Positions 1 through 64,000 of a stretch of DNA of 64,000 nt are shown piece after piece. Each line of letters opens with the position of its first letter. Position 1 is the first letter of the stretch. The position numbers were made by a program, and so were the translations under genes. This DNA is from Oikopleura dioica (taxonomy: Eukaryota; Animalia; Chordata), in assembly GCA_907165135.1 (NCBI GenBank), contig OU015568.1, positions 1,240,001-1,304,000 on the forward strand, in the 5' to 3' direction. The notes under the pieces were generated by a model, which saw only the letters and a program-made list of their open reading frames with translations, made no database searches and was not told the DNA's origin.

Positions 1-617
1 CGAATGAATGATAAGAATTTTAAACAGAATTATTTGCCGCATTTTACAATCGATATTCTCTGGCTTGATGGATATCAAATAGATGATCAGTTAATGCACT
101 TTCAGACTAATGTTTGAAGTTATTTTTTTAAGTAAGATTAAATTATCACTAGGAATTTGTACGAGAAAAAGATCTTCAAGCTGTAAGATTTGCACCTAAT
201 TGGGTATATCACACAGTTTCTTCTGATGGCCCCGAAGATGATCGTATTTATACGAATCCATACAAGGCAAGGATCCTTAAGTTAGTTACTCAGATATCAG
301 ATCAAGTAGATCCATCTACAGTTCACTTTTTTCCAGAAGGGAGGCTATCTCAAATCGGCACCTGGGTTTTCTAAAGCGCAATTTATGTGCATGAAGGTGC
401 CATCGAATGCCAAAAATAATTCAACTGATCTCTTTTTCAGGTGATCGAAGAATATCCTGCTATTGAAAAATTTCGAATGATTGAAACAAAAATAGAAAGA
501 AATGGAAATGATGCTCTAAGTGAATCTGATCGAAATTTTGTGATTGCTATTTCTCTTGTTATCTGTGCATTTTTCTCGATTTCATCATTTATTGGCTTCT
601 ACGTAAATAGCGAATAA
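1..617 (+). CDS. 3' part of a type I membrane protein with a C-type-lectin-like segment; paralog of the gene at 17179-18817
   Basis: Exons read LPHFTIDILWLDGYQ ... FMCMK / VIEEYPAIEKFRM ... hydrophobic VIAISLVICAFFSISSFIGFY then TAA at 615-617. The same blocks (DILWLNGYQ, MCMKV, VIEEYPEIEKFR, C-terminal TM) occur at 17179-17930 on the minus strand. Runs off the window start. Confidence 0.55.
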
Positions 618-692
618 AAAACAATTGAGGAAGAAAATTTATTTGAATAGGATAATATGAAAAGTGTCAAGTCTGAACAGTCATTCAGTTAT

Positions 693-1843
693 TTATAAGC
701 TAACATCGTCTCGTTCCTTCGCAGGTGCAGATTCGTACGGCCAGTGCGCAGCAATAGCGAATTGGTATGTCAACGCTCCAATAAATCCTCCGATCAAGGG
801 ACCAAACAATGGCACCGTAAAGAATCCGTCCCAAAGGGTCGCGTCGCCGGAATAGAAGATGGTTGCGAAGAGTCTGGGGCCGAAATCACGTGCTGGATTG
901 ATCGCGCCACTGAAAATTAAAAGATTTGTTGAACAATAAGCGAAGAAACAAGTTTCGTATTTTCTTAGATAAAATCACTTACCCGCCATTAGCACCGTAA
1001 GCAAGGCCAGAAACAGCAGCAGCCATGCCGATCAAAAATGGAGCAAGCCCTCCTGGGTTCACATTTTGACCGTCGATCACCATGAAAATGACTGTGATCA
1101 GGATCCAAGTTCCGATGATTTGATCGATGAAGAGGGTTCCCTAAAATTGGAATGAAAGAAGAGAATAATCATTTTTTCTTACCATGCCAGGGTTGAAGTC
1201 GCCAGAAGGTCCAGTTACGTACAGTCGAGCCAAATCAGTAGCTTATGAAATAAACTTACATGTTTCTCCCTTTTAATAGGTACCTGTATAATTCATTTTG
1301 TCAACCAGATGAGCTTCAAGATCAGCATAGGCGGCAGAAACGAGGAAACAACTGGTAAACGCGCCGAGTATTTGGGAAAGAGAGTAAACAAAGAACATCT
1401 TTAAATTTTCCCCGAATGTGTTTCCTGAAGAAGTTGCTTAAATATGATTTGTTAACAAAAATACCGAGTTTTCCAAGGGTGAACATCGCCATCGTAACAG
1501 CTGGATTAATGTGCCCCCCTGAAACTCCGGCCGACGCATAGACTCCAAACGCTACTGCGAATCCAAATGCTAAGCAAACTCCAAGCGTTCCTATAAAAAT
1601 CATCAGTCAACTTATCTACCTTAAATTCTCAGTGTCGAATCAAGTTGGAATGCTAGAAAATTAACCTGTCGCTGCGATTTGAGCTTCATGAACGGCTCCT
1701 AATCCGATGAGGCATAAAATGAAAGTACCGAAGAATTCAGCAAGCGCAACTCGCAAGTAGATATTCTCCGTCCCGAAGAATCTCTTCAACCTGTTCTCTG
1801 AATATTTTTCTAGTTCGAGCACTTTTTCAATATTCTTACCCAT
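693..1843 (-). CDS. Aquaglyceroporin (AQP3/7/9-like MIP channel), multi-exon
   Basis: ALAEFFGTFIL, SGGHINPAVT and GAINPARDFGPRLF (second NPA followed by RD, the glyceroporin signature); ends HWPYESAPAKERDDVSL-TAA at 693-695. Confidence 0.92.
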
Positions 1844-2327
1844 TCTGAGCCGGTAAAGATAAAGCGCTAATACTCTCTGAGCTTCAAACTGTCAGGACAC
1901 AAATCGGTGCCACTTTCGGCGCTCAATATATACTATTTTTACGACGGTTTGAAATTTGCGAAATGCGTGGAGAGAATCCTCTCACATTCTTTCTTTCAAA
2001 TTCTTCGCTTTCAAGAACTGACCACACACATCATTGTAGCGGGGATATATTTGATCTGCATCAAGGCGTGTGTACTTTTTTCAAGCGATTTAATTTGAAT
2101 TAAAAACTTTGAACAAGCTCGTTTCTTTCAAACTCGTGCGCGTTTCATTATTTGCTTGATCGCCAGACATCAGTAAAACCGCGCTAGAATCACCGAAGAT
2201 CAACGACCATATAAAAAAACCTCAGCGATTTCGCGGTCGATGGAGAAAACTCGGTCATTTACCCTGAAGTCAAAACTGTTGGCAAGATATTTTCTGCACA
2301 GCAAATTTCGTTAAACAAATCAAAAAA

Positions 2328-3438
2328 ATGAGTGAAAAAGACATTTCTGAAGATAATGAACACTATGCTAGAAGACTTGCAAAAGAAGTTTCTAGAGAGG
2401 AAAGGGCCAATTTTTAAACATTCACCTTTTTGTTGACAAAGCTCATAAGCCCCCGAAAGATCGCGGAAACGACCGAACGAGTACTCGAGAAAGACAAAAG
2501 AATAACACAACGAGAGCCTAATTTTTTAGGAACTCTTCCTAGAAGTCAAAGCGCTCTGAATCTCGGAAAGGATCGAGACCGCTGCTTTCTAAGAAATCCG
2601 TTCTACGGCGCGGCATTCGTTCTAGCGCTCCTTGTTCTCGGAGCAATCACGATTTCTATTTTGAATAACGAAACTAAATTTGAACGAGAAAATAAAGTTC
2701 AATCAAATGAGTCCGGAGAAAATGGGCTGTTCTGGTATCTGGACAGAAAATGCAGGACAAGAGTTGATCCGAGTTTTTTCGTCGAGCTTTCTACCGACCG
2801 CTTTGGAATGTCTCTTGGATGTTCTGATGAGGAGTTGATTGTCGTTGAACCAGAGGTCTTCTCTCGACGACATCGATGGCTCGTCAAGTTGAAAGCGTGG
2901 TTTCCAAGTTTCGATGAGGATTCCTTGTTCACCGTGATAATGGTCGACCCAGGTTCGTGGAAGAACTTGGCCATTAAAAACTAATGTACTAGATGTCCCC
3001 TCTGTTGAAGACCAAAACTTGCGATATTTCCTTCATTGGGCTGTGGTCAATATTCCGATGCCGCTGATCAATTATTCAGGAACCGGGTTCAAGATCAATT
3101 CAATTAAAAACGTCTAAAGCCGGAAAAGATCAAACCCCAAGAAAGACCATCAAACTCCATCATTTCCTCCTCAACTTGATCTGTCAACCTGCGACGCTGG
3201 TAACAGCTTCAACTGCACCAACGCCATCGAATACTTCCCCCCGAATCCTCCTCTTGGGACTGGGCAACATCGTTATCAATTCCTGCTTTTCTGGCAAAGT
3301 GCAAGACTTACTGAGGATGATATTAAAAGAACCTTTTCAAAGGGAGATTCCGAAAGAATAAAATTTGATCCTGAAGTATTGAAATTTGAGTTGAAAATGA
3401 GTTTTACTGCTTCTACATCTTTCAAATGCGGTCACTGA
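2328..3438 (+). CDS. PEBP/RKIP-family protein with an N-terminal cytoplasmic tail and a transmembrane anchor
   Basis: Spliced model gives FTVIMVDP-DVPS...FLHWAVVNIP and YFPPNPPLGTGQHRYQFLLFWQ, the PEBP signature motifs. TM segment GAAFVLALLVLGAITISIL. Start inferred at ATG 2328. Confidence 0.8.
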
Positions 3439-3559
3439 GATCTTCCTCCTGCCATTTATCAAAATAAATAAAACCCAAAGATGTAAATTATCCTAATTTA
3501 TTCTAGCGCCAGTTCAATGAACTTTCAGGACAAACAGACTTGAACTTATTCCGCAGAAG

Positions 3560-5772
3560 TTATTCTTTGTGCTTGCTGATTCCTCCCTTATTGAAGTCGG
3601 CCATGAGGGCGCTTCGGTAAGCTTCGAGTCCACCTTCGATTCGTTTGACAGTGCCGTCCTGGCAGTTCCAGACTTCGTTACAGGCAACTACAACAAATGT
3701 TAAACAAGCAGGGTGCAAAAACAGACCTGATATGAGCCGCTCGTCGTGAGAAACCAAAATGACGCCTCCCTTAAATTGCTTGAGCGCTTCAGCCAAAGCA
3801 GCGACAGTTTCAACATCCAAGTGGTTTGTCGGTTCGTCAAGAACCAGCAAATGCGGCTGGGCGAATCCGAGCTTGGCAAAGGCAACTCGCGACTTCTGAC
3901 CTCCAGAAAGGACGTTCATTTTTCTCGTAGCCACATCTCCGGTGCATCCGAAACCGCCGAGAATTCTTCGGTATTCTTCAGCAGTCTTCCCAGGTTTGAA
4001 ATCACGAAGCGTCTCGATAGGGGTAAGCGAGAGGTCGAAGTCTTCAATGTGGTGCTGTGCGAAATAGGCGATTCGGCAGTTTCGGTTGTGCGTTACGTAG
4101 CCTTTCGTCGGCTCCAGCTTGCCAAGAAGCAGCTTCAATAGGGTCGATTTACCGGCTCCGTTCTCGCCGACAATGGCGATTCGGCTCTTGGAATCGCAGC
4201 TCAAGTCGATACCCTAAATTCATCATTTCAAAAAAAAATAAAATAAGCGCTATTACCTTGAAAATCTGACGAGAGCTGCTGTAAGCAAACTCGACATTGT
4301 CCATTTGAAGAAGAGTTCCATTGATTCTCTCTTCGGCCGGCGCGTTGAAGCCGAACTTGACGACCTCTGGTGGCTCTGGTGGGTAAAGGACAGGTAGTTT
4401 TTCCAAAATCTTGATCTTTGACTGGACTTGAGCGGCGCGATTGGCATTGTATCGGAATCGGTCAATGAAGACTTGGATGTGATCTCTTAAAATGAAAGTT
4501 TTACAATCTGAATCACTGTATTTGATAGTACCTGTAGCTCTTTTGAGCCTCGTAGTCTCTGAGTTGTTGCTTGTGTCTCTCTCCTCTCGTCTTCTCGAAG
4601 GTGTCATAGTCGCCTTTGTAGTAATACAGAGTCCTTGAGCTCAGATGAATGATGTCCGTGCAAACAGAGTTCAAATAACTCCTGTCGTGAGAAACCGTCA
4701 ACAAGGTATTCGGCCAGTTCTGAAGACGGCTTTCGAGCCACAAAACGGCTCGCATGTCCAACATGTTTGTCGGTTCGTCAAGCAACAACAGATCAGGCTC
4801 CATCAACAGCGCCTGCGCGAGAGCAAGTCGCATTCTCCAACCGCCAGAAAACTCCTTCGTCGTCATTTGCTGCATCTTCGTAGTGAAACCGAGACCGTTG
4901 AGAATTTCGGCAGCTTCGGACGGCTTTGAATCCGCGTCGATTTCCTCTAATCGCTCGTGGACGACTAACAATCTGTCATTATCCGCTCCCGATGCGCCAA
5001 GATCATCTGCTTCTTTGAGGAGATTGGTTCGCTCGGTCAGGACGCCAAGGACGGAGTCGAGGGCGGTCGTATCATCTCCAACGACTTCTTGTTCTACGTG
5101 GAGAACGGTGATATTGGACGGAAGCGACAGCCCCCGGGAATCGAGAGCTCGTAGAAGAGTAGATTTACCGGCACCGTTTCGGCCGACAAGCCCATATCTT
5201 TTTCCTTGGGCGAGATTGAGCTCCGCATTTTGGATCAACTGCTGGGCGCCGAAGGTCAAGTCGAAGTTTTCGATCAAAATATCGCCGGACATAGAAATTC
5301 CCGGCTTCGATTTGGCCTGGGAAGCGACGGCTTGTTCCTTGACCAGCGCTTCTTTTTCCTTGTTCTTTTCAGCTTCTTCCTCAGCTTGCCGTTTAGCAAG
5401 CTTCGCTCGGGCTTTCTTATCAGCTTTCGCGGATTCCTTGGCGTTGTAGTTTCCACGGAGCTCGATGTCGGTGACGAGGAGTGAGTCGAACTCAGATGTG
5501 TCGACTGCGCTGTCGCCGAAGACCACAGCATTGACGAGCTTGATCGGCTCGTCGCTCTTCTTGTCCATCAAGCCCCAGAGCTTCTCTGCGAGAGTATCGA
5601 CATCGTCTTGGATTGCTTGAGCGCAGTCGATCAGAAATGGTCCGATTCCATCAGCGACATCATCGGCCGAGTCAAAGCAGTCGACATCTTCGAGGACGCC
5701 GCCGAGGTAGTCCGCGATGTCATGGTCCAGTTTTGGGTAGAGCTCTAGAACGTGCTCTAGGAGGTTCGACAT
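3560..5772 (-). CDS. ABCF3: ATP-binding cassette sub-family F member 3 (GCN20-like)
   Basis: Two ABC domains (GRNGAGKST / FSGGWRMR / LLLLDEPTN; GENGAGKST / LSGGQKSR / LVLDEPTNHLD), no TM segments, and the N-terminal ...LDHDIADYLGGVLED extension typical of ABCF3. Confidence 0.92.
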
Positions 5773-5903
5773 GATTGCCTGAATAAAATTTTTCTAGCGC
5801 TAAAAAAGAAAAAATACGGCCTCAGAATACAGAAAAACAAAATCAGAAGTAACATTTCTCCTCGAATTAAAAAATATTAGTTCTTCTCTTAAGGATATAG
5901 CCG

Positions 5904-6833
5904 AGGTATCGGAAGGTGAGTCGGCCACCCAGACCTGATTTTTAAAAATGATAACAGCTGCATGAGCAGCTCGGAGCTTCAAAGACCAACAATGCCAAAT
6001 GCTACCTGCTGAGTGATATAGATCTGCATCGGCCAAAGAGAACACTGACTCGAATTTGGAAATTTGATGATATATTTCAACATTTGAAATATGATATATA
6101 CATTTATACATTCAAAGATCGCAATATTTCGAAGGAAATTCGATGAGATCTGTTTCCAAGTCAGCAAATTGAGAGCAGATTTTGAGAATATTGCTAAATT
6201 ATTTAAAATATTTAAATCATTTCTCAAAACAAAAACCTTTCTAGCCAATCGTCTTCCTGTTCCAAAATCAAATCTAACAATCTTCGACAATAGTGTCTTT
6301 TTGCAACTTTCTTCTTTCGCCGACGTAACTGATTGTTGCAGACTCGATTCAAGTTTTTGACTTTGAACTGCCAAATTGTTCGAAGGGAATTACGGCCTCT
6401 CACATTTTTGTCGTGCAACGATGAGTGATAGGCCTTAGATTTTATAAAATAATAATTGCTTCAAAACTCACTTCACACATATTGTTGGTTAGGCAATAAT
6501 CACCAACCATAATGCGCTCAAAATGATTCCACTTCGATTGATTCTCCCAGTATAGTAAGACCGGAGGAGAAGAAGAACATCGACTGTAAGTGGCAGCAAC
6601 TGCAGTTTTAATCTCTTGGTACGGCGGATTAGAGAAAGGAGGCTCCATTGAAAACAGATTTTTATTTGCGAATGCGGCCCTTTTGCCCTGCACAGTACCG
6701 ATTTCCTATGCTGATTACAGTCACTTGCTCCCCTGGGCGATGATTGATAAGCCGCGTTGTGCTGAGAGAACGCTCCAGCTGTTATCATTTTTAAAAATCT
6801 GGTCTGGGTGGCCGACTCACCTTCCATTCCCCC
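5904..6833 (-). mobile_element. Mutator-like (MULE) deletion derivative inserted in the left TIR of the TTAA MITE
   Basis: 9-bp direct repeat ATATAGCCG at 5895-5903 and 6834-6842. ~60-bp TIRs (GGAAGGTGAGTCGGCCACCCAGACC...CAGCTG) at 5911-5970 and, inverted, 6776-6825. Internal transposase-like fragment. Confidence 0.7.
6112..6693 (-). pseudogene. C-terminal fragment of a MULE-type transposase with two apparent introns
   Basis: Spliced reading LLYWENQSKWNHFERIMVGDYCLTNNMCE/AYHSSLHDKNVRGRNSLRTIWQFK resembles the WN...TNNxxEgwHxxL motif after the MULE catalytic core. The N-terminal DDE region is absent. Confidence 0.5.
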
Positions 6834-7743
6834 ATATAGCCGTTCTCAAGGCACTTTCGTAGCGCCGAAATGTGGCGATAAAATTTTTTCATTTCAAGAC
6901 AGGTCCTACCTAAAATTATGTCTAGAATTCGATTCTGATGTTTTTGAAAATTTTTTTCACAGAAAATTTCTCTGTGGAGCGATTTGAAATCTTACGATCA
7001 CTTTTTCTCGAAATTTTTCTATTAAATCGCTAAAATAAAACCGTGTCTTATTATGAATAACTGCTAATCTATCTTCCTAGGGCCTCAAAATTTCAAAACC
7101 CGAGCAAATTTTCATTCTAGCGTCTTCTTCTTTTTGGCTTTTCTTTTTCATAAATGCTGCGTTCAGGGCGCTCGACCAATCAGCACGCTCTTTCACATGC
7201 GCGCCTCACCGCGCGATGGAGGAGGGCGCCCAGCGCAGCAAACCAGCGCGCTGTTTGACGCTTCGGCTTACTCAAGTAAGCCTCATAAAAATGGCTCTAG
7301 AATCATAAATAATTGGAATCTATTAAATTTAAGACCCTAGGAATGTAGAGAAAGGTCCAAATTTTTAATTTATCAAAAAAACTCGACCGATTTAATGGAA
7401 AATTCCCGAGAAAAAGTGATCGTAAGATTTAAAATTGCTCTAGAGAGAAATTTTTCCATGAAAAAATTAAAAAAAACATTAGAATCGGGTTTCTTAGGCA
7501 ATTTTAGGTAGGGTTCCTTTTGAAATGAAAAAAATTTATCGTCCCCTTTTGGCGCTACGAAAGTGCCTTGAGAACGGCTATATCCTTAAATCTTTATCTT
7601 CGAACTTCTCTTCCTTTTTGCCCGCGCCAATCAGGGGCGCCCTGATGGAAATATTCCCACGCCACCAAAAATGAAAAACCCGCACTAAATTATGAATATG
7701 CGACAAAACCATCAATTCAAGAGGTAACTTAAGAGAAAGAAGA

Positions 7744-10700
7744 ATGGTGCTGCTAATTTCTTTATTCATCGTTATTTCAATATGTAGTGGTTATTCAATT
7801 TCTTCAGCAAAGGTTAGTTCTCTTCGATTTTTTCTCCCTCCAAATTGCTCTTTAGACTTCAAACTTGACTTTCACTGCCCAGAAAAAGCTCCATTCATGC
7901 ACAAGCCTGACGCCAATCTCCATCTATTCCTGCTATTTATCCAAATTTCCCGAAGAGAACATCAACTACAGAACTAACGACGCGAAGCTCCAATGGATCG
8001 GAAATACAAGAGCAACTTATGAAGCAGAAATCGACGCTTCTTCGACCTCTAAATTTGCTTTTCTTGAGCTCAGAAGCATCGATACAGTCGGAGAAATCTT
8101 CTGGAACGGCGAGAAAATAGGACATGTCGCGAATTCTTTCAGAAGATATCTTCTCGACGTTTCTTCTCGAATCCTTCCAAAAAATCATTTGCAAATCGAC
8201 CTCTCTCCTCCAATTTCTTCAGCGAAAAAACTTGCCGAAAAGGATCAAATTCCCCAATTTCCCGAATGCCCCGTCCCGGCCCAAACGAACGGTCAATGTC
8301 ATATCAACATGCTTCGTAAAGCACAGTACTCATTTTCATGGGACTGGGGACCGTCTTTGCCCGATTCTGGCATTAACGAGGAGCCAAAGCTAATTTCTTT
8401 CGATTTCTCAATGATTTACGATGCTAAATTGAACCTGCTGACGAAATATTCCGATGTTCAGCAAACTGTTCAACTTCAACTGCTCATTCTCCATCCAAAC
8501 TCTAAAGAGGCGCCAAATGGAGAGATTCAAGTCAGTTTCGAGCCTTCTCTTCCTTTTGATTTAGGAGAAATTATCTACGAAAAATTCGAGGGTGATAAAA
8601 ACTTGTGGAAAGCAACGGCAGATCTGTCCATTTCAATCATGGACATTAACTGGTGGTGGCCACATGAGATGGGAAAACAAGACCTGTATTCTGTACAATT
8701 TTCCTGGATCCCTGAAAAAGGAGAAAAATCAACGATTGAGAAAGAATTCGGCTTCAGATCCGTCGAACTCGTTCAGGAACAACTTCCAGATGGCCGTTCT
8801 TTCTACTTCAAAATCAACGAAAAACCGATTTTTATGAGTGGCAGCAATTGGATTCCCAGCGCCTCTTCCATCGCCAGTTTCGACAACTTGTACGAAGACA
8901 ATCTTCAATCCGCCGTCGAAGCTGGAATCAAAATTCTACGCGTCTGGGGAGGTGGAATCTACGAGCAAGACGCTTTCTATTCATTGGCTAATCGTCTCGG
9001 GATCATGATTTGGCAAGATTTCATGTTCACTTGTTCGACGTACGAAAACGACTCCGAATTCTTGAATTCTGTCGAGAAAGAAGTTTCTGATCAGATTTGG
9101 CGATTGAGCTCGAATCCGTCTGTTATTGCCTGGGCTGGAAACAACGAAAACGAAGCTGCTTTGGCGACGAACTGGTGGAGTATCCCAGAAGAAAAGATGA
9201 ACCTCTATTTCGGGCAGTACCGAGATTTGTACACCAATACAATCCAGAACACTGTCATCAAAGAAGGTCTTTCATCTCCCTTTTTTCTTTCAAGCCCAAG
9301 CAATGGAAAGGAGTCGGAACTTTCGCCATTTGGAATCGCCAAGAATCCATACGACCCAAACTACGGCGACGTTCACTTCTACGATTACAAATCAGACTGT
9401 ACTGATTGGCGAAACTTCCCAAAGACTCGATTTGCCTCGGAATTCGGCTATCAGGACTAGGAGTGGCTCATGATTTTTATTTTTGACTTTTTAGCAAGTG
9501 ATAGTCGAGACAAACGAAAAAAATAATTGAATTTTAGAATGGACTTTTGGGATTGTACTGGAATTTTCTTGATTTTAAGCGGCTTCAAAATCTTATTGGC
9601 GCAGAAGTACGACCTGTATCATTCTACTGACTTTGATGTTCACAGAAACTGGCTGGCAATCACTCATTCGAAGCCGATCTCAGGAAGAGTTAATCACCTT
9701 CTGCTCAAAGAAGTGCATCTGAAAGCATGAAAAACTCTGAAAAGAATGGTATTTTGAAGCAACATCCGAGTGGACGCTTGACTACCCGCCGTTCTTTGCG
9801 TATTTTGAGAAGATTTTGTCGAAATATGCTGCGAAATTCGACCCACTTCTTGTGAAGATCCAAAAAGATCCCATTTCAACAGACTATGTTGTTCTTTTCC
9901 AGAAGATGTCAGTCGTTCTCACCGATGTTTTCGTCCTTTTTGGAGCCTATTTCTTTTGCAAGGTAATAACCGTCTTTCGAGCTTGACTCATTAAATTTTT
10001 AGAGCTTCAAATCCAGGAATAATAACTTGGAAGTGGCCTTTCTTATAATCTGCAATGCTGCTTTGTTCGTCATCGACCACATTCACTTTCAATACAACGG
10101 GATGATTATCGGACTGCTTCTTTGCTTCCTCGCAGCGTTTTTCGATGGCAAACTGAAGACTGCTGCGTTTCTTTTTTCATGTTTGCTTCACTTGAAGGTA
10201 AGATGAAGATTATTGAAGCGAGAGCTTATGAAGCTATTATTAACGAATTTTGCTCAAATATTTAGTTAGAAAATTCATGAAACCAAAATTTCAAAATATC
10301 AAATTTCTTTTATTGAAAATCGCATTTTAAATGCCATAAATTATGGCTCGTAAATCGTTTCCTAGCATCTGTTTCTCTACGTCGCTCCTTTCGTCGGAAT
10401 CGCATTTCTTCAGCAACTCAACTCTTCTCGATTACGAAGCGGTCCAAAAGCTGCTCTTAGCCAATTCATCTCGATTGCCCTCATCGTCATTTCCGTCTCA
10501 TCAGTTTCCCTCTTTCCATTTCTTTCACAACTGGACCAGCTTGTGTCTCGACTTTTTCCATTCAAACGCGGCCTGACACACTCCTACTGGGCAGGCAACT
10601 TCTGGGCCCTCTATAACTTCTTCGACCTCATCCTTGCGCGCTTTGGGGGTATGAAATCGGGCCTGACTTCTGGACTTGTCGGCGAATTTTCTCATCAAGT

Positions 10701-12743
10701 GCTGCCGAATGTTCCTCCTCTCGCTACTTTTATCCTGACTTTTGCTTCGATGATTCCTGCTCTTTTCAAGCTCTGGAATAAGCCAGAGAAGAAGACGTGG
10801 ATTCTATCCTTTTGCTCAATCGCTCTATCCAGGTTTGAAATCTCTACAAAGCTTCTTCTATTTTTCTTAGCTTTTTATTCGGCTGGCATGTGCACGAAAA
10901 GGCAATTCTTCTAGCGCTCGTGCCTGCAAGTGGGCTGATGCTTCTGGAGAAAAATCTCTTCAGAATTTTCGGGATATTGATGGTCGCTGGTGTTTCCGGT
11001 GTTTTGCCCTTGATTTACACTGAATTTGAACAGGTAGGGAAAGAAATTTGACAGCTCTAGAACTCTATTTAAGTCGATTGTGATCCCGATTTTCATCCTC
11101 TACTTGCTGACGACATTGTTGTTCTTTCAAGCTGACTATCAAAAGTAAGCTCAGAATGAGTTTTTCTTACTCAATTGTCTGATAAGGATGCATCTCCTGG
11201 AAAAGCTCTACATCATCAGTTCCGTCCCAACCGTCGCTTTCGTGCAAATCTGGTCCAAACTTCTGCTTCCTTCTCTGCCATTTCTCCCGCTTCTAATTCA
11301 ATCTCTTTACACCGCTCTTGGGGTTCACTACTCCTTCATTCTCATCAACCTAGAACTATTTTCTGTAGACGTCAAAAAGCTTCAATAGAACTCTTAAAAA
11401 ACTAAATCATGAGCCAACAATAAGAGCTGGGGATTAATTTCGTCGATTGAAAATGTCACGGCAAGTGGAGACAGGTTCTTTGGGTCGAATTGGGCCACAC
11501 AAAGAAATCATCATCAGGACGGAAACGAGCAGATTCTCGGCTTCATTACTGTAAGTTTCAAGTTGAAATAGAATGAATTGACGATTTTTTCTAGCAATTT
11601 TTCGGCGACCAACCTTGGATAAAAAATCAATCAGAAGATGCCTTCTGGAACTTTGTCTATCTATCACAAACTGTTCAAAGCATCTGTACATCGTCTCAGG
11701 CGAACTTCTACCGCTCCAGAGCTGGGCTAAAAGGAACCATGGGCGCGCTGTACTGGCAGCTAAATGATGTCTGGCCGACGGTTTCGTGGAGCTCCCTCGA
11801 TCATTCGAAAAACTGGAAGCCGCTGCATCACCAAATCAAGAAAAGTTTCAACTCTGATTTATCCCTTATCACAAACGTCAACGAAAACGATCAGCTGGAA
11901 ATCTATGCTGTTTCTGACAACGAGGCAAAGAGGGGAAGACTGAAAGTGCAGACGAGATCTTGGACGAGTTTCGAAGTTTCGGGCGAAGAAGATCTTGGCG
12001 AATTCGAACTGAAAATGCTCGAGAGTAATTTGCTGGTGACCAAGAATGTCGGCTATCTTTTGAATAAGATGAACTGCCCTTATGGAAAATGGAATGAGTG
12101 CTTCTACACCGTCACTTTTGTAAGTTGCCTTTTCAAAAAAATCATTAATGTTTCCCTATTCCAAGAAAACTGATGAAGACAAGCTATTTTCAACCTGGCA
12201 ATCCTCCGTCCCAATCCGCGAAATTCATACATTCAATCATCTGAATGCCAGCATTTCCATCTCCTCTTGCGAAGAAAAAATTGACAAGAGTCTTCAGCTG
12301 ACACTAGAATCTGCTTTGCCACAGCCTTTCGTCTGGCTTGAAACGAAATTTCGAGGAAAGTGGGATGAGAACTTTTTGCTGATCACCGAAAAACTGACAT
12401 CTGTGACTTTCAAGCCAGCCGGGGTGGAGTCCATTTCTTGTGACGATTTCCTCAAGAATACGAAGATTTTCTACCCATCAAAGGTAAACCTTGCCCTCTG
12501 GTAGAACATCTCCTGAATTCTCAATTTCAGGTTCTTGTCGAGCCACCAAAGCCGTCTGAAACAAATCGTGCAAAACTCATCTTCGTTATATTTTCCATTC
12601 TCATCGCTGTTAGTTGTATTGCCTGTTGTTTCGCCTGCATGTGTTCGGGAGCGGGGAAAGAAAAAATCGAGCAATCCCGAAATTTGAAATTTGGAAAACT
12701 GCCTCCAAGAGTCGCAAATAGAAGAAAATATCGTCAACTGTAA
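7744..12743 (+). CDS. MANBA: Beta-mannosidase (GH2) with signal peptide and C-terminal transmembrane anchor
   Basis: [44 protein letters not shown]|SW (joined across 9455-11424) and [12 protein letters not shown]. Last exon 12531-12743 encodes a TM segment and ends YRQL-TAA. Confidence 0.93.
9539..11388 (+). CDS. ALG8: Dolichyl-P-Glc:Glc1Man9GlcNAc2-PP-Dol alpha-1,3-glucosyltransferase, nested in a MANBA intron
   Basis: [50 protein letters not shown] and [22 protein letters not shown] are ALG8 hallmark motifs. ATG 9539 follows TTTTAG; stop TAG at 11386-11388. Confidence 0.92.
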
Positions 12744-13096
12744 GAAACATCTGCATTATTTTATAAAAAAGCGAGCCATTTATCAACAAACAAATTGAAA
12801 GAAAAGTTACTGAAAAAATCATAATTATTCTCTTTCAACTTTCTTTTTATATTTTATCACACGTTTGCTCTTCAAGAATCATAATTTTTTAACAACTTAT
12901 AAGCAAAGTCCGAGACTGCGGTGTCTTTACATTCGCAGTCATCGGAACTTGCAACGTACCTAAATTACTTTTTTTAACCTCCTTTTAGAGTTTTTTCCTC
13001 GATTGGAGGCCGTTTCCAAAAAAAAATAGAAAGCATCCAACTCTCAAATTGATGTGAATTCTGTTTATAAGCAGTGTAAGCATGCTCAAGGGAAAT

Positions 13097-14935
13097 TTAC
13101 ATGGTAGAACACGAACATTTATTACAGCAGGCGCAGTTGTTACAGCAAGCTCCATCTTTACAATTGCAACAGCAACAACATTGAGAATCGTAGTCCTAAT
13201 AGAGTTAAATCGTAATTTCTCGAATCATTTTTAAAACGTACATTCGACCAAATAAGCTCGTTATTTCCCATAATCCAATACCTTCCATCTTTTTCTCCTT
13301 TTTTGTATCTTATTTCAAAGACAGGAACTGAGTCCAGTTGCTAGAAATACTCTCAAATCAGCAAGAAAACCAAACGTACATGGGCTTGTCGCCAGACTCG
13401 TCGATCAGGCCAGTTGGTCCGATGCTCGTGAACAAGTTTCGCCGAGTTTTCATTTACTGAATTTTCCCTAAAATTCTGGATCCAACCAACAGCACTGTTT
13501 GATTCTTGAAACAAACATGTTCCCGTGGCTTTCATAATTTCTTTATCCGGCAAGTCCGTTTCTTCATGAACAAAGTTGCTTTTCTCAGTTTCAAACTTTA
13601 CAACAAGCATGAAGAAGTGCTTTACTCTTCCCTCTCCTTCACACATGCTACATAATTTGCGCCCATCGCCATTGCAACTTCCACACCATCGTCTATCCCT
13701 GCCACTACCTTAATATTTGCAGTGATCAATCAAAAAAATTGTAAATTTACCGGATCTCCCACTTCCACGACAACTCGAGCACCTTAGTTTTTCCTCGGCC
13801 ATCGCATTTCGAGCAAATCTGTAGCAAATTACTGCGATCAGTTTAATCTTTGTAAAACTCACCTTAACATGCTCAGTATGAGGTATTTTCTCCTTTTCCT
13901 TCCCATTGCCTTTCCATTCGATTTCATCTTGACATTTCTCATCTTTCGGTTTCTTCATTTCTGGCCTATCTATCTCGATTGCCCAAGGATCTGGTTGTGG
14001 ACCATTTTCAGGGCCATCGACAAAACCACCAGTGTAGTAGGGCTCATAAGACCATTCCGTGTACCTCAGTTCTGTCCAGCTCGTCAAACGATACTAAAGC
14101 TCGTGAAAAAATGTGCACTTGCATCAACTTACCTTGTACGCTGTCGAAGGCTCGACTGAAATAATTTTCATCTTGTTTATCGGCCCCTTTCCCCAGCAGC
14201 AGTTCTGATCAACATAGTCTTCAAGGCATTTGATTGCGATATTCTCATCCATCGTCAATTTTTCGGTAGACGCTTGTTATGTCCCCGAAGGTCCCGAATG
14301 TCCCCGAATGTCCCGAATGTCCCCGAATGTCCCCGAATGTCCCCAATGTCCCGAATGTCTCCGTCGGATCATGCAAAAATAGTGCAAAATAAGAACTCAA
14401 TAACAACTTTTTCGTCTCTAGAACGTTATTGTTTTGGCAAAATGTCAAAAAGAAGGAAGCGCTCCGCGCAATTTGTGGTAGAAAAATCATTGAATTTAGC
14501 AAAATCATCGTCTCTAGAACAAAATTGTTAAGAAAAAAATTCTTTTTTTCCCTATGAAAAGGTTTTTCTTTTTTTTTTGGCCTTTTTAAAAAAAAAGTCG
14601 GGGACATTGGGGACATTCGGGACATTCGGGGACATAACAAGGACGTTCCAATTTTTCACCCCAGGAGCTTGCATCGGGATGCTCTAACTCGCCAGCTGAT
14701 GGGCCGGAAGGAGGGACCGTATCTTAATGTACTCATAATTTTTCGTTTAAACATCTTAATATAATAATTTTGTATAAAAGGTAAGTTTACTTGTAGCCCA
14801 TTCATATGATGGCAGTTCAGCATCGTGCGGTAATAACGAGGGGTCTTGATTTTCCTCTGAATTCTCTTGGATAAACGGTTGATTCTGTTCATTATATTCC
14901 GGAAGCTGAGTGTCCGGTGAAGATGCAACACCCAT
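13097..14935 (-). CDS. SSUH2: SSUH2-like protein, copy A (CxxCxGxG zinc-finger repeats, Cys-rich C-terminus); carries a MITE in an exon
   Basis: QNCCWGKGP, WTELRYTEWSYEPYYTGGFVDGP, IPHTEHVK, CxxCxGxG repeats, ends DSQCCCCCNCKDGACCNNCACCNKCSCSTM-TAA. Start uncertain. Confidence 0.75.
14265..14648. mobile_element. 384-bp MITE with a 9-bp TSD (MULE-like) and inverted minisatellite arms
   Basis: TSD CAATTTTTC at 14256-14264 and 14649-14657. Inverted CTTGTTATGTCCCCGAA / TTCGGGGACATAACAAG, with (TGTCCCCGAA)n repeats on the left and their complements on the right. Confidence 0.8.
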
Positions 14936-15335
14936 TCTTGGCTTGTTTGGTGAAAGCGCGATTCAAGTAGCCTAGCAGAGGCGGGTAAGAATTGTATTTC
15001 CAAGATGACCTAATGTTGCTCTCTTATTTTCTTTGAGGTCAAGGCGGAGACAACGCGGTTTATTCAAATGTTGAATTTTTTATGACGAGAGTAGAGCTAG
15101 AACGTGCTTCTGAACGTGACTCTGATAGTGAAGGTGCATATCTTTTTGTTATCGGTGCTATAATCTCTTCTTACTCAAACTTTCAATAAAAAATATAACA
15201 AGTATTCGTGTTTTTAAAGAATCAAGCTTAAACAATTATTTATACGATCTTAAATATAGATTCTTCATTGAAATTGAAGAAGAAAGAATTTTTACGATTT
15301 TCTAATGTATTAGCAGTGTCAGTATATGAATGAAT

Positions 15336-16739
15336 TTACATGATGGCACAGGAACATTTATTGCAGCAGGCGCAGTTGTTACAGCAACCTCCATCTTTGC
15401 AATAGCAGCAGCAGCAACATTGAGCATCGTAGTCCTTAGAATCAAATTTTTTTCAATTAACTAATTAGGACTTACATCTGACCAGATTAGTTCGTTATTT
15501 CCCATAATCCAGTACCGCCCATCTTTGTCCCCTTTTTTGTATCTTATTTCAAAGACCGGCACCGAGTCGAGTTGCTATTAAAATATTTTTAACTAATTAA
15601 GAAAGCTTATTAATAATATACATGAGCTTGTCGCCAGACTCGACGATCCGGCCATTTCGTCCGATGTTCGTGAACGAGTTTTGCGGAATTGTCGTTCACA
15701 GAATTGACTCTAAAATTCTGGATCCATCCGACAGCAAAGTTCGACTCTTGAAAAAGACAAGTTCCCGTCGCTTTCATGATTTCCTCATCAGGCAAGTCCG
15801 TTTCTTCATGAATAAAGTGGTCTTTTTCTGTTTCAAAATTGACAATAAGCATGAGAAAGTGTTTCAGTCGGCCTGTTCCGTGACAAGTCGTGCATCTCCG
15901 GCGGCCACTACCATGACAAGTTGAGCATCTTCGCTTATTATCGCCAACGCCGCTTTCTCCACTTCCATGACACATTGAGCATCTTATTCTTCCTCTTCCG
16001 TGGCAATGCCAACAAATCTGAAACAGATAAAAATCGTCCATTCTATTGAATACCGACCTTAACATGCTCAGTGTGTGGTATCTTCCTTTTTTCTTTGCCT
16101 TTTCCTTCCCATTCGACTTCATCTTGACTTTTCTCATCTTTCGGTTTCTCCAATTGCGGTCTCGGAATTTCGATTGACCAAGGATCTGGCTGCGGTCCAT
16201 TTTCAGGACCGTCGACAAAACTGCCCCAGTGATAGGGCTCATGTGCCCATTCCGTGTATCTCTTCTCCGTCCAGCTGGTCAGTCGATACTAGAGTGAATA
16301 GAAAATCATTCTAATTCTTCAATATGCTACCTTGAAAGCCATAGAAGGCTCGACAGAAATAATCTTCATCTTCTTCATCGGCCCTTTTCCCCAGCAGCAG
16401 TTCTCGTCAATATAATCTTCAAGGCACTGAATCGCGGTATTTTCATCCATCGTAAATTTCTCATCCCAGGAGCTTGCGTCTGGATGTTCTAACTCGCCAG
16501 CTAAGGGAGCAGAAGGAGGCACCATATCTAATTTTGATGATTATTTTGTAAATCATATTTTAATACAATATAGTTGAATTAAAGAAAGCTTTACTTGTAG
16601 CCCACTCATAAGAAGGCAACTCAGCATCGTGTGGTAAATGCGACGGGTCGTGATTCTCCTCTGGTTTCTCTGGGATAAATTGTTGATTTTGCCCATCGAA
16701 TTCCGGAAGCGGATAGCCAGGCAGAGGAGGGGCACTCAT
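15336..16739 (-). CDS. SSUH2: SSUH2-like protein, copy B
   Basis: DENCCWGKGP, CWHCHGRGRIRCSMCHGSG...CSTCHGSGRRRCTTCHGTG, ends DAQCCCCCYCKDGGCCNNCACCNKCSCAIM-TAA. Colinear with copy A; start uncertain (16739 or further upstream). Confidence 0.8.
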
Positions 16740-17178
16740 TCCTGGATTATTTGGTGGAGGATATGGATAAGGCGGTGCCGATTGGTCTGAGGATGATGAA
16801 GATTGAGTTGAACCTCCCTAATTTAATGAGTATTGATTTTCTCTTCAAATTTCCTGAGTTAGCAAAAGCAGGGTTCACGTAGCCTGGTTGAGGCGGGAAA
16901 GATCAATATTTTTCGTCTGGGCGCCCCATTGTTTTTTCTCTTATTTCGTTTAGGTCAAACCAGAGACGAGGCGGTTAATTCAAATGACAAAAAATGAAAG
17001 CAGAATGAAATTACTTCTGAACGCGTCTCTAAGAATCAATATTTATATTTCGCACATTCACTGAAGCTTGAACTTTTGTCTCCTTCGTTCTGCCAAAGAT
17101 CGTAAAAGGGAGCTTATGATCTAGAAAAAAAAAGTTTTGACACTGTTGATCTTATGTTTTATTGCTGGTTTTTCATCT

Positions 17179-18817
17179 TCATCTTGAGATTATACAAATG
17201 AAAATTGTGCATGAAACAGAAATAAAGCCGGAAAGAATAAAAAATACAGCAATAATAAGCCTTCGATCGAGTTTCAGAAAGACGCCCATTCCAGTATTTT
17301 CTTCAAAAGAACGGAGAGTTAGCTCAGGAGGTCTCTTATAAGGCATTATCCTGAATTTTTCAATTTCTGGATATTCTTCGATGACCTAAAACTTCCTTAA
17401 TCAAAGAGTTAAGTTATCCCTTTGGACCTTCATGCACATTGTGTACGCTTGAGTTAACTTAGTCGTCGATCTTAGTTTGTTATCTTTGCCTCGAACTGTG
17501 TACTATCGCAAGGTAAAATAAGCCTTTTTTGAAATTTATAATTTTAGACTTATTTTACTCCTCCTTGTATGGGAAACCATAGCGTCTTTTAGCCTCTGGA
17601 ATATAATGTTCAAAACTAAGTTGCAGCCATGTTCTTGCGAGATTTTCTTCCGGAAGATCCTCCTTGAACAGTAGTCGCTTAGAACACGAATGTAATCATG
17701 AAGCTTGATTATTTCCTACTGGTCCGCCGAGCAGCTCAGCTGCTGTGAAATCTCCCATTGGACTTGACTCTAGCTCCCAAATATTAATATCTTTTTGGTA
17801 CCCATTGAGCCATAAAATATCAACTGAAATTCTGGGAAGAATATATTCCTTGTAGTAAGCAGTATTCATCGTTGATGGGTGATGAAGCGTTGAATCTTCT
17901 GACTTGCATTGCGCCGCTGCGTCTCTGAACAAGATTTTAGTGATAAACAGAGTGTTTTCTTACAGTATTCTTCGAGGAGAGCGGTTCAAAATCCAACGAA
18001 ACTCATGAGAATTAATATTTATTTCCTTCAAGCTAGACTCAGTCAAGATATGATCATCATAAATAAAATCCCCATAAAGCTCAATAAAAGTCTTGTTCAA
18101 AAAAGTCTTGAGGGCAAAATCTCTATTATCATCCTCGCAGAGAAAACTCCCAATCGTTCGGTTGTCGCAAATATTGAAAAGCAAGGCATCAGAGTATTCC
18201 GTGTATTCACGCATAAGGCACAGTCCAAAGTCTTCTCTAAAATGAAGATGTTTTTTTGTAATTAAGATTTTTAACCTTGGAAGCGGATGATGCTGGGTGT
18301 CCATTGAAAAGCCGTCTGAGGAATCAAATCTTGAAGACCAGCTGATGTTAGGAGCAAGGTTATCATAATGAGTGAGCCAGTCATCTTTTCCACCAGGAAT
18401 TTCTGTCCGCGTGATTCCTGCAACCAAAAATGATCAGATTTCATTTTTTTCATGAAAAAATATGTACATAGGTAATGTTTTTACAAATAAGGAAAAATTA
18501 CCTGTATAAACTTCCCACTGAAAATTCTCTCCCTTTTGGTCTTTGAAAATAGCGATTGATTCATTCAAGTCCAACGGGTCTGGGAGTCTCATTCCCTTCT
18601 TGAAAGAAAAATTATGTTCGATTGTTTTTGGAAAATGTACCGATTTGCAAAGCTGATTTGCAGCATCTCGATGAAAGAAGTCACTGATGGGCCCCGTCAC
18701 AGGGAGATACAACTCAATATGTCGATATTGTGTTTTGACGGAGCGGAAGGGTATTTTCTCGAGGACGTGATCTTGCGCGCTATAAGTTTCAACAAGAAAA
18801 ATAAAGAAGAGGCGCAT
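17179..18817 (-). CDS. Type I membrane protein with signal peptide, a C-type-lectin-like segment and a C-terminal TM helix
   Basis: MRLFFIFLVETYSA signal-like start. FRDAAAQCKSEDSTL...DILWLNG resembles the CTLD pattern (A..C...L...W.G). TM LIIAVFFILSGFISVSCTIFICII then TGA. Domain call is by pattern only. Confidence 0.55.
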
Positions 18818-18945
18818 ATTATAGTAAGAACGAATATGAGAGTTGAATATCTCAAATCAAACCGTCACGGCTCTTGAACAACAACATTATTTTCAGTCGT
18901 GTATTCAGTACAAAATTCAACATGAATCAGCTTGTCGAAAATTAA

Positions 18946-19920
18946 GGACCCCCGTCAGCAATTTTCCTCAAAAAATCGAAAATTTCAAAACAGCCGTATT
19001 TTGGCTTCGTAGTGTGGGTGGAAGTTAAATACATCGTTAAAACTTGTTTGGAGGAATTAAACCCTAGCCGGCCAAAAATGATTTTCTTCGGGTACCGGTC
19101 AAAAGGCGCCAAATATGGCGCCGCACCGTTTTTTTAATAGAAAAAATCAATATTTTTTCTTCAAAACTTTTGATAAATATATCAAAAATCATTTTTATCA
19201 ATATAAGCATGGATTAATTTTAAAAATTCTAAGAAAATAATGAATCCGAAAAAAAATTCTCGCTAATGATCATTGACGAGAAAAAAGTCAAAAATTGATT
19301 TCGGTTGAAATAAACTAAATGATGTTTTTATCTGCTTGTTTTCCATATGAAAATCTTATTAGGGCATAAGAATGGAAAAATACTAGTTTTATAATATTTA
19401 TTTCGTGAAAAACTAATCGCCCCGCTGCCGGGAAAAAGCTCGGGTACCGGTCAAAGGACGCCATATATGGAGTACCTCCTGTTATTACCCGGCGCCATAT
19501 ATGGCGCCTTGAGTTTTCGAGAGAATATGGCTCTGCCAACATTTTGGTCAATCTGAAATGGGTTAAAACCCTACCATTCGAAAGGCGATCGAAAAAAGGT
19601 CCTCAAAGTTGATTTAAAAATAAATTTTTTCTTCAACTTTTGGAGTTAAATGCGATTAAATGACCCTTGATCCAAAATTGGAGTACCTTGACCGGCTAAG
19701 GTTAAGCAAATCGGGACTTTTTCGTCATTTTTCGCCAAAAAGTCCAATTTTCAAACGCGATTTTGAAGGTGAAGGAGTCGAGATAGAGTCTATCTGATAG
19801 ACCCCCAAAAAATGCAGCCTCAAAATCGTTTTTTTTTGACACGTAAAATCCATTTCCGGGGTCATAATTTTGAAATTCCGAAAATAAATTTTTCGAAAAA
19901 GTTCACGGGAGGGGGGGTCC
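18946..19920. mobile_element. TTAA-associated MITE (GGACCCCC...GGGGGTCC) apparently containing a nested piggyBac-like MITE (~19062-19701)
   Basis: TTAA-GGACCCCC at 18942 and GGGGGGGTCC-TTAC at 19911-19924. Inner CCCTAGCCGG (19062) and CCGGCTAAGG-TTAA (19692-19705). Internal repeated CGGGTACCGGTCAAA..CGCCA.ATATGG. Confidence 0.5.
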
Positions 19921-20151
19921 TTACATGATCAATTTCTTTACATAACTTTAATTCCACAATGATTCATTGTCAATGAAATCAAGAGATCTAGCGATGAAAT
20001 AGAAAGTCTGAAAAGTTGTCCTTTTGGTTAATTCTTCCTTGTCATCGTTCCTCGTTTCGCGGTGTTTTTACAACTTCTCCTCACTTGTAAACTCATGGTT
20101 GTAAAGAAAATATCCCTCATCGGCACATAAAAAGAGAAAAAAGTGACAATA

Positions 20152-20753
20152 ATGTCGCGACGCGTAAAAAGTATTGTGGAACCTGAACTGCCGGAAAAAG
20201 AAGAGCCAGAAGAAGAAAAGCCTGAAGAGAAGAAGAAGAGTGCCAGGGTTGCTCAGAAGATAAGAACTTTGAACTCACAAGCGTTGAATTCTGCCTTGCT
20301 CGTTGGAAATTTCATAACATTAAAGTAGGCACTAGAATTTTTTTGTAAAAAAAATATTATTTCAGAAATGAAATTGAGAAGCTTGAGTACTGCGATGCTT
20401 ACTGTCCGGATCAGTTTCATCAAGAATGCTACGACGCCCTTGAAGGCAAAGGTCTGATTTCGAACAACTTGTCTACTAGACATTTTATAATTTCAGCGCG
20501 GCTAAAAACCTATTGTCTTCGATACCCAATCCACTTTAAAATCGCGCTTTCAAGCATCAGCATCCTCCTTCAAGCCATTTACGGGATGATGGACATTTCG
20601 TTGATGGTTGAAAAGCGACAGGATGAAAACGCTGGACTTAATGAAGACGAGATGGAGGAGAAAATGCAGAACAGGACTACTTATACTTACTGCATCGGAA
20701 CAATTGGGTTGTTCATTTCTGTAGTAAACTATCTTTTGACTGCTTTTGAATAA
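20152..20753 (+). CDS. NINJ: Ninjurin-family membrane protein with a Cys-containing loop insertion (3 exons)
   Basis: Spliced protein aligns by eye to ninjurin: SALLVGNFITLKNEI (ALLMANASQLKAVV), ALSSISILLQAIYGMM (LISISLVLQIGVGVL), LFISVVNYLLTAFE (FIIVVVNIFITAFG). Both introns are GT-AG and in frame. Confidence 0.75.
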
Positions 20754-20916
20754 ATATTCTGCTGGACGAATGAAATAGTTTTCACCGAAAAATGCAAAAT
20801 CGACAGAATACATTCTGTCTGGAAAGATCCTCGAATGAACGCGCAGCTCTAAATAGCTAATTTCGCATCTAAAAGCAAACAAAAAGAGAAATCGAAACGT
20901 CCCTTAAAATGTACTG

Positions 20917-22933
20917 ATGAAATTTGGAGTTTTGGAAATTTTGTTTCTTTCGTTGTTGCTGAGATGTGAGGGGACGAATATTTCATGTCATCATTTTGCT
21001 ATTTCATATCCTAACAGGTAGAACTAAATTTGAATTGAATAAATATTACACAGTAAAAATTTCAACCAATATTTTTTGGAAATAAGGTCAAAAAAAAAGA
21101 AATTTTTAGTTCTGGAGAAATTACTGAAAACTACGATGACAAAGAGCGCACAAATTGTTACCAATGCTCTCGTAGAATCCGCAATTTTCGTACAGTTTCT
21201 GGCGAGGAACACGGAAAAAGTCATCGAAACAAAAACTGTACGTCTGAAAGATGTCACGTTTACATGGTTTTGTACGATTGCGTCGACACAAAGCCTCTTG
21301 GTGTGAATACGAGCGAATACGATTATCAGCGAGGAGAGCCGGAAGAATATTGCGACAGTGGAGATTATTGCTCGGAAAGAATGGAAAAGGCGCCGATTTT
21401 CAAGCACATGGAGATCTACCAAGAAAAATTAAATCGCAGATATCTTATTCTATGTATCTCGATATTGTTTGTAGGCCTCATCTTCTTGGTTGTGCGGAAT
21501 AAGAGAATAAACGCAAAGAAGAAAAAACTGCTGGAAAACAAGGAAGAGGAACAAATCGCATTACACGATAAATGCCAACTGGAAAAAGAAGCTGAAGATA
21601 AATCGATTGATCTCTCGGGCTCTGGTGCTGAAATAAGCATTGATTTCACCGATGACTCCCTTCCTTTTCTATCAGGTTTTCTTTTCAACATGAAAAATTT
21701 TTTTAATGATTTTTAAGGATCTGGAGGGGGAATGCCAGCTTTAGGGAAAGAAACAATAGCCCAGCAAATAAAAGGGCTTGAAGAAATAGGAAATGGTGAT
21801 CGATTTTAGTATCATAAAAATTGTTAATTTTAACCAAATTATTCATCATAAAACAGGGTCCGGACTTCATGGCTCAGTCTACCGCGCGCTTTGGCATGGA
21901 GAATTCATTGCAGTCAAAAAGTTTCAATCTTGGGATGACGAAAGCTGGAGACACGAGTTGGAGATTTTCAGGACTCAGATGATTTCTCATCGGAACATCT
22001 TGCGAGTCATCGCTGCCGCTTCCAGAGATAACGGGACAGCGACTGAAAGATGGCTCGTCACTGAATTTCATCCGCATGGATCGCTCTATGATTATTTGAG
22101 GACGCATAATCGAAGTTTGAAGCCGCCCCAATGTTTCAAGCTCTTGAATTCCTGTATGTTTTAATTCGATTGCTCGATTAAAATGATTTTAAGTGATGTG
22201 CGCCATCGAGCACCTTCACCGAACGATTCACACTCAAAAGCAAATCAATGGAGAAATGAAGACAATCAGCAAAATTGCCATTGTCCATCGAGACATCAAA
22301 TCTAGAAATATTCTCGTCTCAAACGGCGGAGAATGCATTCTTGCCGACTTCGGTCTGTCTCTTCGACTGGATCAGTGGGAAGTGGACGAAAAAGACAAGC
22401 CTGACAACTTCTTCAGTAAAAAGATTGGAACGACAAGGTTTTTTCAAGGCGATTTTCGGGATTATCGGGAAACGTTTTTAGGTACATGGCTCCAGAAGTT
22501 CTGGGAGACACACTCGCTAGAGATTCGTTCGAGAATTACAAAAAGGCTGACATGTACTCGATTGCTCTGGTAATTTGGGAAATTCTCAGTCGTACACTTT
22601 TAAAGGGAATGGTCACTGATGACTTGTGCCCATACAAGTAAATTGCCTTCCTCAATCAATTTCCAAAAATGATTTAGCCAGCCATACACACGTGAGCTTG
22701 GAAATCTGCCCGATCCCTCAATTCCTCAAATGACAGACGTCGTCGTCCACCGCCGACAGCGGCCTATTATTCCTCATGAAATCGTTCGAGACCCGATTTT
22801 CAAGAAAGTGGCAAAACTGACAATGGAATGCTGGGATCCAAAACCAACAAATCGTCATTCTGCTTTACGGATGCTCAAATCTCTAAGAGAGATCGAAAAA
22901 TTGTACAAAGAAGAGAATTTCAATGAAAAATGA
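20917..22933 (+). CDS. TGF-beta family type I receptor Ser/Thr kinase (ALK4/5/7-like L45 loop)
   Basis: Signal peptide, Cys ectodomain, TM, GS-like SGSGGGMPALGKETIAQQI, GSGLHG, AVKKF, HRDIKSRN, ADFG, YMAPE; L45 loop ASRDNGTAT. Confidence 0.85.
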
Positions 22934-23018
22934 ATCGATGATTGTTTAAAGAAAGTTTTTTTTTTATAAACGTCATAAAGATCAAAATCTTGCTGTCGAT
23001 TGTTAAAAATAAATTAAG

Positions 23019-25237
23019 TCAGTTTCGGTTGCCCTTGCATACAGCAAGCAGAAGTTTCTCTGCGTCTCCTCTGAATTCAGACTTGATTGCGTCTTCTAGA
23101 GTTCGTTTTCCACTGCCGAGCTTTTTGAATTCGGTCTTCACATTTTCGAGGCAGATTTCAGCAGTGAAAACCAAGTTCCAAATGACTGTGTCTTCGTCGG
23201 TTCCAGCTCCTTTCATGCCTTTATAAATTCGGCTAAAGGGCTTTAGTGAGAAAAAAAAAGAAAAAGTTTTACCTAGCGAAATAGTTTCCAGGATTTTTGG
23301 CAAGTTTGACGACAGTTTTATACGCGCTGCAGAGCTCCTAAAGATTACAAACGTCAATTTTCCCGAAGTCAGTAAAATTTCCTATCGTACAGTGTCAACA
23401 AGACACTTTGGAAACGTTATCAAAAATATTTATTGTCTCCAGAGAAACAAACCATCTTTCCTGTTCGAAAAGCACCCCGGTCGAATTCTTTTTGCGAGAA
23501 AAAAATGGATCAGCATATGATTTTAACGCTAGAAAAAATGATGAAAAAGATGGTGAAGAATGAGCTTCGTCTATTTGAATTACAAACTGGTATTCTTATG
23601 TCAACTTCAAATTCAAAAATATTTCTCGAACTATTCAAGATCTCTACGGTAGAATCGCAGAACTTGAAGCAAAAGTGAATAAGCTTGATCCTAACACCCA
23701 ATTTACAAGTGATCATTCGAATGGAATAGGTACAAATCCCTCTTCTGGTGATTTTTTCGCAAAATATGAGAAGGTCTTTCAAGAAAAACTGGTTCCACTG
23801 CCAGTTAGAGATCCCAACCAGCTTACAAAAGACATTAAATTTGTTCCCGAGAGTGTCGGTAATCAGCTGCTTCAAGAAGCTCGAGTTTACGGGACAACAA
23901 GCCTAGAGCAGGGCACTAGTCTTGACGAAATGGAACGTCGCATGCAGAGGATGAAAAAAGCCTTGAACATGGAAGGTACTCAGTCTTTCTCAAAAAACTT
24001 GAAAATGTTAAGGATCACAACTTGGAATGAACTCAAATGGGGAATATTTTGTTCACGAATGATTTCGCAAAAATAAAATGATGCAAAAAATTAACATTTT
24101 TGATAAGTGTACCTTACTAGTTTCGCTCTCGATCATCTTTTCCATCAGAGTTCCCGTCTTCTTTTCAAAGATCAGGATAATTTCCCTCAATTGCACAAAA
24201 GATCGTCTAGCGAAGATCATCGAAAAGGTTTCTTCATCAGTTCCCCATTTCTTGGGACCAGCTTTGATAAGCAAATCAGCATCTCGCTCAGCAGCGGCTC
24301 GGTCAAGTGGCTGGTTTTCTTCTCGGGTACCCTGAGGAAAACATTTCCTTTTTGTTAATTTTTTTGATTTACCTGGAGCAAGCAGACCATGAATTTTTCG
24401 AAATCACCGCTGGTATCGCCCTTGACATCCTTTTCGAGGTCCCGGCCGAACTCCTTTTTGTACTCTTCCTTGATTTCTAAACATTTTTTTCATTTTCAAA
24501 GATGCCCAGCCAACTCACCAGTGATTCCTTTGTTGCTTTGCGAGCAAATAATCTCAATCAGCGTCGTTTCATCTGTCCCGGCTCCCTTAATTGCGGCCCT
24601 GAAAAAAGACAGTTACCGTCAAAACAAATCATACGTATCCAACTCTAATTTCTTTATTTACCGATGCACCCGATCTCTCGATAGAACAAAGGACGCAATA
24701 TGTAACGAAATGCGTTGTTGGGCAATTAGTGTTTTGCATGATATTAATAGATTTAATTCGGAATATATCCGCTCTTCGAACAATTATTACCTCAGTTTGT
24801 GGGCAGCATGATTTTTTCGCGTTCGGCAGAGGGCTTTCAAGCCTTTTCGCAAATCGTTTCGCTTGATTTTTCGATTCTAAATGATATTGTTAAGGGAGTT
24901 TATTTGTTAATTCAGAGTTTAAGGACTAAATTTTTAATTGACATAATAAGGGTGTCACTATCAAAGCCTTTTCTAAGAACGAGAAAATATCGAATTTAAC
25001 GTTCGATACCCCCTTAATTGAGGGATTATAAACTCACTTGTCCATCAAATCTGTTCCATAGCACCCTTTGTAAACCTTGACAATCTCCTGTATCTGCGCA
25101 TTCGAATGGGTCGTGAAAACCTCAATGATCGGCTCTTCGTGAATTCCAATCGTTTTGGAGAAGCCTTTCTTCAGTTTCACAGCGGCTTCTTCATAATTCG
25201 GATTCCTCTTGGGCACAATTGTTCCACCGAAATTCAT
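23019..25237 (-). CDS. Annexin (four repeats, short N-terminus)
   Basis: AAIKGAGTDETTLIEII, AGPKKWGTDEETF, MKGAGTDEDTVI, KNPGNYFA; repeat 1 is degenerate (GFSKTIGIHEEPII). Confidence 0.88.
23505..24062 (+). CDS. Uncharacterised coiled-coil protein nested antisense in an annexin intron (3 exons)
   Basis: Two GT-AG introns join ORF pieces in frame: MDQHM...ELQT-DLYGRIAELEAKVNKLDP...ALNMEG-SQLGMNSNGEYFVHE-TGA. Confidence 0.5.
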
Positions 25238-27133
25238 TTCCGTTGTGAACGTTGAGCTTAATTCAAGAGTTATTTTCGCTACAGTTTCTATCAAACTAAG
25301 GGTTAACCTAGATATCGAGAAGCTTGAAAATTGGTTAGATACCCTCAGTTTTGTGATCGGAAGAAAACGGCGGATTTCGAAGAGAACAAGTATGTTTCCA
25401 AAAGCAAGATTATTTAATATCTTCCGCTCGCGGAAAAGTGATAGTGAGCTATCTCCTGTAAGGAGCCGCACATTGAAGAGAATCCTTGACAAGTCTGCCG
25501 TCCCGATTGCGTCTTATGCAACTTATGCATGTTTGCGTTTTTTGATAAGGGACGGGAAAGTGGTGGAAAGAAAAAAGGGAAGGAAAAATAGAAAGTGCTT
25601 CCTTGATTATTTGAAGCAACTTGTAATTTAGCAAATAGACACTTAGTAATCCGGAAAAAAAAATAAAGGATAAGGATTTCTATTCATTGGAAAATGCTAA
25701 TTTACAAGTGGAAACCCTTAAGATTCCTTTAGAACGCGGAGAAGGGATGAAAATTTGTCTTGAGGGAAAACCATATCTACGTCTTTTTTAGACTTTGTTT
25801 TGTGATTCATGACTCAATAAACGGGATTTAAAAGGGCAACGTTGAATTTTTTCTTAACATTAGCCTATCCAAAAGCCCCCGCAAGACCTCTACTTATCAC
25901 GCTTTCGCTGGTTATGCCTATCGCCTATCTTGGGCGACGAAGTGCTATTTAATTTTTATCCTCATTTTAACATCAAATCCTCAAATCTCTCCACCCATTT
26001 TTCCTTACCTTTGAGAACTTCCCATCTTGTCTTCTTTTCGGTCGTCTTGGTCAGTTTTGAATTTGAATGGACTGTGCATCGACGCGATTTTTATAAAAGA
26101 ATATTTACCGATCGTAAAACAATATTTTTTCTATGACGGCAAGACATTTGATTTTCCATATAAAGAACGCATTAGATTTTCTTCCTGCCAATTTCCTACA
26201 CTTTTTCTTCCAAGAAAAACTCACTGGAAATTTTGATTAAGTATTGAGTCATTCAGGTTTTCCTACGTCTTGACGTCTTTATTTTTGGGCTATACTTATT
26301 TCTAAAAGAAGTTTCTGGTCATTTTTACGCGGCCAAGTTTGTTGCTAAATTTGGCATCGGTAATAAGTTTATAGATCATGTTGAGTAAAGCAAGTTTCAG
26401 AATTTAGATGGGCGAACATATTATGGGTCAACGGTAAGCTCATGCCTTGCTCAACGTTTATCTAATTACATCGATCTCGCAAGGAAAATAAATATCCTTC
26501 GTCAACTTTCACCTTGCTCGCCTTTTTTTCCTCAAATCTTAGCATTCTAGAGCTCAATTTTCAATCAATTTTTCATTGTCAAACATTGATTTGATCATCC
26601 TGCAAATAAATGAGAAAGAAACGATTTATATTTTTATGATTTTTATTAATTTTTATGGATTTTTTTGGCAAACATAGAAATATTCAACAGTTGTGTCAAA
26701 AAGTTTTAACGGAAGAGAAAAGTATGAACAGTAAGCAGTATTTTTTGATCGAGTCTAGCTGTTTTTAGACTCGATCTGTTAGGTAAAGTAACGATCGTTA
26801 AGTTTGTGTGTTGGTGATAATAGCTGAATGAAAATGGCTGTTATCAGAATATTTTGAATAAGCGCTTGAAAATTAATATTCTGATAAAGACAAGCCAGAT
26901 TCAAGGATAAGTTAGACAGATACAGTTAATATATAAAGGTGTCATCCATCCTTTATGGCCAGTCGTGTACAAATAGGTTAATTTTTTAACCAATGAAATC
27001 TAAGCTTGGGCCTCAAAAAGACTTCGATATGGAATTATCGTAATTTTCCTTAAGGGTACCCTTGCTTTAGTTTCACAGAAAAAAGACCGTTCATTTTTAT
27101 GAACGGTGGTTTTTAAAAAGAAATGAATAATAC

Positions 27134-27576
27134 TTAGCAGGAACCAGAAGTTTTTGCGTCAACCATCTGTCCGACGATTCGCTCAGCTCGGGCAAGCATT
27201 CTGTTTCGGGTGCAGCCGCCGAGGTTTCGTCCGACGATTCGCTTGGTGACGGATCGGATCTGGGAGGTGGCCTTGGCCTCGTTTTTCTTGGAGAGTCGCT
27301 CTTCGATTTCGCCTTCTTCCTCAGCCTGTCGTCGCTTTCGAGTCCAGGAGGTGTATTCCTCGCCGCACTTGTTGAAGGCCTTGTCGAGTCGGTCGACCAT
27401 GTTGTTGAGCTTATCACTCCATCGGTCGAAGCTTTCGCATTCGCCGTACCACTGGTTGAGGGTGTAGTTGATGTGCTCTCGGAGGTTGTCTCGCTGCTCA
27501 GCAAATGGGTTGGGAACGTCGGGCTTGGACTGGACCTCAGCGTTGGCAGCGGCAAAAGAGCAAGAGTGAATTTCAT
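27134..27576 (-). CDS. Small secreted protein with an RKRR cleavage site; signal peptide out of frame by 1 nt in this sequence
   Basis: Strong C/G-ending codon bias. ATG AAA TTC ACT CTT GCT CTT TT- joins FAAANAEVQ... only if one T is added to the T4 run (27554-27557). TATA box ~75 nt upstream. Confidence 0.65.
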
Positions 27577-27648
27577 ATTTATTTCTGTGTGTTTTGTCTC
27601 GAACTGAGTATCTCGGTTTGTGATGGAGAATCGACGCTGGACGCAAGG

Positions 27649-27655
27649 TTTTATA
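27649..27655 (-). promoter_or_regulatory. TATA box (TATAAAA) of the secreted-protein gene
   Basis: CTCTATAAAACC on the minus strand ~75 nt upstream of ATG 27576. Confidence 0.55.
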
Positions 27656-27869
27656 GAGCTTGAAAAATGCGAGATTGTGGAATAGATGGAGTCCGAGCGC
27701 GCGGCGGCAGGAGGCGCTGGCGAGCTGACATGAGCACGCGTGAGAGAGGAAAGGGTACTGTTGAAATAGCTACGGAGGAAATTTCTACTTGGCGACGGAA
27801 AATTTTGGGTTGAAATATGATGACCTTGTTTAGCGCTCGAAGAGTTGAAATCAAGAGAATTGTATTCTG

Positions 27870-28760
27870 TTTTTAGGGAGCAGTTAGTCGAGAATAGTAA
27901 CGTTCCATCGGACATCTTTGCCATTTCCGTCCGTGACGAAGCCGACTTTCGCCTCACCATCGTCATTCTCGCTTGTTTCCCAATCTTGAGTCTTGATCGA
28001 TCGCCCCGACGGCTCACCAATGTAGTCACATTTGGCTTTGAACCGGACGGGCTCCCCTGAATGGATTCTGATAAGAAACGAGATTGCAAATTTCCACCTC
28101 ACCATCTCTCGACAAGAACAACTCCCAGATAATCACCATTTCGCCAATCAAGAGCGTCAGACCTGGAATCTTGGAAACCTGACGAATTTTCCAGCCAAAC
28201 ATCGAAATTTCCACGTCGGATTTCAACGTGCATTTCACATTGAAAGTCCTTAGTCCCTTGGCAACAGATTTCATCAACGCCATGTAGTCTTCCTTATCAT
28301 GAGGTGGTCGGACTCCCTTGACGGCATCGTTGCCGAAGTAGTGACCTTCCATCTTGCGAACTCGGAGGACGAATTTTTCACGCTCAGTCAATGCTAAAGA
28401 CAAATTATGATGTGGTAACTTCATCATGATTTCTCTAGAAAAGAGAAACGCGCACCTGGGATCCTTGAAGCAGCTTTTTCGTAAGATGGAGGATCAACAG
28501 ACCCGCCTTGCTGCTTATCTCTAAGCATGTCTCGCATGTCAGCAATGATCTTAATTATTATTTTTTACTATAACTTCAGCCAATCAACAATTCTAGCTAA
28601 CCTTGTCTTTCTCATCCATTTCCTTTTTTCGTTGTGCTTCCCTCATTTGGTACATTTTCTTCTTCAAGTCTTCGATTTCTTTATCCTTTTCCCCAAGCTG
28701 CTGCTTGAGCATTTCAATCTCTTCCTTGTCATCGTCGACTTTTGAGCCACAGCAAAAGCA
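27870..28760 (-). CDS. Hypothetical multi-exon protein with a coiled-coil exon; splice structure unresolved
   Basis: Coding-like stretches VDDDKEEIEMLKQQLGEKDKEIEDLKKK, MMKLPHHNL...TLKSD and IHSGEPVRFKAKCDYIGEP... separated by short intron-like gaps. Confidence 0.3.
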
Positions 28761-31116
28761 CATTTATGATTCTATCAAAAAATAAATTTTTTTAATAAAA
28801 GAATTCTCAAATTTTCGAACTCACTGTCACTGTATTGAAAGCCCTTATGCTCTACTGACTGGCAGAAATATTCTGTAGGAGTTTCCAAATATCATTATCG
28901 CTTTCATATTTATTCAGACTTCATAAAATTCAGAAATTCGCGTCCACATGTTCTAAAATATATTTGATCGTCAAATATTTTCATGTTCAAAGGAAAAAAC
29001 CAAACCCAAGATTGACGTCGGGTATCTTCAAGTTTCGAAAACAAAGACGAAATTCTCCAGTATAATTTCCTCACTCTGTCTCGGTTCTTTATCAGTCCCT
29101 CCTTTGCGCACTTATCGTTCCTTTCCTAGAGGATTATCCCTTTCATGCATATTTATGAAAGCATGAGAGAGACGGAGAAATCAGACATGCTCAACCAAGG
29201 ATCTTTCTTGGACAGTTTATCTTGTTATTTACTTTTTTTTAATCTTTATTCAAATATAGACGGAGAAATCAGAAGACGAAAATCTGGATTTTCTTCTTCT
29301 TCCTGCTCTTTTTCATTATTTCCGTAGCCAAATAAGAAAAAAAAAATGCATATGTAACATATGATATGTTCGAACATGCATCGCAAATCCCTTGCAAAGC
29401 CTTATTTCTGCACGTGACACGAGAACACTTCCGTAAATGAGTTTTACAACAAGGTAAACATACTTGTCTTGCGGTAGATTGTCTAAATAATTACTCTAGT
29501 TGATCTCAATTTAGAAGTATAGAAAAGGAAATTTGACCTAATTTCTTTAGCGCATAAAATATTAAATACAAGCTTAGCTTAGCTCAGCTTAGCCTCGTAA
29601 TTTTGAGTCAAACTGGCTAAGCTTGAGCAAAAACTTAGTTTTGAACCCATTTTTTCTTTGATTTTTCTTGAAGAAAAGTCTGTTTGAAAATCGAAGCTCA
29701 TAATGACAATCTCCTAATAAACGCATCCTAATGCAAAATTGAAAAGTTGAAAGCTTGGTTATTTTGAAATTTGACAGCCGGAGTTGATCATCAACTTTTA
29801 TCGTCTCTAATTACATCATGGAGTCGGAAATTCTCTCTGAAGGTGACCTAACTTTTGGGACAATTTTCCTTATCGAAATTTTCTTATCGCGCTAATTATT
29901 TGACCCCGTGCGGCCAAGTGCGGAACGTAAATATTACTTTCGGGAGTAAAAGGGAGGAAACGAAAAGAGAATCTCTTATCGCATCCAGTCGATTACCGAC
30001 TTGCTTGAGTCGCGCTCCTTTTGATTATCTTCTTTTTAATTTTAAGAATATTTTCGTTTGCTTTAGTGACCAAGAATTGAGGCTAAACTAACAGTACCAT
30101 TTCACGTTCCGCGAATTCCTCCTATGTTTGCGAAGATGGATTAGCTCTCATTAAATTCAAGCCACGAAATTCAGCCACGTTTTTGAAAATATGTCAGCAA
30201 GCCTAAGTTTGCCCCGTTTATTTTTATGTCATCGAATTTTTATTTGAGTGCTGTGTAGTATTACACAAGGAAGGTATTGATGATGATAATCGAATCAGCT
30301 TTTTTTTAGAAAAAAAATTTTATTTAGTAAAAAACCCTCTTGGGCCCGCCAGAGCGAAAAAACGAAAAAAACAAAAACAGGTTTAAATATTCAGAGCGCT
30401 TTTTTAGAACTTGCCCTGGCGAGGCTTTGACCTGACCGGATTTTACTGCCGGGTCATTTTTCCTCCTCTTCTATACTGTTTTGGAAGCGCTTTCCGTTTT
30501 GCAAGTTTTGCTAGAAATAGAAAATCAACACGGAAATGGACTGCTAATGACTTCAACAAGTTACCAGTGGAATTCTTTGGACTCGAAAGAGAGCAAAATT
30601 TGGGTCGAAAACCTGTATCCAAACCTGAGTCAGGGTCGTGGAAGAGCTCTAAAAATGAGCTTCCTTTTCTCAAAAAGATTATTCTTATCAAGGTCCTCTT
30701 TTTGAGCAAATTTGACCCAAATCGTGGGATTAATTTTGACGTGTCTAAATTTCCTAATTACTTTTGGGAACCATCTAATGCGCCTCCGCTCGGCTCTGAT
30801 CAACTTGTCCTGTCTCCCTTCCTCCAGCAGGAAAGTTGTATGAAAACATTAAAACTCAGTTATCATTTTAGGATGACGCAGCAGAAAATTGCAAATTTCG
30901 AATTCGAAGGGGATTATTATCAGTAGGGGCGATCGGAAGATCGTTTTGATAATAGCTAATCCGTGGCTGATTCTGATTGAAAAATCATAAGGATAAGGAG
31001 GGAGCTTTAGGTATTTTTTTTCTACAGAAAATAGGGGTCACCATTTTCACAGAGGAACATTAAAGGCAATCTACGAGCCGATTGATCATGATTATAGATA
31101 GGAGGATGGATACGGA

Positions 31117-31534
31117 CAGAGTTGCGAATTTGTTAAGCTGAGTGATCTGAGCTGGCTGAGTGAATTGAGCAGTCGCTCAGCTCAGCTCAGCTCATTGATT
31201 TTCGAAAATGATCTGATCTGCTCAGCTCAGCTCAGCTCAGACGAGTATCACTCAGCTCAGCTCAGCTCAGCTCAATGATTTTAACACAATTTTACTACTA
31301 AAAATGCAGTAAAAAACAGCTCAGCTCAGCTCTAAATAGGGTCTGCTCAGCACAGCTCAGCTCAACTACCTAAAAAAAAGGTCTGCTCAGCTCAGCTAAA
31401 TGACCTCTGAAGAAGGGCAGCTCAGCTCAGCTCAGCTCATTTAGCTGCAAAATAGGCCAGCTCAGCTCAGAAAACTTTTCACGTAGGTTCGCTCAGCTCA
31501 GCTTAGCAAAAATAAACCAAAATTTGCAGCTCTG
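31117..31534. mobile_element. hAT-like MITE filled with (AGCTC)n subterminal repeats
   Basis: Ends CAGAGTTGCGAATTT / AAATTTGCAGCTCTG. Flanks GATACGGA and GATACAGG (degenerate 8-bp TSD). Many GCTCA pentamer arrays. Confidence 0.55.
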
Positions 31535-32199
31535 GATACAGGGGACCAATAAATTTCACCTTGTCATCACCTTGCGGTCATTATTGAAGAGTAGGTCCTT
31601 TATTTATCGCCATATTTGAGAGCCCTCTACCGAGTTTGTGTCCTAATTAAGAAGGAGATAGCCCCACGTTGGCCGAATAATTTTGCTGCCCGCTGAATGC
31701 CGATTGAGGCCATTTTGAAAATGCGAAAATCCGTAAATGCGGAATAGCATGGTTTACTAATTGGCCATTTGCGCAAAGATAGACCCTTCTTTAATCAGGC
31801 TTCTTTGTACTAACACTTGATAAAAGCGAGTCATAAGTAAAGAGGCCACTCTAAAGCTGAGATCATAATATTTCTTTTACAAACAGCTGGAATTTTCCTT
31901 CGCGTAAACTCACTGACTAATTCTCCAAAATACAGGTTAAAAACCAAAAAATCGTTGTTTGGCAAACAAAAACCGCAAAGAAACCCTGTTGTTTCCCGAT
32001 TCCCTCTGTTTTCTGACAATTGTTGAGCACGTTTTTATCCTTGTCGTTACAAGCTCTCATGGTTTTTCTCTGATGATTATATAAATTTTTCTTTTTACTG
32101 TTGTTTTAAGAAAAAATCGATTTTCTCAGAGAACTTTTTTCAGCACTTTATTTCCGATAAAATGACGAGATAATAAGCTGCTTATTATAGGCAGTTACT

Positions 32200-32373
32200 T
32201 TAATTAGTTTCAGTTTGATTCAATCCACCTGTTGGAATATCAAGATCATCATTTGGGGAATCTGACTTGATGAGATTAATGCAAACCATAAAACCAGCAC
32301 CAACAATCGCTAAAATACCAAATATTGTTTGTATTTTCCGCTTTTTACTAAGATTCTGCCATGTTTCTCTCAT
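32200..32373 (-). CDS. 57-aa single-pass membrane microprotein (putative)
   Basis: MRETWQNLSKKRKIQTIFGILAIVGAGFMVCINLIKSDSPNDDLDIPTGGLNQTETN: basic juxtamembrane stretch plus TM. Head-to-head with the protease gene. May have upstream exons. Confidence 0.4.
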   Translation of the reverse strand: MRETWQNLSKKRKIQTIFGILAIVGAGFMVCINLIKSDSPNDDLDIPTGGLNQTETN

Positions 32374-32684
32374 TTTTGAGGTATAAACTGAGTTCAGTTG
32401 TGGGAGTTAAAATGACAAAAATAATCTCGACTTTTTCTAGCTGGCATTTTCTCGTAAAGTTGAATACCACCTAACTGCCTTCGACTATAAAATTTATTAA
32501 CGAGTCAGACCATTTAGAAAGTTTTAAGGCCCCATATTATGAATAGTAAATGTGAATAGTCATTTATCAAACCGTAGGTGGTGCTCAAACAAAGCCCGCA
32601 GTAAAGTCATTTTCCCCGTTTTTTACACTCACTTGTTTACAATTCTCCCTTTTTAAAACAAAATCTTCAAAAATATCGTTAAAA

Positions 32685-34173
32685 ATGACGCAACCGACAG
32701 AGAAAAGTATGATTACAGATCCAAAGGCTTGGGCTGCATGTGGAGTTATCGCTTGTTTCGTAAGTGAAGTGAATTTAAGTAAAAATAAACCCTTTTTAGT
32801 CGATTTACTTCATTTTCAAAACCCGGGAAGCGTTTGAAAAAGTAGAAGATGCAATAAAAGAAGTCAAGCAGGATCGTAAAGCGAAAATTTGCGAGAGAAA
32901 TTGTATGAAAATTTCATGGAGAAACTCTACCGACTCTCAACATCAGAACGAACAAGTCATCGGCTCTGGTCTTCTCATTCGGCCTAAGCAATTATTTCTT
33001 AAAAAATCAGTTTTGGATGTCACTGAATCTCCCGATCTTCAAAGTGATGAGGACAAACTCGACCAAGAATTTCGAAAAAAGGATTTGGCGTTTCTGCTCA
33101 CCAACTATCACGTGATCGATGAGCTCAAAAAGACGACAGCGAGTGCTCTCAGCAAAGAAAAAACATTTGACGACTGTGTGGAAAATCATTTGGTCGTTGA
33201 ACCGATGACTCAAGGTCTTTTGAGTCGAGAATCGTTTAAGATGTCCGGTGCGAATCCTGAGTTAATTTACTACGACTGGAAATGCGATTTGGCTCTCATT
33301 AGGTGACTTTACAAATCAAAAATTCAAAAGTATAAAAAATCCTCTAGAATCGATTTCAACGACTGTGCTTCCGTCTTCTCCGGGCGAAAATCACTTGCTC
33401 TTTCCAAACAACCCTCGAAAATCAATGATACAGTCACAATAACTGGGTTTCCGTTGGGTCACGGGACAAAAGAGCTCCAAGCTAAAATCAAAACCGCTGA
33501 TTTTTCCGCGAAAATTAATGAACCACGTGGTGAGATCCAAATCGGAAACTTCCAAAATGAGGAAGACTGCTTCAATTGTATCAAGGTAAAAATTTGTCAT
33601 TTTCGACTGACTGTAACAACTCAGATCAACGCGTCAGTCGAGCAAGGTGCTTCCGGTGGTCCAGTGATGAATTCGAATCAAGAAATCGCCGGTGTCATCG
33701 TCTCGAAAGTTGCTGACGGATGCCTCGCTATTTCGGTCTCTCAAATCCACAAGTTTCTCGAAGATGCAGAAAAAGCATACGAGAATCAGAAACAATTCGG
33801 AAAACACGGAATCAAAGTCAGGCAAATGAGCTGCGAAGTGGATGGCCCTGCAGATCTGTACTTTGAAATCTATATGGCGAATCCGAAGATCAAGGATCAC
33901 CAAAAATATTTCGGGAATGAACTGGTCTGGAAAAGGATAACGAAGATCAAGGTGATACAAGACGGCGCGAAGAAAAATTATACCCCGTCCACAGAAGGGG
34001 CTGGAATGCTTGTTGAACAGATAAATCGAGGCGCCGGCTCATTTGAGGTAAATTTTCGAAAATCCAAATCGCTCCTAAAATATATTTTTTAGATAAAAGA
34101 AATCTGGTACGAAACTGACGGTCTGGACGAATCGATCTATTCTACTCCATATTTCTCCATTGATTTTGAATAG
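32685..34173 (+). CDS. HtrA/DegP-like trypsin-fold serine protease with an N-terminal membrane anchor
   Basis: Catalytic triad motifs LLTNYHV (His), CDLALI (Asp) and GASGGPVMN (Ser), plus IGSG. N-terminal hydrophobic AWAACGVIACFSIYFIF. Confidence 0.75.
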
Positions 34174-35032
34174 AGCTATTTTTTAACGAAAAAAAAAGTT
34201 CATTCAAATCGCGTGTTGCTCAAATAAGTTATTATGCGCTGTGGTTCGAGATTATGAATAAATGTTGATAAACGAAGTTATCTCTCTTGGTTAGAATTTG
34301 TTATGACAAATTGTAGTTGTCGACTCTCGTATGCGGATGAGCTGGATTTTTACGCAACAGCTTGCGTGTTTATCACTTAAAACATCATGGAAAAAATGCA
34401 TTTTTGTCGCGCATTTTGCACTGTAATGACTTTTTTTTTCTAAAAGCCGCAAGTTTCTTATATGCTGCTCTTCAAAAAAATTATCAAAAAAGCCGCGCAA
34501 CAAATTCTACTTTTTTTGAAAGCGGCTTTTTCGATCTCAAACTTAAAGTTTGGAGACTCTTGAATTTAATTAGTTTCTTGAGCCGCACGCGGCTTCAGAA
34601 AAAATCTCTTGGTAGTGATAGAAACAAAAGCCGCGCGCGGCTTTTAAATCGGTAAGTTTAAGTTGAATTTATGAATTTAAATTTAAAAATCAACCTGTTT
34701 TTCCAATCGTAACTGATAACTATTGCTGCGTCTATCAGACAGTCTACCAGACAGTCGAGAAAGAACAATCTCTTCATGGCGCGAGCTTCAGAATCCGACA
34801 TTCCAAAGTGATGATTCATGAGTCGCCGCGTGAGCTCTGGTTGGGCGCGCGAATTTCGTCTTTTTTCGTCTTTTCCTTTCTTTGCCACTTTTTTGTTTGA
34901 CCATTTTTTGAGCGAAATCCGCGAAAGTTGAAAAGTGGAGAATCTGCTCCGCCGAATTCGGATGCATGCGAAAAGCGAAAATGAAGAGCCGCGAAATGTA
35001 GAGAGGCGCAAATACCGAAAATAAACGAAAAA

Positions 35033-36813
35033 ATGGAGAAATTGACGAAGAAGTTCAAGATTTTCACAAAGCAGAAAGACAGTAAACAGGCATAAGGGTT
35101 GAAAATAGCTTTCTTAAGGGTGTATCATTGTTTTATAAAGCTAAATCTATTGAAAATTTTATTTTCAAGCTCAAAAACACTCATGTTCTTGGGGCTATTC
35201 GAATAGCTGACGAATAACAGTTAGGGTTAGCCATAAACCTAACCCTAACCATTTGTTTTTCAACCCAAATCTGAGGGACATACGAAGGGAACGTACAAGA
35301 AGAATGTTCCAGTGAAAAACAACAATGATAATGTAGTGAAAAGAGCAAGTCAATTTGGCGCACGAGATGTCTATCAAAACAGGTTCCGTTCATTAAAAAT
35401 TAATTTGAAAATTTAATTTGGGCTTTTTGTTCCAAGAAGTCAGAAGGCTTTACCCTGTCCTGCCTGGCTAATCTGTAAGTTCTTGTTCAGGTCATCAGTG
35501 AGCTCGGACAGCTGTCAGTACGGCAACGAAGCTAATCAGTTTCAGTCAAATGCGTCTCTCGCCTCAACTTCATCTTACAACTCTGACAGGCGATCCATCG
35601 CTTATCAGCACCAGCGCTCAAACTCTCAGAACAGGTAAAGCTCTTCAATCCGCCAAATCTATTTTTGGCGCGTAAAATTTATGCAAAATACCATTTCTCG
35701 CGAAATTCTCAGCCAGATCCTTCAATTATGCGCTTGGCGAAAAGCTCTTTCAAAAAAAGGGATGAAAATTCGCACGTTCCGGGGGACGCGTGGATTTTCA
35801 TTTTTACTTTTTCGGCTCGAAATGTATGTAATAAAAAAATCTTTGAAAACATTTTTATTTGCATTTTTTCGGCGGAAATAAAACCTTGCTAAACATTTAC
35901 TGTTTACCGCATAAATAATTCTATTTTCGCGTATTTTCGCCTTTCATTTGAAATTCTCCTCGGTATATTAAAATATTTTTTTTTCTTCAAAAAGAATACC
36001 GTACCAACTTTTTTTTCAGCAGCCATTTTCTGGAAGATCGGCTCCCGGGCGGCTGGGACGTCGCCTTCACCGACGACGGTCAAAAGTACTTCGTCGATCA
36101 CAACACGAACACAACCCACTGGAATCTCCCGCTGGAAAGTGAGTGCCTCCCGCCCGGCTGGGAAAAGGTCACCTCGAGCCAGCACGGCAGCTACTATGTC
36201 AACCACCAAAATGGAAAGGCCCAGCAACATCCGCCCGTGTACTTCGCGAATTCCGCCTCAGCAGGTCTCGGTGGAATGTCACATCACAGGGACGCCGCTG
36301 GAAACGGATCGAGTAATGGAAGGAAGTTTTCAGTAAGCTCGTTGCCCATGACCGAACCTGACGAGAAATTCACCGGTAAGTTAAAATTTTTTTTTCGCGT
36401 TCGTTTGTTTTAATAATCATAATACCCAAATGGAGCCAAATTTACTGACAGTACTTGTGTCCAAGTTTATCCACTCGTAAACGACTGTAAGTAAGGGCCC
36501 TTATCGCGAACTACTGTCTGTGCCCCAGCACTTAGCCGAAAACTCGGGAAAAATTCCTTTGCATATTTTTAACACGCGTTTAAGAATGGATGGAGCGGAG
36601 AATCGAAACGGAAAATCCAACGCTGTACACGCCAATACCTGAATTCTTATCGGTTTATGCAAAAACGACGGACCCGGGCGCGCTCGCCCTCTTGAACTGG
36701 AACCACTTCGACGAAGTTGAACTCGAATCGAGAACGGGCCTAATTTTTGAATACGTGCATAAATTTTAAATACAAAAAACCAGTCTTCATTGAACGAAAT
36801 AACTGACGTGTAG
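35033..36813 (+). CDS. SAV1: Salvador homolog (two WW domains and the start of a SARAH domain), Hippo pathway scaffold
   Basis: [55 protein letters not shown] closely matches the SAV1 WW pair; [10 protein letters not shown]...LLNWNHF is the pre-SARAH region. Start and stop are inferred. Confidence 0.85.
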
Positions 36814-37989
36814 AACCTTAATCTGGATGAGAATTCCTATAAAAATGAGGTCGATTATTAAGTTACAAAGTGACTTGGAATAGGTACATTTTAGTAAGTC
36901 ACTTCTGATGCCACCACTTTTTATTTGAAACAATTTGTAAGATAAGTCTTTTAAAAAGTGTTTCAACAAGAAAAGCGCTCTCTATTTTTACGTTAGAGTA
37001 TTACACAAGCGTTTCTTTTCGCTGATAAGGGTCCCCAGCTTTTTCTTCTTGAATCAAGAGTGCTTCAATTATTACTCACATTTTTCTTGTCGTTCATTGT
37101 CACAGCCCTCGCAAAGTACAACGCCATGTTCGCCCAGCTGCACAAATCCGAATCGTCACAAATATGCCGTAGCTACGAAATTCTGCGATCAAATCTGCAC
37201 AATGCCCTGCGCGCCCCTCACTCCCAGTCTGCTCAAGACCAAGGAATGGAATCAAAAAAGCCCACTGAAAGCGCCCTTTATCTCCTTCGCTATTTTAGCT
37301 TTAAATTTAATTCGTGTGGAAATTTATATCCACACGAGTTACGAACTTAAATTCTATTCGTTCAACTCAGCTTTTGATTCCCGAATTCTAGCTCCAAAAA
37401 GCCAGCAAAGTCCCCGCTAAAAAAACCCTGAAAAAAACCAACAACAAGTTCCTCTTTCCTGAAATCTTTCCTGAAAAAAATATCGCGCAAAAATGGACAT
37501 CTTCTTTTCTCCCGTCAATGTGATGCAAGCAAAACAAAACAACAAAATAATGAACAGAAAGAAAAAAAAACCGACATGAAGAGATTTTTATTCCTGAAGA
37601 GTATGACTCGTTCTCAGTTCTGTAATTTATTTCCCGAAAACCGAAACCAAGAATTTATCGAAAAAAAAAAAATAATGAAACTAGCACTGCTCATCAAATA
37701 CATTTCTTTACTCCCATCGAATTCGGAGTTTCTCATTCTTTTAAAATACCAATGATGAAAATCAGCAGGAAAGGAATTGTTATAGAATCAGCGCCAGAAA
37801 GCTCTGACACAGTAACTGCGGGCCCAGAAGAGGTTGTCTCAGGCGCCCCTGCTTTCGTACAGGGCCAGTCCTCAAGATTACTAAATGTCATCGTCTAACT
37901 TATTAAACTTACAATAATGCAGTCTGTATTTATGAGCGCTGCGGAATCTTTGTAGGTACTTTCACTCGATGATAAACAAAAAGCTAAAA

Positions 37990-38759
37990 GCAAATTCTTC
38001 ATTGAAAAAATTCAAGCTTCAAACCATCAAGTGCTTGTTCTCCAGCCGAAGTTGCGAAATTGAACGCATTTTCAATAAAATCTTGTAGTCTCTTGCACCG
38101 TTCTTCCCAAGTAAGCATTTCTTCAAACGTTTCTTCGAAAAACAAAACCAATAAATAAGCTGTACTTTGAAAGTCTCTTTTGAATGCTTCAACGCTTTCT
38201 TATGGCCTTAACAGGAAGCAAGTTTACAAATTGTCGGTCGGAACAAAAGTTGTTTTATGGATAACCTTGAATATAACTAACTTACATACCTTTTTTGTAC
38301 TAGGGTGTTGAAGCAAGAGTTGGTACTTATCATGTCAGTTATATTTGAGAATCAAAACATGGGGTTTTTCATTTTATTGATATGTAAGAAATAAATGATT
38401 GGGGAGAGATGAACTTGGATCATTTTCGCAGAACATGCTCAGTTTTTCATCATCAGAAATGAGAAGAAGAGAATCATCAAGATAGACATTGTCATTGATC
38501 CAGCGTTTGAGCATGGCCAGTCCTAAAGAGTCATTATTTTTCCGTGCGAAGAATATTGATGCTTACAATTTCGCAGTCATCGAGAAGCGCTGCGGACGAC
38601 TCGTAGGTAGCCTTAGTCGAACAAAAAACTGAATGAAAAATAACGTGCTCAACAGAGTTTTCTTCGATTAATACCGTCAAGATATGTTCCTCCCAAGGAC
38701 TTTGCTACATCGTAGGCGCTCTCAAGCGAAGATTGAATTGCATCGCATGCAAACGACAT
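37990..38759 (-). CDS. Hypothetical multi-exon protein
   Basis: Coding-like segments MSFACDAIQSSLESAYDVAK..., GLAMLKRWINDNVYLDD... and EEMLTWEERCKRLQDFIENAF... separated by short introns. No family recognised. Confidence 0.3.
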
Positions 38760-41124
38760 TCTGAAAATAATTTTTCAAAAAAATATTAGAATATATTCTG
38801 TATCTCTGCTCTAGCGTTGAAACTCTCTAATGAATCTTTCAGCAGGCAAAAACAGTTTTTGTGCTTAGATGCAACAAAGGCCGTAAATTGAAGCAATCTT
38901 TTATGAAAAGTGAAACTTTATCGTCTTACTTAGTTTCACAAGATTCTTCTTGTGGCATTCAGGGTGACCTTGAATCCTCAATCAACTGTAGTTATATGAT
39001 TTACCTTCTATCTTTATCATTTTTCGGGACATTTTAGAATTCAATCGCCTTGTCTAGACTCTAGATAGCCTTAGAACCTGAGTATTAACGTTGTAAAAAG
39101 TTTTCAGTACCGGGAGAGAAGCGAGAGGTATTTATCTCGATCCCGGATAATCAGCCCGATGATAACATGGTCGCTCCTCGAGAACAACAGACATTCGCGT
39201 ACATGGTTTTTGAGCATTGAGCCGGAAGCCTTCGCTCCCAGCATCGATTCTGATAAGCGTTTTTATCAGATCTCGGCAGGTGAGCAGCACAAAATCCGGA
39301 TAAAAAGCGATCAATTTTAAAACGATCAACGATCAAGAGTGCTCAACTATTTACGGACAACATTTCTAAGCGACGCACAAGTAGATGCACAAGTAGATGT
39401 ACTTTTTAATTTCCCAGAAAAGATGCGTTTGAGTTCGTCGCGTAACATCATGTTTACATTTGATAATTGTCGACTTTAGAAATCGCCTTCTTTCAAGAAT
39501 GCCGAACCAAAAGATAGAGATGTTCCAAAATGACTGTATTTGCCTTGTGGTCAGTGAAAAACTCAATGTCCAGGAAATTACGATTTCCGCGCGCACTTGT
39601 CAATATACCCGATTTTGCTTCTTGAAAAATGCATTTACTCGTCAAAATATACTCGAAGAGCCTAGTGATGTATTGGAAAAGCTTATAGTTAGAGATGATC
39701 GGCTTGCGCTTGTTAAAATAAGCAGCAAAAAGAAGGTAAGAGAGACACGATTTTTAATCACAAGCGCGTAAATCGCAATCTGCCAACTCAGTTTAAGCAG
39801 TGTTGATTGTTGTTGTGGTCTTGAGAAAGCGAGGGAGAGGAGCTGGCGTATTTAGAGCGGTTGGACAATTTGTTCGGAGGTTAAGGCTCTGCTGTGGCCA
39901 GCTTAAAGTCTCAGAGCCGGATCGAATACGTAAAGGATTGAATTTCTTATCAGGCAAATTTTCAATAATGGACAATTTTTTTCAAGTTTATTTGAAAAAA
40001 AACTGACCAAAGAAGCCTTTTTTCGATGAAAAATAATAAGAAGCTTACTTGAGTTTAATAATTTATACGATACTCCACGATGGTAGCATTTCATTTTTAT
40101 TGAAAAGAGAGTCGATTTTTAAGAAAAAAAAGAGAGCGGGAACGAAAATGGACATATATGACGGTAGTTTATAGACGAGCAGATCCCGGGCCAGAGCAAT
40201 ATCTTTTTATATTATACACGTTCGTTTAGGTTGAGCTCATCGATTGTTGAGCCGAGAAAAGCTTACTTCTTCACTATCTCACTAAGCAACGAAATAAGTG
40301 ACACGCAACTTTCAATTCAGAAGAAAGGCGACAGAAAGGAACAGATACACCCTACTTTTTATCAGAGCCACAGTATACAGAAATACTTATTATTAACCAA
40401 AGGAGGATGAACTTCTTTCAGTAGTTATCTGAATAGAAAAAATAAATATTTAAAGGGGGTAATCATCGTAAGATCCGATTTCCAGGCGGATTTTCGGGAG
40501 CTCTTTTTTGTCCAGACACAGGTTTTTTTTTACGCAGGTTTTTGAAGCAGCACCAAGAAAAAGGATTGATTTTATGGAAATAGGTTTTGATTGGCGGGTA
40601 GGCCAAATACAGCAAGCTTATTGGTCTTACAAAAATTCACTTCTTTTTCTTGGTTTGCGCCGGTTTTTGAGTCCAGATACCGTTTTTATAAGTAAGATTG
40701 TATAAGTTTTGATTATTTTCAATCGATAATTTCGCTCATCATTACTACGTCGCACAAATATGGATATCTATCAAAAGTCACTGTTCATGAATATATAGAA
40801 GCAGAAACTCAAACCAACGAAAATATGGAAGAAGTTTGTTCATTAGTAAGCAAATTGGAGAGAAAATCATCAAAGCGCAAGTCTCAGCGAGATCGCGAGA
40901 AGAAAAAGATGCAGGAGGATAAAGTAAGTTTAGACTGCAATTACCGAAAGCGACAAGTTCAAACGCCGCCTGCTGCCAATAATGCAGGATGTGTATAAAA
41001 TGAACGGTGACCATTTGCGATTCAGCACACGAAACGTCGAAGCTCGCGGCAATCCCTTTACGCCGGCCTGCCACGTCCGAAATCTCCTAATGTCGGAGTG
41101 CTGCTCGATTCGCCACAGTCGAAA

Positions 41125-44100
41125 ATGAACAGTTCCGCGACGCAAGAGACTCATAAGCAAAAGGCTTTGGCGAAACTTGGGGTCAATCCGGACAAGGGAG
41201 TTGGTAAGTCCCAGAAGTTCAAGAAGCCAATTTTCGGCCCATGTTTCTTATTTTTTTCGCTTAGCTGCGAAAAATCAAAATTATTAGAAAATATCTGACG
41301 CGTTTATATTTGCGGTCGAGTACTGCAAAAATTTCGGTTTAAAATTCTCGAGCGAAACCGCCGATAAGCGTGACGACGTAGTGTTATCAAAAAGGCAATC
41401 CACAAGATCTGACCTCCTCGGTTAGTCCGCCGAAATTTTAGAGACTAGCTTACATACATTCTAAAAAAGGGAATCTTCTTTCATCGCTCTTTGTCTACCA
41501 GACAGACTGACCATTTAAGGGGGTCCTATTTTTCACAAGCAATTTTAGAATTACGATTTTTTTCGAATTAATTGTAACCCTCTAAATGCCATTTAATCAC
41601 TATACAGTCCTATAGTAAAGCCAGGTTGGCTTATCTGTGACAAGTTCATATACTTAATTTTTAATTCTTAATGCAAGACTAACTCTTCTTTCAACAAAAC
41701 CGCACCCTTAGCAAAAAATGACAGAGGGGAGAGAAAAGGGAGAAAAATGACGCAAATTTCAGCAGACTTTGAATTATTCCGAGATCAAACGGTGCTGGAG
41801 AGACTGGACGAAAGGCTTCAAAAGTACGATTTGTATGGGTCAAAGGGTTGAATATTTTTACTGCTTATGGCGATCATCTGAGTTGCAGAACACTAAAAAT
41901 CGATACAGATGATTTGATAATGCCGTGATCCTAGGATGGGGAAGATTTGCCCGTCTTTGATTGGCTGACAGAAGAAATACTAATATCTGATTGGCTTAGA
42001 GCAATCTCCATGGTCACTCTCTTTGAGACGTAAACTAATTACTGCTTTACTAAAATCAAGCGAACCCTGCAAAGAAAGAAAGAGGACAAGATTTTCTAGA
42101 GCCGATTTTTTTTCTCGGCGCTAGAAAGTGAAAATTTTGAAAGAAATATTGAGTCGTGTTCTTAACAGAAAATATTGTATCGTGTTCTTTTTCAGAAAAT
42201 ATTGTGTCGTGTTCTTTTTAGAAGCGTTATGATGCTGTTCACTGGTATTTCCAGTATAAACCGACAAATCTGGGTCTTCCGAAAGTTGTACAGCAAACTT
42301 TGCGAAGCAGTCCCACTTTAGGCTGTTCCCTAACTTCCTCAGTCATCGAAACTGAACGAAATTTAGTAAATTTTAAAATTCTCTTTTTACCTCTCAAAAT
42401 ACGGCGCCGGACTGTAACTAGATCACAGAAAAGCGGTAATCTGACTGACTGTGAGTGGATTTAGCCCTGACAACAACTTCGGCTCTAGAGAAATTTTTCT
42501 CTTATAGTGCGCTTCATTGTTGCGCGTCTAGAGAATTTTCGCTCTTCTATTCACTAAAAATTCAACCCAACAACAGTCTACCAAAAACGCAAGTACTCAA
42601 CCTCGCGGTTAACGTTTCCGAAGTGCTGCGATTGGAATCTTCCTGGCGCGAGTTTCTCCCGGAAAAAGTGGCCAAAGACGTCCCGAAAAACGAGGCTCGA
42701 TTTCAAGAGGCGATATGGGAGATTTTCTTTACGGAGCATAATTATATGAACGGTGATCTTTTTGCTCTGACTCAGGTTTTCTACACAGGAAAGCCTTTTT
42801 CTAACGACAGCATTTTTGATTGATCTTTTCTTGAAAGTTCTTATGTAATTTGACGCAATCACTAGTGGATAAGAAAATTTCTAAAGGCAATTAATCACAA
42901 ATTGATCATCTTTTGAAAGCTCAAAATTGCACTCTGCGATTCATGTCTATATCGGGTGTTTGATCGATCTACAGGAAGACGATTTGTTCGAACGGATCCA
43001 GATCAAGAGGCTCTTTACTAATTTGAAGGTCATTTACAGAACTCATCTCGATCTTTGGACGAATTTCTTCTTGCCGGAGCTCAAATCTTGCCGAAAGGAA
43101 AGACGAATGCTGGACGCGAAAAGCCTTATCCAGATATATAGTCAGATTGAGCAGCGCATTCCATCTGTTTATGTCAAGTATCTTGTTGGAGCGAGAGACT
43201 CGTTTTTCGGTTCTAAATTTTCACGAAATATAGATTTGTTGGAAATAATAGCGATTTCTGAACCGACAGTAAGATCGAATACATGCGAGAATTATGCGAT
43301 GAAGACGAGCTCTTCCGAAGATTCATCGACTGGGCTGAAGACAAAGATGCATTACAGGTACTTGACTTTCTTACTGACAGTCGAAATGCCAAAGTTTGAA
43401 GGGTAGCAGGTACCTGGAAGATCAGTCTTGAACTCACGTTTTGGGTACATTATTAAACTCGCTAAGCATTAATTTTCAAAACAAATGACCTTCCGGATTT
43501 GGTTATGTCCGGAATCCGGAATGATGTTGTCACTGATAAAGTTCTGTGATGAATAAAGCTACTTTAGATGATATTTAATTTCGATTTTCTAAAAAATATA
43601 TGGCTAAAACCCTAACCCTAACCCTAACCAAGGGGTGCTTTGACCCCTAGACCCCCTCCAGTAGGTATTCTCAGCCCCTAACCCTAATCCCTAACTGAGA
43701 AGAGATTTAGTATCACTGTAACCTTCCGCTAAAATCGACCAGCAAATGACCTAATCCTTGTTTGTCCTAATTATTTTCATCCTAAAAGCACTTTTTTCTA
43801 AAAAACAGACTTACCACAGGAATGCGCCAAAGAGAGACGACAGGAATTCAATCAAATCTAATCATTAACCGATCCGTAAATAACAATTCTAGCCCGAGAA
43901 AAACAAATGCAAGGGGAATGATAAAAATGCGCTCGATAGCATTCTCTCAGGTACGAATCAATTGATCCCAACTTGAACAGCATTGTTATCTCATACCAAT
44001 GTTAAGGGCCTCACCAGCGAGTTACGAGATATGGCTTGTTATTAGATACCCGGCTCTACAATTACTATCTTTCTTTGAACTTTTTATTTCGCGTTTTTTG

Positions 44101-46230
44101 GATTTCGATTTTAGAAGCTGGGGAAAGAGACTGTTTGCAAACTGGCGCAAGAACCGATTAGGAGCGAGATCGAAGAAACACGTGCGAAAGGAATTGGCTT
44201 CAATTTGAAAGTTATTCAAAAACAGCTGATTTAGAAAAAACAGCTCTCTTTTCATTACGGTAAGTTACCGGTTAACGTATGAAAGCACAGAATAAAAATT
44301 TTGCTGAACGCATATTGCGGAGTTTTCTGCGCAGCGCCTTTGACGTGTTCTAGCGTCAAATCGGATAAAGATTTGAGAGAACCGAATATGAGTTATTGAA
44401 CTTCACAGGGGCTTTGCGCAGAAATCTGCGTAATATGCGTTCAAGCGTTAATACCGTATTTTCGTTAATTTTCTTGTATTTCGTGAAAATCGAAAATTCC
44501 TTTTCAATTAATGAGTTCGCCGAAAACACCAACGCCGGGGGAAAACGGCACTTGTAAAATTACTGATAAGCAAAATTGGAAGCCAACGAAGCATCCGCAC
44601 TCTGCCTGTGGATTGATCGCCGCGTGAGCTTGGAGGATCTTCGCCGGACTGTCACTGGCGTCGAAATCGATGACTTCAAGAATCTTTCTGAAACAGCTGC
44701 CGACTTTCTGCACAATCACTTCGCGGCAAGAGGCGCGTTTGATTTCTTTTCTTCGATTTCAAATGTGGAAAACGAAGTTCAACGAAGAGTGTATTTTGAA
44801 GACTCTGGAATTCAGCTCAAGGATGGAGAGCATAAAGCAGTCAAGATATTTGCTGTTGTTTTGACTGATGTTTTGATTAGGGTTCGAAATAATTTTAGAA
44901 TTAAAAATAATGTTATCATTTTTTATTAACCTATTAATTTAGAAAAATTAATAATTAATTAAATTAAAAAAAACTTAAAATATTTAAATAACAAAAATAA
45001 TTATTAAATTTTATTAGTAATTTAATTAATCTTAAATTAACGTTATATATTATGTCATTTATTATGTAACATAATTTATAATATATAACTTATATTATAT
45101 TTATTTAAACGAGCAAATTTTCAAGAGGCACCTATTTAACGGATTTAAGGTAGACTCTAACGGACTGTAAAAGCCTTACTTATATTTTTCGAACCCGTTT
45201 TTCAGCTGATCCTTAAATCTCGGAAAGATAAAAAGAAGGCCCTCGTGAAGTCGCCAGGTCCGCGCTCGCTAAATACTATCACCAACAAAATCCTGTCTAA
45301 ACATAAGCTCACGTGTTCACAATCCCTTTCACGCTCAATAATGGTTGTTTACCTTTTCATTTTCCGTCTAAACTGTTCGCTGGGATTCGCGCACTTTCGA
45401 CCCCAAAATATACCAAATTATACATTTTTCGCCAGCGCGGCGGAAAAGTAAAAACGGAGAGACTGATGATGCTCAACGAAGGCGCCAAGGACTTGACGAT
45501 TATTTCTCTTGATGAAGGTCAATTTCCAACAAGGTAAAAATCCTTTTCAAAGTTTTTTTTGGCATAACACATGTTTCTGATTCGTTTTCGACGTTTCGTT
45601 TTAGAAATAAATTTAAACTCGTGTTTCTTTTCCACTTACACGAAAAGCGGAATAACACATGATGAAATTAGATAAATATTTTATTAAAAATGCGGTGTTG
45701 TTACAGGCTTTCTTTCTAGTGTCTTCACGTTGACGTTTGACGAAAAGAGAAAACTTCAGAACTTTCAAGCTGCCATTGAAGATGCGCAGAAGGAGTTGGA
45801 AAGTTTGAAAATGGGGAATGGAAACAACTCAGATTTTATTGCAAAGTTGAATTCAAGGGTTGAACTTTTAGGTAGGGCTAAAAAATGAGGTCTTTGTTTG
45901 TTCTTTAATTTTTTGTCTTTATATAAAGTAAATAATCTTTCTTTCGAAGGAACCATAAAATATGCCTCAAAAATTGATCATGCTAATTTTAAATTATATA
46001 TAAAGCGACTTCACAATTAAACGTTTAAGATGCTGCATTCGCTTTGATAATTTACTGAATAGATAACACATTCATAAATTTTAGAAATAAAAGAAGAAAG
46101 ACCAGCGCAAGAAAAACGACCTTCCAAAAGACCCCTCGATCATCAAATATTCAAGCAGTCGAGCTTTGATAAATTGATATCAAATTTCGGAAACGTAGAA
46201 ATCGACGATGGAGGCATCTGGGCCGGATAA
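41125..46230 (+). CDS. Dbl-family RhoGEF (DH-PH), PLEKHG5/6/7-like
   Basis: FQEAIWEIFFTEHNY, CLIDLQEDDLFERIQIKRLFTN, LFRRFIDWAE, PHQRVTRYGLLL, PH segment IQLKDGEHKAVKIFAVVLTDVLI. Start uncertain; stop TAA at 46228-46230. Confidence 0.85.
43606..43695. repeat. Short interstitial (CCCTAA)n telomere-type repeats in a RhoGEF intron
   Basis: AAACCCTAACCCTAACCCTAACC at 43606-43630 and CCCCTAACCCTAATCCCTAAC at ~43675-43695. A similar motif lies at ~35236. Confidence 0.6.
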
Positions 46231-46451
46231 CCTTTAAAGCTGATCATAATACATCATATTTTTTTGCAAAGTTTGCCTTATGATGCTGTTTTTTGCCACG
46301 AGTAGCCTTCTATGATCTTGCCGAGAGAATCAATTTTTCAAACATTCACTAGTCACTTGCATTGTAAATATAATTTGCAGTCAAATTGAAAATTTGTCCC
46401 GAACTCGCAAATTTTATTTCCCTTTTTTCGAGAAAAGAGAAAATATAAAAA

Positions 46452-46655
46452 ATGCCCTTTGAGTTTTGGTACACTACTTCGAGGGAAGATGACTCCACCG
46501 ACGCATCTTGGGTTTGCTTCTGCCAGTTTTTATGTTGGTCATGCAAAGTCACTCTGCCAAATAATATCGGAGCAAATACGATCACAATAGAACAGCCAAC
46601 TGGTCAGAACAGCCAAAAAGAGGAGGATGGAGGCAATGACAAGAAAAAACTTTGA
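46452..46655 (+). CDS. Small Cys-containing hypothetical protein (67 aa)
   Basis: ATG after an A-rich leader, WVCFCQFLCWSC segment, stop overlapping AATAAA. No family recognised. Confidence 0.3.
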   Translation: MPFEFWYTTSREDDSTDASWVCFCQFLCWSCKVTLPNNIGANTITIEQPTGQNSQKEEDGGNDKKKL

Positions 46656-48210
46656 ATAAAATGAAAAAATAGAACCCTTTTTCATCATTTTTTTTTGCAA
46701 GGTTTGCCTTTTGATTTCGATCATTGAAAATTGATGAGAATTTGAAACGTGGCTTTTTTGATCTTCCCTTGTCGAGGATTTTTCCCTATGCGTCGATTTT
46801 CGTGTCCCGAATTCTTGCATGCATAGTTTTTCCATGGCGGCGAGAAATTTGTCCTGACAAGATTCCAGTCGCGCATCTGACGCGTAACGAGGTCCAGAAC
46901 TTGATCGCCTCTTAGTTTCATGCTTTTAGACGGACTCTTCCCACGTGACCGCCACTTGAATTCTTTTTTTCTGTATTTTTAGCCAATAAATTGCTGTCGA
47001 GTTTTTGAAGGTCGGTTTAGAATGAACTGGCTCGGAAGGGAATTCTAGTGGCGCGCGGATTTATCCACCGAATTCTGATTAAGGTGACCCCTTCGCCAGG
47101 GGATGTAGAGCGGATTGTTCAGAGTATCCCGGAAGCTAATTAGAATTTCCGCAGTCTTCACGTTGTCCAACCAGATTCTGTATTCTAGAGTTCAGGAAAA
47201 TGGAGATTCGAAAGAATCAACTAAAAATTAACCAAAAAAAAAAATTAAAAAAAAAAAACATTTTTTTTGTTCGTCAAAATTAACCCTCTTGACCGAAAAA
47301 GCTATTGATACTTTCCAATACGCTTAAAAATACGGCACACGCCGCTTGTTGAAAAATCCCATGTGAAGGGCAAAGTGTACGATGTCCGGCTTAGGGAGCT
47401 TTTGTATTCCATCCCCTCGTTGAGAGCATGCTAAACCGGACAAGATTGCATCTTGCGATCTTTTCGTGTCTACTTTTTAATCAAAAATAAATGGAGAAAA
47501 TTGGTCTCAATTCAATATCCAGACAAAAAAGGCGCTTCGGTGGAATTGAAAAACCCAGCGTTTAAACTTGAACCGCGAAAACTTTGGCGCGTGGTCGAGC
47601 CACTTTGTGAAAAGTTCCAACGTGAAAAAATACACCGCCCGAGAAATTTTTTGCATATTCGACTATTGTTTTAAGTTCAGAAGCTGCCAAACTCAGCAAG
47701 TAGATTGACTACCTGGTTCTTTCTATCATCACGTGAGTTTTCTTTTTGCGCCGACTCGGCGGGCGCGAAGCATAATGGCCCGACCTTCATCCGCAAGAGG
47801 GCGCGCGGAAAAAGAGGTGGAAGAACGGAAAAGGGGTTGAAGAGCGCTCTGAGCAGGGCGCCGGAGGAGAGTGCGCAGAGGAGCGCAGAGGGAGAACCTC
47901 CATGACTTACTCAGCGGGTGGGCAAGCAAGGGAGGGAGCGCGAAGCCGCCTAATCCCAGCGTGAAGTGTGTCAATCTTTGTTCAAACACCGCCATCATTT
48001 CTGACTGCGTAGTACCCCCCGTAGGAGCTTAATTTCGCTAGACTGATTTTTCGCGCTCATTTTTATAAAAGAATTTATAAACTAGGAAAACTTTTCTAGA
48101 GTGAAATTTTGCGCTGAATCTAAATAAAGAGTCAAAAAGATTTACTTTCGATGATAAAATTTATTTTCAAGTTTTTTTTTGCACAGATAAAGTAGAGAAG
48201 CAGTGGAAAA

Positions 48211-48543
48211 TTAGTGGGAAATAACAAGAACTTGTGGCTGATCGTGTAGTACGGCCTTGGCTTCGGGTTCTTCACTCCTTGCGTCACAAACTTGCAGTTG
48301 AGCACATTTAGTGCCCTTGTTTCTTGAATGATTGCACTCGAGAATGCAGCCCTCTGAGTTTGCTTGCCTTATTCGCATCCGGAACCTCTGGTATTTTCCT
48401 TTAATCTTCTCTCCGTACTGCAGATAAAAAGCGTAGCTTTCTGGTTTTGCTCCTGGGCCGATGTGAAAAATGATAGGTTTATCTTTGGTTCCCGCATCTT
48501 CAGGAATTCGATCAACTTTGTCGTTTAATTCCGTAAAATCCAT
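48211..48543 (-). CDS. Hypothetical ORF, possibly a transposase N-terminal zinc-finger fragment
   Basis: MDFTELNDKV...CILECNHSRNKGTKC, flanked by GC-rich repeat-like DNA. Assignment is tentative. Confidence 0.25.
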   Translation of the reverse strand: MDFTELNDKVDRIPEDAGTKDKPIIFHIGPGAKPESYAFYLQYGEKIKGKYQRFRMRIRQANSEGCILECNHSRNKGTKCAQLQVCDARSEEPEAKAVLHDQPQVLVISH

Positions 48544-48905
48544 GTTCTGTGCGCGATCACTCCTACTTGCCCCTAAAATTGATACAAGCATGGGTAGAAC
48601 AAAAATATCCCGTCCGCCCTGCTGCGCTCACTCCCAGGTGTTACGCTCGCTTAGTGTATTTAGGGTTTATCGCCAACTCATCAGTTCTCCCTGGACTCGC
48701 GAAGTTCGGAGGATTCAGAGTCCTCCGCGCACCCTGCGCCCTCATGCGGGAGTAGGTCGGGCCATTCTGCTCGACATCCGACTCGGCGCCGAGGTATTCT
48801 ACACTAATTTAATACTCATTTTAAAACAAACATTTACCGTTCTTCCGAAAGTCGTTCGATATCAAACCAGAATCTACTAACATCGATTTGCGAGAAGAGA
48901 AAAAA

Positions 48906-49220
48906 ATGACCCCAGCCGGCTGCGAAAAACCCTCAGAGTCTGAGACACCCCTCTCCCGTGAGTGTCTAATGACGATGAGTTTGCTCGCGCTCGCCGGCCT
49001 CACCATCGCGTTCTCGTTTTTCTGCGTTTTTCGATCTGCCTGTAAAAGAACGAGTTCCCGGGATGAGGAACGATTCCGTCGATCCGGTGACTTTCTACTG
49101 TCGAACGAAACTGTCGTCGAGATACACGAACCAGCGGAAAATGAGATCCAACCGACCGCCCCGATGGATTTTTCTGTCGATAAGCCGCCAAGCTATGATG
49201 ACGCTATGGCCAAGGCCTAG
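48906..49220 (+). CDS. Single-pass membrane protein with a C-terminal PPxY motif
   Basis: TM LLALAGLTIAFSFFCVF followed by a cytosolic tail ending PTAPMDFSVDKPPSYDDAMAKA. Confidence 0.6.
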   Translation: MTPAGCEKPSESETPLSRECLMTMSLLALAGLTIAFSFFCVFRSACKRTSSRDEERFRRSGDFLLSNETVVEIHEPAENEIQPTAPMDFSVDKPPSYDDAMAKA

Positions 49221-49794
49221 TTATCCATTAACCTAAAGATCTCTCTCTGTAAAATTGTGCTAATTGATCGAATTCTGTCTTTGCCGATCTGACAATCTGA
49301 ATTAAAACTTGGCTGCGCCAAGTTACTCTTCATTTTTCGGATATTTTAGTTCAATAAATTATTTGTTTTCTATCAAAATGGAAGATAAAATCAAATTTAC
49401 ACAGTGTGATCTCGCCATTAAGCAAAACAAATTTCGCGATGAGTCGCCCCTTAGTCTGTTTTTCAAATTTAAAAATTTTAACAATCCACGACTCACTCAA
49501 ATAGTAAACATACTGTTGTTGGCAGATCAGAATTTAACAGTCCGAATTGGACGGTCCAACTCAAAATTTTGAATAACAAGTGTTCCCAACTTTCTTTTAT
49601 CAAAAAGAGATCAAGCGGTCAAAACAAAACAACCCACTGCTGATGATCTTCCAAGCTACGAAGAATGTGTCAAAACAAAGACCAAAAACTGAAGATGAGC
49701 TAAAAGTTTGCTAATATCAAATGAAATCTTGACTCTCAACTATTTTTTGCAATAAATTTATTTCGTCCACAAATTATGAAGATTTTGAGAAGCA

Positions 49795-49993
49795 CTAAAA
49801 GTAACCAGCAAGAACGCCGTATTCTTTGATTTGATTATAATGATTTCTTACGACATCTGAAAAGAAAATTTTAACAGAAAGAACTAAACAACGACTCACC
49901 TTGATTATAATCCTCTGCTTTATTCAAGATTTCCCAAACATCTTGAAGATGTTTCGAAAAGACAGGGGCGAGAAAAACGAAAGAAAGCTTCAT
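49795..49993 (-). CDS. 51-aa secreted peptide (2 exons), below the ORF-track cutoff
   Basis: MKLSFVFLAPVFS-KHLQDVWEILNKAEDYNQ|DVVRNHYNQIKEYGVLAGYF; a 43-nt GTGAGT...TTTCAG intron (49857-49899) joins in frame. Confidence 0.55.
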
Positions 49994-51670
49994 TCTATTT
50001 TCTTGTAATTTGCTCGACTCAGATGACGAAAATGACAAGTAAAGGTCTATTTCTTGGAGTTTTTAACTGGAGAACTGTCGTTAATATTTTAGTTTTCCGA
50101 TCTCAAAGATGTGGAGCGACACTTTGGAAGCTCCATTTTGAGTCTTTGCTCTAATGTCCGTAATCAACCGAATTGAAAGTTATGTGAGGCCACTGGAAGT
50201 AATGTCTTACCCCGAAGGGTTGTCTTATTGATTTTTTCTCATTTCTGTTGGAATATGTCTTGACTGTTTCCAGCAAAATAGATCAGAATCTTCTTACAGT
50301 ATATTTTCTCAAAATAAGCAATTTGGGTACAGTTATTTTTATCGGTTTTCCGATAAGCATCATTTTTGCAAGTTCTGAAGGCGAACAGCCAAGTTTCGTC
50401 GACTTGAGATAACAGTTTTTAACAAAAAAAAAAACGTAACTGGCTAGGCCACTCGAAATTGCAAGAAAAAAAGCTGCTTATCAAAAAACCGTAAAGTGCT
50501 TAAAACTCATTAGTGATAAAAACAACTGCCCCTTTATTCTACGAAGGCCACTCTGCCAGTTGACGTAACTTTCTGTTGATTTAGCTATCTGCTGAGCACT
50601 AGAATATGGAGAAAAGCGGCCACTTATCGTGACAAATGAGAAGTGTTAGTGACAGGTTTTGCTCAAGGAACATAAATAGCAAGCTAAAAAAATGATTTGA
50701 TTTTTGCGGTTATTTTTATCAATTTGGATGGCGAAATGGCTGTTTTTTTACAAAAGCTCGCCACTGGCAAGTCGCCAGTTTTTCGCCAAAAAAAACGTGA
50801 AAAAAACGAGGCTGTGAAAAAGCATGTTCGATGCTCCGTCAAGCTGTCAGGGCTTATGCGAGAACAAGCGCTAAGTAAGAGTCATTAAGGGTGTACCAAA
50901 GCAGCATCATCGTTTGCCCGCCACGTGCGCTAGAATTCTCTAAAGAGCGTTTTCAGCAAAAATATCAATAAATCCGTTTTTAGTGGAGAATATTTTATCA
51001 GATTCTAACAGACGTAAATTGACAGTCTCTCAGATCCGTTGCGTCATCTCCAGGCCATTTTTGCCCGCTGATAAGAGTATGTACCACTTTAAGGAATAAC
51101 TCTGGCGCTCGGGCTCGGAAATGGGTGCGGAGAATTAGAAGTGGCCGGTCGGAAGATACACGTCTCCGCCCGTCGTCGGCTCATAGAAAACAACTTGATG
51201 GGTACTCAGCCGCAACTTCCTCCACGAACGTCATTTACATGATCAAAAATAGACCATGGAGAGACCATGGAAGAAGGATAATAGAGAAAAATGTCATAGA
51301 ATGCTCTTCGTTCAAGTAACAATTTGATACTTACGAAAACAACATCCTGACAGACCACAGACGTGTCCTAGACAAAATAGCACCCATGTTCTGACCGAAA
51401 AGACAAAAGCGCTTGAATCTCAAATTCACCGCGAAATTCAAGTAAGCTCGGTCAAACAACGGCTCAACATCTCCTACCCAGTCATTTAGTAGTTCTACCC
51501 GGCATGTCTGATCGAAATGTTTTTTGCAAAGTTTCTCATTTATTCAATCTCATTCTTTTTTTCAGTACGAAAATCGCTGCCAGTCGGAGCGCTTCAAATT
51601 TCCAAACTCGTGGTGACCAAGGACGCTGATCCAGAGAAGAATGAAGATCTTAAATTGAGAATGAGGAGTT

Positions 51671-51991
51671 TCAGGGGTCGAAAGAACTTACAATAGCGAT
51701 GTAATCCAGCATCGAATAAATATAATCGCCGATTTTCGCCAAACCCGCGGAGATAACTTCAAAAACTCCATGAAAACTCAAAGACAGAAGAAATTGAAAG
51801 GAGACTGTAAGAAGCAGCAATGAAAAACCGGTGCCAAAGATGATGAAAATCGCCACTTTGAAAAATTTGAGAACATCGTGATCTTGCCCAAAGACTTTTT
51901 CTTTCCTGTCATCGCCTCGTCTCATCGCTTCGGTCATTCCGGGAAGCTTGGAGGGTTGAAATTTCGAGAGGTTCATCGAGTGGCCCGTCAT
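51671..51991 (-). CDS. Small hydrophobic membrane protein (106 aa)
   Basis: Intact ORF from ATG with a long hydrophobic stretch VAIFIIFGTGFSLLLLTVSFQFLLSLSF. Confidence 0.4.
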   Translation of the reverse strand: MTGHSMNLSKFQPSKLPGMTEAMRRGDDRKEKVFGQDHDVLKFFKVAIFIIFGTGFSLLLLTVSFQFLLSLSFHGVFEVISAGLAKIGDYIYSMLDYIAIVSSFDP

Positions 51992-52798
51992 TCTCTTATT
52001 TCACGTCTTACTCTCTCTCTCACTTCTCCCTCTTCTTGAAATTATGAAAATTAGCGGGCTTTTTTTACGACGCACTTTTAGCGAAATTTTGTTCGATCAA
52101 TTTTATTGCCTTTTTACGGTACTCTCCGCACGCTTCTAGGTTTTTTCTTCTTTCAAAATTACAAATTGCCAAAGAAATAATTCAAATTCTCATTTACGCA
52201 CTCGCAATTATCCCGAGCAAATAATCAGAAATTACATCCAAAACTCGGAAGCTAAACGATAATTTTAGAAAGAACCACAAGAAAGGGCCACAAAATCTTG
52301 CTGAGATCATTGTTAAAACAAGGTCTTGTCCCGCGTTGTTTTTGTTTTTGCTCTTGTTATCAAACTTTAAAGTGGCCACAAGGACATGCTTAGGAGCATT
52401 AGGCGAGTTAAGATGCAGATTATTCAATATTTTTATTGTCAATTTTGAGAAGCCTTCTTGTCAAAAATTACCGATAATGAGTTTATTGAACATCGAATGG
52501 CTATTTTATTATGTTGATTTTATTCCTCCACATCTTTAGAGTTGGCATCAGAGTGAGGATATAATTTGGGAGCGAAATACTGTCGTTTAAACTTCAGTAA
52601 TGATGACACATTACCACAAAAATGCTTGTGGTTTCGCTTATAAAAACTGTCAAGGAAGGCAAATGGAATCTTTGCTCGTCATTGATGCTTTTGAAATTTG
52701 CTTTTTAATAAATTTGTGTTTTCGAGACCCCCTTCCACTCATTTCAGTAGTCCTCGATATCGACGAAAACTAGAGACAAGAGAGAAAATAAGAATTGC

Positions 52799-55700
52799 AT
52801 GAAGCTTCTTTTGCTTCAACTCGTGGCGCTATCAACGCAATTAGCGCCACAGGAGTACCTCGATAAATGGGCGAGGAATTTGTTTATTGAGTATACTGTC
52901 GTAAATAATCTAGTGCGGACGACGGAATTTGATTATCCAGCGAATGAGGACGAATCTGCTTTTGAATTTAGAATATCAATCACAAATACTGGAACGGAAG
53001 AGCTCAATCTTCAGCCGCATTGGTCGATCTACTTTTATCACAGGAACTGGTTCTCTTCCTTGATTTCAGGAACCCTGAGATTCAATAGAAACCATGTGAA
53101 AGCGACACGATTCTCAGGGTTAACTCAACAGATCCAATCTACGAGCCTTTCAACATTGGCCAAGGCCTGGAAGTTGCTCATGTTGATGGGCAATTATGGA
53201 CAATCACCCCTGTCATAGGAGAATGGGCCCCGCTGAAGATTGGTGAAATGATTGAAATTAATCTCAAAGCTCTTGGCTGGGTGGTTTCCGATTCCACCAT
53301 CATGCCCAATTGGTACATTGCTTGCGTAGATTATGAAGAGTGCTCGGCGAAGAATCTTGAATCTACAAAAGTAACTGCTGACCGTGGCTTTACGTTCAAC
53401 AGACCAGACTTTGTCACTGAATTCCGCGGCGACAAAATGACAAAACGAGATGTTTTAGACGCATCCACTGTACCTATGGCTCCAGACGTCTGGATGATGA
53501 ACAACAATCTTAAAGTCGTTGAAGATGGAAAATCAGTGGAAAAATATGGCGTGCCGATTCTCCCGGTCCCTTCGTTTATCGAAACAAAACCAAGCACTCT
53601 CGAAGTTCAAAATGGAAAGGAACAACCTAGAAACGGAGTTCCGATCAGTTCGAGAAAATGGATTTATGACTATCAAGAAAATCTCGCTTGCCCAAACCCA
53701 ATTTGCAAGGAATGTTTACCTCAAAGCGGTCAAGGAACTGGTGGAACTCAGTGCAAATGCCAAGTGCTGGAGGAGCGACAAATTGGTGAAAAATGCATCC
53801 CATCGAGTACAACACAATGTTCGACATGGCTTATCAGAGTTGGATATTTGCATGGCGGGGATAAATGGCGACTTGCTACTTCATCTGATATCGTCTTAGA
53901 CATAGCAACCTGTGAAGATATTCCGGAAACCCTAAGCTTCATAACGAAGCTGATTGATAAGGTTCGTGAGACTGATGATGCTATGATCTTTACTGGAACC
54001 ATGTCTGATGCAGGGCCTCGATTTGAGCATAGAGGCGTTTTTATTGATGTCGCGCGAAATTTTTACCAAGCTGGAACAATAAGTTCATTAATGAACATCA
54101 TGCAGAGAGTTAATTTGAATGTTCTGCATCTTAAACTTGCTGATAACGAGGGCTGGCGACTCGAAATTCCAGAACTTCCGAAATTAACTGAGCTTGGAGC
54201 AAGCAGATGTCATGATCCTGCTGGACATAGTTGTCTCATGCCTCAATTAGGAACGGTTCAAATAGTTTATCTCGATTGAAATCAAGGATGAGAATATTCA
54301 CGAGCCGCTTTTAGGTTCTGGTGCCGATGTAGAGTCTCATGGAACAGGACATTTCACAGTTGCGACGTTCAGGGGTCTGCTTGCCGAGGCATCAAGAAAA
54401 GGAATAACCATAATTCCAGAGCTTGGGGCTCCTGGACACTCAAAAGCAGCAGTGAGAGGACAGTTTTAAAAATCATAAATTTTCAATAGGATTAAAATAA
54501 TATATATTTTCGATGTTAAAGAAAATCGATGATGTTGCCGTATTGATAATAAGCGCTACACTTATTTCACTTCCGATAGATACTGAAAGAACGAGTTGAT
54601 AACTTCGCTAAAGTTAACTAAAACTCAATGAAGCGATGGATGAAAGATCTGGTGATTCTTCAAAAGAAGGCGATTTCCGACTCTCAGATCCTGACCAAGT
54701 GGAGCTGTCCGCTGATTCCCATGGTTTCTACAATAACGTCATGAATCCCTGCATCAATGGAACAAGAAACTTTTTGGAAGTCGTAACGAAGAGTCTTTGG
54801 GCAACAATGGAGGATAGTTCTCATAAGATGAAGCATATTCATATTGGTGGAAATCAAGTGAACATGGAAGTGATTAAAAGTAGCCCTGCTTGTCAGGCAA
54901 TAATGGCAGAGCGAAAAATCAATGCTGAGCAGATTCTTCATGAATTCTTCCAGGTAATGGTATTTTTGGGTTTATATTTCAATGATTTAAGTGGTATGTT
55001 ACCATGACTTCCAATGTCGGATTCCAGATCCATGCTTGGCAAGATATTTTCACTTATGATGATGAAAAAACAGGCTACAAAGAGGTCTACCCGGTCGATG
55101 AATGGGAACTGGCAAATGGAACTTCAATCACTGCTTATCATCATCGAAGTCGATGGAATACTTCAGGTGAAATATTCTAGAAGTTTTCCCAACAAACCAT
55201 TTTAGTTTCTTTCCGTAAATACGTGGTATATTGTAAGTTTTTATTGATCGTAACAATGAGTCAAATCATTATACTATGTCCGAAACAAGGACTCTGTTTT
55301 CGTCATGACTTTACTTTAGTCTACAAAAAAAGCTCAATATAAATCGCAAACTAAATTATGAATAAGAAACGGAGGTTGGTCATCTTCTCGCAAACGCTGG
55401 CTACAGAACCGTCCTGATGCCAACGACTCATCTCAATTTTGATGCTGCGCAATCTCCTGATCCTCAGATGCGAGGATCCATGAACGATGCTCGGTTTTCC
55501 GATCTTGTCAAAGTCTTTAGCTTCCGCCCTCTCAATTTCTACGAAAATGCTTTGTATGACTTTTGGGGAAATCGACAAAACAGTAAAGTAGAAAGTTTCT
55601 ACCAAAAATACTCCGTGTCGGGGAATCGAACCCCGGTCGCCCGCGTGACAGGCGGGAATACTCACCACCAGGGATGTGCCTTCGCAGTGCGGATTCCGCA

Positions 55701-57684
55701 CTAAACTTCGCAGTGCGAGGTGCGATTGCGGAAATTTCGCACTTCGCACCGCACTCAGACCTGATATTTTTCATCGCACCGCACTTCGCACTTTCCGCAA
55801 AATTTTTGAAAAGTGCGATTCTTTTCGCAGTCGTATCCCGCACTTTTTAACCTTCCTCGCACTTCGCACTTTGCGGATTTTGCGGTCGATTCGCCGACAA
55901 TTTCTGTCAATTTTTGTCAATTGACCAAAATTTTTCTGCTGGAGCGTGCCTTCGGGCCGTCTCAGCCCCGTTCCATGATTTTTAAGTTTAAGGGGCTTGA
56001 CGGCCCTTCGGGCCGTCTCAGCCCCGTTCCATGATTTTTAAGTTTAAGGGGCTTGACGGCCCTTCGGGCCGTCTCAGCCCCGTTCCATGATTTTTAAGTT
56101 TAAGGGCTTCACGGCCCTTCGGGCCGTCTCAGCCCCGTTCCATGATTTTTAAGTTTTAGGGGCTTGACGGCCCTTCGGGCCGTCTCAGCCCCGTTCCATG
56201 ATTTTTAAGTTTAAGGGGCTTGACGGCCCTTCCGGCCGTCTCAGCCCCGTTCCATGATTTTTAAGTTTTAGGGGCTTGACAAAGGCTTTGAACTCTGAGT
56301 TGATCAATCTCAGTTCGTCCCCAACCCCACCTTCACCCATCATTTAAAAAATTCAAATTTTTTTTGTTTTTGCCTCAATTATGGTTTTGATCGAAAGTTT
56401 TGGAATTATTTCGGGTACGGAAGAAATTTTCGGCGATTTTTCTTTTTCCCACTCGCAGAGAATCGCAATTATTTCGCACTTTTCATCAATTATCCGCACT
56501 TCGCACTTTCGCACTTCCGCACTTTTCGCACTATCGCAAAATTTTCCGCAGTTTTTCTCCATATTTCGCACTTCGCACTCTGCGTCGCACTGCGAAGATA
56601 AATTTGAAAAAATCGCACTTCGCACCGCAGAAGAACCCGCAAAAAAAATCGCACTTCGCACCGCACCGCACTCGAAAAAATAGCAAAAGGCACATCCCTG
56701 CTCACCACTATACTAACACGGATCTGTGGATGAATCGATAACAGCATGAATTTCAGCACCCAGCTGCGACAATTCAATCGTACGATGCACGAGCCTGAGT
56801 GAGCCGGATAATATCGTCGGAATTCACGCTGGAATCTGGAGCCAAGAGATACTTGAAGGCAATCATTTCTACAAGCAGCTGTTTCCGAGGCTTTTTGCTT
56901 TTGCTCAACGCGCCTGGGCCGAGGGGTCGTGGGAGCAAGAACGAAGAACGGATCCATGGGCGATTTTTCAGGATCAGAAGTTTCTTGAAGACTTTAATTA
57001 TTTCCGATACTCTCTCAGGTAACCAATAAATTATGGCCCATAACTTATCGGCCATAACCTCCAACCAGCACAACCGCATACAATGTTCAGATACGAGCTT
57101 GACATCATGGAAAGCAATAAACAACAATATTGGCTTCCTAAGCCTGGGGCTTATACGCAGAACAGTATGTTATATACCGTATATATTTCTTTTTTGTATA
57201 TTTAATATATTTATATTAATATAATATTTTTATATTAATATATTATCATTTAAATCTGTACTTAAGGCTGACGAAGGCCCCTTTGAGGCCGAAACGCGTC
57301 CCAAAATAAATTTCAATCATCATTTAATATATTTGTTCTATTTTAAGGCGGATGGGGATTCAATACTCTTCTGAAATACAACGATATTATGTTCCGACAA
57401 AAGGGTGACTCTGATACCCGCTGGAGAACTCTAAGTGAAGTTGCTCGTAAGTCTTTCAAACTTTAAATTCACTTTTGACGGATTAACTAGACCTTGCAAA
57501 TACTGAAACTCTGATGGAAATGGTCACTTGTGGGAAAGCTTTCATCAATGACCAGCCGCTTTATATCTCTCCACCCATGGAATTTATTTTCAGCGAAAGG
57601 ATTTTCGAAGAACCTCGACCGGACAGTGCCACAAGTCTCCTTCCTTCTTTCTTTCTTTTCTTGAGCATTTTCTATCTGTTCTGA
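52799..57684 (+). CDS. Chitobiase-type GH20 beta-N-acetylhexosaminidase homolog, predicted GPI-anchored and catalytically altered
   Basis: Signal peptide, CHB-like N-domain (WVVSDSTIMPNWYI), RGVFIDVARNF, LHLKLADNEGWRLEIP, ELGAPGH, HIGGNQ, LANAGY, LFPRLFAFAQRAW, WLPKPGA; ends PDSATSLLPSFFLFLSIFYLF-TGA (57682-57684). Confidence 0.85.
55669..56700. mobile_element. hAT-superfamily non-autonomous element (1032 bp)
   Basis: Perfect 12-bp TIR CAGGGATGTGCC / GGCACATCCCTG, perfect 8-bp TSD CTCACCAC (55661-55668, 56701-56708), many subterminal GCACTTCGCA repeats. Confidence 0.9.
55948..56280. repeat. Six tandem copies of a 56-bp unit containing a GC-rich palindrome
   Basis: Unit GACGGCCCTTCGGGCCGTCTCAGCCCCGTTCCATGATTTTTAAGTTTAAGGGGCTT; TTCGGG recurs at 55951, 56007, 56063, 56118 and 56174, with a TTCCGG variant at 56230. 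Confidence 0.95.
57262..57310 (+). ncRNA. Minimal type I hammerhead ribozyme motif (Penelope-like-element type) in an intron
   Basis: GG-CTGACGA-A-GGCC-CCTTTGA-GGCC-GAAA-CGC-GTC|CC-AAAATAAA: conserved core, 4-bp stem II, palindromic ACGCGT stem III, GUC cleavage triplet at 57298-57300. Confidence 0.65.
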
Positions 57685-57859
57685 TTGCTGTAAAATAAAA
57701 CTTCTCAAAAAGAGCTAAGGACGCTGTTTTTCTTCTTTTAAAATAAATATTTTTATTACAGGTACATTATTGCAAGAAGAACTATACAACAGTAGTAGTG
57801 GTATATCAGTACGATTGGTTTTAGTAGGCATTTGTAAACTGGCGGGAGATGTAATAAAC

Positions 57860-59232
57860 TCATGTCTCTATATCGCCACCATGTGTCGAGCTGTCATCGG
57901 CGAGAGATGTTACTCTGGAAAGCGTTGGTGTCTGAAAATTCCAAAGTGAAAAACCGTATGAACAACAGTGGAAAACATACCCTTGGAGTAGTATCGCGAA
58001 CACCACCCTGAATTTCCGCCAGCTGTTGTCTGAAGTTGTCGCCCATCGGGTCATCCTCGATTCTGAAGCTTCTGTTTCTCATTCCCAGTCGATCAAGAGT
58101 CGATTCAAACTAAAGAAGCATCCGTGTTAGTATAGTGGTGAGTATTCCCGCCTGTCACGCGGGCGACCGGGGTTCGATTCCCCGACACGGAGCGTTTTTG
58201 GTACACATTTGTTCTCACCTCCATTTCACTCTCTGTTTTTGGCCCGAGCATCATCTCTTGTCTTTCTCTTCTATCGATGTAACTAAGGATGACAGGCACT
58301 CCAAAGACGTTGAAGAGCGAATAGAGGATGAAAATCGTCCAAACAGCCCAGCTGATTCCGTCGCCAGCGACGATTTCTTTGGAAGATTTGTCGACTTTGT
58401 TGATGATTTGAGTCATTCTTCCATGAAAATGAGCGAGAAGAGCGAGTTGGAGGATGACTTGAAGAAGAATTGCTGTTTTAGGCGTTTTCATTAGCCCAAA
58501 CAAATTTTTGGCAAGTATACGCAATGGGGTTAAAACCAAAGAAGCGCCCTTTTCCTGATACAAATGCATAACCAACAGATTTGATCAATCTGACACTAGC
58601 GCTCTCAACCGTCGTCAACCAAGCAATTGACATCATCAAAACCACCAGCGGAATCGCAGACGTCCAATAGAGCTGCGGAAGAACATCAAATCGCATTTCA
58701 TCAATTGCTTTTGCATAATCAACAGACTCTGAAAGAAGCGGACAGACTTCCACCAGCTCGATGTTCTTTCTTAGGTAGGCAGCCCATTCTTCTTTGTCGA
58801 GTAGGGTTGATCTTATTTTCTTAAAAGGGTTATCTATTGAAAAAGAGGAAGGAATAAACCTGAATTCGTTTATCATCATTGCATCCATCAACATTCTCAG
58901 CGAGGTGGATTAATTGAGGGAAAATGGTTTTTCGATATGTTCCATCTTTCAAGCTCAAAAAATGCATAAAGAAAAATACTATTCTTTAGTTTTTCAAGCT
59001 TTTCCTAGTCTATCTTCCATAAAATCGACAGCATTTTGCGTCCCTGCGATAGATTTCACTACTGCGACGATATAAAGAGCATTAGCTAAGTAGGTAAACC
59101 ATCCGATAAAATTCGCGCCTGATCTGAATTTATTCAAAAAATCAGTGAACTTTAAAAATCGGAAATTTGCTACCTGAGTGAGAAAAAGCAGCAGAACGAG
59201 GTGACTCTCGGGCACAAAGGCGATGAGCTCAT
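57860..59232 (-). CDS. Four-TM membrane protein (LAPTM/DUF4728-like N-terminal CCFFSLRSG motif)
   Basis: MSSSPLCPRVTSFCCFFSLRSGANFIGW..., four hydrophobic segments; spliced C-terminal exons FESTLDRLGMRNR... and TPTLSRVTSLADDSSTHGGDIET-TGA. Confidence 0.55.
58121..58192 (+). tRNA. trnD-GTC: tRNA-Asp (anticodon GTC), intact
   Basis: TCCGTGT acceptor stem pairs with ACACGGA, D-arm TAGTATAGTGGTGAGTA, anticodon loop CTGTCAC, T-loop GGTTCGATTCC, downstream TTTTT. Confidence 0.97.
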
Positions 59233-59732
59233 GATTTTTTTCGGATTTGTCTCTTTTAATTAGATATTCTGCATTTCTATTTTATGTTTTTAAAAGGAGA
59301 GAGGAAGGTGCGGGAGTTATTTTAAGGTGCTTCGCCAACCACATCGATTTTAGTCCTGGCGTGCCCGTCGGGCGAATTCTAGTTTTTCCCGAAATATTTT
59401 TCAGGTGCTATAAATCTACAGATTAACTCTAAGATGCCCTTTTTTCATTTGATAGATTGCCTTGAATTTGGACCTGAAGACGGTTCTAGAGCTAATCGTT
59501 TGAATTAGCAGCTGATAACAGTTTAAATCATTTCTTTTTATTAATTATCGTAGGGGAATGCTTTTTTCTTACAGTGTACATAGCATCAACGTTTAAAATA
59601 GAGATTGAGAAGTTCAAGGCGTTTTTCCAACTTCTTCTGTCGTCAGTCGTCCGCCAGGAATAAATTACAGTGGTAAGTTAACAGTAAAAATCACCAATAA
59701 ATTTAAAATATTCTTCATCCTTTTTTTCGTTT

Positions 59733-62111
59733 CTAAAGCCTGTACATCGGCTGATAGGTCTCCAATTCTTTCGATTTGATAAAGAGCTCGTGGTTTCTTC
59801 CAAATTCGAAAATGTCCATACATTTCTTGAGCGTATCGCGCGTCATTCGGGGGTCAATCGTGCCGTCGTCCCAAATTCTAGCGCTGGAAAAGAAGGACTC
59901 GTCTTCCCAGTCGTTTCCGGATCTGAGTCCCATCGAGGCTGGCCAGCGGAAGAAGAAATTAGGATCGTATTGGCGAGGACAGAGGTCGGATAGGCGGTTT
60001 GCTCCGGCGCAGGCGATGGTTACTTTTGGGCTCTAGAATTTTCATTCGGAAAATGTTTAAAAGTCTGCCTTACCTTGGATGTAGAAACAGCGGAGATATA
60101 AGCAGCTCTAGCTCGCATAGCGGCAGCAGAAGTAGCTACAGAGTCGCTTGAAGCATCGAAATCATCGTGGAACAACGAGTTTTGAAGGAAAACAACTTAT
60201 TTTCGCATTTTACAATCGTTTTTACCAAAAAAATCAGCTAAGACTCCTAAAGAGCGCAAACACGAATCCTGGAACGCGTCGTTCAGAGGCTAAATGAACG
60301 AAATGAGCTCCTTTGAGAGCTGCGTCGGAGTCAAAGTTGCCATTGTTCGCGACGAAACCGACCATATGTCCGCTTACTCGGCCATATCCGCAGACCAGCC
60401 CAGTACCGTACAGTTCTAAGGGTGAATAAACGCGGGAAAGTGGAATTGAAGAAGGTACCTTTGAATTCGTGGAAAACAGAGCCGTCTGTAAGGCAAGCAA
60501 TGGTCAGACGAGCATCAGATTTGGTCGAAGCGACATCGAGAATATCATACTCGACATTTGGTTCTACCGCAGCTTTTCTCGTCGTTGCGAATTCTAAACG
60601 AGAGGAATTAAAAGAAGACGAGAAGAGAAGGTGTTTACCTGGAATATTGAGCGTTTCGAAAATAGACCTAACATAGGCAGCAGATTCTTCCTCGTCTCTG
60701 GCGAAATAATCTGCACATCCGGAAACGGAGCTGTGGAGCATCGCTCCACCAAGCTCTTCTGCAGTGACTTTTTCGCCCGTCGCGGCTTCTACGAGAGGCG
60801 GTCCACCGAGGAACATCGTTCCCATCTTGTCAACGAAAACCACTGAAAAGAAGGAGTTAAAAAAAGGAAGAAAATAGGAATCGAGATGGAAATGGACTAT
60901 TCATAGGACTTTTAAGCCATTGAGCTCACTTTAGGGGCTCCAAAATTTTAACTATGGATCGGCAATGTATAAATACCCGCCCGAAATAGAGTGACTTGTT
61001 TGCCGAATTACATAAGCGCATCAAACATCAAAAAATAAACTTTGTACTTACTTTCGTCACACATAGAAGGCGTATACGCTCCGCCAGCGGTACAGCTTCC
61101 ACAAACCACGGAGACCATCGGAATTCCCATAGAACTGATGTTTGCGATGTTGTAGAAGTTTCGGCCCCCGTCGTTTTTGTCGGGAAAGATTTCAGACTGG
61201 AGAGGGAGGAAGGCTCCGCCAGAATCGACCAGGTTGATCGAAGGGAGGTAGTTTTGGCGGGAGATGTCGGACAATCGATTAGACTTTTGGACGGTGATGG
61301 GATAGGAGGTTCCACCCTAAATATTTCGATTAAAAATGAGACTTATTTACAAATTATCTAAACTTGGTCCAGAAATCTATGTTCAAAGCCAGAGGAAGGC
61401 TCCTGAGAAGCGGATCCGTCAAGGCTTCAAAGTGTTCTCAGGACCCTTACTCAGGCTCGAAACGCAGATTGACGAGCCCAGTATCTCAATTCAAGCCAAT
61501 TTATGAAGATTATCATCAGAAAAAATGGCCTCAATTTTAGGAATCAGTGACTTTGTTAACTTACTTTTACAGTAGCATCTGATCCACCAATACAAACAGG
61601 AATTCCATGAACCCAAGCGATGCAGGTCATCAGAGTCGCCCTCGGAATCGATCCATAATCCAAATCATGCCCAGCCAAAAGCCCAATTTCTAGCACTTCT
61701 GTTCCTTCGTCTTTTATCGCGTTTATTCTTTCCTCGACTAGAAAAAGGTATTGGAAGAAGGGATGAGATTTGTCTTACTGAAATATTTATTTCGGCTAGC
61801 ATGGAGTTTGTGCGCCTTTTCTGAGCCTCCTTTTCGCGCAAATTCTTCGATTTCTTGAAGCTTTTCGATCCAGTTTAGCTGAGCTGCTTTGTTAGCTGAT
61901 TTCTGTTTTACAGGGTTTCCACTACGTAACTTCTAGTACTCATTTTCACGGAGTTTTGACGAAGTTACCCTCTGTATAAAAAATCCGTTAAAATGTTGAC
62001 ATCTAGCTTATTTGAAAAAGCTGTAAAACGAATTCCTGAAGCATTAGCGGCAACATCACCGGTCAGTTTCTGCGGCAGTTGGCGAAACTTTCTCACCGCC
62101 GTTCGAATCAT
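59733..62111 (-). CDS. MCCC2-like: Methylcrotonoyl-CoA carboxylase beta-chain-like (acyl-CoA carboxyltransferase), mitochondrial
   Basis: Basic targeting-like N-terminus [86 protein letters not shown]. Confidence 0.85.
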
Positions 62112-62603
62112 CCTCTCTTTCAAATTTTTCTTCAAGGCCAAATTTCTTCTTTAGTTTCGTTTTTTTCTCTGGAATCTGTTTTGCTTGAGGCGGCCGTAAA
62201 GTTTGAGCGAATTCGCTGTGCCCAAATATTTGGCGCTGGACTGAACACAGGGCAATTTCAATCGGGTTAATCATTAGCCGATCGCAAGAAAATGCGGTAC
62301 TCTTTTTTCAGTGCTCTTAATTTCGCGAAGAAGAAATTTGGACAGAAGAAAAATATAATATTTTAAATATTTCTCTCGTAGATTTGGGAGGACCGCAGAA
62401 GTTCCCATGGGCGCTGGAGGACCTTCTGTTTGAAAACATCTCTCTTGAAATCGCTTCTTTGTTTTCTATTTATAATACGTAAAAATACATTATAATGACG
62501 TAAAAATAATATAGCCTATATAAAAAAGGTAACTATTTGATGTGATTTTTCTTATTTTCTTGGAAATATAACTTTTTTGACAGTAACTGGTCGTACAGAA
62601 TAA

Positions 62604-63250
62604 TCATGAAAATTCTATTGTCCAGAGAAAGGCTTTCTCATCTCTATCATTGAACTTCTCAAGATAAAGACGAGGATCACTTGCGCTTTTCGCATACATG
62701 TACTTTCCCGCTTTATCTTCAACAGCTAATATTCTCCATGTAAGACAGACATCTCTATCACCTTCATCGCAATGCTTTTCGAATTTCCATTTTTCGTTTG
62801 TATTATTCGCACCATCAAGTTCTTTGTGAAAAATTGCATCTCCTGAATTGCCCTTGTGATAAGCTGCGGCACCATTATTGTCATATGCGTGTGTATTTAT
62901 TACGTAACCATCATCGAAAGTCCCGTTTTCATTAAATCTTGGGGTAAGCCATAGAGGATGAGGATCTTTGCTCAATTCGAGTTTGATAGCGTAGTCACCT
63001 TTCTGGCCCTGCTCGATAAGAAAGGTTTCTTCAGGAATTTTTCCACAATTAATATAAGTCTACTTTATTTTTTATTTTTCGCCAAATGATATTAAAATCA
63101 AACCTGATATTTGAGATTAACGAGTGTGGCTTGTTTGAAGCAATAGTATCCATCTCCAGCATTAAAACAAAACAATCCCTCCGGGCAGTCACATGTTTCA
63201 GAGGGTTGTTGCTCAGTAGTTGTAGTTGTAATTAAGGGGGTGGTGGTCGA
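62604..63250 (-). CDS. 3' part of a probable extracellular protein: Thr-rich stalk, small Cys module, beta-trefoil-like domain
   Basis: TTTPLITTTTTEQQPSETCDCPEGLFCFNAGDGYYCF, then ETFLIEQGQKGDYAIK...EKWKFE...KYMYA...AFLWTIEFS (fascin/ricin-like repeat pattern). 5' end not found. Confidence 0.45.
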
Positions 63251-63628
63251 GAAAATTTTTTTCGACTTTTTAAAATTTTGATATTATTTTTAGATTCCTT
63301 GATAAAAATGGATGATTTTTGGTCACTAGCTTTTTTGATTGGACCAACTTTATCTAAGAAAATTTTCGATTTAATGTTGTGAAATCGTCACTTTCGTGAA
63401 TTTTAAAACGCGTTTTTTCGAAGTAATACCAACTCAAAATTGATTTTTATTGCGAGATAATGTTTATTCATCATATTCTTATAATAAAATTCTTAAAAAT
63501 TATTATTATTGTGATTTTTTTGAAAATGTCATCGAAAAATGAGTGAAAATGACGATTTTTAAGAAAATAACATGTTTTCATTCAATATCTATCTTTTTTT
63601 CTAACAAAGTGAACTTTGCGAATCGCGA

Positions 63629-64000
63629 AAAACCACCAGCGGAATCGCAGACGTCCAATAGAGCTGCGGAAGAACATCAAATCGCATTTCATCAATTGCT
63701 TTTGCATAATCAACAGACTCTGAAAGAAGCGGACAGACTTCCACCAGCTCGATGTTCTTTCTTAGGTAGGCAGCCCATTCTTCTTTGTCGAGTAGGGTTG
63801 ATCTTATTTTCTTAAAAGGGTTATCTATTGAAAAAGAGGAAGGAATAAACCTGAATTCGTTTATCATCATTGCATCCATCAACATTCTCAGCGAGGTGGA
63901 TTAATTGAGGGAAAATGGTTTTTCGATATGTTCCATCTTTCAAGCTCAAAAAATGCATAAAGAAAAATACTATTCTTTAGTTTTTCAAGCTTTTCCTAGT
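63629..64000 (+). repeat. Direct duplication of 58638-59009 (internal exons of the 4-TM gene), continuing beyond the window
   Basis: 372 bp that appear identical by eye from AAAACCACCAGCGG to TTTTCCTAGT. Confidence 0.95.

Follow-up and report, generated by a model that had tools for sequence, protein, structure and literature searches.

In the cholinergic locus, VAChT lies within the first ChAT intron on the same strand (unc-17/cha-1 in C. elegans), an arrangement that is deeply conserved and for which alternative processing of a common transcript has been proposed. The two cholinergic genes share a 5′ exon through cis-splicing and serve one pathway. Another form of close packing is seen in the spliced-leader (SL) operons of O. 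dioica and C. elegans, where genes follow each other head-to-tail only tens of bases apart (PMC6389100; PMC11067885). Introns whose ends are tied together by base pairing are known as well, among them the nonconventional introns of euglenids and transposon-derived introns bearing terminal inverted repeats (TIRs) (PMC11282704; PMC3935182), and long-range pairing within introns has been described in Drosophila and human (PMC2724269; PMC8052449).

We analysed a stretch of 64,000 nucleotides from Oikopleura dioica OKI2018_I69 (the window, to which all coordinates refer), in which an ALG8 gene (9539-11388) lies wholly within an intron (9455-11424) of the beta-mannosidase gene MANBA, both on the + strand. 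Like the cholinergic locus, this is a complete same-strand gene within a host intron. Unlike there, ALG8 lies amid the host coding sequence, shows no evident functional link to its host, and occupies a non-GT intron whose ends are tied by a helix; rather than sharing a 5′ exon, ALG8 would have a spliced leader added. With SL operons the locus has in common the head-to-tail spacing, an unpaired AG|A that immediately precedes the downstream ATG, and an A-rich hexamer just ahead of the next acceptor. However, the 'upstream gene' would here consist of MANBA exons 1 and 2, which have no 3′ end at this point: MANBA does not end before ALG8 begins but resumes past it in exon 3. Moreover, making ALG8 would destroy the MANBA message and vice versa, so the outputs would be alternatives rather than co-products. 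As in euglenid introns (helix +4..+6 with -8..-6), we found a non-GT border, a short helix that begins only bases past the 5′ junction and stops ~7 bases ahead of the 3′ junction, and a widely variable intron length; in contrast to euglenid and TIR introns, the MANBA intron has a normal AG at its 3′ border, G as its 5′ base and a whole expressed gene inside, and unlike TIR introns it shows no detectable transposon family or target-site duplication. The features of the locus are as follows (L numbers are our handles for sequences from other lineages).

7744..7812, + strand: MANBA exon 1, 23 codons, begins with ATG, signal-peptide-like
7856..9454, + strand: MANBA exon 2, 533 codons, GH2 N-terminal domains, NE and SEFGYQ catalytic motifs
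9455..11424, + strand: host intron of MANBA, GA...AG, 1970 nt, larvacean-specific position
9464..9476, + strand: 5′ arm of the helix, TGGCTCATGATTT, intron +10..+22 (inverted-repeat search, covariation, MFE)
9532..9538, + strand: TTTTAG then A, an unpaired acceptor resembling a trans-splice site, separated by one base from the ALG8 ATG at 9539
9539-9683, 9745-9962, 10003-10197, 10366-10832, 10871-11033, 11074-11144, 11187-11388, + strand: the 7 exons of ALG8 (PF03155)
9684..9744, + strand: ALG8 intron 1, 61 nt, the second GA-AG intron of the locus, with a 6-bp terminal stem (AGAGTT/AACTCT)
11404..11416, + strand: 3′ arm of the helix, AAATCATGAGCCA, intron -21..-9, inside the 36 nt between ALG8 stop and host acceptor
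11419..11424, + strand: host 3′ splice site AATAAG, also a poly(A)-signal-like hexamer 3′ of ALG8
11425..11550, + strand: MANBA exon 3, 42 codons, SWGLISS..., opens with AGC TGG
11595..12119, + strand: MANBA exon 4, weak PF17786 match, kept in L012-L016, L019 and L020, present in RNA of a related lineage
12166..12483, + strand: MANBA exon 5, PF17753
12531..12743, + strand: MANBA exon 6, hydrophobic stretch, basic tail and stop, 54% identity in L019

For both spliced models, database searches were run exon by exon, while the joined coding sequences were checked for length and stops only. The MANBA model comprises 6 exons and 949 codons with a single terminal stop on the + strand of the window. 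Exon 2 matched PF22666 (9e-32) and PF00703 in Pfam, and with PF17786 (weak) and PF17753 downstream, GH2 beta-mannosidase domains flank the host intron on both sides. The GH2 signature is present, comprising the N-terminal, sandwich and mannosidase Ig domains together with NE as acid/base and the E within SEFGYQ as nucleophile. Identity of exon 2 to named vertebrate beta-mannosidases is 40-44%. No spliced larvacean MANBA product was found: exon 2 had no match above 40% identity in a representative search, and a word search with the same exon was blind to proteins longer than 932 aa. MANBA is a single-copy gene in this genome. The joined ALG8 model has 486 codons and again a single terminal stop. 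Six of its seven exons (all except the 23-codon exon 6, which was left out) matched Alg6_Alg8 (PF03155) in profile order, and the named match is a Glc1Man9GlcNAc2 alpha-1,3-glucosyltransferase with 46% identity. Two genes of this family are encoded in the genome, and the other one is ALG6-like, matching yeast ALG6 (6SNH) at 4.6e-23 versus 0.14 for the nested gene. By elimination, this assigns the nested gene as the putative orthologue of ALG8 rather than ALG6; an ESM Atlas search did not separate the two, and a PDB search with ALG8 exon 4 gave no match. The original prediction of a multi-exon, same-strand ALG8 in a GA-AG intron holds in all its coordinates, and Pfam agrees with it.

MANBA exon 2 ends with ...SEFGYQ (GGC TAT CAG) at 9454, directly followed by the GA donor, and CAG|GA is found in 5/5 lineages. 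There is no usable GT donor, the sole nearby GT (9463-64) falling beyond an in-frame TAG. That the MANBA frame resumes at 11425, as had been proposed, is supported by the junction peptide ...|SWGLISS, which is kept in four lineages, and by amphioxus, where the counterparts of exons 2 and 3 are contiguous (the exon 2 part ends at L017:3777 and the exon 3 part starts at 3778). An intron at this position is absent from amphioxus and stickleback. Exon 3 is 66-79% identical in three other lineages, which exceeds the mean of the gene, and its first 21 codons rank among the best conserved although they lie 5′ of any in-frame ATG (the first on this side is at 11739 in the window). In L015, an in-frame stop immediately precedes exon 3. 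Closely preceded by a stop and lacking an early ATG, exon 3 can be translated only when joined to exon 2. These sequence comparisons support MANBA as one gene spanning the intron.

ALG8 fits tightly into this intron, as originally described. Its ATG lies 84 nt from the host donor (68-144 nt across lineages), TTTTAG (9532-9537) and a single A directly precede the ATG, and the TAG stop (11386-88) lies 36 nt 5′ of the host acceptor. The same acceptor form, TTYAG followed by AATG, occurs in 5/5 lineages. Trans-splice sites of O. dioica are unpaired AGs, usually with A next (PMC6389100). Judged from its sequence context, AATAAG may in addition act as the poly(A) signal of ALG8.

A comparison of synteny showed that the nest is not confined to the window. 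It recurs completely in three more larvacean lineages (L019, L002+L015 and L020) and with its 5′ side in another (L003), although MANBA exon 2 of nest-bearing lineages shares only 45-67% identity with the window (three lineages). L016 was omitted because it gave little information: 5′ of exon 4 it has only a SWGL-like trace, and neither exon 3 nor an ALG8 end is clearly recognisable. An assembly chimera was ruled out, as the layout is repeated in metagenome and Logan contigs that represent three or four other lineages independently. While operons are not retained from one O. dioica lineage to the next (PMC11067885), the MANBA/ALG8 layout is kept far deeper, in the animal genome known to lose gene order fastest. 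Nesting can thus freeze a gene neighbourhood. The earlier idea that the nest couples N-glycan synthesis and breakdown is unsupported; any break-up of the nest would destroy the host, and this is enough to explain its retention. Our literature search, which was not exhaustive, found no description of an ALG8/MANBA nest or of stem-closed GA-AG introns in Oikopleura.

The two ends of the host intron are complementary to each other, an element of the locus that is new and was overlooked in the original prediction. The arms form a perfect helix of 13, 12, 10 and 11 bp in four lineages, a length reached by 4, 5, 37 and 68 of 5000 shuffles, respectively; support for the two shorter stems (37 and 68 of 5000) is only moderate because of A/T-rich flanks. 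In relatives, the arms start at +2..+7 and end at -7..-8. The core TGGCT/AGCCA is invariant across lineages, and a scripted count of pairs revealed both-sided changes that preserve pairing at offsets -2, -1, 5, 6 and 8. When the whole 2-kb intron was folded, the MFE structure contained the helix in the window, L019 and L020, with pair probabilities of 0.74-1.0 (10/13 at 1.0), ~1.0 and ~0.8, respectively. RNAduplex energies on 60-nt flanks are inflated by A/T runs, and we judged the helix by run length, position, covariation and whole-intron folds instead. Terminal stems of 13 and 6 bp are present in the two GA-AG introns of the locus versus 3-5 bp in its nine GT-AG introns. That is, the host intron shows what is typical of stem-closed non-GT introns: a GA border, complementary arms near both junctions and compensatory change. 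We consider it likely that the helix aids splicing of the host intron. But as only 7-9 nt separate the 3′ arm from the AG, there is no obvious room outside the helix for a branch point and a pyrimidine tract, and the helix could also hinder a standard spliceosome.

These findings suggest the following scenario, which we somewhat favour as a whole, including the splicing route, as the best explanation of an old and real same-strand nest. In a larvacean ancestor, the single-copy beta-mannosidase gene would have gained an intron just past SEFGYQ that came to house the entire ALG8. In O. dioica, introns of the GA/AG type make up ~12% and are enriched among new introns, while only 2.4% of introns exceed 1 kb (PMC4122922). 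For MANBA mRNA, the 2-kb GA-AG intron would be removed, with the 10-13 bp helix looping out ALG8 and placing the weak GA donor beside its own AG and not beside the seven acceptors of ALG8. For ALG8 mRNA, the 5′ end would most likely arise by SL trans-splicing at the conserved AG|A before the ATG, and the 3′ end would form within, or just beyond, the 36 nt preceding the host acceptor. As the 5′ arm lies upstream of the ALG8 acceptor and the 3′ arm in or after the ALG8 3′ UTR, the MANBA and ALG8 outcomes would be mutually exclusive for each pre-mRNA. Going by the form of its acceptor, ALG8 is probably SL trans-spliced, while chances are about even that its pre-mRNA starts, at least partly, at the MANBA promoter.

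RNA data were available from three oligo-dT runs and one single-cell run that are labelled as the same species but stem from a lineage near L001/L019. At this divergence (<90-95% match) and <1x cover, they contained no reads across the 9454|11425 junction and no SL-ALG8 reads. Indirect traces, namely the MANBA exon 1-2 junction, MANBA exon 4 and the ALG8 exon 3-4 junction, were detected in the RNA of this related lineage, and none of the Logan RNA contigs contained the stretch.

The arrangement might also be read in other ways. Nest and helix could be real with ALG8 nevertheless independent, driven by a compact promoter of its own in the 84-nt spacer or at the end of MANBA exon 2, and simply discarded with the intron from host transcripts, with no operon-like sharing. 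We regard this as a real possibility, if below even chances. In O. dioica, 693 internal promoters are documented inside operons, and monocistronic genes are trans-spliced too, so that the AG|A acceptor is no proof of a polycistron (PMC6389100); furthermore, directly 3′ of the 5′ arm the window and L019 share a conserved block, which could be a promoter element. However, the spacer is merely 68-144 nt long and partly occupied by helix arm and acceptor, beyond which it shows no conservation across distant lineages, and we found no TATA-like or TCTAGA element in the spacer of the window. An own CAGE start is also uncommon for downstream genes at such distances, being found for 19% of downstream operon genes in O. 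dioica (PMC6389100). The complementary intron ends, in turn, could be a mere relic of the TIRs of a transposon from which the intron arose, with no current role in splicing. Transposon-derived introns with TIRs are reported in Fritillaria and other organisms (PMC11282704), and the MANBA intron lies at a new position. Yet decay would be expected at such divergences, whereas both-sided changes keep five pairs between lineages with spacers too diverged to align, which makes a mere relic improbable. Origin from a MITE family was rejected, as no other copy was found: the 5′ 84 nt of the intron are unique in the genome, and a motif search remained at control level. No target-site duplication is visible at the intron borders.

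Finally, MANBA could truly be split, with a three-gene operon of a truncated, 557-aa MANBA-N, ALG8 and a MANBA-C that is separate or in decay, and an intron that is never spliced. The public annotation of the gene (g8736) ends at the TAG at 9458-60, the junction reads are missing from the <1x RNA of the divergent lineage, and the exon 3 acceptor, AG|A after AATAAG, resembles an intercistronic region. But at least four lineages conserve exons 3-6 with open frames, and the well-conserved start of exon 3 precedes any in-frame ATG and follows a stop. The read-through tail past GYQ is not conserved, its length before a stop being a single codon in the window and 39 codons in L001. Given that MANBA is single-copy and that the helix covaries, we consider a split gene highly improbable.

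Returning to the scenario of a looped-out ALG8, the helix might do more than aid splicing. Tentatively, and as something less likely than not, it could be a structural gate that allows a whole gene to lie on the host coding strand, with one promoter and two exclusive mRNAs. Before transcription reaches the 3′ arm, the GA donor would escape ordinary 5′ splice-site recognition. With the donor hidden, the ALG8 acceptor would stay unpaired and take the spliced leader, and the ALG8 introns would splice normally. Only transcripts that escape the SL route would fold the helix and yield MANBA, the ratio being set by kinetics and RNA structure. If true, such a gate would represent a larvacean mode of gene packing, with gene order frozen in an otherwise scrambled genome, and would provide a handle on the recognition of non-GT introns.

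Of the introns of Oikopleura, ~12% are non-GT, and in the present one a GA donor must reach its own AG over 2 kb and past seven competing acceptors; the covarying helix offers a concrete and mutable explanation of how this may be achieved. If the spliced leader cuts ALG8 from MANBA pre-mRNA, one transcript would give rise to two exclusive protein outputs.

Our analysis also corrects the public gene model. An exact-protein look-up of g8736 returned no record. The annotated protein g8736 terminates at the TAG at 9458-60, right behind the GA donor, even though the AUGUSTUS gene prediction behind the public annotation permitted GA-AG sites with hints (PMC11067885), a point that speaks against a spliced MANBA; in our reading, the sole beta-mannosidase gene of this animal has been annotated as a 557-aa stump.

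The beta-mannosidase gene (MANBA) and the ALG8 gene within it lie on the same strand. Their models were built by sequence reading and a scripted frame check, with exons joined solely to count codons and stops.

Gene models of the MANBA/ALG8 nest (all on the same strand)
7744-7812, 7856-9454, 11425-11550, 11595-12119, 12166-12483, 12531-12743: MANBA, six exons, 949 codons, single terminal stop
9455-11424: GA-AG host intron of MANBA, 1970 nt
9539-9683, 9745-9962, 10003-10197, 10366-10832, 10871-11033, 11074-11144, 11187-11388: ALG8, seven exons, 486 codons

Throughout, single exons served as queries for database searches. Exon-by-exon Pfam analysis placed GH2 beta-mannosidase domains both upstream (PF22666 and PF00703) and downstream (PF17786 and PF17753) of the large intron. 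Matches to the Alg6_Alg8 domain (PF03155) strictly followed the order of the profile (4-33, 35-107, 117-177, 178-335, 338-389 and 426-481) in six of the seven ALG8 exons, the scan covering all but the 23-codon exon 6. Sequence and frame check bore out the host splice sites of the original prediction (donor CAG|GA at 9454/9455, acceptor AAG|AGC at 11424/11425); no usable GT donor could replace the GA, the closest GT being located beyond an in-frame TAG. The short region predicted upstream of ALG8 was confirmed as an 84-nt spacer ahead of the ATG, with TTTTAG at 9532-9537 followed by A and the ATG, as was the distance of 36 nt from the ALG8 stop to the host acceptor. The genome contains one MANBA locus and two Alg6_Alg8 genes. 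The second, on C1 near 10.155 Mb and with a YGDYEAQRHWMELT motif, matched yeast ALG6 (PDB 6SNH) at 4.6e-23, versus only 0.14 for the nested gene, whose best named relative is a 'Glc1Man9GlcNAc2 alpha-1,3-glucosyltransferase', i.e. ALG8. Because the paralogue matches ALG6 and the nested gene is closest to an ALG8-type enzyme, similarity identifies the nested gene, by elimination, as ALG8.

Exon-wise searches and contig look-ups recovered the whole nest in three further lineages and its 5' side in another (contig L003, 42% identical to the window in MANBA exon 2). One lineage is represented by L001, L014 and L019 (99% alike, 67% identity in exon 2), with the whole nest on 5.5 kb of L019. L002 and L015, which are 99% alike across 1357 nt (48% identity), come from a single species and yield the whole nest when combined, and the Tara Oceans contigs L020 and L021 (46%) contain it as well. 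In every lineage, exon 2 ends in CAG, the intron begins with GA and ALG8 starts 68-144 nt past the donor behind TTYAG|A-ATG; wherever the 3' side was seen, the ALG8 stop lies 36-59 nt ahead of AG|AG(C/T)TGGGG. In amphioxus and stickleback, the MANBA locus is uninterrupted at this site and does not contain ALG8; judged from these loci, the host intron is therefore a larvacean novelty. A larvacean-specific GA-AG intron fits the figures for O. dioica, where 76% of introns occupy new positions, about 12% are GA/AG, enriched among the new introns, and only 2.4% exceed 1 kb (PMC4122922). The deep conservation of the nest contrasts with the reported loss of operons and gene order between O. dioica lineages (PMC11067885); any break in the nest would destroy the host gene. 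In a further contig, L016, only a AGCTGGGGGTTA (SWGL) trace was visible in positions 1-360 upstream of exon 4 (49% identical), and the region after it contained no recognisable rest of exon 3 and no ALG8 end. Exon 3 may be split there by a further intron, or the layout may differ.

Comparison across lineages also provides strong, albeit indirect, support for MANBA as a single gene across the intron. The junction peptide ...|SWGLISS is near-invariant in four lineages, its counterpart in amphioxus and stickleback being the uninterrupted SEYGFQSWPSF, and in amphioxus the matches to exons 2 and 3 adjoin exactly (L017:3777 / 3778). Among lineages, exon 3 is 66-79% identical, with exon 2 identity of only 45-67%, and exons 3-6 are open in all of them, while the sequence read past GYQ into the intron is unconserved. 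Exon 3 starts directly after a stop in L015 and runs for 22-90 codons without an in-frame ATG; therefore, it is translatable only when joined to exon 2. In the public gene set, the genome's only MANBA gene is truncated or split: the protein Oidioi.mRNA.OKI2018_I69.PAR.g8736 (100% match, 557 aa) comprises MANBA exons 1-2 plus one codon, up to the TAG at 9458-60. Since the comparison supports a single gene across the intron, this ending is most likely wrong. No 9454|11425 joints were found in RNA runs of another lineage of the species complex (match <90-95%, depth <1x). Loose ends of these reads matched L001, L014 and L019 best, and the lineage expresses MANBA without intron 1, MANBA exon 4, and ALG8 without intron 3.

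The ends of the host intron are complementary. Spacer alignment revealed a 12-mer directly 3' of the donor that is common to the window and L001, and a repeat search detected complementary arms at 9464-9484 and 11396-11416. Within these, TGGCTCATGATTT and AAATCATGAGCCA form 13 perfect bp (intron positions +10..+22 and -21..-9). Three other lineages showed perfect runs of 12, 10 and 11 bp at corresponding places (5' arm from +7, +2 and +4; 3' arm up to -8, -7 and -7). When the 3' flank was shuffled, runs as long as the observed 13, 12, 10 and 11 bp arose in 4, 5, 37 and 68 of 5000 cases, respectively, a null that is inflated by A/T runs and blind to position. Around the invariant core TGGCT/AGCCA, changes on both sides keep the pairing at five offsets (-2, C-G or A-T; -1, A-T or T-A; 5, C-G or T-A; 6, A-T or T-A; 8, G-C or T-A). 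When whole introns were folded with 20-nt exon flanks, the minimum-energy structure held every helix pair; pair probabilities were close to 1.0 for the window and for L019, and about 0.8 for L020. ALG8 intron 1 (9684-9744, 61 nt) is a second GA-AG intron with a 6-bp terminal stem (AGAGTT/AACTCT, +3..+8 / -12..-7), whereas the nine GT-AG introns of both genes show end complementarity of 3-5 bp only, in a small sample of 2 versus 9. At the site of ALG8 intron 1, L019 retains a GA-AG intron and L002 has none.

Helices joining intron ends are also known from transposon-derived introns. Here, a recent transposon relic is unlikely, because the first 84 nt of the host intron occur nowhere else in the genome and the intron borders show no target-site duplication. 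Directly 3' of the 5' arm, a TTTTATTYTTTGACKTTTTA-form block is shared by the window (9477-9497) and the 67%-identity lineage (L019 1448-1470), the rest of the spacer having diverged; this block may serve the ALG8 acceptor as a branch site, act as a promoter element or, in the window only, extend the helix. The longest inverted repeat of the region (31 nt, 77% complementary) pairs 9878-9908 in ALG8 exon 2 with 11191-11221 in exon 7, within coding sequence.

A GT donor ahead of a same-strand gene would pair with the first acceptor to appear, here that of ALG8. The GA donor, without further match to the 5' splice-site consensus, would leave this acceptor 'unpaired', which is the stated condition for spliced leader (SL) addition in O. 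dioica, the usual site being an AG with A as the next base (PMC6389100). Once the polymerase had reached the intron end, the 3' arm could pair with the 5' arm, looping out ALG8 and placing GA beside the correct AG. The 5' arm would sit in the discarded outron of ALG8, and the 3' arm within the 36 nt that must also contain the ALG8 message end, AATAAG overlapping the host acceptor; each pre-mRNA would therefore yield MANBA mRNA or ALG8 mRNA, never both. The aid of the helix to splicing, SL use at ALG8 and the ALG8 poly(A) site are putative roles. A difficulty for the helix model remains: the helix ends just 7-9 nt ahead of the host AG, which leaves only the 3' arm or the sequence upstream of it for the branch point. 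In the window, AATAAG (11419-11424) terminates in the host 3' splice site; in L015 and L020, TATAAA or ATAAAA precedes the acceptor by a few bases, and L019 has no such hexamer. ALG8 3'-end signals and host acceptor seem to occupy the same 20-30 nt.

ALG8 may be transcribed from the MANBA promoter or from an internal promoter. The short, unconserved spacer ahead of ALG8 favours sharing, as does the low reported share of downstream operon genes with a separate CAGE start (only 19%), and the 693 internal promoters documented in the same study call for caution (PMC6389100). The male-specific core promoter motif TCTAGA (PMC6389100) occurs at 11056-11061, within ALG8 intron 5, probably by chance.

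There are precedents for same-strand nests that share transcripts, such as the cholinergic locus. ALG8 acts in N-glycan precursor synthesis in the ER, and MANBA in lysosomal removal of the core mannose; for the originally predicted coupling of glycan synthesis and breakdown, we found no evidence. Oikopleura SL operons are well known, and long-range intron pairings occur in flies and humans (PMC2724269, PMC8052449). Euglenid nonconventional introns, with a helix joining the intron ends, have a geometry very similar to that of the MANBA host intron (PMC11282704; PMC3935182). The CORAL preprint briefly notes that 'intron-nested genes' of O. dioica pose a problem for annotation, and our literature search found no description of the MANBA/ALG8 nest or of stem-closed GA-AG introns in Oikopleura. 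MANBA/ALG8 is a well-documented nest and a clear helix case, traced in four lineages, with five pairs that covary and a 2-kb span that includes seven competing acceptors.

The last MANBA exon (12531-12743) codes for a hydrophobic, Cys-rich segment and then a basic tail, resembling a membrane anchor at the C-terminus. Nothing in the amphioxus or stickleback loci matches this exon; in L019, it is 54% conserved. The beta-mannosidase of the window may be membrane-tethered.

Follow-up and report, generated by a model that had tools for sequence, protein, structure and literature searches.

A chitobiase-type GH20 protein of Oikopleura dioica with Asn-Gln in place of the catalytic Asp-Glu pair: a probable pseudoenzyme under purifying selection

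Introduction

Can a chitobiase-type gene whose product has lost the catalytic Asp-Glu pair still be a working gene, and if so, what might the protein do? The question is raised by a locus of the larvacean Oikopleura dioica that lies in the window analysed here, a stretch of 64,000 nucleotides. A first-pass annotation, made from the letters of the window, had noticed a GH20 homolog in this locus, which we call GH20-NQ. Pseudo-glycosidases are known from families GH18 (the chi-lectins) and GH1 (Klotho) and from a sialidase-like fold. Full-text literature searches gave no case of a GH20 pseudoenzyme that occurs in nature.

Results

Gene structure and domain architecture

The GH20-NQ gene in O. 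dioica OKI2018_I69 runs from 52799 to 57684 on the forward strand of the window, with 10 exons and a 2883-nt coding sequence for 960 amino acids (Table 1). The reading frame is open over all 960 codons, with zero internal stops, as the first-pass annotation had indicated when it described an intact frame over about ten exons. Its interval of 54840-57684 takes in the NQ motif and all that follows up to the stop codon, but falls short of the whole gene, since the start lies at 52799. In tblastn alignments, all exons are colinear with the intact O. dioica paralog (P0137), with the homolog P0003, and with a Ciona homolog (P0055).

Exons 2, 3, 4, and 7 match the Glyco_hydro_20 profile (PF00728; 74.9, 25.5, 27.6, and 26.1 bits, respectively, with a curated cut-off of 22.3) and span profile positions 1-348 in order. 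Exon 2 also matches CHB_HEX (PF03173; 43 bits, cut-off 25). These matches and HMMER alignment to solved structures bear out the initial identification of a GH20 chitobiase homolog without its Asp-Glu pair. An exon-by-exon search gave no Pfam match to PF02838 (domain II) or PF03174 (CHB_HEX_C); both regions are colinear with the intact paralog, which itself has no match to either profile. Of 67 family-invariant columns, 45 are kept (46 counting the Gly of a junction-split codon). Splicing of the gene needs at least one GA-AG intron. Intron 6 has a 1-kb transposon inside it.

Table 1. Features of the GH20-NQ gene (window coordinates; residue equivalents in Serratia chitobiase numbering)
Feature	Position	Strand	Content	Support
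Exon 1	52799..53049	+	ATG; signal-peptide-like N-terminus MKLLLLQLVALSTQLA (52799-52846); beginning of CHB_HEX	Weak PF03173 match; 83% identity to ortholog L016, similarity lost upstream of ATG
Exon 2	53103..54250	+	CHB_HEX, domain II with Cys-rich insert, beginning of GH20 barrel; R402 (CGA 54055-54057, = R349); LADNEG with N432 (AAC 54145-54147, = D379N)	Acceptor at 53103 set by conservation with L016
Intron 2	54251..54314	+	64 nt; GA-AG preferred; in-frame GT-AG alternative adds 4 residues	GA-AG preferred because it leaves the family-invariant LGSG contiguous; works in the window and in L016
Exon 3	54315..54458	+	ELGAPGH, H508 (= H452)	PF00728; 80% identity to L016
Intron 3	54459..54633	+	175 nt; GA-AG, without canonical alternative	Sole donor/acceptor pair joining AAVR to (A)MDERSGD in frame; same phase and GA-AG in L016
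Exon 4	54634..54953	+	HIGGNQ; N588 and Q589 (AAT CAA, 54852-54857) replace D539/E540	PF00728
Exon 5	54992..55166	+	W637 (= W616, kept); H672 (CAT 55142-55144, = W639H)	Acceptor placed at 54992 because WYVTMTSNVGFQIHAWQD aligns to the intact paralog and P0003; W639 position mapped via P0137 against 1qba
Exon 6	55367..55582	+	HLNFD: N703 (AAT 55435-55437, = Y669N), D705 (= D671, kept); MRGSMN with N719 (AAC 55483-55485, = W685N)	Aligned to 1qba and 9joq
Exon 7	56757..57018	+	GIWSQE: W779 (= W737, kept), Q781 (CAA 56843-56845, = E739Q)	PF00728
Exon 8	57091..57164	+	C-terminal domain begins (YWLPKPG)	tblastn with P0137
Exon 9	57348..57446	+	C-terminal domain	tblastn with P0137, E 3.6e-4
Exon 10	57491..57684	+	C-terminal domain end; tail PDSATSLLPSFFLFLSIFYLF (57619-57681); stop TGA (57682-57684)	tblastn
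AATAAA polyadenylation signal	57694..57699	+	10 nt past the stop

Substitutions in the catalytic pair and pocket

The catalytic motif HxGGDE reads HIGGNQ (CAT ATT GGT GGA AAT CAA), as first reported, and HMMER aligns it to HIGADE of PDB 6ezr and HMGGDE of 9joq. Numbered as in Serratia chitobiase, the protein carries D379N, D539N, E540Q, W639H, Y669N, W685N, and E739Q; R349, D378, E380, H452, W616, D671, and W737 are retained. The −1 subsite keeps R349, H452, W616, and W737 and has changed at its other four positions (W639H, Y669N, W685N, E739Q), while four sites (D379N, D539N, E540Q, E739Q) have gone from carboxylate to amide. The first-pass annotation had read a kept DVARNF and a DDEG turned to DNEG, and both have their aligned counterparts (DVARNF and DDEG) in 1qba; the NFD and MRGSMN it had set against YFD and ERGYYW align, as HLNFD and MRGSMN, to YMD (Y669) and ERGYYW (W685), and its WSQ aligns to WSE (E739) in 1qba. 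Its list did not include the change of W639 to His. The ELGAPGH it had given as drift from EIDxPGH is present, but the loss of the Asp is not specific to GH20-NQ because the intact paralog has Val there.

Among 116 full-length chitobiase-type GH20 proteins, the Asp of the catalytic pair is present in 115 and the Glu in 113, and the positions changed in GH20-NQ are 97-100% invariant. Changes specific to GH20-NQ occur in 7 of the 15 active-site columns versus 5 of the 52 other family-invariant columns (n = 67; Fisher p = 0.003). The intact paralog has none of its own in the same 15 columns, its sole change there (D448) being common to GH20-NQ.

An intact paralog on the same chromosome

The intact paralog (CAG5087785.1, OKI2018_I69 PAR.g11634; 938 aa) is located at C1:11.14 Mb, 9.8 Mb from GH20-NQ. 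Like GH20-NQ, it has lost D448 and has the same architecture, Cys-rich insert region, and GPI-like tail; unlike GH20-NQ, it keeps HIGGDE, DDEG, Y669, W639, W685, and E739. The two proteins are just 37-52% identical, so their duplication is old. Both fall in an appendicularian clade with 100% support, which contains the NQ clade (99), the O. dioica DE clade (100), and P0003. The other GH20 loci in the O. dioica genome have H[LI]GGDE in nine of nine cases, and no more than two loci in the genome bear CHB_HEX.

Orthologs and selection

Ortholog comparisons cover exons 1-4 and 6. For exon 4, assemblies from ENA, JGI, and Logan gave 16 distinct orthologous sequences in four clusters (69-86% identity), and HIGGNQ is present in 16/16. 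The exon-6 ortholog P0153 is 87% identical to GH20-NQ and retains both N669 and N685; its pocket loop, HLNFDAA..DPQMRGSMNDARFSD, is identical at 22 of 25 positions. Ortholog L016, a 4.7-kb contig, retains DNEG, DVARNF, and ELGAPGH. Over the first 560 codons, GH20-NQ and L016 have 79% amino-acid identity, with dN of 0.14-0.16, saturated dS (> 2), and omega of 0.03-0.07; third codon positions are 44% identical. Orthologous ORFs stay similar right up to the donors predicted for exons 4 and 6, and lose all similarity there. The first-pass annotation had named ortholog conservation of NQ and dN/dS as checks on its reading; the first gave NQ in every exon-4 ortholog and the second strong purifying selection. 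With the DE pair gone and the gene under such selection, the label 'pseudo-enzyme' fits, and we infer from residue loss and selection that GH20-NQ is a pseudoenzyme with a retained function.

Exon-4 identity between lineages is 88-90% and 75% for GH20-NQ, and 90-91% and 78-79% for the intact paralog. Exon 6, which encodes pocket loops, is 87% conserved versus 97% in the intact paralog, although the lineages compared may differ. Conservation of the replaced residues is not above the protein-wide expectation (0.79^5, ~0.3) and so is by itself no proof of a functional pocket. The stretches best conserved between lineages are not confined to the pocket loops; they include CHB_HEX, with an identical ALGWVVSDSTIMPNWYIACVDYE block, and also the N-terminal part of the barrel.

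GPI-like C-terminal tail

The protein ends in PDSATSLLPSFFLFLSIFYLF, which comprises DSA, a spacer, and FFLFLSIFYLF; by inspection and hydropathy, a hand heuristic, the pattern fits that of a GPI signal (mean Kyte-Doolittle value of 2.2 over the last 15 residues). The small-residue site and hydrophobic tail described earlier are thus present, along with a signal-like N-terminus, and the protein is probably secreted and GPI-anchored. Such a tail is not peculiar to GH20-NQ because the intact paralog and many animal chitobiase-like homologs carry one.

Discussion

We consider it likely that GH20-NQ is a selected, secreted, and probably GPI-anchored four-domain chitobiase-type protein that does not hydrolyze HexNAc and serves as a non-catalytic surface binder. 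It would have arisen as a duplicate of an active appendicularian chitobiase gene, with the partner that kept an intact pocket now at C1:11.14 Mb. The general acid/base and the acetamido-polarizing Asp would then have become amides (Q589 and N588), as would two further carboxylates (D379N, E739Q), and the Tyr and aromatic residues that cradle the N-acetyl group or stack on the sugar would have become His or Asn (W639H, Y669N, W685N). The fold-defining residues, R349, H452, W616, W737, CHB_HEX, and the membrane tail were kept. The former active site has probably been remade as a more polar pocket, with a ligand that is probably other than terminal GlcNAc.

The first-pass annotation went further in proposing a GlcNAc/chitin-binding or structural protein, with a possible link to gut lining or house secretion, as a GH20 analogue of the chi-lectins. 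A binder of GlcNAc or chitin does not sit well with the pocket: W639, Y669, W685, and D539 have become His or Asn and E739 has become Gln, so that the canonical GlcNAc site is dismantled and a plain GlcNAc/chitin lectin is doubtful. Judged by these residues, a GlcNAc or chitin binder comparable to the chi-lectins is unlikely. A bolder idea, which we regard as a long shot, is that specificity shifted, so that a former chitobiase, tethered to the membrane, would now bind the chain ends of non-acetylated β-1,4-glucan (cellulose) or another house glycan. The conversion of four carboxylates to amides, and of the hydrophobic N-acetyl cradle to His, Asn, and Asn, may point this way; if so, the oikoplastic epithelium would use GH20-NQ to hold or pattern house fibrils.

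Could the non-catalytic protein have a conserved role unrelated to the binding of glycans in its former active site, e.g., by scaffolding protein-protein contacts, by acting with or on the active paralog as its partner or regulator, or by carrying CHB_HEX or the Cys-rich insert? Dismantling of the acetamido pocket and of the platform on which sugars stack is consistent with this, as is the presence of CHB_HEX and the N-terminal barrel among the best-conserved stretches. Relatedly, GH20-NQ and its intact paralog have the same kind of membrane tail and could therefore meet on one surface. On the other hand, the amides that replaced the four carboxylates are isosteric with them and leave hydrogen-bond geometry unchanged, R349 and W737 remain in place, and the loop identity in P0153 is high. 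No requirement for a partner is known for Serratia chitobiase. Such a role is accordingly possible but unlikely, and a surface binder remains our preferred reading.

That GH20-NQ is still an enzyme, with another mechanism or substrate (a transglycosylase, or a hydrolase using other residues), is very improbable. D378, E380, H452, and D671 are retained, and substrate-assisted families such as GH85 tolerate Asn at the position of the polarizing Asp. However, the acid/base Glu is Gln in every exon-4 ortholog, and Y669, W685, W639, and E739 are lost too. We know of no GH20 member that works without this Glu, and literature searches found none.

A decaying or unexpressed pseudogene with a leftover open frame is strongly disfavored. 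The transposon in intron 6 and the required non-canonical GA-AG introns could be taken as signs of decay, but omega does not exceed ~0.07 at saturated dS, no stop interrupts the 960 codons, and exon boundaries and same-phase GA-AG introns are kept in a lineage at ~79% protein identity. Moreover, conservation of the orthologous ORFs stops at the donors, and GH20-NQ changes at the same rate as the active paralog. Sequencing or assembly error at the NQ codons is refuted by the presence of NQ in 16 independent sequences (ENA, JGI, Logan) and by five further coordinated pocket changes in other exons.

O. dioica thus offers a natural experiment in which one small genome holds an intact and a probably dead chitobiase, each under selection, and in which the latter copy has lost elements of N-acetyl recognition as well as of catalysis.

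Comparison with known systems

The closest solved structures are those of Serratia marcescens chitobiase (1QBA/1QBB; active-site mutants 1C7S and 1C7T) and the 9JOQ hexosaminidase. GH20-NQ aligns colinearly with the Serratia enzyme and would share its domain order of CHB_HEX, domain II, GH20 barrel, and C-terminal domain. It differs in having seven substitutions, in the Cys-rich insert of domain II, in ending with a hydrophobic tail, and in being eukaryotic and spliced.

Like GH20-NQ, the GH18 chi-lectins or chitinase-like proteins (e.g., YKL-39 and YKL-40) are extracellular glycosidase homologs that have lost the catalytic acid and are maintained by selection (PMC7828330). They belong to another fold family and retain an aromatic sugar-binding groove, whereas GH20-NQ has its N-acetyl pocket and stacking Trp replaced, so that chitin binding cannot be assumed for it. 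Glycosidases on the gamete surface of ascidians or released from their eggs show lectin-like binding at seawater pH (PMC9265791). They resemble our reading of GH20-NQ in being tunicate glycosidases that bind rather than hydrolyze at the cell surface, but differ in being lysosomal-type and catalytically competent.

Within the animal chitobiase-like family, molluscan sequences have independently lost the catalytic pair. Mytilus californianus and M. coruscus have HFGGDK (with Y669H), Sinanodonta and Potamilus have HFGGNN, and Gigantopelta aegis has HFGGSD; in Haliotis rubra, one protein has an altered pair in its second unit. Unlike GH20-NQ, most of these proteins retain the remaining pocket (W685, E739), and they lie on separate branches of the tree. 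As a wider form of the long shot above, animal chitobiase-like GH20 proteins may have become unrecognized surface lectins repeatedly, in larvaceans, mytilids, unionids, and abalone. Taken together, GH20-NQ and the molluscan losses suggest that surface hexosaminidases of marine invertebrates have turned into non-catalytic surface proteins more than once, along a route so far unstudied.

Gene structure

The gene studied here (GH20-NQ; 52799-57684, plus strand) encodes a chitobiase-type GH20 protein in which the catalytic Asp-Glu pair is replaced by Asn-Gln (HIGGNQ). Its ten exons join into a coding sequence of 2883 nt that specifies 960 residues with no internal stop, and an AATAAA lies 10 nt 3′ of the stop codon. 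The first-pass annotation had rightly described an intact reading frame over about ten exons; the interval it named, 54840-57684, belongs to this gene but is only its 3′ part. When the intact paralog (P0137), a metatranscriptome homolog and a Ciona savignyi homolog were used as tblastn queries, all ten exons were matched in colinear order. Two acceptors were revised, that of exon 2 from 53118 after comparison with the orthologous JGI contig Ga0115008_10025940 (L016; covers exons 1-3 plus the 5′ portion of exon 4), and that of exon 5 from 55028.

Coordinates of the GH20-NQ exons and of features within or beside the gene
Feature	Position	Strand	Basis or remark
Exon 1	52799-53049	+	three-frame translation and splice-site inspection, refined against ortholog and homologs
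Exon 2	53103-54250	+	acceptor set from L016
Exon 3	54315-54458	+	translation/splice sites, homolog alignment
Exon 4	54634-54953	+	translation/splice sites, homolog alignment
Exon 5	54992-55166	+	acceptor set from homologs
Exon 6	55367-55582	+	translation/splice sites, homolog alignment
Exon 7	56757-57018	+	translation/splice sites, homolog alignment
Exon 8	57091-57164	+	translation/splice sites, homolog alignment
Exon 9	57348-57446	+	translation/splice sites, homolog alignment
Exon 10	57491-57684	+	translation/splice sites, homolog alignment
Cys-rich insert	53640-53830		in exon 2
21-nt block	54281-54301		in intron 2; approximate, by eye
Intron-6 element	55669-56700		1,032 nt
Target duplication	55661-55668, 56701-56708		8 bp
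56-nt tandem units	55893-56329		six units
Intact tRNA-Asp	58121-58193	+	
PIG-P-like ORF	58478-58891	-	weak, below threshold
Carboxyl-transferase exon	60331-60840	-	E 4.8e-17

The introns measure 53, 64, 175, 38, 200, 1174, 72, 183 and 44 nt, and seven have GT-AG ends. For intron 3, GA-AG is the sole possible reading, and L016 has GA-AG at the same intron in identical phase. For intron 2, too, GA-AG is the preferred reading in both lineages, since it leaves the family-invariant LGSG motif contiguous; a GT-AG reading is in frame in both but puts four non-conserved residues into that motif. A helix that would pair the ends of the GA-AG intron was not significant on folding (z = -1.35 for the window, -0.11 for L016). 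Intron 2 also holds a 21-nt block (L016 4214-4234, approximate and by eye) that is identical at 16 of 21 positions (ATCAAGGATGAGAATATTCAC vs ATCAAGGAAGAAAACATCAAC), with mismatches mostly at every third base; the rest of the intron has diverged. The block was rejected as coding because L016 has a stop after it; a role in the splicing of this non-canonical intron is possible.

Intron 6 and neighboring sequence

Intron 6 carries, within 55611-56727, an element with perfect 14-nt terminal inverted repeats (CAGGGATGTGCCTT), flanked by a duplication of CTCACCAC, that contains tandem units and splits a minus-strand tRNA-Asp(GUC)-like copy in two. Its 8-bp target duplication and CAG... termini point to a hAT-type MITE. 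Just downstream of the gene for this putatively GPI-anchored protein lies a PIG-P-like ORF that falls below threshold (E 0.0066, 16.8 bits vs a cut-off of 39.3), and further on a carboxyl-transferase exon. The ORFs neighboring GH20-NQ gave no functional context.

Protein family and domains

Searches were run per exon and exons were aligned as separate fragments, the joined translation serving only for frame, stops and numbering. Pfam detected CHB_HEX (43 bits) and Glyco_hydro_20, the latter in order across exons 2, 3, 4 and 7. The closest solved structures are Serratia marcescens chitobiase (1qba; mutants 1c7s and 1c7t) and 9joq. An exhaustive representative search yielded no full-length NQ protein, its best match being 46% identical. 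Domain II includes a Cys-rich insert of ~50 residues (ACPNPICKECLP...CKCQ...CIPSSTTQCSTW) that is kept in the NQ ortholog and has a counterpart in intact appendicularian paralogs; it had no Pfam match and was missing from bacterial and other animal homologs.

Active-site substitutions

Residues are given in Serratia chitobiase numbering (chain index + 27, with R322 corresponding to R349 as control). Alignment to the solved relatives confirmed the pocket changes picked out in the first-pass annotation. D539 and E540 are replaced in HIGGNQ; LADNEG retains D378 and E380 but has Asn for D379; Y669 is Asn in HLNFD, where D671 is retained; W685 is Asn in MRGSMN; and E739 is Gln in GIWSQE, where W737 is retained. 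W639 is His in AYHH. R349 in DVARNF and W616 in IHAWQD are kept. Across 116 full-length chitobiase-type proteins of bacterial and animal origin, invariance at these positions is 97-100%. Among family-invariant columns (≥95% identical; n=67), changes specific to GH20-NQ affect 7 of 15 active-site columns vs 5 of 52 others (Fisher p = 0.003); in such columns the intact paralog carries four changes of its own, all outside the active site. The change of EIDxPGH to ELGAPGH, previously counted among the pocket losses, is not part of the inactivation, since the intact paralog is also altered there (Val).

Conservation and selection

Four clusters at 69-86% identity were recovered when the exon-4 ORF was used in a word search; they contain 16 distinct sequences, drawn from ENA, JGI and Logan assemblies. 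All 16 read H[IV]HIGGNQV and none has DE, so that the presence of NQ in orthologs is established and a sequencing error is excluded. These ORFs continue into the intron, and similarity ends exactly after LHEFFQ, the predicted donor. In an ortholog of exon 6 (P0153, 87% identical), HLNFD and MRGSMND are present and divergence sets in near the predicted donor; L016 retains DNEG, DVARNF and ELGAPGH. A metagenome scan found one locus, which ends 5′ of the NQ codons. Together, the ortholog comparisons cover exons 1-4 and exon 6.

GH20-NQ and L016 share 79% amino-acid identity over 560 codons, with 44% identity at third codon positions. With dN at 0.14-0.16 and dS at saturation (LWL85 2.4, ML 4.9), omega is ~0.03-0.07 and not the neutral ratio expected of a decaying gene; this ratio and the conserved exon boundaries argue strongly against a pseudogene. 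Between lineages, exon 4 of GH20-NQ is 88-90% and 75% identical, and the matching segment of the intact paralog 90-91%, or 78-79% vs the Bergen proteins CBY11805 and CBY36384. Exon 4 of GH20-NQ is thus as conserved as the corresponding part of the intact paralog.

The intact paralog and the origin of the gene

In the 64.3-Mb assembly (19 contigs), CHB_HEX occurs at two loci only, GH20-NQ and the intact paralog (CAG5087785.1, 938 residues, C1:11.14 Mb). The latter retains DDEG, HIGGDE, W639, Y669, W685 and E739, and every other GH20 locus of the genome has H[LI]GGDE. Upstream of the paralog (G000:C1:11136000-11145999, ~1150-2970), ORFs resembling Cys-loop ligand-gated ion channels (WRPDIVLYNN) were seen by eye.

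In a tree of exon 2, appendicularian sequences formed a single clade (SH-aLRT 100) made up of an NQ clade (99), an O. dioica DE clade (100) and a third DE sequence, the appendicularian homolog P0003, with no branching order among the three. The NQ clade and the DE clade have stems of similar length (0.86 and 0.83), and GH20-NQ is 37-52% identical to the intact paralog. The clade structure, stem lengths and this identity indicate that the duplication is older than the split of the sampled O. dioica lineages. A tunicate-specific transfer from bacteria was unsupported: chitobiase-type GH20 proteins with CHB_HEX are widespread in molluscs, cnidarians, annelids, brachiopods and Ciona, and the tree does not separate animals from bacteria, so we make no claim of horizontal transfer.

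Proposed function

The N-terminus resembles a signal peptide, and L016 shares it. At the C-terminus, as had been noted, there are small residues (DSA), which a short spacer separates from a hydrophobic stretch at the very end (mean Kyte-Doolittle 2.2). Because the intact paralog has a comparable tail, as do homologs of Capitella, Montipora, Argonauta, Lottia and Nematostella, GPI anchoring is plausible and looks like a family trait. GPI anchors have been predicted for some house proteins (PMC3390340). The house consists of cellulose and glycoproteins; within the epithelium that builds it, perioral and giant Eisen cells show high expression of chitin synthase genes (bioRxiv 10.64898/2026.03.31.715263). 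The glycoside-hydrolase supplement of that O. dioica single-cell preprint includes GH6, GH9 and GH16 but not GH20.

As judged from its sequence, the GH20-NQ protein is very unlikely to have hexosaminidase activity, because E540, D539 and Y669 are all lost. GH20 catalysis in Serratia chitobiase and related enzymes is substrate-assisted, with E540 acting as acid/base and D539 and Y669 positioning the acetamido group. Four carboxylates have become their isosteric amides and R349 and W737 remain, so that a hydrogen-bonding pocket with a stacking platform would persist. The N-acetyl methyl cradle (W639, W685) and Y669 are replaced by His or Asn, which should leave the pocket more polar and more open. 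From this remodeling, with carboxylates turned into amides and the N-acetyl cradle gone, we infer that the protein binds at the surface without catalysis and that its ligand preference has changed. The earlier proposal of a non-catalytic GlcNAc/chitin binder therefore holds for the loss of catalytic residues, but a simple lectin of that kind is disfavored by the replacement of W639, W685 and Y669.

Comparison with other altered glycosidases

Full-text searches found nothing relevant on GH20 pseudoenzymes, Oikopleura hexosaminidase or inactive GH20 lectins, and a review of pseudo-glycosidases covers GH18, Klotho and a sialidase-like protein and has no GH20 entry (PMC7828330). A role as binders at seawater pH has been proposed for ascidian gamete glycosidases (PMC9265791). 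Proteins of 1,600-1,800 residues with two tandem chitobiase-type units occur in Pecten, Biomphalaria, Haliotis, Mya and the ichthyosporean Sphaeroforma (P0154, P0156-P0159, P0165). The active-type paralog in the same genome provides a built-in control, which raises the interest of GH20-NQ. Several molluscan proteins also have an altered pair (P0085, P0093, P0194, P0301, P0020, P0157): HFGGDK with Y669H in Mytilus californianus and M. coruscus, HFGGNN in Sinanodonta woodiana and Potamilus streckersoni, and HFGGSD in Gigantopelta aegis; in a two-unit protein of Haliotis rubra, the C-terminal unit is degenerate at eight pocket positions. On this alignment evidence, molluscan chitobiase-like GH20 proteins lost the catalytic pair independently, and the O. 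dioica case is not unique in nature.
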